From the NCBI GenBank assembly GCA_964016885.1, contig OZ024750.1, positions 47,120,001 through 47,184,000 on the forward strand: a stretch of 64,000 bases of DNA, in the 5' to 3' direction. Origin of the DNA: Eledone cirrhosa (lineage: Eukaryota). Shown in pieces: positions 1 through 64,000 of this stretch. Made by a program: the position numbers and the translations under genes. Position 1 is the first letter of the stretch; every line of letters begins with the position of its first letter. The notes under the pieces were generated by a model, which was given only the letters and a program-made list of their open reading frames with translations, was not told the origin of the DNA and made no database searches.

Positions 1-570
1 TTAATTTTATATTTTATATTTAATATGTTCTCTCTTTTCTTTTCTATCTTTCTATTTCTCTCCCTAAATTTATTTCATTTGTTACATTTAATCTCATCGT
101 ATTACTTTCATTTCTAATACAACTTACAATTAATTAATCAAATAATTAATTAATTATCTAATTATATTATAAAAATAACCAATACACACATGAATATATT
201 TAACATTCCCATGTGTATACCTTCATATCTCTATGTTTTAACCCCAAACACCACAACTACTCTCAATAATCTTACTATGTTTACTTTTCTTCGCACATAT
301 AAACATTTTTTATTTATTTATTTTCATATTTTATATTGTTTTGTATCATCCTCGATGTAACATATTTATTAGCATGTATTTATTTATTGTTGATATCATT
401 GTTTCCCTTTATTTGTCTTCTTCCTTACCTTTTATATTTTTCTTTATCCTTTTCTAATCTCTTTCTATCCTCTTTTCTCTCTGTCTTTTTTCTCTGTATC
501 CTTCTCTTTCTTCCTTTCTCCTTTTTCTTTCTTTTTTCTCTCTCTATCTTTATTACTAATATTATGATGT

Positions 571-748
571 TGGCAGTATCGGTAGAGGGTGGTACATGCC
601 TACCAGCATAGTTACGTCCCTTTAGGATCTGAGTTCAAATCCCGCCGAGGTTAACTTTGTCTTTCGTCCTTACCGGGTTGATAAAATAAAGTACCAGTAA
701 TGAACTGGTAATTTGCTTGCCTTGTGCCAAAAGTAGATGATATTGTTA
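571..748 (+). mobile_element. tRNA-derived SINE (octopus OK/OR-like), near full length
   Basis: TGGCAGTATCGGTAG A-box-like head, GAGTTCAAATCCC B-box, conserved core GAGGTTAACTTTG..TTTC.TCCTTAC.GGGT.GATAAAATAAAGTACCAGT and tail GCCTTGTGCCAAAAGTAGA, repeated about 15 times in the window. Confidence 0.85.
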
Positions 749-1130
749 TTTGAATTCGTAAAAACTGAACATATTTTAATATTCTCCGAAGATCTGGTTA
801 AGCTAGCAACGTATTTAAAATTGAGTGGCACAGCTCCATGTGTTCAGCAATATTTAAACAAATTTATGAGCGAAACAATTGTTAGACTGTAAATAAAACC
901 CTTTTTTGTACTGTTGACCATGTTATACTGCATTCTTCACTCTTTCAATATTATTACTCCAAGATAAACTTACATGGGAATGCAAGATAACTCATAAACA
1001 CGCCACCTACGGAAACCCATTTTTATGTGAAACAACACCGGACGCTAAAACTATCCATAATACGAAGTATTCACAACCTCTAACTGGATTACCTATAACG
1101 ATATTTTGTTATCCCTTATATATATATATG

Positions 1131-1299
1131 TAAGAGGTAAGTTTGATTTAAAACTGCACTATTCACAAGTGTTTTTTAACCTTCATATCATGTCTCCCTA
1201 TTTTATCTGACGAAAACGCAAATGGTATCTCATGATGATATTTATTTTTGAAATGCGCATAATAAAATACATAGAACTCTTTTAACTATCTTTTGATCT

Positions 1300-1308
<9 letters not shown>
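1131..1308 (+). mobile_element. PLE pseudo-LTR remnant (family B) between (TA)n tracts
   Basis: Similar to 35.8-36.8 kb copies; carries an HHR motif; flanked by TA repeats. Confidence 0.7.
1199..1269 (+). ncRNA. Type I hammerhead ribozyme (family B)
   Basis: Stem I TATTTTAT/ATAAAATA, core CTGACGA...GAAA, palindromic stem III ATGCGCAT, cleavage AUA. Confidence 0.8.
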
Positions 1309-1351
<43 letters not shown>

Positions 1352-1497
1352 ATATGCATATATATATCCATATGCATATACACACACACATACACACACA
1401 CACACATACACACACCCACACACATATATGTATAATGTTTTGATTTGCTTACTGTGTAATTTAGAAACAAAAGATATGTTAAAGTTTGTATTATATC

Positions 1498-1613
1498 TAG
1501 TTCAAATCCCACCGAGGTTATCTTTGCCATTCATCCTTACGGGGTCGATAAAACAAAATACCAGTAACGCAATGGGTAATTGCTGTCGTGGTACCAAAAG
1601 TTTAAACAATTAT
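1498..1613 (+). mobile_element. tRNA-SINE, 5'-truncated
   Basis: GTTCAAATCCCACCGAGG...GGGGTCGATAAAAC...ACCAGTAA core. Confidence 0.75.
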
Positions 1614-3789
1614 ATCTAGTTCATATATATCGTATCACATTTTCCAACGTGTTATATCTATTTAATATGCCTTTGTGTTAAGTTAAAATCAATTTGATGC
1701 CACACATTGATACTTACGACATTTTGCTTATATACAATATACGTATGACACCTAAAACACGACATCAAAATTGTTGTTGATATACAAAATCATACATGTA
1801 TATACATAACAATTCATATCTTTTCACATACATATATACAAACATACATATATGAATTCAATACATACTAAGGTACATACATGCAAGCATACCAACATAG
1901 CTACCTTCTTTCATATTTACATACACACATTCATACACACATACATTCATACATACAAACATATATACATGAATTTATACATACAAAGATACAACGATAC
2001 ATACATACAAGCAGGAAACATACCTACCATATTACATATGTATATACACGCATTCATACATAGATACACGCTTGAAACAAACATATATAGATGAATACAT
2101 TCATACAAATATACATACATGCATACGGATATACCTACCTTCTTAAATATTTACATACACGCATACATGCACACATACATACACACATATATACATGACA
2201 TACAAATATACATACATACAATCATGCAAACATACGTACCTTGATAAATATGTACATATACGCATACATGCATACATACATTCATACATAGAAACATACA
2301 TACAAGGATCCTATTTCCCTAGATACATACATAACAAGAAACAAACTAAGAGTGATGTCCCCATGTTACACCTAGATCTAAGTAGTTACGCGATATGTTT
2401 TACAAATACACACTAGAAGTACTTTAAACTTCACAGATGATTCTTTAGATTCTACCTCTCATTTGTTGTAACTTCACAGAAGTAATATAAATAAATGAGA
2501 ATGATTGCGATGCTAGAAATCGCAACCAAATCTCCGTTTCAGAAAATAAAAACATTAAATAATGTAGTGTTTTAGATATATCGAACGTAAATGGTATGAC
2601 TGATTAGAATTCACTTCATCTCATGTCAGCTTAATTAGGGATTATATGGTGGGGAAATTTCAAAACTACACTGAACGTAGTCATATATTATTCGTCGTTA
2701 AACCTCAGATACAAGGAACGATAAATTCGATGTTTCAGACTAAAGGAAAAAACAATGAATATAACCTCTCAATTCATTTGTTCCATACATCAACACAGGA
2801 ACATTATTGCAAGATATACCATCTTCGTATTGCAATGACCAAATTAGTAGTAAATCGAAAACCTTACATTCTATCCTTGTAAATTACTTCAGCATGAAGA
2901 GAACATTCTTGACACCTCAAATGTATCTACATGTGTTTACTATACAAAGCAGCCTAAGCTCTCTACACCTAATTTCACTCACAATATATATGCAAATTGA
3001 AATGCCATTGGCCAGGATAACTAAAATATTGAATGATCTCCAAATTAATTTTCTTCCTACCCTAAATATTAAACAAGAACCCGATTAAAAAAATTATCAT
3101 TTCGCCCTATGTAAGAAGAGTCTAACCAATACCGCTGTTACTGACATGGTTGCAAAAATTTCCAAGAACATGTTCGTAAATTAACTATTCACAAGGAGTA
3201 TATATTTTGACAATTTAATCCTAAACATCTTGTATATGGTTTCGTACATACCTTCAATTTTTTTCAAATATAGACATATTGTTTTATTATACAACTAGTT
3301 TAGTCACTATCTAATGGATATGGTGGTAGAATATTTTGTAATGTACAATGTATTTAACAACTTATGAGAGATATATTGGACTACGAAAGATCGAAGATAA
3401 AATCGGTTTTAGTGGCATCTATAAATAAAACACGAATCAAATCCTCCTAAAACAATATATCTGCTTTTTCGATATTATTTGTCTATTTTAGATAAGCGAC
3501 CATTTTCATAACGGCATGCGTTTATATACAGGCTGACTCGAATAGAACATCTGTCACTATATATTCCTTTTCGAAAAAATCAGATACTAATCTCATGTCG
3601 TAGGTGGTATAGTTTGGAAAAGAAAGCAAGGCCGGAATGGCAGTTCCATTCCCGGATGTTTTGTGTGGATTACTATTTTAAGTGTTGCTCGTACAAAGTG
3701 ACCCAGGAGCAATTTCAAACATCTCTTTGGAACGGTCAAATCTCTATTTAAAGCCGCCAAAATATAAAACTGAGTAAAAATGTTTTAAA

Positions 3790-4445
3790 CATATGAGACA
3801 AGGGAGATACTCAACACACTCTACAAGGACCGTCCTATCCATTCTGAATAATCCAAGATGTGTACACAAGAAGTTATTGAGATGGTCCGAAAGTCACGTG
3901 AACTGCGTACAGAAGCTAATACGTGTGTCTCCCCACGGAAACATGCAGAAGGTTTATCAAAGAGAATCGGAACTGATAGCACTACAAATACAGACTATAA
4001 AACAGCGGATTGTAGCTGACACGAACAAGAGAAACGCTACGGCTGAGAAAATGCTGGAGAAATTGGGAAACAACCAGCATGTTCTGAATGAGATGCCCAC
4101 TTTCTATTTGACAGCATGATGAAATCAAAGAATAATGTGTTCTGGTGGTCAGATGAACTAACTGCAGTGGCTGCAAATGCTGTAACAAAAGAGCTGCACA
4201 TTATGTAACCATCACTAAAGCATAAGTTCTGATTCCAGCAAAACGGAACAAGCTCTAAATCCTCCAATATCTGACGGGATGGGCTGAAAAATACCTTTGT
4301 AAACCGTGACACACACAGCGCTGGTTTAAAACCCGAATGTTTTGGGTTATCTGAAGGATACGGCATATATCAGCAAACCCATACCATCGTCAAAGAACTG
4401 AAAGAAAACAGCAGGAAGGCCATGAGAGCCACGAGTATGTCTGTT
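3790..4445 (+). pseudogene. Possible highly degraded non-LTR retrotransposon C-terminus (RLE type, zinc-knuckle region)
   Basis: Frame-scattered peptides ALQIQTI..., KC....ET / QHVLN / CP / HD resemble the CCHC knuckle of R2/R4-like LINEs; multiple frameshifts. Confidence 0.3.
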
Positions 4446-4685
4446 TGTAAAACGTTATTCTAAACCTCATCATACGCATTGAAAAATGCATGGATTTATA
4501 TGTAGATCCCTTGCAATATGGGTTGTAACTCGGGACAGAAAGAACAGAGGGTAGTTATTTTGGTAAGTTGTTTTGAAAGGTTGAGATACATATTTTTGAA
4601 GTTTCGTGATGCCAAAAAAAAAGGAATATTGTAGATACGAATAAAACTGGGTTCTCGTATTGTTTATAGTCCTGAATGACAATAA

Positions 4686-4877
4686 TAAATTTTCTACTGT
4701 TGGCACAAGGCCAGCAATTACCTACAGCGTATTACTGGTCCTTTATTTTAGCGACCCCGTAATTATGAAAGGCAAAGTTAACCTCAGCGGGATTTGATCT
4801 CAGATCATAAAGGGCCGTAACACTATACTGCAAAGCATGGCATCCGACCTTCTACTAATACTGCCAGTCGGTCGCCT
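4686..4877 (-). mobile_element. tRNA-SINE
   Basis: Reverse complement of the SINE consensus (TTTCTACT..TGGCACAAGGCCAGCAATT...ACTGCCA). Confidence 0.8.
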
Positions 4878-4890
4878 TGAATGACAATAA

Positions 4891-5070
4891 CAATTGTTTC
4901 TACTTTTTGGCACAAGGCCAGCAATTTCCCAGTGCATTTCTGGTACTTTATTTTATCGATCCTGTAAGGATGACAGGCAAAGTTAACCTCGGTGAGATTT
5001 GAATTCAAATCATACAAGGACGTAACGCTGTGCTGCAAATCAATACTGCAAATCAAATCTATACTGCCAA
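4891..5070 (-). mobile_element. tRNA-SINE, tandem with the previous copy
   Basis: Same consensus. Confidence 0.8.
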
Positions 5071-5877
5071 TCAAATGCCTAATCAATAGGGCGAGCAGAA
5101 ACAAAGATAACCCGAAATATAATTTGTGTAGAGTTATATTTAATAACTACTACATAAAGATAATATTCGTATAGGTTTTGAATGGGGCATAACTTTTATG
5201 GGAGAAACTCACTGAATATATGACGTTTCCTAAAATCTCATCATTTATGCTCCTTAGAAAACAAAAAAATTCTATATACCCTAAACATATATCAACAGAA
5301 TTTAACAGCAATCGATATTTGTATATTCTATAATTGTGTTTATTTTTTTCTGTACTTTTCTGTACTTGAAATTGAATGAGCATGGCTGTTAATATATACG
5401 TTTCTATGTGTGCGTGAGTGTCTATGTTCTGTGTTTGTGTATATGTGTGAATATGTCTGGATATAATGAATTGCAAAAAAATATATACCATATAACACCT
5501 TATAGATAACTAACAGCTTGGTCAGATAATAAAAGGTGACGTCATTATCATTCCGTGAGTCGGCTGCTTTAGAAATGTTACCTGTCACAATATATTATTG
5601 TGAACTCTCATTTATTTATCTAAACTCATCTATAATAGAAATAGCCATAACTTATACGTTGAATATGTTACAAACGGCAAACATGGAACTAATATTTCTT
5701 ATACTTTCTTTCATTCTTTAGTTGTGTGACTCATTGTTTGACTCGTCTATTAACCCCAGGATTTATAGTATTAAATCTCGTTCTTATTTCATAGATCACC
5801 CCATGTGGATCTAACACGCACCGTTACATCAGACCAGTTCGCAGACAGTCCGGCGGAAATGTTGAGATCAAGAAATT

Positions 5878-6060
5878 AATTGTTTCTACATTTGGCACAA
5901 GGCCAGCAAATAAACCAGTACATTACTGCTACTTTATTTTATCGACCCCGTAAGGATGAAAGGCAAAGTTAACCTCGGTGGGATTAGAACTCAGAATGGC
6001 AAGGGTCGTAACTCAATGCGTCAAAGCATGGCGTCCGACCCTCTGCCGATACTGCCAGCT
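5878..6060 (-). mobile_element. tRNA-SINE
   Basis: Same consensus, near full length. Confidence 0.85.
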
Positions 6061-6575
6061 AATCAGAAACTTTGCCGTTTTGTGTAATTTTTAGATGGCT
6101 GAAAATGATACTTCCGAGCAGTATTTATTTTCTTTTAAACAGACTCCCGCAGTCATTTCAATAATTTTCCATTTCTTTAGAATCTTCCAGCCTACCATTT
6201 TGTAATGAAAAACTAATTATCCGAGACGTTGAAATATCATTTTTCCTTTTCCCACAAACTCTAACCAAATACGGCTTTGTTTTGTTTATTTTTTCTCTCT
6301 GGTAGTATTTCTTCCAAATCAATTAAAGATATATATAATTGTTTAATCGACTTGGAAATATTTATTTTCTGGCATATATATTTGCCTACAGATTAGATAC
6401 GTATATATATTAGATATGTATATATATTTATATATGCTGATGTAGTCTCGATTACACACTCCACATTTATGCTAATATAACTTAATCATATACCCCACTT
6501 CTTAATATATTTTAATTAATTAAAAGCACAAGCGCTAATTATATGTACATTAGTACGCCTATTTTAAAATAAAGT

Positions 6576-6712
6576 AATTGTTTCTATTTTTTGGCACAAG
6601 GGCAGCAATTATACAGTGTATTACTGGTACTTTATTTTATCGACCCCGTAAGGATGAAAAGCAAAGTTAACCTCGGCGGGATTTGAACTCAGACAGTAAA
6701 GGGACGTAACTC
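6576..6712 (-). mobile_element. tRNA-SINE, 5'-truncated
   Basis: Same consensus through the B-box. Confidence 0.8.
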
Positions 6713-7015
6713 TAAGAGACAATTGGTATATATTCCGACATCTCACACGATCCCTTGTGACTGATGTGCATGTTGATGGGGTCCAATCAGATCTGATAAA
6801 GGATTATCTTTCGTTATCGCTAACAATTTAAAGTGAAATTCTTATTTTCTGACATGTATACAAGGATACTTATTCGATATATACTATAAAGGTTGATACA
6901 GTCTTGGTTGTACACTTTCTATTTATGGTGACATAACATTATCATATACCTCGGGTGCCAACATACTCATTGATATATATATATATATATATATATGCGT
7001 GTGTGTGTGCGTGTG

Positions 7016-7065
<50 letters not shown>

Positions 7066-7081
7066 ATAAACAATACAATAT

Positions 7082-7159
7082 AATTACCTCATTACCAGAG
7101 GTTTCCCGAATAATACGAATACAAGAAACGTCCTCATTCATTCGTCGGACAAGGCAATT
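7082..7159 (-). ncRNA. Hammerhead ribozyme (family A), core mutated
   Basis: Stem I AATTGCCTTGT/ATGAGGTAATT, core CCGACGA (U4C), GAAA-CC-TCT-GG-TA. Confidence 0.65.
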
Positions 7160-7904
7160 TATAGCATCGTGAAATATTTGAAAAATCTCCTCAAGTAAAG
7201 CAAAAGTTTAACGGGCCCCAAAAATATATATAAATAAAAGTAATGCAAGAGATATATAAAAATAAAATAAGGAAATATAGTTAGGATATCTGTATAAATG
7301 TGTGTATATTCACTCACAAATGTACATATGTGTGTATGTACAAATACATGTGTATAATGAAAGAATGTGTGGGTAAGTACATATATGAGGGCAATCATAT
7401 CAGTGTATGTGTGACCACAAATAGGTATATAATATATGTTGAAAAAGAAAGTGTAAGACAATAGAGTTAACGTAATCCAGACTCAGATATTAAGGATTGA
7501 AATATATACACATACAAGAATGAAAGCACGCGTATAAACACACACACGCGTGCACGACCACATACATGCGAGTGATATATACAGGGAAGGGAGTGTATCA
7601 GTCAAAGCAGTGGCAGTCTGAAAGTCGATGCATATAAAAATGAAAATAGGAAAAATTATATGAGAATAAAAAAATAAAAAAAATTAAATCAAAGAGAAAG
7701 TAAGAGGGAGGGGTTATCAATTATAAAGTAACACTAGAAACAATAGAAAACAAACATAGGTTCGTACGTACACTCATATATATAAATACGTACAGACAAA
7801 AGCACAGACATGCGTACATACATACACACGAAGCACACACATATATATAGGCACATGTATATCTAATCAGACGCACGCACGCAACTATATATATATACAC
7901 ACAT

Positions 7905-7985
<81 letters not shown>

Positions 7986-8418
7986 CATATACATACACAA
8001 TACACGTATATATAAGTATTTAAAAAACATAGATATAAAACCACACATACACACACACATATACACACACACGCGCACATACGAATGCGTTCGTATACAT
8101 ATACAAACACGCCTACACGCACATGGACGCTCACACGCATAGATGCAAATTAAAAACCAGCCGTATGAATAAATGAGTACCAATAATACGCAAGTAAACA
8201 TATATAAAAGCGGCCGAGAGGCAACAGAATATATCTGGAGTTGAAAACGCAAGTGACAACAATATCAGGTAGTGAAAGAAAATGGGGAAGTAAAATGTGT
8301 GGAATTGTGAAGATATAAGGTAAGTGAATCAAAAAGCAGGGGGGGGGGGGGGGAGTCACTGGTGGATCTGAAGTAAAAATAAAGTTAAAAATAAAAATAA
8401 AAGTAAATCAGAAATAAT

Positions 8419-8604
8419 TGTTTCTACTTTAGGCACAAGGCCAGCAAATACCCAGTGCATTACTGGTACTTTATTTTATCGACACCGTAAGGATGAAAGG
8501 CAAAGTCAACCTCGGCGGGATTTGAACTCAGATCGTAAAGGGACGTAACTATGCTGGAAAGCATGGCGTCCGACCCTCCACCGATACTGCCAATCCACCG
8601 CCCT
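8419..8604 (-). mobile_element. Full-length tRNA-SINE with 17-bp TSD, nested in the PLE-A copy
   Basis: AGTAAATCAGAAATAAT at 8402-8418 and 8605-8621. Confidence 0.92.
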
Positions 8605-8796
8605 AGTAAATCAGAAATAATAGTCTGTAAAGAGGGTAATTTAAGGAATGTGAAGAACAAGTGTTTATGGAGGATAAGTATCTGAAAGTGAGTTAAGTTT
8701 ATATGAGCTGGAAAGCAAGTGTGAATTCATGTGTGGGTAACTGGTGAAAATGACTTTTTCAATTTTCAACTGAAACTTCAATACTTATATATATAT

Positions 8797-9755
8797 AACT
8801 AGACATGAAAAATGCGCAAGCTCAAAAGTGCCACAGAATGTTATAATAAACCTTCAAAAGTGTGGGACTAGAGTTGTTGCTAAAAAATATTGTAATCATT
8901 ATATATCGTACATTCTGTGGCATCCTTTATAAAAATAGCTTAAACCAACGAAGCCTTTATTTTTACGCTATTTCACTTAGTTAATTCTTAGAGTGTAACA
9001 TATAAAAATATGATTTACAACTATAAAATAAATTAATTAATATAATAACAGAGCTGCGGAGCTGAAATTTAGGAAATAATGGAGTATCGGATCCTGAGTT
9101 GGAGCCAGTCAATTTTTGGCCGACTCCACAGCCCTGTATAATACATTTCATATTAAAGTTATTAATAAACCTATTTTACACTTCATGCAAATTACCACGA
9201 GATATTGATATTAGATATAAGATACAGCGCAATATCTACAGCTGTAAAAGTACGAAAGCGAAGTAATAATAAGTGGCTTAAGGTAATTCCAATATGAAAG
9301 TTTGTAGTGATAAAAATTTGATAATGCAATACGATTGTTAATATTATAGTTCTATGAAAATGTAACAATAGATAACTAAATTATTTTACTATTAGTATAT
9401 TTAAGAAATTATCATTATAGATTTGATCGTTCATATAAGCATCATATTAAGTTTCAACACAATTATTTTGTTACTATGAGTATATGATAATAATATTACG
9501 TAATTATTTATAGCTGTTATTTCATTAAACATAGATGTATTTATTTTTATATGTTACACTCTAAGAATTAACTAAGTGAAATAGCGTAAAAATAAAGGCT
9601 TCGTTGGTTTAAGCTATTTTTATAAAGGATGCCACAGAATGTACGATATATAATGATTACAATATTTTTTAGCAACAACTCTAGTCCCACACTTTTGAAG
9701 GTTTATTATAACATTCTGTGGCACTTTTGAGCTTGCGCATTTTTCATGTCTAGTT
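8797..9755. repeat. Inverted repeat with 214-bp arms (8797-9010 / 9542-9755)
   Basis: Arms read as exact reverse complements; each has an internal TGCCACAGAATGT/ACATTCTGTGGCA hairpin; left end abuts a short TA tract. Confidence 0.9.
9049..9136. mobile_element. hAT-type MITE (88 bp)
   Basis: Imperfect TIRs CAGAGCTGCGGAG / CTCCACAGCCCTG; 8-bp flanks TATAATAA / TATAATAC. Confidence 0.65.
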
Positions 9756-10309
9756 TAATATTTTTTTAAGGCAACGCTTGTAATAACTCTAGTTAAACAG
9801 GATATATATTAATAATAAATTATCGTTGTAATGTAATTAGATTATGTAATTGTTATTATAAATTATCTTATAAATATTAGTGTAAGATGTATAAAACTAT
9901 TTTCAGACTTTTAATATAAACAACTACAAAAAACAATCAATATTAAATCAATATATTATACATAATAGAAAACATAAAATATACAATACAAAAACAAAAT
10001 ATTTACATACAATTGCAATTATCAGTGTATATACATTTTCTTTATATTCCCTGAGCAAATTAATAAGATTTGTTTTTATTGTACATAATTTGATGACTTG
10101 TTGGAGTGTATTAAAAGATAGCAACAATTTGTGATTAAATTGTTATCTTAAGCAACTCACTTTTTAATAGTTGTTGGCTGAGCGAAATTGTAAAAGCCTA
10201 TGAGCAAATATAAAAAAAATACACAAACAACATTTCCTTGTGTTATTACAACATTAGATAAAATAATTGAGCAATGTCGTTATATTTTGCTCTTATTGCA
10301 CATTAATAG

Positions 10310-10478
10310 TGTTTCTATTTTTCGGCACAAATCCATTACGGCAGTCCATTACTGGTATTTTATTTTATCGAATTAGTAAGTATGAAAGTCGAAGTTAACC
10401 TCGGCAGGATTTGAACTTAGAATGCAAAGGACCATAACAATACTGCAAAGCATGGTGTCTGACGCTCTACCAATACTT
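10310..10478 (-). mobile_element. tRNA-SINE, diverged
   Basis: Same consensus with substitutions. Confidence 0.75.
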
Positions 10479-10867
10479 GTGTTGAGCTGGTCATTAATTT
10501 ATGGTGGTCGTGCGTGGAGTAGAGCAATCGCTAGTTGAAATATTATGAACAAAACATTTTTATTTGCCGAAGAACATATTTTCAATACTGTTTGTGAATG
10601 TGACGAAGGAAATACATTCTGATATGGAACAGTGTACAAAGTGTGTCTGTGAATAACATAATGTTACCTCATGTTGTTGTCAAGACATAATGGATTTCGT
10701 ATATCCAGTTAGAAGATGAAACCTAGCCATCTCGGATTAGTTATATTTCATGCCATGTGTAAACGTGTTTGAGGATAGCAAAATATGCGCGTTAATTATA
10801 ATAATTAGTTAATAATATTACAAAATATACCTAATTAAACTCTTTGCTTGAAATTTTATCATTCTTC

Positions 10868-10950
<83 letters not shown>

Positions 10951-11327
10951 GAGAGAGAGGGAGAGAGATTTATCTAGTCCTTCGCTCAAGATTAATCTAT
11001 AAGTTTAGATGTTTGCCTTCGTTTAAGTAAATATTACAGTAAGATTTTTAATATAAACAACTACAAAAAACAATTAATATTAAAACGAAAAAATTATCAA
11101 TGATAAAAGAAGCGGATGCAACTTTTTTTTTTATAAAGTTATATTCCTGTTTCTTTAAAGAACATTTCATTTTTGTTCTATTGTAGGCGAAATAATGCAA
11201 TGGTTTAATAGGGAAGATATAACTTACGAATTATGTCTCTAACCGTGTAACGCTTTTTAAGTAGATAACTACAATTGAAAATACTAAAGAAATGGAACCA
11301 ACAATTCAATTTGAAAGTCGTCTAGTG

Positions 11328-11380
11328 ACAGTGTATTACTGGTACTTTATTTTATCGACCCCGTAACGATGAAAGGCAAA
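11328..11380 (-). mobile_element. tRNA-SINE core fragment
   Basis: ACTGGTACTTTATTTTATCGACCCCGTAACGATGAAAGGCAAA. Confidence 0.7.
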
Positions 11381-12385
11381 AATGCAAATGCTTAAAATTT
11401 AAATTGCCTTAATTCTATCGTCTGCTGTTTCATTAAAGGGAGATTCTCGTCTGTATTTAATTCTATCGTCTACTGTTCCACTAAACAGATATACACTATC
11501 GTCTATATTTATACATTTTAACTTATAACTTATACACATTTGATTTGAAATATTTTATCTAGTCCCCCCTCTCAATATTATGATGATTTCTTTCGAATGA
11601 AACAGTTCTAGTCCTGTAGAAGCCATTTATATATATAATTGAACTGAGTTAAAAATTCACAATATTTATAATTAAATAAGCTCATATATATATGTGTGTA
11701 TTTATCTGTTTATTGTATTATATATAATGTGTGTATATACAGGATGTCCCCCCAAAATATATACACACTTCAACAGCATTCTAATAACTATTGCCTGTAC
11801 AGGTAATCAAAGTGTCAATCGAATGTTAGTTTCGTGTTTTAACAGTACAAATTTACAATACACACATAAAACCAGTGTATATACATACATGAGTGTGTAT
11901 ACACATACATGAATGTGTATATACAATATATATGTATATATATATATAGACACATATATTCACGGTGCAACGGTACATTAAAATATTGATGCGGGAGAGG
12001 GGGGGTGTATATATAGGGGCGCTGGGGATAAAGGAGTGTAAAGCGTGTGTAATTGATATATTGAAGGAGAGGAGCGTGCAACGATAGAGTAACAAATATA
12101 TAGAGAGGGGGAGAGATGGTATTGAAGGGGAGGAGTGCAAAGCGAAAGAGTAAGAGATATATATATATAGAGACGGAACAGATAGAGAGAAACAGGCGTA
12201 AGTAACAGTGGAAGAGATATAGAGAGAGGTACTCTGATTGGTTAAAAATTAGCCAATGACATACGATCACCACCACCACGGCTATCCCCGAAAAATGTTT
12301 ATAGAAGCTAGGCATATATGTTAGAACACGAAAAGTGAACATTCTGTTGTTTCACACTTTTCGTGTTCTAACAGATAATAATAAT

Positions 12386-12655
12386 AATTGTTTCTACTTT
12401 TTGGCACAAGGCCAGCTATTATCCAAGCGCATTACTGGTACTTTATGTTATCGACCCCGTAAGGATGAAAGGCAAAGTTAAACTAGGCGGGATTTGAACT
12501 CAGAATGACAAGGGCCATAACTCTTTGCTTCAAAGCATGGCGTCCGATCCTCTACAGATACTGCCAATCCAGCGCCCTAATCCAAATAATAATAATTGTT
12601 TCTACTTTTGGTACAAGACGAGCCATTACCCAGTTCATTACTGGTAATTTTATTG
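12386..12655 (-). mobile_element. tRNA-SINE (full, to ~12578) followed by the 3' fragment of a second copy
   Basis: Same consensus; (AAT)n tails. Confidence 0.85.
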
Positions 12656-12800
12656 TATGTATCTATATGATTGTTCAGTTGAAGAGGAGGTTAATTATAT
12701 GTACAAACATTGATAATGCTCCGGATGAATCCAGAGAAAAGTTTGGATGAAACAATTGTCAGCAATTAAATAATTTGAACATAACTTTGATATTTGTTTA

Positions 12801-12846
<46 letters not shown>

Positions 12847-12848
<2 letters not shown>

Positions 12849-13036
12849 CGAAGGAAATGTGGTAAGGAACCAGGTGGACAATAACGCACCAAAGTACTCA
12901 ATGCTTAGGGTAGTAGAGTGGGTAATAGGAACGAGTAGGACCCCGACGGCTGAGCTCAAGCTGTTTCGACGGCTAATTCCAGAATTAGCCGTCGAAACGG
13001 GTTGAGCTCAGCCGTTGGCGTCCTACTCGTTCCTAT
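12847..13036. mobile_element. PLE-terminus remnant forming a 112-bp hairpin (12925-13036) in (TA)n
   Basis: Near-perfect inverted arms centred at ~12980; each arm carries the 3' half of an HHR (stem II-GAAAC..GTT/CTT-GAGCTCAG). Confidence 0.65.
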
Positions 13037-13533
<497 letters not shown>

Positions 13534-13534
13534 A

Positions 13535-29629: not shown

Positions 29630-29818
29630 TGTTTCGCCAATCCACACAAAGCCACCAATTATCCCAGTATATTACTGGTACTTTATTTTATCGACCCGGT
29701 AAGGATGAAAGGCAAAGTTAACCTCGGCGAGATTTGAACTCAGAATAGCAAGGGCCGTAACTCTATACATCAAAGCATGGCGTCCGACCCTCTACCGATA
29801 GGGCCAATCCACCGCCCT
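29630..29818 (-). mobile_element. tRNA-SINE
   Basis: Consensus body; flanked by CGTGGGTCATAATAAT repeats. Confidence 0.88.
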
Positions 29819-29843
29819 GGATTATGGCGTGGGTCATAATAAT

Positions 29844-30028
29844 GGTTTCTTATATAGGCGCAAGTCAAGCAATTTTGGGGGAGGGGAAGTCGATTAGATC
29901 GACCCCTGTGCGCGAATAGTACTTTATGTTATCAACCCCGTAAGGATGAAAGGCAAGGTTAATCTTGGTGGGATTCGAACTTAGATCACAAAGGGCCGTA
30001 ACTCTATGCTGCAAAGCATTGCATCCGT
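29844..30028 (-). mobile_element. tRNA-SINE, longer subfamily, 5'-truncated
   Basis: Extra GGGGGAGGGGAAGTCGATTAGATCGACCCC segment. Confidence 0.85.
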
Positions 30029-30989
30029 GACGTGGGTCATGATAATGATTTGCTTTATATAAACAGCATATGTACGTTCTGAATTCAATTATCATCGAGT
30101 TTAAAATTACTTTCATCTTTCCACCATTGATGAAATATTCTACCAGTCATATTTTAACGTCATTTTAATCCACGAATCTAATCCCCAGCTTTCTGGCCTT
30201 ATGCCGAAGTTCGAAACAATTATTACAAAAACTATTGAACAATTAAGAATATTTCTTATGGTAATATCGGAGAATATATTGAAATTTGTTATCTCTATTG
30301 GAAAATTTCCATATTTTAGAAAGTAAAAAACAAAACTACTATTTGTATGTATTTTAACAGTATTTGTTTACATTTAATGCTCCATCGCCAAGATTTAAGA
30401 TAGCTTAGGGTCTAAAAAATATATGGCTGAGAAAAACAAATATTTGGTCAATTTTCAATGAGTTTGTATAATATTTAAAATAAACAATATGTACTAAATA
30501 ATCCAAACAAAGCCAATTTCGTATGGAAGGAACAGTCAACACAAAGTATCTAGTCATTGTTTCTGGTACTGTTGTTTTTATTTAGCCCCATTCGAGCTAA
30601 GAATGTTTAGATAACGAGTAAACGTATTCCAGTGTAATTTCAGACATTATCTAAGACTGCACTCTCTCAAATATATTTCAACTTTATAGACACAAGGTTT
30701 CACTTTTGTTTTCAGAAACACATACGTACAAAATGACTGGTTAGATCGTAAAAATAATTGATTTCAATAATAGAAAATGTTCAAATATCTGCAAAGAGAA
30801 AACAGTGTGATTAAAACAAGTATTTGACTGGTATCTAGTAAATCGATAAAAGATCGATAAAGGCTAATTTAATTTCGGTGTGATTTGGATTTCTACACAT
30901 GTTTTACTGCTGCCGTGACAACAGAGCCAACTCTGACCACTATAAAAGTAATAACTGGGAGCAGCGAACATAATTTGTATTTGTGACCC

Positions 30990-31576
30990 GGAACGTCATC
31001 TGGGAGCTACTAGTTGATCCCAGGATTGTGCTCATGCCGGCACTGCACATTAAGTTGGGGTTGATGAAGCAGTTTCTGAAGGCTCTCAACCAAGAATCAA
31101 CCGCTTTTAAGTACCTTCTTTAGTTATTCCCCAAGTTTTCTGGGGCCAAATCAAAGGTGGAATTTTTGTTGGACCTCAGATAAAGAAGGTGTTTGAGTCT
31201 ACCGAGTTCTCCAATAAGCTCAATAGGATTGAGAGAACAGCATGGAACTATTTCAAGGCAGATGTTAAGGGCTTCCTGGGGAAACTACAGAGCTAAATTC
31301 TACCAGCAACTGGTGCAGGATCTTATAAAGGCTTTTGGCGCCATGGGATGCAGGATGTCGCTTAAACTCCATATGCTGGACGCTGACCTGGAAGAATTCA
31401 AGGACAATATGGGCGCCTACTCAGAAGAACAAGGCGAACGATTCCACCAAGATGTGAATGAGATAGAGCGGAGGTACCAGGGCCACTACAATGAAAAACT
31501 GATGGGGGATTATATACTAGTGCGGGAATGCGACCTGGACTACAACCGTAAATCCAGGAAATCCAGTCATTTCTGA
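30990..31576 (+). pseudogene. Chapaev3-like transposase C-terminal fragment
   Basis: LHIKLGLMKQFLKAL, GIFVGPQI, GCRMSLKLH, GAYSEEQGERFHQD...ERRYQG motifs across frameshifts. Confidence 0.8.
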
Positions 31577-31856
31577 CGTGTTTAAGTTGCTTTATAAGTG
31601 TTATTTGGTTTTACTTGTTTGCTTTTGATAAGCTTGTGTAATAAAATTAATATATCCTCTGTTGATTTAATTATATGAACAGATAAATTTTAAAAATATG
31701 TGTTTTCTCTTGAAAAATAAGAAAATTTCGAAATATCAAACTCCTGAAAGCAAACCCAAACTCCTAATTAAATAATAGTGTTTTTTTAAATAATAATCGA
31801 ATATAACAAACCAGGAATTGACACTTAGAACCGGGGAAAAAATATGTTACACGGTG
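30990..31856 (+). mobile_element. 3' part of a Chapaev3-like (CMC) DNA transposon
   Basis: Transposase remnant followed by a terminus-like TGTTACACGGTG|TAA at 31845-31859. Confidence 0.7.
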
Positions 31857-33349
31857 TAATTAGATGTCTGATTAGAAAGACTCATAACATTGCTGTGATT
31901 GCAAAGAGGCAACATTTCGAACAGTCGATGCTTCTTCATTTTGCATGTGAGGCAGCTGCAAGTATGTGATGTCTCCTAGGACATAATTGTAGGATTAGTG
32001 TGTGTGAAGCATAAATCCTCGTGTGGGCAGACACATGAACACTTAATGTATATTCAGCATTCTACCATTGTAAATCAAACTGGCAAGCTACTGATGTGCG
32101 CAACCCCAGTGGTGCGTGACTACATTGACTAGGCCATTATCTGTGCGTAGACAATTCGGGGACATTCATTCACTACGGGAGAGTTTAGAGCCCGCAGGAA
32201 AGGCCTCAGGGAGGTTGACATTCGTTTGAGCACTTTCGTATTTCTGTTGCCAGTTTGCTCTCCACGTCTGAAGCAAGTTAATATCCAAATATCACAGCTT
32301 CGCTGCATGACAGAAGTAAGCGTTTTGTGACGTTCGGCGATACTATTACAGTGGCTGCAAATCATCAACCATGTAATGAAACGGATAACTATATGTCTGA
32401 AACTTTCTAGAGAAGAGTGTAGGTGCAATGCCTGAGAGTACAGGTAGATACTCAGAAAGGAACTATATAAACCTACATGGCATTCCTAGATATTACATTT
32501 TGAAAAAAAACATTTTTTATCCCTATGTCTTAGCACAAGGTTAAATAAGGCGGCTAATTGGCGTATTGCCAGAATCATTAGACCACCATATAGAACACGC
32601 TACATATCATGTTGTCGAGGTTATTAACTAAATCATGAATCTAGATTTATATTCAATTATAGAAGAAGAATATAAGAAATATGTTAACATTTCGATTTGG
32701 GTTTACTCCTTTAAAGTTAAATCATAATGGTCGACCTTACGTCATGACAGCATCCCGAAAACGTTAGCAGTATATAATGTAAAGAGCCAGGGATACTAAG
32801 TTAATGATGGCTTACTCTTTATATTACGAATTATGTTCTATATATATATAAAAAAAATAAATCAAAATAAAGTCAAATCATACGACACTTAAATTTCAAA
32901 CCAATTTAGGAGGTGTTCTTTCATTTTGCATTCTAGACATTTTTATAAGCAATAACTATATTCGATTGATTACATAAAGTGTCAGAAAATATTTTCATCC
33001 GTCTACTGTTTTTACAGAAATCAATGCTTTTCAAATACAGTATAGCCAAGAATGTCTATTGTCATGTCTTTTATCGAAAAGTTATTCAGTTTTCATTTCC
33101 TTCTTTCTGTTTAAACGGTGCTAAAGTAATGTAGTAATTTCTTGTTAGTTAAAAGACTTCGACACTACTTTCTATATAGAGGGAACAAATAAAAGAAGAA
33201 AAAACAAATACACAAATAGGCAAAATGGTATTATAAATTATAACTTCCAGGCATTGAGGAAAAATGGTTCAAACATAAATCTATATTCACTCTGTCCTGT
33301 ATTTTTATTTCTATGGCAATTCTTCTTTCAAGAAAGGTTGAACGAAAAT

Positions 33350-33392
<43 letters not shown>

Positions 33393-33943
33393 CACATACA
33401 CACACACACACGCACACATATATATATATATATATATATAATTATATATAATTACGAATGTATTGTGTAAGCCAGAAAAATGCGAATAGAAAATATAATG
33501 GTGGAACGAGAGGAGAGTAAACGTAGAACAACACAAAACAATAGTTTTTGCCGTACATTAAATATTTCAGCGTAAGACACTCTTTATCAAATGTGGATAT
33601 TAGCTGGGGTTTCTCTGATGAGTTTTCAGTTGCTGTGGGACTTATCGATCCCCGTGTTCAAATTAAATGCAAACACTTGAGCTTCCTCTACAAAAGCAAA
33701 TAATTGAATATATATTACACCAAATATATTGAGGTGAGCAAAGAGCGCTGAGAAGGGCCCTTTGTATGCACTTGTTAACCTTTTCTTAACAACAGGTCTG
33801 AACTACACAAGACAGACTGGCTTTTTGGACCAGTCTGCAAAAGTGACCCTTCTACTCCCTGACTGCAAACAGACTACTGGGCAACAGCACAACAGTGTAT
33901 AACTCACGAGAATAAAACTCTCACATATACGTTACAACAGCAG

Positions 33944-34174
<231 letters not shown>

Positions 34175-34219
34175 ATACACATGTATATACACACACATAT
34201 CTCTCTCTCTCTCTCTCTC

Positions 34220-34276
<57 letters not shown>

Positions 34277-35013
34277 TGTATACACAAAGAGCGTGCGCGA
34301 GAGAGATTGTGTAAATTTGCAAGTGAGAGACTCTCACATTCTAAATATATCCATGAAAGAGTGTTCTCTCTATTATTTGAAACCGTGACTTACAATTTAA
34401 TTTGAAACAATCAGCGATGAATTGTGTGAATTTCCTACAGTCAACTTCAAGCCTATTGGAATATGGAAGCACAGTTAATAATATAATTATATAGTTTCTT
34501 GGTGAAGACATTCAACTTCCGGTTCATGCTATTTGTATGGTGCAACGTGTTGGATCATAATCATTCAAAAGCTGAAACTACTTCAGTTATTTTAGAATTC
34601 TTCCCTTCATTAAATTGGACATGTTTGAAGAGAATGCTACCAGCGTATATACAATTATCTATCGCCAGAAGATTTTAGCTGTGATATGTTTTATTCTGCA
34701 ATTATTGACGTTGCATGTCACAGAGAATTTGTACATTCTTTGTTACTTCGTAGTAACAGCTTAGACATGCAATGTCAAACTGAAGTGGTAGAGTAATTGG
34801 AGTGCTATGGTTCTGCCTGGACACTGCGTTGGACATTTATCCCTCATATCTATAATAGCCGGTATTTCAATTTGGCAGATATTCTACTTCGTCTATCAAT
34901 ACGCTATCGTACTGTAGATGAAGGAACTACGCCAAAAAATGTGTCGGTTTATCGAACAGAGAATGGAGGAACACATCCATACGCACACACACACGCACAC
35001 ACACACACACACG

Positions 35014-35056
<43 letters not shown>

Positions 35057-35064
<8 letters not shown>

Positions 35065-35505
35065 AAAGTTTGTCCTTCATCAGTGATTTTCCAACTATCA
35101 TAGGCATTTCATCGCTTTAAAGACCATATACCTCCGGTTGGTGCGAGCAACGGCTAAAAAAAGTCGTTGGGACACGTAAATAAAGGGGACGCGAGGGTAA
35201 ACACACAAAATGGTGAGGCAACAGAAAGTGAGGAAGAAGGAGACAAGTCCCAGATTTCTATGAATTTAAGTTCGGTGAAATCGTGAACGAGAGAATAAAG
35301 ACCATCAAACCTGGTTGAAATGTGAGCATTTTGTTTGTTTACCCTCGCGTCCCCTTTATTTACGTGTCCCAACGACTTTTTTTAGCCGTGGCTCGCACCA
35401 ACCGGAGGTATATGGTCTTTAAAGCCTATGATAGTTGGAAGATCACTGATGAAGGACAAACATTTTTCATATGTAACCCATTTGCAACTCCGCAGCGCCC
35501 TTATT

Positions 35506-35510
<5 letters not shown>
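35057..35510. repeat. Inverted repeat (35057-35212 / 35327-35473) in (TA)n, probable PLE terminus (family G)
   Basis: ~150-bp arms with a 114-bp spacer; CTGATGAAGG present but no downstream GAAA core. Confidence 0.75.
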
Positions 35511-35543
<33 letters not shown>

Positions 35544-35691
35544 TTTATTAAAATAAGAGATTAAAGTTTAAGCAAAGAATCGCTGCTTTCACCCTTAACG
35601 GGATCTATTTGCTCTACGGTTCTGATATATTTGATATATATTTATCCTTATCGAGCCCTCTTTGGATTTTAGTCTTCAAATTTATTATTAT

Positions 35692-35727
<36 letters not shown>

Positions 35728-35854
35728 GATGTAGGAGATGAGTTTTATTGTAGCACGATAAAGCAATGCAAATGTCGGATAAGTAGCACTCAAAACTTTA
35801 TTGGAATGGGGTATATATAAGAAGAAATTAAAAGATGGTTAAACAAGTTCCATG

Positions 35855-35925
35855 TATTTTATTATGCGCATTTCAAAAACAAATATCATCCATGGACGAT
35901 ATTTGCGTTCTCATCAGATAAAATA
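35855..35925 (-). ncRNA. Hammerhead ribozyme (family B)
   Basis: TATTTTAT-CTGATGA-stem II-GAAATGCGCATA^ATAAAATA. Confidence 0.8.
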
Positions 35926-35957
35926 GGGAGACATGATATGAAGCTTTAAAAAAACAC

Positions 35958-36022
35958 TTTATCTGATGAGGACGCAAATATCGTCCCTGGGTGATATTTG
36001 TTTCTGAAATGCGCATAATAAA
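35958..36022 (+). ncRNA. Hammerhead ribozyme (family B)
   Basis: TTTAT-CTGATGA-GGACGCAAATATCG..TGATATTTGTTTCT-GAAATGCGCATA^ATAAA. Confidence 0.8.
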
Positions 36023-36425
36023 ATAGATGGAACTTGTTTAACCATCTTTTAATTTCTTATATATATATATTTATTAAAATAACAGATTAAAGTTTAAGCA
36101 AAAAATCGGTGCTTTCACCCTTAACGGGACCTTCCCGTTTAGGGTGAAAGCAGCGATTGTTTGCTTAAACTTTAATCTGTTATTTTAATAAATATTTGCT
36201 CTACGGTTCTTATAGATTAGATATATATTTATCCTTATCGAGCCCTCTTTAGATTTTAGTCTTCAAATTTATTATTATTACTATATACATATATATATAT
36301 ATGTAGGAGGTGAGTTTTATTGTAGTACAATAAAGCAATGCAGATATCGGATAAGAAGCACTCTACAGTTTGTAGGACTGGAGTATACATAATATAAGAT
36401 CAAAAGATGGTTAAAGGAGTTCCAT

Positions 36426-36497
36426 GTATTTTATTATGCGCATTTCAAAAACAAACATCATCATGCAATAATATTTGTGTTTTCATCAGATAAAACA
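36426..36497 (-). ncRNA. Hammerhead ribozyme (family B)
   Basis: Same architecture. Confidence 0.8.
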
Positions 36498-36661
36498 GGA
36501 GAACATGATATGAAGGCTAAAAAACACTTGTGAATAGTGCAGTTTTAAATCAGCATATGTTGATTTAAAATTGCACTATCCACAAGTGTTTTAAATCAAC
36601 ATATGTTGATTTAAAACTGCACTATCCACAAGTGATTTTTAGCCTTCATATCATGTTCTCC

Positions 36662-36732
36662 TGTTTTATCTGATGAAAACACAAATATTATTGCATGATG
36701 ATGTTTGTTTTTGAAATGCGCATAATAAAATA
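36662..36732 (+). ncRNA. Hammerhead ribozyme (family B)
   Basis: TGTTTTAT-CTGATGA-AAACACAAATATTA..TGATGTTTGTTTTT-GAAATGCGCATA^ATAAAATA. Confidence 0.8.
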
Positions 36733-36968
36733 CATGGAACTCCTTTAACCATCTGTTGATCTTATATTACATATATATATATATATATATATAAATGGAA
36801 TAGAATGAAACGAAATTTCATTTCTCACTCTTAGTACGGCACTTACTTAAATGTAAGTATATATGTATGTATACGTACATACATATATGTATACAGACGT
36901 ACAGTAGTATGTATATGTATATATACATGCACACACATATATATATGCACGTGTCGATGCACATTATC

Positions 36969-37610
36969 GATGGCACACGCTCTCTCTCTCTGTCTCTCTC
37001 TCTCGCGTGATGCACTTATTATATATTGTATTTTAAAGAACTCAGGATTCCTTTTCCATTGAGCACATAATTTACAGGGAATAACGAAGGTCTATGGCTC
37101 CGTTAATTTATCTTGATATTTCCCTCCTTATAACAGTCTTTCCTCTCTCTGTTTGGTTGAGCACATCTTTTTGAGTGTTTTCGGGCTGTCATTTCTAGCT
37201 CGGCCCTCAGATACCACTGGTTCACTATCTTATGGACGCTGTCACATCCCTCTGCCGCATGTGGCAGGACGGTTATCTAATATTTTCTTAGAGTTGTCTT
37301 ACAAACGCTGATGAACCATAGTCGCTTCCATTTCAATCAATAATTTCTTGGCGAAAACGATCTCTTTGGATTCGTACGTGTGTGTTATATAGATATAGAG
37401 GTGCGTATATACATTTTAATTTATATTTTTAATTATTGTGTGTCTACACAGCCTTCCATAGGTTATAGATTCCATACACTGGTGGTTTCCCTGTTTTAAT
37501 GATGGCACACGCTCTGTCTCTCTCCCATATTGTATTTTAAAGAGCTCAGGATTCCTTTTCCTTTGAGCACATACAGGGAATAACGAGTCTATGGCTCCGT
37601 TAATTCATCT

Positions 37611-37614
<4 letters not shown>
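36969..37614. repeat. Direct repeat (36969-37118 / 37501-37614) enclosing a degenerate HHR-like motif at ~37302-37369
   Basis: GATGGCACACGCTCT...CTCAGGATTCCTTTTCC.TTGAGCACATA...CTATGGCTCCGTTAATT.ATCTTGATA occurs twice. Confidence 0.75.
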
Positions 37615-37670
<56 letters not shown>

Positions 37671-37675
37671 ATAAT

Positions 37676-37828
37676 AATAATAATAATAATAAATTTGAAG
37701 ACTAAAATCCAAAGAGGGCTCGATAAGGATAAATATATAATAAATATATAAGAACCGTAGAGCAAATATTTATTATATTTTCTTGTCTGGAGTTGTCTGG
37801 AATAATCTGTTATTTTAATAAATATATA
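37676..37828 (-). mobile_element. Family H terminus, inverted relative to the 35.5/36.1-kb copies
   Basis: AAATTTGAAGACTAAAATCCAAAGAGGGCTCGATAAGGATAAATAT is the reverse complement of 35638-35683. Confidence 0.75.
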
Positions 37829-37855
37829 TAATTTATATATATATATATATACACG

Positions 37856-37906
<51 letters not shown>

Positions 37907-37909
37907 TTT

Positions 37910-38488
37910 TGAGTATATGTTGGTTGTATACCAACACCTCAGTTTGCAGCCTGGAGCACTCGACGAAGTGCTCAGGTTGGTTTGGTTACTCCGGAGTAAT
38001 GTAAAATAAAGTTAAATAAAAAGTCAAATGTTTAAAATGTAGCTTCGTTTATTACTGCTATATTATATTTCAGTGACAGCCATATTTTGCTCTGACCTCT
38101 TCAGGTAGTCCGAATTAGTGCAGAATAGACACTTGTCTATACTTGTATTAACTAACACCTTGTCCCTTCTACCACTTTATCAATTTTTTAGCTAACTCCA
38201 ACAATAACAACACTTAGAATGTTCTAACAACTTACCAATGAGAGGAGAAGAGGCCCTTTGACACTGAAATTCGTTTGTTTGAATTCATATGATTCCAGTT
38301 CCTCAGTGAAATAACAACTCAACGAGGAACTGGGCATATCAGAGTATTGAGAATATTATACACCTCAACAGCATATGTACTCGTCTCTACCACACTAATT
38401 CGGACTGCCTGAAGATGGCTTTCACTGAAATATATATAGCAGTAATAAACGAAGCTAAATTTTAAACATTTTACTTTTTATTTAACTT

Positions 38489-38491
<3 letters not shown>
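37910..38491. mobile_element. PLE terminus family E with inverted arms (38004-38121 / 38391-38491) and two HHR motifs (38054-38109 minus; 38404-38443 plus)
   Basis: ACTGC-CTGAAGA-..-CACT-GAAA-TATATA-TA^GCAGT; TA flanks. Confidence 0.7.
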
Positions 38492-38570
<79 letters not shown>

Positions 38571-39726
38571 CATATATGTGTATACTCTGGGAATGTATCC
38601 TACATGACCTATTGAGTACGCTGAGATACAACCGGTCCTGGCATTGATAAATAGTCTGGGTCCGTAAACTCCTTATATAAATATATATAGATAGATTTTA
38701 CTTATTTATACACTAGTGAGTTTGCGTTTATATTCACATGGAATTATATATGTACGTGTGTGTATAGGTGTGTTTGTATAATATATTATTTTCTGTATAC
38801 ACCTCAGCTTAATGACGGCATTTGTGAGTGAATACAATACGTTTTTCATAGCTTTCAGAGATTTCTGACAGAGCGGTTGTATGGCGCTTTGTTCTGTCGT
38901 GGTTTTGAGTGAAGCACAATTATCTATTCAGTAAGACATTTATATCATTTACGAATATCAATTATAAATATCTTTAGGGAATTTAAGAATGAGTACATTT
39001 ACAAGCAATAATACATTATATTTCAAATCTGAACAGAAATTTATATTACTGTTTTATGAGAATTACTGGAAATGGAAGAGCAAGTATTATGAAGATACCA
39101 TAAAGATGTTTTTAGAAAAATTAAAATAAAACATATAATAGATGGTGGAATACAGAATGGATTTAGAAGTGATTGATAAACTAATATAAAGAAATGGAAT
39201 GTTATAGATATCCGTCGATTTTAACGATGAATGCATTAGTTTTTCGATCAACGAAACATTCTTCTCGTGAAATTAACGTGAAAGCGACTTCGCATTCTAC
39301 TGACACAGTTCTGCTAAAGGTAATTCCCTGGAAAAGTCACAAGGATTTTCATTTGAATCACAAGCATATCTTTTCATATTGTTCGGTCCGCAATATATTG
39401 AATCCTTAGTGCCAATAACATATATAATACTAAAATGATGTGGTTGCTTGTTTGTTTGGCTGTAATGTAATACAGCCAAAAGGGTGAACATTGGGAAAAG
39501 ACTTCGAAAGGAAGTTGACTCTGAAATTGTAATACAAATGGAATGGAACAAGTTTCGCGTGAATATAAGCACGGGTTCACGAGATATGGGGTTTACTGGG
39601 TACCTTCATAAACAGAGATAGAGAGATCGAAGGATAGAGAGAAAGATATAGTGGTTGTGTATATATATATATGTGTGAGTGTATATATATATATATATAT
39701 ATATATTGATAAAAAGAATTCCAACT

Positions 39727-40067
39727 TTGTCTGATTTACTCAATTTATTTACAATTCTTTAACATGTATAATGGTATTAGAAAGAAATAGTATGGTATAA
39801 TATTAAATATTAAGTGTTAATTGAACAAGTAATTTCATGCTTTCGCGATCTTCAGGTTTATATTCTGTTGTGACAGTTAAGTTTGCAATTTTCAACTGTG
39901 AAAATTGCAAACTTGACTGACACCACAGAATATGAACCTGAAGATTGCGAAAGCATGAAAGTACTTGTCAATTAAGACTTAACATTTTATATTCTACCTT
40001 ACTATTTCATTATAATACCATTATACATTTTAAAGGATTGTAAATAAAACGAGTAAATCAGACAAAG
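39727..40067. mobile_element. PLE terminus family F: diverged 340-bp hairpin with two minimal HHRs (39822-39860 minus; 39933-39971 plus)
   Basis: TGAAC-CTGAAGA-TTGC GAAA GCAT-GAAA-GTAC-TT^GT(T)CA; centre at ~39897. Confidence 0.75.
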
Positions 40068-40117
40068 TGGGAATTCATTTTATTAATATAATCTTCTATA
40101 CACAACCATACACGCCC

Positions 40118-40228
<111 letters not shown>

Positions 40229-40309
40229 TGCGTGTGTGTCTATCACCAGTGTATATAGATAACAGACACCCACATATATATATACACACACACATTTATA
40301 TATATACAT

Positions 40310-40373
<64 letters not shown>

Positions 40374-40521
40374 CTGTGCATATTTTAACTATTTAGAAAT
40401 TATTCTGAAGTGAACATGATTTATTAAACATATTTTGAAGTTAACTTTACCCAACTGGTCACGGGTGGTCTAGTTCTTCTTCTTATAATCATTATTACTA
40501 TTATTATTATTATTATTATTA

Positions 40522-40635
40522 TAGTTCAAATCCCGTCGAGGTTAACTTTGACTTTCATCCTTACGGCGTCGATAAAATAAAGTACCAGTAATGTACTGGG
40601 TCATTGCTGGCCTTGTGCCAAAAGTAGAAATAATA
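40522..40635 (+). mobile_element. tRNA-SINE, 5'-truncated, in an (ATT)n/(AAT)n tract
   Basis: B-box to tail match the consensus. Confidence 0.85.
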
Positions 40636-40679
40636 ATAATAATAATAATAATAATTATTATTATTATTATTAGTATTAC

Positions 40680-40900
40680 TGGGTTGGTGGATTGGCAGTA
40701 TCGGTGGAACGTCGGGACAACATGCTACGCAATAAAGACTTATGCTCTTTACATTCCAAATTGAATTCCTATCAAGGTCAGCTTTGCCTTTTATCCTAAC
40801 GGGTCGATAACATAACGCACATGTAATGCACTGACGTTTATTTCATCGATTTTCCCCCCAACCTACAGAAGTGCTGGCCTTGTGCCTAAATCAAAAGCCA
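40680..40900 (+). mobile_element. tRNA-SINE, longer subfamily, diverged
   Basis: GGTGGATTGGCAGTATCGG head; GCTGGCCTTGTGCCTAAA tail. Confidence 0.75.
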
Positions 40901-41120
40901 ATATGTTTAGTAGTATTAAATCTTCTGTGTGCAGCATGGAAAGCCTCTTTGATAAAAAATACCTGTTAACGCGTATACAAAAATATCAGTGAAAAGTATT
41001 TAAATAAAATATAGACAACGTAGAATATGTGAATGAAAAACAGGGACAATATTGATTGAATGAAGTGTGAAAATTTACATGTAACTCTTTTTATTCCCTT
41101 GTTTCTTTCCTACTGTAGAG

Positions 41121-41270
41121 TCATGGGGCTTAGTGGTTAGGGATGTTGGCCAACGATTGTAACATTTGAGTTAGATTCTTGGTGGTGGGTTCTACCTTTT
41201 AAGAAGACAATTTATCTCATGTTCCTCACCTAGAGAAAACATAGCTGTATCTTCATTTCAAAGGGTCAAT
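41121..41270 (+). mobile_element. Second, old tRNA-derived SINE family (degraded)
   Basis: GGCTTAGTGGTTAGG A-box and GAGTTAGATTC B-box-like segment. Confidence 0.4.
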
Positions 41271-42119
41271 CTTACCACATATTGAGTCATGCTGATATCC
41301 CATGAACATATCATTAATGATACACGTGCATTTGGAATGAAAAGCCTTTTACATTTACACACTTATTTCCAGAGCTTGTTGATCCAACAATGGAAGACTA
41401 GTCACCAAGCTATCGATTATCAAACACACACACGCACATAAACATACAGAAATCAGAAGATCTATACAGAGAATATGGAAACCTATGCAACGCAGTCAAG
41501 TGAATATTGACTGAAGCAGGGCTGAAAATGTGCACAAAGCTCTTAACACACTGTTTCTCCCCTCCTTTATTTGTATGCTTTTACATATTTGTTTCTTAAA
41601 GTATTACAAAAGCAGCAACTTAACACCATTAGCTTATACGTAGCCATGTACACTAGACTGGTTCTAGTCATAATCGTGTTTCTGCCACGAATCACTGAAG
41701 CAGGCATCCGTACTTTCTATTATAAAATAAGCTGACTCTTCAAACTATGTCGATAAATGCTTTATCGACTTCATTTTAAACATTATGAAAATGGGTAAAC
41801 GCAGTAGCACAATCTGAAATACTCTATTTATTCTTTATTTATACTTATTTTCTCAGACATGAATACCATTAAAAATGTTATATTGACTCGAATTATACAT
41901 ACGAATACATTATAGAAACAATTCTTTTAGAGTTGTGGTGATGATAGATACGTCATCGCTTTCCACGATAACCTTTCAAAATTAAACTTACCGTGTCTTA
42001 TTTTTCTATTAATATTACTTCAAAATTTTCTCTCTACGCTCTCTTTCTATCAATCTATCTCCCTCATTCTCTCTCTCTCTTTTTCTGATTATATATATAT
42101 ATATATATATATCTATCTC

Positions 42120-42210
<91 letters not shown>

Positions 42211-42309
42211 AAATATATATAAAAACAAATAACGAAACGAAATTAAACTTCGTTTCGTTTGTAACTCACTTTTGTATGACTGACGCTTAACATCTTTAAC
42301 TTAATTGTT

Positions 42310-42396
<87 letters not shown>

Positions 42397-42955
42397 CCAG
42401 GGAGTGTAACTGGGAGTTGCTATAGGTTCACCCGGGCGAGCACTCAATGTTTAGGTTCACTTCAGTGTCAGGGTCTAGAGCTTGACAGAGTGTATTATAG
42501 TGAAATAAGATAACAAGGACGATTGGTTACTCCTTCACTACGTTTATTGTCTGGTGACGAGCGTTTCGCCACTGATCAGCTCAACGTTCGATTTGTATCG
42601 ATCTGACCTGACTCTGTAACCCGCAGCTCTCCAGACCCCTTGTAATGTTAACGGAGGATAAAGTCAGAAGTTGCAATGTTGGTGATTAAAGTTTGTTTTG
42701 ATTGGTGGATTCATTCATAGGGATGTTTTTGCCTGTAGTGTATGTAGGGGTGGGGTGAAAAGTTGGTGGTGTCGTTCGCAGATTGAAGTGTGCTGTGATG
42801 CGGTGTTGCTGGCTGTCGATAGACAGTTGGGCTTGTAGATGTCGCTGATCTCTGTGTGTGATGTGGGTGTGGTGTTGTTGTTTGTGATAAAGATGAAAGG
42901 TTGCGGTGTTCATGGTGGTGTGATGATTATGTTCGTGGTTTCATTTCCAGAAGGA
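42397..42955 (-). mobile_element. PLE 3' terminus family K with HHR motif at 42553-42637
   Basis: GGT-CTGGAGA (A6G)-GCTGC...GTGGC-GAAA-CGCTCG-TC^ACC, then AATAAA and a tail ending in (TA)n. Confidence 0.6.
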
Positions 42956-43001
42956 GATACATATATAGACACTTATCTGACGTTATATAGATACACATGT
43001 G

Positions 43002-43035
<34 letters not shown>

Positions 43036-43216
43036 GATAGAGAGAGAGCCACTGCGGATGGCGTTTATAGAAATATTCTTACACACAGACACACACACAC
43101 ACACATGTGTTGTATATGGAGTGATGATATGTGTTGGTGACGTTGATGGTTGTTTAATTATGGCGATGTGTCTGGTGGTGCTGGTGGTGTTTGCGATATG
43201 GTATTTGAGGGTCGAA

Positions 43217-43274
<58 letters not shown>

Positions 43275-43279
43275 TATAT

Positions 43280-43342
<63 letters not shown>

Positions 43343-43343
43343 T

Positions 43344-43377
<34 letters not shown>

Positions 43378-43399
43378 GTAGAAGTTCTATTTACTTGGT

Positions 43400-43463
43400 G
43401 TCCTTGAAATATGTATAATGAAATAAATAGGGTTTTATGAATATAGTTTCCATTTGTTAATAT
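43400..43463 (+). mobile_element. Family I terminus fragment (3' half of HHR)
   Basis: TCCTTGAAATATGTATAATGAAATAAATAGGGTTTTATGAATATAGTTTCCATTT resembles 59334-59390. Confidence 0.6.
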
Positions 43464-43466
43464 ATC

Positions 43467-43522
<56 letters not shown>

Positions 43523-44413
43523 GAAAAATAGGGAGCTGTGTGATTTCTTGACAAAGAGTATATACAGATTACATGATAGCGCAGACGGGGGAACCCTCTC
43601 CTTCAGTTGTCTGCTGGAGATCACGGATATTTGTTAGACAATATGTCTATCTCCAATGTGTTAATAACTTGTGGCAGTTATTAGTGAAGAAAGGGAGAGA
43701 GAAACAAAAAACAATAAAACAGAAGGGACAAAAGGCGAACACGAGGAGTGTACGTCTATCTATGTAAGTTGCAATCTCTAGCAGACATCTGAAGAAGGGA
43801 TTTTCACCGTTGCGCTTTACTTTTACATTTAAATACACTTCATCAAGTAACCACATTTTTTATTAATTTTTTGCTGTGACTTCTTTCTTTTCTCCATTTA
43901 CACTGTTGTCATTAACTCTTTCCCCTTCTTCCCCTCCCTTTTTCTCTCTCTCTATATCGCTCTATTTCTCTCTCTACTTCTCTCTCCCTCCTCTCACTTG
44001 TATTCTTTTTCTCTCCGGTCCACTACTATTTCCCTTTTATCACGTCCCAGCCTTTTTCGCCTACTCCCGTCGAGGTTCGACATGTTTCCATCGCACTCAC
44101 TGTCAACAAAACCTCAGACTTATGTTCAGTAGCTGTTTTTATTTTTCTCTTTTTCTCTCTCTCCAGGTTACGTATTTACATACATAGGCTCATCTCGTTT
44201 ATTCCCCTTTGTCGGTATGTTATCTGCGTTTTCAATTTCCTTTTTCTCCATGTGTATAATTATTTTTTTCTTTGTCTCTACTTTTTCCCCAATAACTTCC
44301 ACAAGTTATTGACACACTGGAGTTAGACATATTGTCTTTAATGCGTTGAAATGTCAGTGCCAGCAGGGGCAGACAACAGTAGGAGGCATCGTCCCCTGCT
44401 GTGCTCTGCTTTG

Positions 44414-45106
<693 letters not shown>

Positions 45107-45303
45107 GTAGATAAATCTACCAAGAGTTTAAGGTAGTGTCCAATCCGTATGAAGAACTCAATGTATTCCGGATATCATGGAAAGAAGAGATGTAATGAAA
45201 AATCACTTTCGGTGAAAGATAAACGGTATACAGAGTCAAGATAAAATATTAAACAAATAATGAATAAACAATGAAAACAGTTCCTTATATTAAACAAAAA
45301 AAG

Positions 45304-45457
45304 TTCATTATTTAACGATCGTTTCTAGGATATATATGTGTTAGAATTGGCATGCATATTCAACAGATCTATGTACAAAATTATACAAAATTATACAAAC
45401 TATCAAGATTAAATATACATACCAACACATATATACGCCGTCTTCAGAAATAATGAA
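45304..45457 (-). ncRNA. Hammerhead ribozyme (family C)
   Basis: Reverse complement of 54010-54163. Confidence 0.72.
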
Positions 45458-46100
45458 ATATATTTATTGATAATAACAACAATTCAAAATTTCAGGTCCG
45501 TTTGGGAACAAAATTGACCAATGAAAATACAAAAGGTTTAATGCAGTTCGGTGTGTGTATATACATGTAACTACCCTTACACATATTTTACAAAAATGTA
45601 TGCACAACTTGTATACGCATACGAAAAGGATGGATGCAAATACAAAATTTCAAGGTTAATGTCTCTGTAAGTTTATAATGCACAGATAAGATGCGTATAG
45701 ACACATAAATATGAAATAAGTGTATATACATATTTTCATACTCACTCATATCCGTACAATCACACATACACACGCGTATATGCATAAACATACACATAAA
45801 CTACGAACATACAAACACACACACACCCCCACTCACATATATATATGTGGATATAAAATCCTAAGCACATGGATATTAATTCACTCACATAAACATTGGC
45901 ACACACATTTAGATCAAGATACAGAAATTAGGTGGGAGGGGGGGAGAGGTCAGTATTCAACTGTTTGGGCAGACTGCTTAATATAGATGTATCTATAAAC
46001 TAAGAAAATAAAAAATAATAAATAATAAATAAACATTAAAAAGGAAAGAAAAGAAAAAGAAAAAGAAAAAGAAAAAAGAAAAAAGAAATATATCAAGAAA

Positions 46101-46157
<57 letters not shown>

Positions 46158-46323
46158 CACGTACATACACACATATATATACACATACACACATACAAAC
46201 ACATACATACATATACACACATCCACACTTAGAACATACATACACACACATATATAAACATATACATATACACACATACATACATATACACACATACATA
46301 CAAATACACACATATATATACAC

Positions 46324-46372
<49 letters not shown>

Positions 46373-46679
46373 CTCATACATACACATATAATCACACATA
46401 CTATATAGACACACATATATATACACACATACACGCACATATACATACACTTACATACATATATACATACAGAAATACACATACATACCTATATATACAC
46501 ACAAATACATACAGACATACATACATACATACAGACAAATACTTAGGCATCTATATATCGGTATATACATACAAACACCACTACACTCTCACACAACTCA
46601 GACATACAAAGAAAAAGGTATATACCTATACACATATACATATACAAATAGAGAAACATATACATATATATATATATAT

Positions 46680-46722
<43 letters not shown>

Positions 46723-47555
46723 CATACATATACACATATACACACATACACATACATACACATACATACATGTACACACACATAGATATATATACACATA
46801 CACACATACACACATACATATTTAGTCATACACACACATACACCTACACGAACATACACATACACATATATAAAGATATATATACACACACACACACACA
46901 CATACACACACACACATATATATAAAAAATGAAGATATATATATATATATATATATACACATACATATACATACACACATACATAGACATATATGTACAT
47001 ACATACACATACATAGATACATACACACACATACATTCATATATATATACACACATAGACATATACTTACATACACACACAACATACATACACACATATA
47101 TACTCATACATAGAATTAGATATATAATCATACATACATACGCACTTACATATACTCATATATACAAATACATACGCATCCATATATGCGTATATACATA
47201 GAAACACCACTACACCCTCACCCAACTCAGACATACAAAGAAAAAGGCATATACATATACATATATACACGCATTAATAGAGATATATATACACATATAT
47301 ATATATATATATATACACACATACACTTATATATATATACTCACACCCACATACAACCAAAAATACACATACAAACACCCACATATACATATATATACAC
47401 ATATATATATATACACACACATAAAAAACAGACATGCACATATATATTTTTTTACACACATATATACACATATATATATATACATATACACACCCTCACA
47501 TATACACACATACACATAAGTTATATTATAATAATAAATAATATATATATATAAC

Positions 47556-47614
<59 letters not shown>

Positions 47615-47875
47615 CGAATATAGACATACATACGCACATAGATACATATATATATATACATATACACATACATATACACACACACATATACACACTCACA
47701 TATACATGTGTGTGCACACACACATATATACACATACACACGTATACACATAAACACATATATGTGTATACATGCGCACACACACATATATCCACATAGA
47801 TACGAAGATAGACATATAAATAGAGAGACATACATATATATACACACACACACATATACATACATACATACACAC

Positions 47876-47952
<77 letters not shown>

Positions 47953-48635
47953 CACATATATATACACACATGCATATATACACATATACACATACATACA
48001 CACACATATATATACACACACAATCTTACATTCTTATTTGCATGCGCATATATGTATTTTTATATTCAGATATAAATACCCAAACATATATACACCTACC
48101 TACATATATATTCATACATACACGCCTACAAACACAGATGGTAATAGTATGGGGGAAAGGGGGGGGGTTGGAGAAGGGGATTATAGTAAATATATGTTTC
48201 AAGAAACATAGAATATTATCCGTATCAGGATCCAATGTATATTTTTTTACATAGTTTCAGTGTTAGGAAATACAATAAACAAGAAATAAGGCAAAATTTA
48301 TGCATTTCAAAATAAATAAGTATACCATTAAATTATATGTTAACTAAACTAAAGATAGTTAACATATTGATTTCTAAGGTGTAAATTAGTTAGGTTTATA
48401 ATATTTGAAGCAGAATTTTGAAGTTAAATATTAGTAGAGTATTAATTATAGTATAACTAAATTAAAGTTAATAACGTTATGGTATCAATATTAGGAAATG
48501 AATTTAGTAATAGGGAAAAAACAAATAAAGTATTACATCGGTAGTAGAATATAAATTATAGGTTAACTAAATTAAAAATTATATATTTATTTCTATAGTA
48601 TATGTTAATTAGGTATATAGTAAATAAAACAGATA

Positions 48636-50090
48636 TTGTATTTTATCAATAGCAGAATATATCCCCACCTCAAAGGTGGTTTATATCGTGATGACTGTCT
48701 TCTTCTTTCTAACAACCTTAGCCTTTCAGAAATTGAAAAAAACAAAAAACATATTAGAACTTTCCTTAAAGACTATTATAATCTTAATATTACTTTTGAA
48801 AAAACAAGTAAAGTAGTAAATTTCCTAGATATAACTTTAGATTTAGCTACGGGTATCTACCAACCTTACCATAAACCAAACCAAAACTTACATTACATAC
48901 ACTCACAATCTAATCACCCTAAATCTATCCTTAAAAACCTTGCATATAATATATCACTTAGAATTTCTAACCTTTCTTCTAACCAAGATGTATTTGATAA
49001 AAATGCGACCTTCTATAACGAAGCTCTAGATAGAAGTGGCCACAAAAATAGATTAGAATATATACCTTCTACTAAAAATACTGAAAGCATACAACCTAAT
49101 ATTACCAACAAACACCAAATGAAAAGTACACACCTAAATGCCACCCACACTATACCCCAAAATACCAAATCTTCTAATATAAAGTATAGTAACTCTCAAA
49201 AAACTACTCATCATACAACTCTAATAAATATTAATAATAAAACTCCTAATAAAAAGGATAAAACACCTAAATCTACAAATATAACTAAAAATGGTTGTGG
49301 TGAGATCATTAACATTAATCCTCCTAGTAAAAATCACGATACAACCTATAAAAATAATAAAAATAATAAACAACATAGAAACCGTAATAGACGGGTTACT
49401 TGGTATAATGCTCCATTTAATTTACAAATTAAGGATAATATTGCTAAAAAATTTTTTTATATCCTAGAGAAAAACTTCCCGCCAAACCACAAATACCATC
49501 AAATCTTAAATAGGTCTACAGTTAAATTCTCATATTCTACAACAAATAACATAAAACAAAATATAAGTGCCTATAATGCATATAAATGTAAGAAAACCAT
49601 AAGTATACCACCAGTACATCAAATTAACCATAATATCTCCTCAAATACAGAATTAACGAAAGGTTGTAACTGTAGAAACAAAGCAAACTGCCCATTAAAA
49701 GGGAATTGTCTTGTTAACAACATAGTCTATAAATGTAATGTTAAAACTAAAGATTCTATTTGCTCATATATAGGAGCTACCTCTAACAATTTTAAGACAA
49801 GGTTTAATACCCACAAGCATAGTTTTAAAAATGCCGCACTGGCTAATACAACATCTCTAGCAGAAAAAATCAATATTTATAAAAATAAGAATATAGAATA
49901 TGATTTGAGCTGGAGTGTGCTCAAAAGAGCCACCCCTTATCAAAATAATAGAAATGAATGTAGATTATGTTCCCAAGAACTATTTGAAATAATGAAATCT
50001 AAGGATATCCTATTAAATAAACGACAGGAATTAATTATATCGTGTAATCATAAACTAAAAAAAACATTTAAATATTATAAACCTAATTAA
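48636..50090 (+). CDS. PLE RT (from YRDD motif)-GIY-YIG endonuclease, uninterrupted but 5'-truncated; first ~8 codons come from the inverted arm
   Basis: GGLYRDD, VNFLDITL, SNHP, WYNAPF, CNCRNKANCPL, IVY...YIG, FKTRFNTH, CRLC..E, CNH. Confidence 0.88.
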   Translation: MYFINSRIYPHLKGGLYRDDCLLLSNNLSLSEIEKNKKHIRTFLKDYYNLNITFEKTSKVVNFLDITLDLATGIYQPYHKPNQNLHYIHSQSNHPKSILKNLAYNISLRISNLSSNQDVFDKNATFYNEALDRSGHKNRLEYIPSTKNTESIQPNITNKHQMKSTHLNATHTIPQNTKSSNIKYSNSQKTTHHTTLININNKTPNKKDKTPKSTNITKNGCGEIININPPSKNHDTTYKNNKNNKQHRNRNRRVTWYNAPFNLQIKDNIAKKFFYILEKNFPPNHKYHQILNRSTVKFSYSTTNNIKQNISAYNAYKCKKTISIPPVHQINHNISSNTELTKGCNCRNKANCPLKGNCLVNNIVYKCNVKTKDSICSYIGATSNNFKTRFNTHKHSFKNAALANTTSLAEKINIYKNKNIEYDLSWSVLKRATPYQNNRNECRLCSQELFEIMKSKDILLNKRQELIISCNHKLKKTFKYYKPN

Positions 50091-51414
50091 TAACATTATT
50101 TTAGAAATTAATTTAATTTAAATGTTAGTTAACCTATAAATTTAATTTAATTAAAATTCTATTACAGTTGAGAATATAAAATATTATGTAATCATAAATT
50201 GTGAAAAACCTTTAAATATTACTAATATATACTTAGTAATTTAATTTATAGATTAATTTTAATTTATTTAAACCTTTTATTATAATTCTTTTACAGATAA
50301 AATATAACAAAATATCGTGTATCCAATGACAGAGAATTAACTTTTAGTATTATAGACCTAATTAATATACATTTTAGAAATATATTTATAATTTGGTTTT
50401 AATTTTAATCAACCTAAAAATTTAATTTAATTGGCTTAACATTCGTATCCTTATACAGACGAATTGCAGAATGTCATGTAATCATAGAATGGGATGTGTT
50501 TTGGATATATACCTAGTTAATATATTCTTTGCAATTTTTGAAAAAATATGTATATGTATATGTGTATGTGTATGTGTGTGTGTATATGTGTATATATGTA
50601 TATATATGGGTATATATATGTGTATATATATATGTGTATGTATATGTATATGTATATGTATTAATTTTGATTTCTATTTGCATATAATTATATTCTGCTA
50701 TTGATAAAATACAATATCTGTTTTATTTACTATATACCTAATTAACATATACTATAGAAATAAATATATAATTTTTTAATTTAGTTAACCTATAATTTAT
50801 ATTCTACTACCGATGTAATACTTTATTTGTTTTTTCCCTATTACTAAATTCATTTCCTAATATTGATACCATAACGTTATTAACTTTAATTTAGTTATAC
50901 TATAATTAATACTCTACTACTATTTAACTTCAAAATTCTGCTTCAAATATTATAAACCTAACTAATTTACACCTTAGAAATCAATATGTTAACTATCTTT
51001 AGTTTAGTTAACATATAATTTAATGGTATACTTATTTATTTTGAAATGCATAAATTTTGCCTTATTTCTTGTTTATTGTATTTCCTAACACTGAAACTAT
51101 GTAAAAAAATATACATTGGATCCTGATACGGATAATATTCTATGTTTCTTGAAACATATATTTACTATAATCCCCTTCTCCAACCCCCCCCCCCTTTCCC
51201 CCATACTATTACCATCTGTGTTTGTAGGCGTGTATGTATGAATATATATGTAGGTAGGTTTATATATGTTTGGGTATTTATATCTGAATATAAAAATACA
51301 TATATGCGCATGCAAATAAGAATGTAAGATTGCGTGTGTATATATATGTGTGTGTATGTATGTGTATATGTGTATATATGCATGTGTGTATATATATGTG
51401 TATGTGTATGTGTG

Positions 51415-51489
<75 letters not shown>

Positions 51490-51748
51490 GTGTGTATGTA
51501 TGTATGTATATGTGTGTGTGTGTATATATATGTATGTCTCTCTATTTATATGTCTATCTTCGTATCTATGTGGATATATGTGTGTGTGCGCATGTATACA
51601 CATATATGTGTTTATGTGTATACGTGTGTATGTGTATATATGTGTGTGTGCACACACATGTATATGTGAGTGTGTATATGTGTGTGTGTATATGTATGTG
51701 TATATGTATATATATATGTATCTATGTGCGTATGTATGTCTATATTCG

Positions 51749-51803
<55 letters not shown>

Positions 51804-52395
51804 GTTATATATATATATTATTTATTATTATAATATAACTTATGTGTATGTGTGTATATGTGAGGGTGTGTATATGTATATATATATATGTGTATATATG
51901 TGTGTAAAAAAATATATATGTGCATGTCTGTTTTTTATGTGTGTGTATATATATATATGTGTATATATATGTATATGTGGGTGTTTGTATGTGTATTTTT
52001 GGTTGTATGTGGGTGTGAGTATATATATATAAGTGTATGTGTGTATATATATATATATATATATGTGTATATATATCTCTATTAATGCGTGTATATATGT
52101 ATATGTATATGCCTTTTTCTTTGTATGTCTGAGTTGGGTGAGGGTGTAGTGGTGTTTCTATGTATATACGCATATATGGATGCGTATGTATTTGTATATA
52201 TGAGTATATGTAAGTGCGTATGTATGTATGATTATATATCTAATTCTATGTATGAGTATATATGTGTGTATGTATGTTGTGTGTGTATGTAAGTATATGT
52301 CTATGTGTGTATGTATATATGTATGTATGTGTGTGTATGTATCTATGTATGTGTATGTATGTACATATATGTCTATGTATGTGTGTATGTATATG

Positions 52396-52466
<71 letters not shown>

Positions 52467-52674
52467 TCATTTTTTATATATATGTGTGTGTGTGTATGTG
52501 TGTGTGTGTGTGTATATATATCTTTATATATGTGTATGTGTATGTTCGTGTAGGTGTATGTGTGTGTATGACTAAATATGTATGTGTGTATGTGTGTATG
52601 TGTATATATATCTATGTGTGTGTACATGTATGTATGTGTATGTATGTGTATGTGTGTATATGTGTATATGTATG

Positions 52675-52726
<52 letters not shown>

Positions 52727-53018
52727 TGTATATGTTTCTCTATTTGTATATGTATATGTGTATAGGTATATACCTTTTTCTTTGTATGTCTGAGTTGTGT
52801 GAGAGTGTAGTGGTGTTTGTATGTATATACCGATATATAGATGCCTAAGTATTTGTCTGTATGTATGTATGTATGTCTGTATGTATTTGTGTGTATATAT
52901 AGGTATGTATGTGTATTTCTGTATGTATATATGTATGTAAGTGTATGTATATGTGCGTGTATGTGTGTATATATATGTGTGTCTATATAGTATGTGTGAT
53001 TATATGTGTATGTATGAG

Positions 53019-53069
<51 letters not shown>

Positions 53070-53235
53070 GTGTATATATATGTGTGTATTTGTATGTATG
53101 TGTGTATATGTATGTATGTGTGTATATGTATATGTTTATATATGTGTGTGTATGTATGTTCTAAGTGTGGACGTGTGTATATGTATGTATGTGTTTGTAT
53201 GTGTGCATGTGTATATATATGTGTGTATGTACGTG

Positions 53236-53375
<140 letters not shown>

Positions 53376-54009
53376 CTTGATATATTTCTTTTTTCTTTTT
53401 TCTTTTTCTTTTTCTTTTCTTTCCTTTTTAATGTTTATTTATTATTTATTATTTTTTATTTTCTTAGTTTATAGATACATCTATATTAAGCAGTCTGCCC
53501 AAACAGTTGAATACTGACCTCTCCCCCCCTCCCACCTAATTTCTGTATCTTGATCTAAATGTGTGTGCCAATGTTTATGTGAGTGAATTAATATCCATGT
53601 GCTTAGGATTTTATATCCACATATATATATGTGAGTGGGGGTGTGTGTGTGTTTGTATGTTCGTAGTTTATGTGTATGTTTATGCATATACGCGTGTGTA
53701 TGTGTGATTGTACGGATATGAGTGAGTATGAAAATATGTATATACACTTATTTCATATTTATGTGTCTATACGCATCTTATCTGTGCATTATAAACTTAC
53801 AGAGACATTAACCTTGAAATTTTGTATTTGCATCCATCCTTTTCGTATGCGTATACAAGTTGTGCATACATTTTTGTAAAATATGTGTAAGGGTAGTTAC
53901 ATGTATATACACACACCGAACTGCATTAAACCTTTTGTATTTTCATTGGTCAATTTTGTTCCCAAACGGACCTGAAATTTTGAATTGTTGTTATTATCAA
54001 TAAATATAT

Positions 54010-54163
54010 TTCATTATTTCTGAAGACGGCGTATATATGTGTTGGTATGTATATTTAATCTTGATAGTTTGTATAATTTTGTATAATTTTGTACATAGAT
54101 CTGTTGAATATGCATGCCAATTCTAACACATATATATCCTAGAAACGATCGTTAAATAATGAA
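54010..54163 (+). ncRNA. Hammerhead ribozyme (family C), ~115-nt stem II
   Basis: 10-bp stem I TTCATTATTT/AAATAATGAA; CTGAAGA; TATATATGTGTT/AACACATATATA; GAAA; palindromic AACGATCGTT; cleavage GUU. Confidence 0.75.
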
Positions 54164-54225
54164 CTTTTTTTGTTTAATATAAGGAACTGTTTTCATTGTT
54201 TATTCATTATTTGTTTAATATTTTA

Positions 54226-54280
54226 CATATATATATATATACATATATATATATGAATATATATATATAAATATATATAC

Positions 54281-54311
<31 letters not shown>

Positions 54312-54399
54312 CATATATATATATGAATATATATATATATTTATATATATATATATATATATATGTATATACATATATATATATGAATATATATACATT

Positions 54400-54437
<38 letters not shown>

Positions 54438-54449
54438 TATAGATATACA

Positions 54450-54501
<52 letters not shown>

Positions 54502-54564
54502 CATATATATATATACATATATATATATATACATATATAAATATATATACGTATATATATATAA

Positions 54565-54595
<31 letters not shown>

Positions 54596-54660
54596 CATAT
54601 ATATATAAATATATATACATATATATATAAATATATATACATATATATATATATACATAA

Positions 54661-54743
<83 letters not shown>

Positions 54744-54781
54744 CATAAATATATATACATATATATATATATTTATACATA

Positions 54782-54823
<42 letters not shown>

Positions 54824-54831
54824 CATAAATG

Positions 54832-54881
<50 letters not shown>

Positions 54882-55144
54882 CATGACTATATATATATAT
54901 ATACATAAATAAATATACATATATATATATATACATTACATATATATATATATATACATAAATATATATACATATATATATATATACATTACATATATAT
55001 ATATATATACATAAATATATATACATATATATACATAAATATATATACATATATATGTATACATAAATATATATACATATATATATATATTTATACATAT
55101 ATATATACATATACATATATACATATATATATATACATATACAT

Positions 55145-55177
<33 letters not shown>

Positions 55178-55194
55178 CATATATATATATATAC

Positions 55195-55225
<31 letters not shown>

Positions 55226-55425
55226 CATATATAGATGAGATTCTACAGGACTAGAACTGTTTCATTCATTAGAAATCATCAGGAATCTCAGAGATTCCTG
55301 ATGATTTCTAATGAATGAAACAGTTCTAGTCCTCTAGAATCTCATCTATATTAAAACTGTTATACTCTGCTATGTATTGAGTACCTTACTTACTGTGGTT
55401 ACCTCCGACTCAACCCGGAATAACG

Positions 55426-55457
<32 letters not shown>

Positions 55458-55460
55458 CAA

Positions 55461-55555
<95 letters not shown>

Positions 55556-55576
55556 CATATATATATTTACATATAC

Positions 55577-55629
<53 letters not shown>

Positions 55630-55716
55630 CATATATATATACATATATATATATATACATATACATATATATATATATACATATATATATATACATATAT
55701 ATATAAATATTTATAC

Positions 55717-55749
<33 letters not shown>

Positions 55750-55788
55750 CATATACATTTATATATATACACACACATATATTTATAT

Positions 55789-55848
<60 letters not shown>

Positions 55849-55909
55849 TTATATATATATATATATATATACATATAAATATATATATACATATAAATAT
55901 ATATATACT

Positions 55910-55969
<60 letters not shown>

Positions 55970-55983
55970 TATATACATATAAT

Positions 55984-56051
<68 letters not shown>

Positions 56052-56082
56052 TATATATATTATATGTATATATATATATATG

Positions 56083-56122
<40 letters not shown>

Positions 56123-56229
56123 TATATATATATATATATTATATGTATATATATATATATTATATGTATATATATATATATTATATGTATATATATATAC
56201 ATATATATATATTATATGTATATATTATG

Positions 56230-56293
<64 letters not shown>

Positions 56294-56382
56294 TATATTA
56301 TGTATATATATATATATATTATATGTATATATATATTTATATATATATATATTTATTATGTATATTTATATATATATATATA

Positions 56383-56438
<56 letters not shown>

Positions 56439-56469
56439 TATGTATATATATATATATAATATATATATA

Positions 56470-56536
<67 letters not shown>

Positions 56537-56616
56537 TATATGTATATACATATATATATTATATGTATATACATATATATATATATATGTATATACATAT
56601 ATATATATATATATTT

Positions 56617-56670
<54 letters not shown>
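54226..56670. repeat. 2.4-kb (TA)n-derived array
   Basis: Direct reading; interrupted at 55230-55425. Confidence 0.95.
55230..55425. mobile_element. PLE terminus family J: 120-bp palindrome of two back-to-back HHRs (55237-55289 minus; 55291-55343 plus) plus tail
   Basis: GAGATTC-CTGATGA-TTTC TAAT GAAT-GAAA-CAG TTCTAGTC CTG-TA^GAATCTC; degraded relative at 11579-11628. Confidence 0.8.
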
Positions 56671-56672
<2 letters not shown>

Positions 56673-56809
56673 TATACATGGAAAGTTATATTTGAATTGT
56701 TGGGTTAACAACGAGTAAATATTTATAACTGATATAAAAGCACTCAACAAGTATTTGGAGTTTATTTATGATATTAAATAAATGGAAACTATATTTATAA
56801 AACCATATT

Positions 56810-56875
56810 TATTTCGTTATATATATTTCAGGGATATCATATTAACAATATGTTATGCCGTCTTCAGACAAAATA
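56810..56875 (-). ncRNA. Hammerhead ribozyme (family I)
   Basis: TATTTTGT-CTGAAGA-CGGCATAACATATT GTT AATATGATATCCCT-GAAA-TATATA-TA^ACGAAATA. Confidence 0.75.
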
Positions 56876-58193
56876 CAATATAAACAGTCTTATAAATAAA
56901 TAGATACGACATACCTTTCAATCACCTTGCATTTGGGAGGTTGATTTGGTAGTAAAGAATATTGTGGACAGTTGTAAAAAGAAAGAGATAAAGAGAGAAA
57001 GAAAGAGAAACGAAGAAAAAGAAGAAATGCATGTGACTAAATAGAGGGATATAGAAAGATAGATAAAGAGAAGAACTTCATGTAAAGAAACAGAGAGAAA
57101 TATATATAGAGAGAGGAAAGAAGAAAAAAGAAAGAGATAGATAGAGATAGATAGAGAAATTAGGAAGTTGAGTATCGGTTGATACATTTATTTATTTATT
57201 TATTTACTTATTTATTTAGCTCTAGTATTAATGTAAAGAGAGATGTATGTAGTTAAGAGAGAAAATAGCCGTTATATAGAGAGAAAAAAGAGAAAATGAA
57301 AAAGAGAAAATGAAACACAACCAGACATACACGATGCAGAATTTAAAACCGCTATGTTTTATCCGTAGAAAATATTAGTTCATATAAAATAGGCATTATA
57401 ATGTAAGTACCAGTATTCATGAATGAGACATGTATCTATAAAGTGTGAAAAGTAATGATCTTATGTCTAGTTTTTAAAAATTCATATGTTTATATCATAA
57501 TTATAAACAAACTCCCAATTCACACGAAAACATTCTCATTGTGCTATAAAAATTCAAGTATACATATATGTGTGTATATATACACATATATATAGAGAGT
57601 CTATATTAATTTTAACAATACTACTCTTGTCTTTATTCTACCTGATTGTCGATCAAGCAGAAATAGAGAATAGATTTCAATATATTAATAAAAATAAAAA
57701 TAAAAATAAAAATAAAAATAAAAATGAAAATAAAAATATCAGAGACAAGAAAATAAATAAATAAATAAACAGAAAACTAAAACATTGAATATTAAAAATA
57801 AAAAATATTACAAAATATTAAAAAATATTAAAAAATAATACAAATAAAACACAGAGATCAGCCTTTCAAAGTTAATTGACAATATATTGCCAAGATCATC
57901 ATAAGCATCAGAGTCGAAACAGATAAAACAAAAATTGTTTACCAAATCCTGTCTAGCAGAAATCATTCCAAAAGTTTAGGATACCCATTTGGTCTACATA
58001 TGTTCTTTTATATAATATAGAAGTTTATCTAGTTTAAAATTTAATTCGATATATTTGGAGCATCAGCTTTTAGGGTAGTTTAATTATTCATGAAGAATGT
58101 TTTAATAAAAGAATGTTTTAATAAAAAGAAGAAATCGAAAGATTTATCGGCTAGTTTCATAAATAATTACAAATCAAATCAAAACAAACATAA

Positions 58194-58466
58194 TTACATT
58201 TTAAATTTAAATTTATATTTAAACGTTGAGTTCAATCTATGTCTGCAGCAACTGAATAAATTTGTCCGTAGATTAAGGGAATTTTTAGATTTTAGTATAA
58301 AGAATATCTCCTCCGCACAGAGGTCACATGTCTCAGAGGATGAATTAAAAGGAATCCCCCTTGAAACTATATTCCAAGTCGTCAAATATCTAACATTATC
58401 ATGCCTAAGTTGCCAGAGTACGCCTGATAGTGCTGTTGAAGATTTTTTGGATGGATCTGTGAAAGA
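58194..58466 (-). pseudogene. C-terminal GIY-YIG fragment of PLE-I
   Basis: SFTDPSKKSSTALS..W.L.....W.I....PF.....CDLCAEEIFFIL...LNLR....CRH, parallel to the ends of the other PLE ORFs. Confidence 0.85.
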
Positions 58467-59292
58467 ATTTTTATTTTTATTAATATATTGAAATCTGTTC
58501 TCTATTTCTGCTTGATCGACAATCAGGTAGAATAAAGACAAGAGTAGTATTGTTAAAAGTAATATAGACTCTATATATATATGTGTATATATACACACAT
58601 ATATGTATACTTGAATTTTTATAGCACAATGAGAATGTTTTCGTGTGAATTGGGAGTTTGTTTATAATTATGATATAAACATATGAATTTTTAAAAACTA
58701 GACATAAGATCATTACTTTTCACACATTATAGATACATGTCTCATTCATGAATACTGGTACTTACATTATAATGCCTGTTTTATATGAACTAATATTTTC
58801 TACGGATAAAACATAGCGGTTTTAAATTCTGCATCGTGTATGTCTGGTTGTGTTTCATTTTCTCTTTTTCATTTTCTCTTTTTTCTCTATATATAACGGC
58901 TATTTTCTCTCTTAACTACATACATCTCTCTTTACATTTATACTAGAGCTTAATAAATAAATAAATAAATAAATAAATAAATGTATCAACCGATACTCAA
59001 CTTCCTAATTTCTCTATCTATCTCTATCTATCTCTTTCTTTTTTCTTCTTTCCTCTCTCTATATATATTTCTCTCTGTTTCTTTACATGAAGTTCTTCTC
59101 TTTATCTATCTTTCTATATCCCTCTATTTAGTCACATGCATTTCTTCTTTTTCTTCGTTTCTCTTTCTTTCTCTCTTTATCTCTTTCTTTTTACAACTTT
59201 CCACAATATTCTTTACTACCAAATCAACCTCCCAAATGCAAGGTGATTGAAAGGTATGTCGTATCTATTTATTTATAAGACTGTTTATATTG

Positions 59293-59358
59293 TATTTTGT
59301 CTGAAGACGGCATAACATATTGTTAATATGATATCCCTGAAATATATATAACGAAATA
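59293..59358 (+). ncRNA. Hammerhead ribozyme (family I), inverted arm
   Basis: Reverse complement of 56810-56875. Confidence 0.75.
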
Positions 59359-59497
59359 AATATGGTTTTATAAATATAGTTTCCATTTATTTAATATCAT
59401 AAATAAACTCCAAATACTTGTTGAGTGCTTTTATATCAGTTATAAATATTTACTCGTTGTTAACCCAACAATTTAAATATAACTTTCCATGTATAAT

Positions 59498-60102
<605 letters not shown>

Positions 60103-60104
<2 letters not shown>

Positions 60105-60478
60105 AACTTTGAATAACTTTGAAATGTTTTGGCCAGTATTGGCCCAGGCCATGTCTAACTTAATAGCACCACCTGGCGAAGTCTTTCAATTCAGGATTTG
60201 GGCACTATGGCCCATTCGAGAAGTGAAATACTGTTTGCGGAGACATATCCGGGTGTGGATGGTTTGTCCGGGATTACTTGGAGAAATTTGTCCAAAGACT
60301 TCTTGAATTTTGTGTGGTCAGTTTCTGTTTTGATGTGTCCTGGTGTGATGTTGAAGAGAGCAGGGCCAATTGAGGTGAAATAATTGTGCCGTATTGTTGT
60401 TATGAGTTGCGATTTAGATATTTGTTTGGGACGGATACCAATCCCACGGAACTCAACATTGCTCTTACTGATCATTTC
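60103..60478 (-). mobile_element. 3' end of a CR1/L2-group-like LINE (ORF2 C-terminus 60191-60475 plus short 3' UTR)
   Basis: RHNYFTSIGPALFN..P.......[20 protein letters not shown]; ends in tandem TTCAAAGTTA repeats at (TA)n. Confidence 0.65.
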
Positions 60479-60479
60479 G

Positions 60480-62039
60480 TGGGATTGATACCAGTGAGCT
60501 GGGACTCCTACTTAAACTTACCTATAGTAATAATTACCTAGACACACATGACCTTAGCAACCTGTGCCCTACAAGACCAGCAAGAGGCACACCACCTACC
60601 ATTACCTCAATGGCCAAGAAAACCCAAACAGATAGATGGAACGGGTGGACCAGAGCCATACGATCACCCGAAAACCACGATGAACTGAAGAAAATGATTG
60701 CACATGCGGTAGTGGCCACCATAAAACTAACGCTTAAGGAACATATGTTCAAATTTAATGGAAAGACATATGCCCAAGAAGAAGGAGCAGCCATTGGTGT
60801 TAGCATTGCAGGCGACATAGCTAACTTATTCATGGTATGGTGGGACAGTAGACTTAAACTTAAACTTAAAGAACAATTAGAAGACCCCTTAACCCTGATA
60901 ATGTACTCCCGCTACGTTGATGATATAAACATCGTAGTTAAGACACCCCCTCTAGAGAACAGTCAGGAACTAGAGAAAAACACAATGGAAAGCATCCAGC
61001 AAATAGCTAACACCATCCAGCAGAGCATTAGAGTTACTATAGCCTACCCAAGTAAACACCCCAACCATCGATTACCTGTACTAGACACATAGCTCTGGTT
61101 AGATACCATTAATAACAAAAAACAAATTCTCCATTCCCATTATGCCAAACTCATGACTTCCAAACATCTGATCCACCGAAACTCGGCCGTTTCGGACCAT
61201 ACCAAAATCAACATACTGATTGCGGATTTGGTACGGGTGATGAGAAACGTGTCCCGCATGTGCAACCCCGAAGAACTAGAGAGACACATACAACACTTCA
61301 TCCACCTTATGCAGTTCTCTGGCTACAATCAGAGAGATAAAATCAGAGTGTATAGAGGAGCCAGAACCAAATGAGGAAAAATGGTAAATAATGACATAAA
61401 TGGGACCTGCCCCTTGTATAGGAGCAAATTTTGGAATAGAATAGTAAGAACTAGGAACAAGGCTAATAGAATAAACTCATGGTATGATAGCAATAAATAC
61501 CAGAGTGTAATGTTCATCGATACCCTAGAGGTGAATTAGCTTACAAATTTAGAAGGGCCCTAGATAAACATAAACTCAATATTAAGATTGTAGAAAGACC
61601 AGGTACTTCCGTAAAACCACTTATTAGCAAGTCATACCCTTTTCAAAGACCCTCATGTATAGATAAGAAATGTATAACCTGTAAAATAAGCCCCCATATT
61701 AACTGTAAAACTAGAAATGTAGTGTATAGCATAAGATGTACTGAAGGACAATGTAGAGATAAAAAGATAGTGTACATAGGTGAGACAGCTCGTAGTGTAG
61801 GGGAACGGATAAATGAACACTGGCGAGACCTTCAAGATAGTAAAGAATCGTCTGTACTCTACCAACATGCTAAAATAGAACACAAGGGTCAAATAGAGGA
61901 CATAGAAATAAAAATAGAATCTACACACAGAAAAGACGCAATGTTTAGACAAATCACAGTGGCAATAAACATAAAAGAATTACAACCAAAATTAAATAGA
62001 AAATATCAGTGGAACAGCAACATCACAACTTACAATTGA
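60480..62039 (+). pseudogene. PLE RT-GIY-YIG, disrupted
   Basis: YAQEEGAAIG, SRYVDD, LPVLD, FSGY, CIDKKCITC..C, VVY..C....C....YIGETARSVGERINEH; stops at 61090 and 61372, frameshift at ~61525. Confidence 0.88.
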
Positions 62040-62247
62040 GGACAAAATGAAAACACAAACACACATAGAACAAACAACCAACCAGTAACATGTAAATAAA
62101 CAAATAAATAAATGAACATAAACACACACAGACACCCGGATGTGTCGCATGCGCAGACTGAGCACACAACACACACACACAGAAACAAAATGGCGTAGGA
62201 CAGAAGAAAGGAAAGGAGAGGCACAGAAACAAATAAAGGAATCCCCA

Positions 62248-62290
62248 GTCACTGAGGAGGTCACATAGTGTGTGACGAAAGAACTATGAC
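62248..62290 (+). ncRNA. Minimal hammerhead ribozyme (family L)
   Basis: GTCA-CTGAGGA-G-GTCACA TAGTG TGTGAC-GAAA-GAAC-TA^TGAC. Confidence 0.72.
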
Positions 62291-62493
62291 AATATATAAA
62301 CAACTATCTGGTTGTGGAACCAACCAACCAACCAGAAATTTATAAATTTATCATAAATTTATTATAATAAATTGAAGTGAAAGCAACTGGTGCGTGTGTT
62401 TCTTATTGGCAACATGACCCTCCCAAAGTATAACAATATCGGTTTCAACACACGATTTCAGATAAAGAATTTTGCCAAACAAATTCAGAAACG

Positions 62494-62576
<83 letters not shown>

Positions 62577-62793
62577 ATATATTTATACACATGCAAACCC
62601 GTGTATATATATATATGTATGCATCCATGCCCTTGTGCACAATATGTTATAATGTGTCTTAATGTACTATTAATAGTATAGAATTAATTTTTAAACTATC
62701 AGAAATATGTTGAGAAATACAAAATGAATTACACTGTAAGTTCTCATTTAAAAGGAATTTATATTTCAGGCCTTCGGATGTACATGTAATTAT

Positions 62794-62851
<58 letters not shown>

Positions 62852-63042
62852 TATGTGTGTGTGGAAGTGTGTGTGCGTATATGTGTGTATGTGTGTGTGT
62901 GAATGAGTGTTAGTGTATTTATACGTGTGTATGTGTGTGCTTGCGTGTATGTAATTCTGTTTGGGTGTGTAATCAGATACTCTCGGTAAATGACGGGTTC
63001 CGTCGAAATCTAATCAATAAAATAATTTCATCTTGTGTATCA

Positions 63043-63096
<54 letters not shown>

Positions 63097-63662
63097 TCTT
63101 TTTAATCAGGAAATCAACTATAGTTGAACTTTTTGAACATGAAATATATTTGTAGTTGCTTTTAGCGACTCGAATTGATTTTATAAAAGGATTTGTAACT
63201 TTAAACTCTTCTGGAGTTTGAATTTCACTTTTTTTTTAAACAATCAATTTTGGGAAAGACAGATTCATTGAAATCAAAGTAAATTTAGTGAAATTGCACA
63301 AATCAAAAATTATTTCTCAACTATGTGATTAATTTACGTTGAGTGGGGCATAAGTTAAGTGTGTTAGTGAAAGACATGTACTGTGTGACGTAGACTGGTG
63401 CGTAAGTTAAATGTGTTAGCGAAAGACATGTACTCTGTTGCAGCAACTGTTGAAAGTAGGTTTTCTGAATTCTATTTCTCTCCGAGAAGAAACTACGTAT
63501 TGTTAACTGCAGTGCAAACAGTTTCCTATGCTAGACTTGACTTCGATTTTCTCACGAATTAACCATTTCGATACTATCTAACCTAGCCAAATTGGCTATG
63601 ATCCTACACAGCTAAAGTTCTGATTTTAGCGAGTTCATATTTCAGTTAACATTTTCCAGCCA

Positions 63663-63755
63663 TTGGCGCCTAATCAGTATAATAGTAAGAACGTCGGATA
63701 GAAACATGTGCGGTATGTTTTTCCAGCACTATATTTTGAGTTCAAATCCTGCCTA
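63663..63755 (+). mobile_element. Degraded tRNA-SINE head
   Basis: AGAACGTCGGA...TGAGTTCAAATCCTGCC. Confidence 0.45.
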
Positions 63756-64000
63756 TGCCAACACTTTCAACCAATCTCGAATGGATGGAAGACAAAACCC
63801 AAATCCTCTCTCACGATCGATTCTACTACTATATCTTTGTCTCCCTTACTTTCTCTGATGTTCCCTGTTTCTCTGAATTAAATCGTCTGCTCAGACCTGG
63901 AGCAATTGAAAATATGTCAAACAAATGCCGAATATCACGATGTTAATCCAAATAATGCATCAGGTGTTAGCGGCCCAGAAAAAATGTTTTTCAAACCTAT

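What the first reader, a model, noticed from the sequence alone, without database searches (positions are those of the whole stretch)
54010..54163. Hammerheads with a 90-115-nt stem II domain (families C and D)
Seen: in family C the two core halves are separated by ~115 nt that begins and ends with TATATATGTGTT/AACACATATATA and contains a second helix TTGGTATG/CAT(G/A)CCAA. In family D the insert is ~90 nt, closed by TGGTGTG/TACACTA. Both have C after CUGAnGA, UA before GAAA, a 10-nt palindromic stem III and a GUU site, although their sequences are otherwise unrelated. Inference: a distinct large-stem-II HHR architecture that short-loop descriptors would miss; the insert could be an RT-binding or regulatory domain.
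Basis: partly seen in the sequence, partly recalled or inferred. Interest (0 to 1): 0.8.

Follow-up and report, generated by a model that had tools for sequence, protein, structure and literature searches.

The report
Penelope hammerheads with 40-bp stem II
Two hammerhead ribozyme motifs at the ends of Penelope-like jumping genes in this animal DNA have one arm stretched to 90 and 115 bases, predicted to fold as a long hairpin three to four times the longest spacer seen in related elements; they likely still cut their RNA as pairs, and the extra arm is likely a tolerated extension rather than a new working part.

Summary
Four family C and two family D copies have intact type I hammerhead cores, an 8-bp palindromic stem III and a GUU site; shuffled windows give 0.07 such hits. 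Both families end Hydra-clade Penelope-like elements (PLEs). D sits in both pseudo-LTRs of a full-length broken element. C ends a 5'-truncated element with an inverted arm. The inserts are unbranched rods of 43 and 36 predicted pairs (z -7.0 and -4.7; 12 G-U, 0 A-C) and share no sequence. The host proteins, however, fall in one subclade with a third element of this window (38-nt stem II), so the shared core details are likely inherited. Elsewhere, 61 of 75 Hydra-type loci had a hammerhead, all with 10-29-nt spacers. Published descriptors (26 nt at most) would miss these motifs, but Rfam also misses short ones. Nothing tested here supports an RT-binding or regulatory role; the listed variation lies in the distal arm. 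Cleavage is untested. This scan already noted long-stem-II PLE hammerheads on other pieces of this genome and in other genomes. Verdict: a new, extreme length variant of a known kind.

The parts
54010..54163 (+). Family C type I hammerhead: stem I 10 bp, CUGAAGA core, stem II, GAAA, palindromic stem III, predicted cut 54153|54154
54027..54141 (+). Family C stem II insert, 115 nt, predicted unbranched rod of 43 pairs (6 G-U) with a 6-nt bulge
48660..50090 (+). 5'-truncated Hydra-type PLE ORF (RT motif 5 onward, CxCx5C linker, GIY-YIG-like endonuclease with CxxC and CxH)
50091..54009 (+). About 3.9-kb microsatellite-rich 3' region between the ORF and the hammerhead of element C
45100..48661 (-). 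Inverted arm of element C (copy of 50689-54225 plus a ~145-nt longer 3' tail ending in (TA)n)
45304..45457 (-). Family C hammerhead, second copy, identical to 54010-54163
25324..25870 (.). Two-armed family C mini-element in (TA)n: hammerheads at 25375-25525 (-) and 25524-25674 (+), joined at the 5' strand of stem I
21812..21928 (-). Family D hammerhead in the upstream pseudo-LTR (21762-22021); insert 21917-21828; predicted cut 212 nt before the ORF's ATG
19331..21604 (-). Full-length Hydra-type PLE ORF of element D (RWKA, ADKT, CxCx5C, GIY-YIG), broken by two frameshifts and one stop
18804..18920 (-). Family D hammerhead in the downstream pseudo-LTR (18754-19013); 90-nt insert 18909-18820, predicted rod of 36 pairs (6 G-U)
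16419..16486 (+). Comparator: hammerhead with 38-nt stem II ending a third Hydra-type element (ORF about 13535-15140) of the same subclade

Best explanation
These are type I hammerhead motifs at the 3' end of Hydra-clade Penelope-like retrotransposons that likely cut their RNA after GUU as dimers, and whose stem II is lengthened to 90-115 nt, predicted to fold as a self-pairing rod that is likely tolerated rather than a separate functional domain. Shown: the core, the three-helix layout, the position in pseudo-LTRs or at element ends, the Hydra motifs, (TA)n targets and the shared subclade of the host proteins. Predicted: the rod folds on its own and brings the two core halves together whatever its length. 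Stem III has only 2 bp in a monomer, so two copies would pair through the 8-nt palindrome, for example the two pseudo-LTR copies 3.0 kb apart in a D-type transcript. Inferred: the arm grew in this lineage by small fold-back duplications, and only insertions that pair on the transcribed strand were kept.
For: Core and helices are present in 6 of 6 copies; null 0.07 hits per window. D flanks a PLE ORF as 260-nt direct repeats that are 98% alike. C follows a PLE ORF and has the inverted 5' arm typical of PLEs (PMC8557442). D has RWKA, ADKT, CxCx5C, CxxC and CxH, the Hydra signature. C, D and the 38-nt element group with P0001 and P0004 at 99.6/100, and C+D+P0001+P0004 at 82.8/90. Inserts fold at z -6.95 and -4.66 (0 of 500 shuffles reach them) against -2.6 and -2.5 for the antisense strands; 12 G-U and 0 A-C appositions. 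Listed substitutions in four other organisms: 0 of 45 positions in core, stem III and basal 13 bp, against 10 of 89 distal positions (Fisher p 0.016); listed indels in the motif are all distal. The double-hammerhead dimer scores -101.4 against -93.0 kcal/mol for two monomers (C) and -66.6 against -62.8 (D). Dimer cleavage of short-stem-III animal hammerheads is published (PMC4209133, PMC7229834).
Against: Cleavage was not tested. Non-catalytic dimers score lower still (-105.6 and -73.0), and monomers hold the open core in only 0.1-0.2% of the ensemble. The canonical G10.1-C11.1 pair is replaced by C.A. Core alone against insert is not significant (0 of 15 against 10 of 115, p 0.60). The significant split was chosen after seeing the data, and one search's table lists fewer differences than its records hold. 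The G-U excess is helped by the U/G-rich sense strand. Strong pairing along the whole rod in two diverged families could equally mean a function beyond closing stem II. All three long-stem elements share one host, so base composition could inflate their grouping. D has no cross-copy variation data (its two hammerheads are identical).
Confidence: 0.68

Rival explanations
1. The long stem II is an acquired functional domain of this Hydra subclade: a docking arm for the element's RT-endonuclease, or a switch that makes cleavage protein-assisted.
For: Long rods occur in two diverged elements of one subclade, with strand-biased pairing along their whole length. The Anolis Poseidon hammerhead cleaves only with its protein (PMC11167929). 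The smallest C copies begin exactly at stem I and keep the whole arm.
Against: No sequence is shared between the C and D inserts. Length within the subclade runs 38, 90 and 115 nt. Contigs of other organisms show distal substitutions and indels, some of which break pairs of this window's fold. In Poseidon, RT starts in a stem-loop downstream of the hammerhead, not in stem II. Other Hydra-type loci have 10-29-nt spacers.
Confidence: 0.17
2. The motifs are vestigial: a hammerhead inactivated by an inverted duplication in loop II, carried along passively, with the rod a decaying DNA palindrome.
For: The window holds many perfect fold-back palindromes. C's 3' arm is close to the reverse complement of its 5' arm. 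Every copy spans an uncut site, and Poseidon inserts uncleaved RNA in vitro. The predicted open-core fraction is low.
Against: A neutrally decaying palindrome should give G-U and A-C alike; found 12 and 0. Core, palindrome and GUU are intact in both families although the inserts share nothing and the host proteins are only 32% identical in the endonuclease region. Short-stem families A, B and F have similarly low open-core fractions.
Confidence: 0.13
3. The hammerhead pattern is a chance match: two short motifs about 100 nt apart in AT-rich repeats.
For: Long allowed spacers do give false calls: 2 of 55 survey hits were miscalls.
Against: Null 0.07 hits per window, and 0.017 with a palindromic stem III and a long spacer. 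The motifs lie at the PLE position where hammerheads are expected, and no shorter alternative was found there.
Confidence: 0.02

Closest known systems
Hammerheads of Hydra-clade PLEs (Craig et al. 2021, PMC8557442; passages, part 4 of section 3, and supplement parts 1, 2, 52, 53 read)
   Same: Type I motif near the 3' end or in the pseudo-LTR, short near-palindromic stem III, (TA)n insertion, and the RWK, DKT, CxCx5C, CxxC and CxH protein motifs.
   Different: Hydra rows of File S2 have loop 2 of 3-10 nt; here the stem II domain is 90 and 115 nt. The longest loop in that table is 35 nt (PLE-X1_sMoe, not Hydra, marked as deviating). C's 3' region is 3.9 kb, whereas Hydra elements are described as generally under 3 kb in all.
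Minimal and palindromic-helix-III PLE hammerheads (Cervera & De la Pena 2014, PMC4209133; parts 1-2 of 4 and supplement passages read)
   Same: Same core, optional extra N10 and N11 at the base of stem II, palindromic 15.2-16.2 region, dimer model.
   Different: Their 'larger than usual' helix II is 7-8 bp and their descriptor stops at a 10-nt loop; these have 36-43 predicted pairs.
Poseidon PAc hammerhead (PMC11167929; passages read)
   Same: Hammerhead in the pseudo-LTR upstream of the ORF; element ends with and without a tail; uncut sites in genomic copies.
   Different: Different PLE clade. In PAc the ORF starts inside stem II; in D the predicted cut is 212 nt upstream of the ATG.
Animal non-LTR retrozymes (PMC7229834, passages and section 15 read; bioRxiv 10.64898/2026.07.22.740005, part 1 of 5 read)
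   Same: Type I hammerheads with weak helix III, dimer cleavage, and a mismatch at the base of helix II (U.U in HHR_Amex2) that still allows cleavage.
   Different: C and D are not head-to-tail tandem repeats, and both are tied to PLE ORFs. Only the two-armed C mini-element is non-coding.

Membership tests
Type I hammerhead ribozyme | Core CUGANGA ... GAAA ... UH with A15.1-U16.1 and H17 not G | tested here: met
   6 of 6 copies: CUGAAGA or CUGAUGA, GAAA, GUU
Type I hammerhead ribozyme | Three helices around the core, open at stem I | tested here: met
   Stem I 10 bp (C; 8 bp in the mini-element) and 4 bp (D); stem II rod; stem III 2 bp as monomer or 8 bp as dimer; by prediction only
Type I hammerhead ribozyme | G10.1-C11.1 pair at the base of stem II (usual, not universal) | tested here: not met
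   C.A apposition followed by G-U or G-C (C) and A-U (D). The same C.A occurs in PLE-X1_cBra and L059, and the PLE descriptor allows extra N10 and N11; a U.U variant cleaves
Type I hammerhead ribozyme | Loop I-loop II tertiary contact of canonical hammerheads | not testable with these tools
   No terminal loop lies near the core in these rods; PLE hammerheads are described as usually lacking the contact
Type I hammerhead ribozyme | Self-cleavage 3' of H17 | not testable with these tools
   Needs an assay
Rfam hammerhead families | Match to an Rfam hammerhead model | tested here: inconclusive
   No hit for C or D, but none for short-stem controls either: 62248 and 0 of 12 loci
Hydra-clade PLE | RWK motif and DKG changed to DKT | tested here: met
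   Element D: RIRWKA and ADKT. Element C is truncated before these motifs
Hydra-clade PLE | C-terminal GIY-YIG with CxCX5C linker and CxxC/CxH around the conserved E and N | tested here: met
   C: CNCRNKANC, CRLC, CNHK. D: CNCTKPGTC, CKLC, CNHR. Pfam GIY-YIG E 0.002 for D, below the cut-off; none for C
Hydra-clade PLE | Insertion into (TA)n, with pseudo-LTR or inverted 5'-truncated arrangement | tested here: met
   Ends abut TA repeats; direct pseudo-LTRs in D, inverted arm in C
Hydra-clade PLE | RT phylogeny with named Hydra reference elements against other PLE clades | not tested
   Trees held only unnamed homologues with Hydra motifs; no named references or outgroup
Non-LTR retrozyme | Non-coding head-to-tail tandem repeats, each with a hammerhead | tested here: not met
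   C and D copies are inverted or flank an ORF

The most novel reading that the evidence does not exclude
One subclade of Hydra-type Penelope elements has turned hammerhead stem II into a 40-base-pair arm that is a working part: a shape-read docking site for the element's RT-endonuclease that gates dimer cleavage, and that lets a minimal 'hammerhead plus tail' RNA be mobilised as a two-armed mini-element across species.
Probability: 0.17. Interest if true: 0.62.

Novelty: new variant of a known kind. Interest (0 to 1): 0.36.

Why it matters
Hammerheads in PLE ends are known. What this adds is scale and a lineage. Natural stem II arms of about 40 bp lie beyond the descriptors I could read, so hammerhead counts in such genomes, and 'no hammerhead' calls for PLE families, may be too low. 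The graded series in one subclade (38, 90, 115 nt) gives a ready deletion experiment on the open question of what PLE hammerheads do and whether the element's protein reads them. If the arm is only tolerated, the result is a modest extension of known hammerhead plasticity.

Tried and rejected
No whole genome is held for this window, so copy numbers and a genome-wide covariance model could not be made. Rfam on the whole window listed only microRNA-like and other unrelated repeat matches among the 150 of 305 rows shown. The repeat finder was swamped by TA microsatellites. Pfam found no family in the C ORF; homologue search identified it; the search among longer proteins found none. No relatives of the C/D subclade were found in viral contigs or prokaryote genomes, so the stem II of P0001 and P0004 is unknown. 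Two survey hits with 64- and 135-nt spacers (L007, L009) were dropped as miscalls: each has a 25-nt hammerhead near the ORF end. No RNA holder was listed for the C stretch. Variation data for family D in other runs were not obtained. The first tree held a wrongly framed family B row and was an unfinished search; one search replaces it. Family B's endonuclease fragment does not match the C/D subclade best, and its insert is no closer to C's than chance (143 of 500 shuffles), so I do not count it in the lineage. An ADAR-editing origin of the G-U pairs was considered: A/G and C/U variants in the motif number 4 and 3, so there is no support. Sequence look-ups in earlier findings found no look-alike of C or D. 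Lunse et al. 2016 could not be read, and the Terminon paper was not read.

Full report
Observation. The window is AT-rich, microsatellite-laden DNA that I read as animal (no whole genome is held). A type I hammerhead scan found family C at 54010-54163 (+), 45304-45457 (-), 25375-25525 (-) and 25524-25674 (+), with spacers of 115-116 nt between CUGAAGA and GAAA, and family D at 21812-21928 (-) and 18804-18920 (-), with a 90-nt spacer. A descriptor that also demands a paired stem II base gave 14 hits in the window, 6 with spacers of 60 nt or more, against a mean of 0.07 in 60 block-wise dinucleotide shuffles. The six long copies are not independent: they come from three insertions of two families.

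Context. D lies in both 260-nt direct repeats (98% alike; the hammerheads are identical) around a 2.3-kb ORF broken by two frameshifts and a stop. [quoted passage not shown] C lies 3.9 kb behind a 5'-truncated ORF (about 48660-50090) with the same linker and endonuclease motifs and 51 homologues. Bases 45242-48661 are an inverted copy of 50689-54225, the usual PLE arrangement. All ends abut TA repeats. One end of each C insertion carries a ~145-nt longer tail, like the one-sided PLE tail. A two-armed C mini-element at 25324-25870 folds back at the 5' strand of stem I.

Structure. Each insert folds as one unbranched rod: 43 pairs for C (-40.5 kcal/mol, z -6.95) and 36 for D (-28.9, z -4.66); 0 of 500 shuffles reach either. 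The antisense strands give z -2.6 and -2.5, and the most negative flanking windows -3.5 (of 12) and -2.0 (of 8). G-U pairs number 12 and A-C appositions 0, as expected if pairing matters on the transcribed strand, though that strand is U/G-rich. The base of stem II is a C.A apposition, not G10.1-C11.1. This has precedent in PLE-X1_cBra, in locus L059 and in the optional N10/N11 of the published descriptor. Stem III has 2 bp in a monomer, and only 0.1-0.2% of the predicted monomer ensemble has the core open; short-stem families of the window are similar (0-3%). The double-hammerhead dimer is 8.4 (C) and 3.8 (D) kcal/mol better than two monomers, but 4.2 and 6.4 worse than non-catalytic dimers. 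Dimer activity is therefore plausible, as published for PLE and axolotl motifs, but not shown.

How unusual is the length? Hydra rows in File S2 of PMC8557442 have loops of 3-10 nt; the longest loop in that table is 35 nt, in a non-Hydra element. A 2026 paper-8 bp a 'long' helix II and 4-5 bp typical (PMC13725137, passages and outline). I fetched 78 Hydra-type loci (the best 80 of 480 matches, so biased to one query); 75 held the ORF end. A descriptor allowing 250 nt hit 55 of them (41 distinct sequences). Two were miscalls, and relaxed reading gave 8 more hammerheads including those two loci. That makes 61 of 75 loci, all with 10-29-nt spacers; 14 had none, 10 of them with under 300 nt of 3' sequence. 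None of the 12 such loci in the final tree joined the C/D subclade. Inside the window, spacers run 18, 31, 36, 38, 90 and 115-116 nt, so C and D are the far end of a range. Five paper searches listed no report of a 90-115-nt stem II in a PLE hammerhead. Lunse et al. 2016 and the Terminon paper were not read and may bear on this, as may one supplement file of PMC4209133 that could not be searched.

Are C and D unrelated? Their inserts are. Their host proteins are not: on 354 shared columns of 27 proteins, C, D and the element at 13535-16486 (38-nt stem II) group with P0001 and P0004 at 99.6/100, and C, D, P0001 and P0004 at 82.8/90 (midpoint-rooted, no outgroup; 12 of the 51 homologues and 12 of the 78 loci used). 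The shared C.A base, palindrome and GUU are thus likely inherited. By eye, the third element resembles the published Hydra-1_Obim, whose spacer is 23 nt, which suggests growth inside the lineage; this was not computed.

Conservation. The C stretch is held in part by runs of several organisms. Contigs of 4 of those runs, laid at 80% likeness, list 18 substitution sites. None falls in the 15 core positions and 10 fall in the 115-nt insert (p 0.60). With stem III and the basal 13 bp added, it is 0 of 45 against 10 of 89 (p 0.016; split chosen afterwards). Of 9 listed changes at paired positions, 4 keep a pair and 5 break one in this window's fold; partners near contig ends are not listed, so compensation cannot be judged. 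Distal indels include loss of one 9-nt repeat unit, and one loose end reads as an arm without the 6-nt bulge. The table is incomplete (45 records not shown), so this is indicative only. For D no such data were obtained.

Mechanism and rivals. Most likely the element's transcript carries one or two hammerheads that pair through the palindrome and cut after GUU slowly or with protein help, while insertion uses mostly uncut RNA, as for Poseidon. The rod likely just closes stem II (0.68). A docking or switch role (0.17) has no positive test here, though the Poseidon protein dependence and the minimal mini-element keep it open. A dead ribozyme with a decaying palindrome (0.13) fits the G-U/A-C bias and the intact cores poorly. 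Chance is excluded (0.02).

Descriptor blind spot. Published PLE descriptors allow at most 26 nt, or 17 nt with manual cases of 35-50 nt, so they miss C and D. Rfam misses them too, but it also misses short-stem PLE hammerheads, so that blank says nothing about length.

Earlier notes of this scan (unchecked AI notes) report long-stem-II PLE hammerheads on other pieces of this genome and in other genomes; none matched C or D by sequence. My Hydra-clade reading was written before I saw them. Hammerhead position numbers (10.1, 15.1 and so on) follow the standard numbering, partly recalled. Verdict: real, a new length variant of a known kind, interest 0.36.

Noticed in passing
window 25324-25870; one search runs X6, X7, X8: A two-armed C mini-element folds back at the 5' strand of stem I. 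Contigs from three other organisms show a palindromic junction at the same place (without the window's 2-nt spacer), and in X6 nothing upstream of 54010 was laid. It is either a non-autonomous subfamily or one old shared insertion.
   Followed up: partly
window 54150-54151; one search runs X5, X6: Three listed contigs leave the C sequence 2-3 nt before the predicted cut, two with the same first five loose letters. They could be copies made from the 5' cleavage product, or diverged variants; a weak lead only.
   Followed up: no
window 50091-54009, 56875-58236, 15140-16419: Hydra-type elements here have long 3' regions (3.9, 1.4 and 1.3 kb; microsatellite-rich in the first and third), whereas most metagenome loci have the hammerhead 50-500 nt after the ORF.
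   Followed up: partly
window 56560-59608: Family B: inverted arms of 1142 nt around a Hydra-like endonuclease fragment (58236-58529, -), with hammerheads of 31-nt stem II at 56810-56875 (-) and 59293-59358 (+).
   Followed up: partly
window 1199-1269, 35855-36022, 36427-36732: Family A: five hammerheads with 36-nt stem II and an ATGCGCAT palindrome, four of them in two inverted pairs; no ORF was assigned.
   Followed up: partly
window 60472-62290: A broken PLE of another type (CX4CxxC linker, Neptune/Nematis-like by motif only) with an ordinary 18-nt-spacer hammerhead at 62248-62290.
   Followed up: partly
window 38404-38443: A lone short hammerhead-like motif (11-nt spacer, ATATATAT palindrome) found by the loose scan only.
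   Followed up: no
window 55247-55333, 12925-13036, 36067-36195: Near-perfect DNA palindromes of 87-129 nt, the first two next to TA repeats; possibly fold-back remnants of other element ends.
   Followed up: no
window 570-750, 4681-5042, 5870-6057, 8410-8605, 12380-12600, 29026-29220 and others: A ~190-nt interspersed repeat with more than ten copies at 75-96% identity; not classified. Earlier notes describe permuted hammerheads in small repeats of this genome; I did not check this one.
   Followed up: no
window 45100-45140 (-) and 25826-25870 (+): The long C tail ends in short overlapping hairpins just before the TA target, a candidate for the RT start signal.
   Followed up: no
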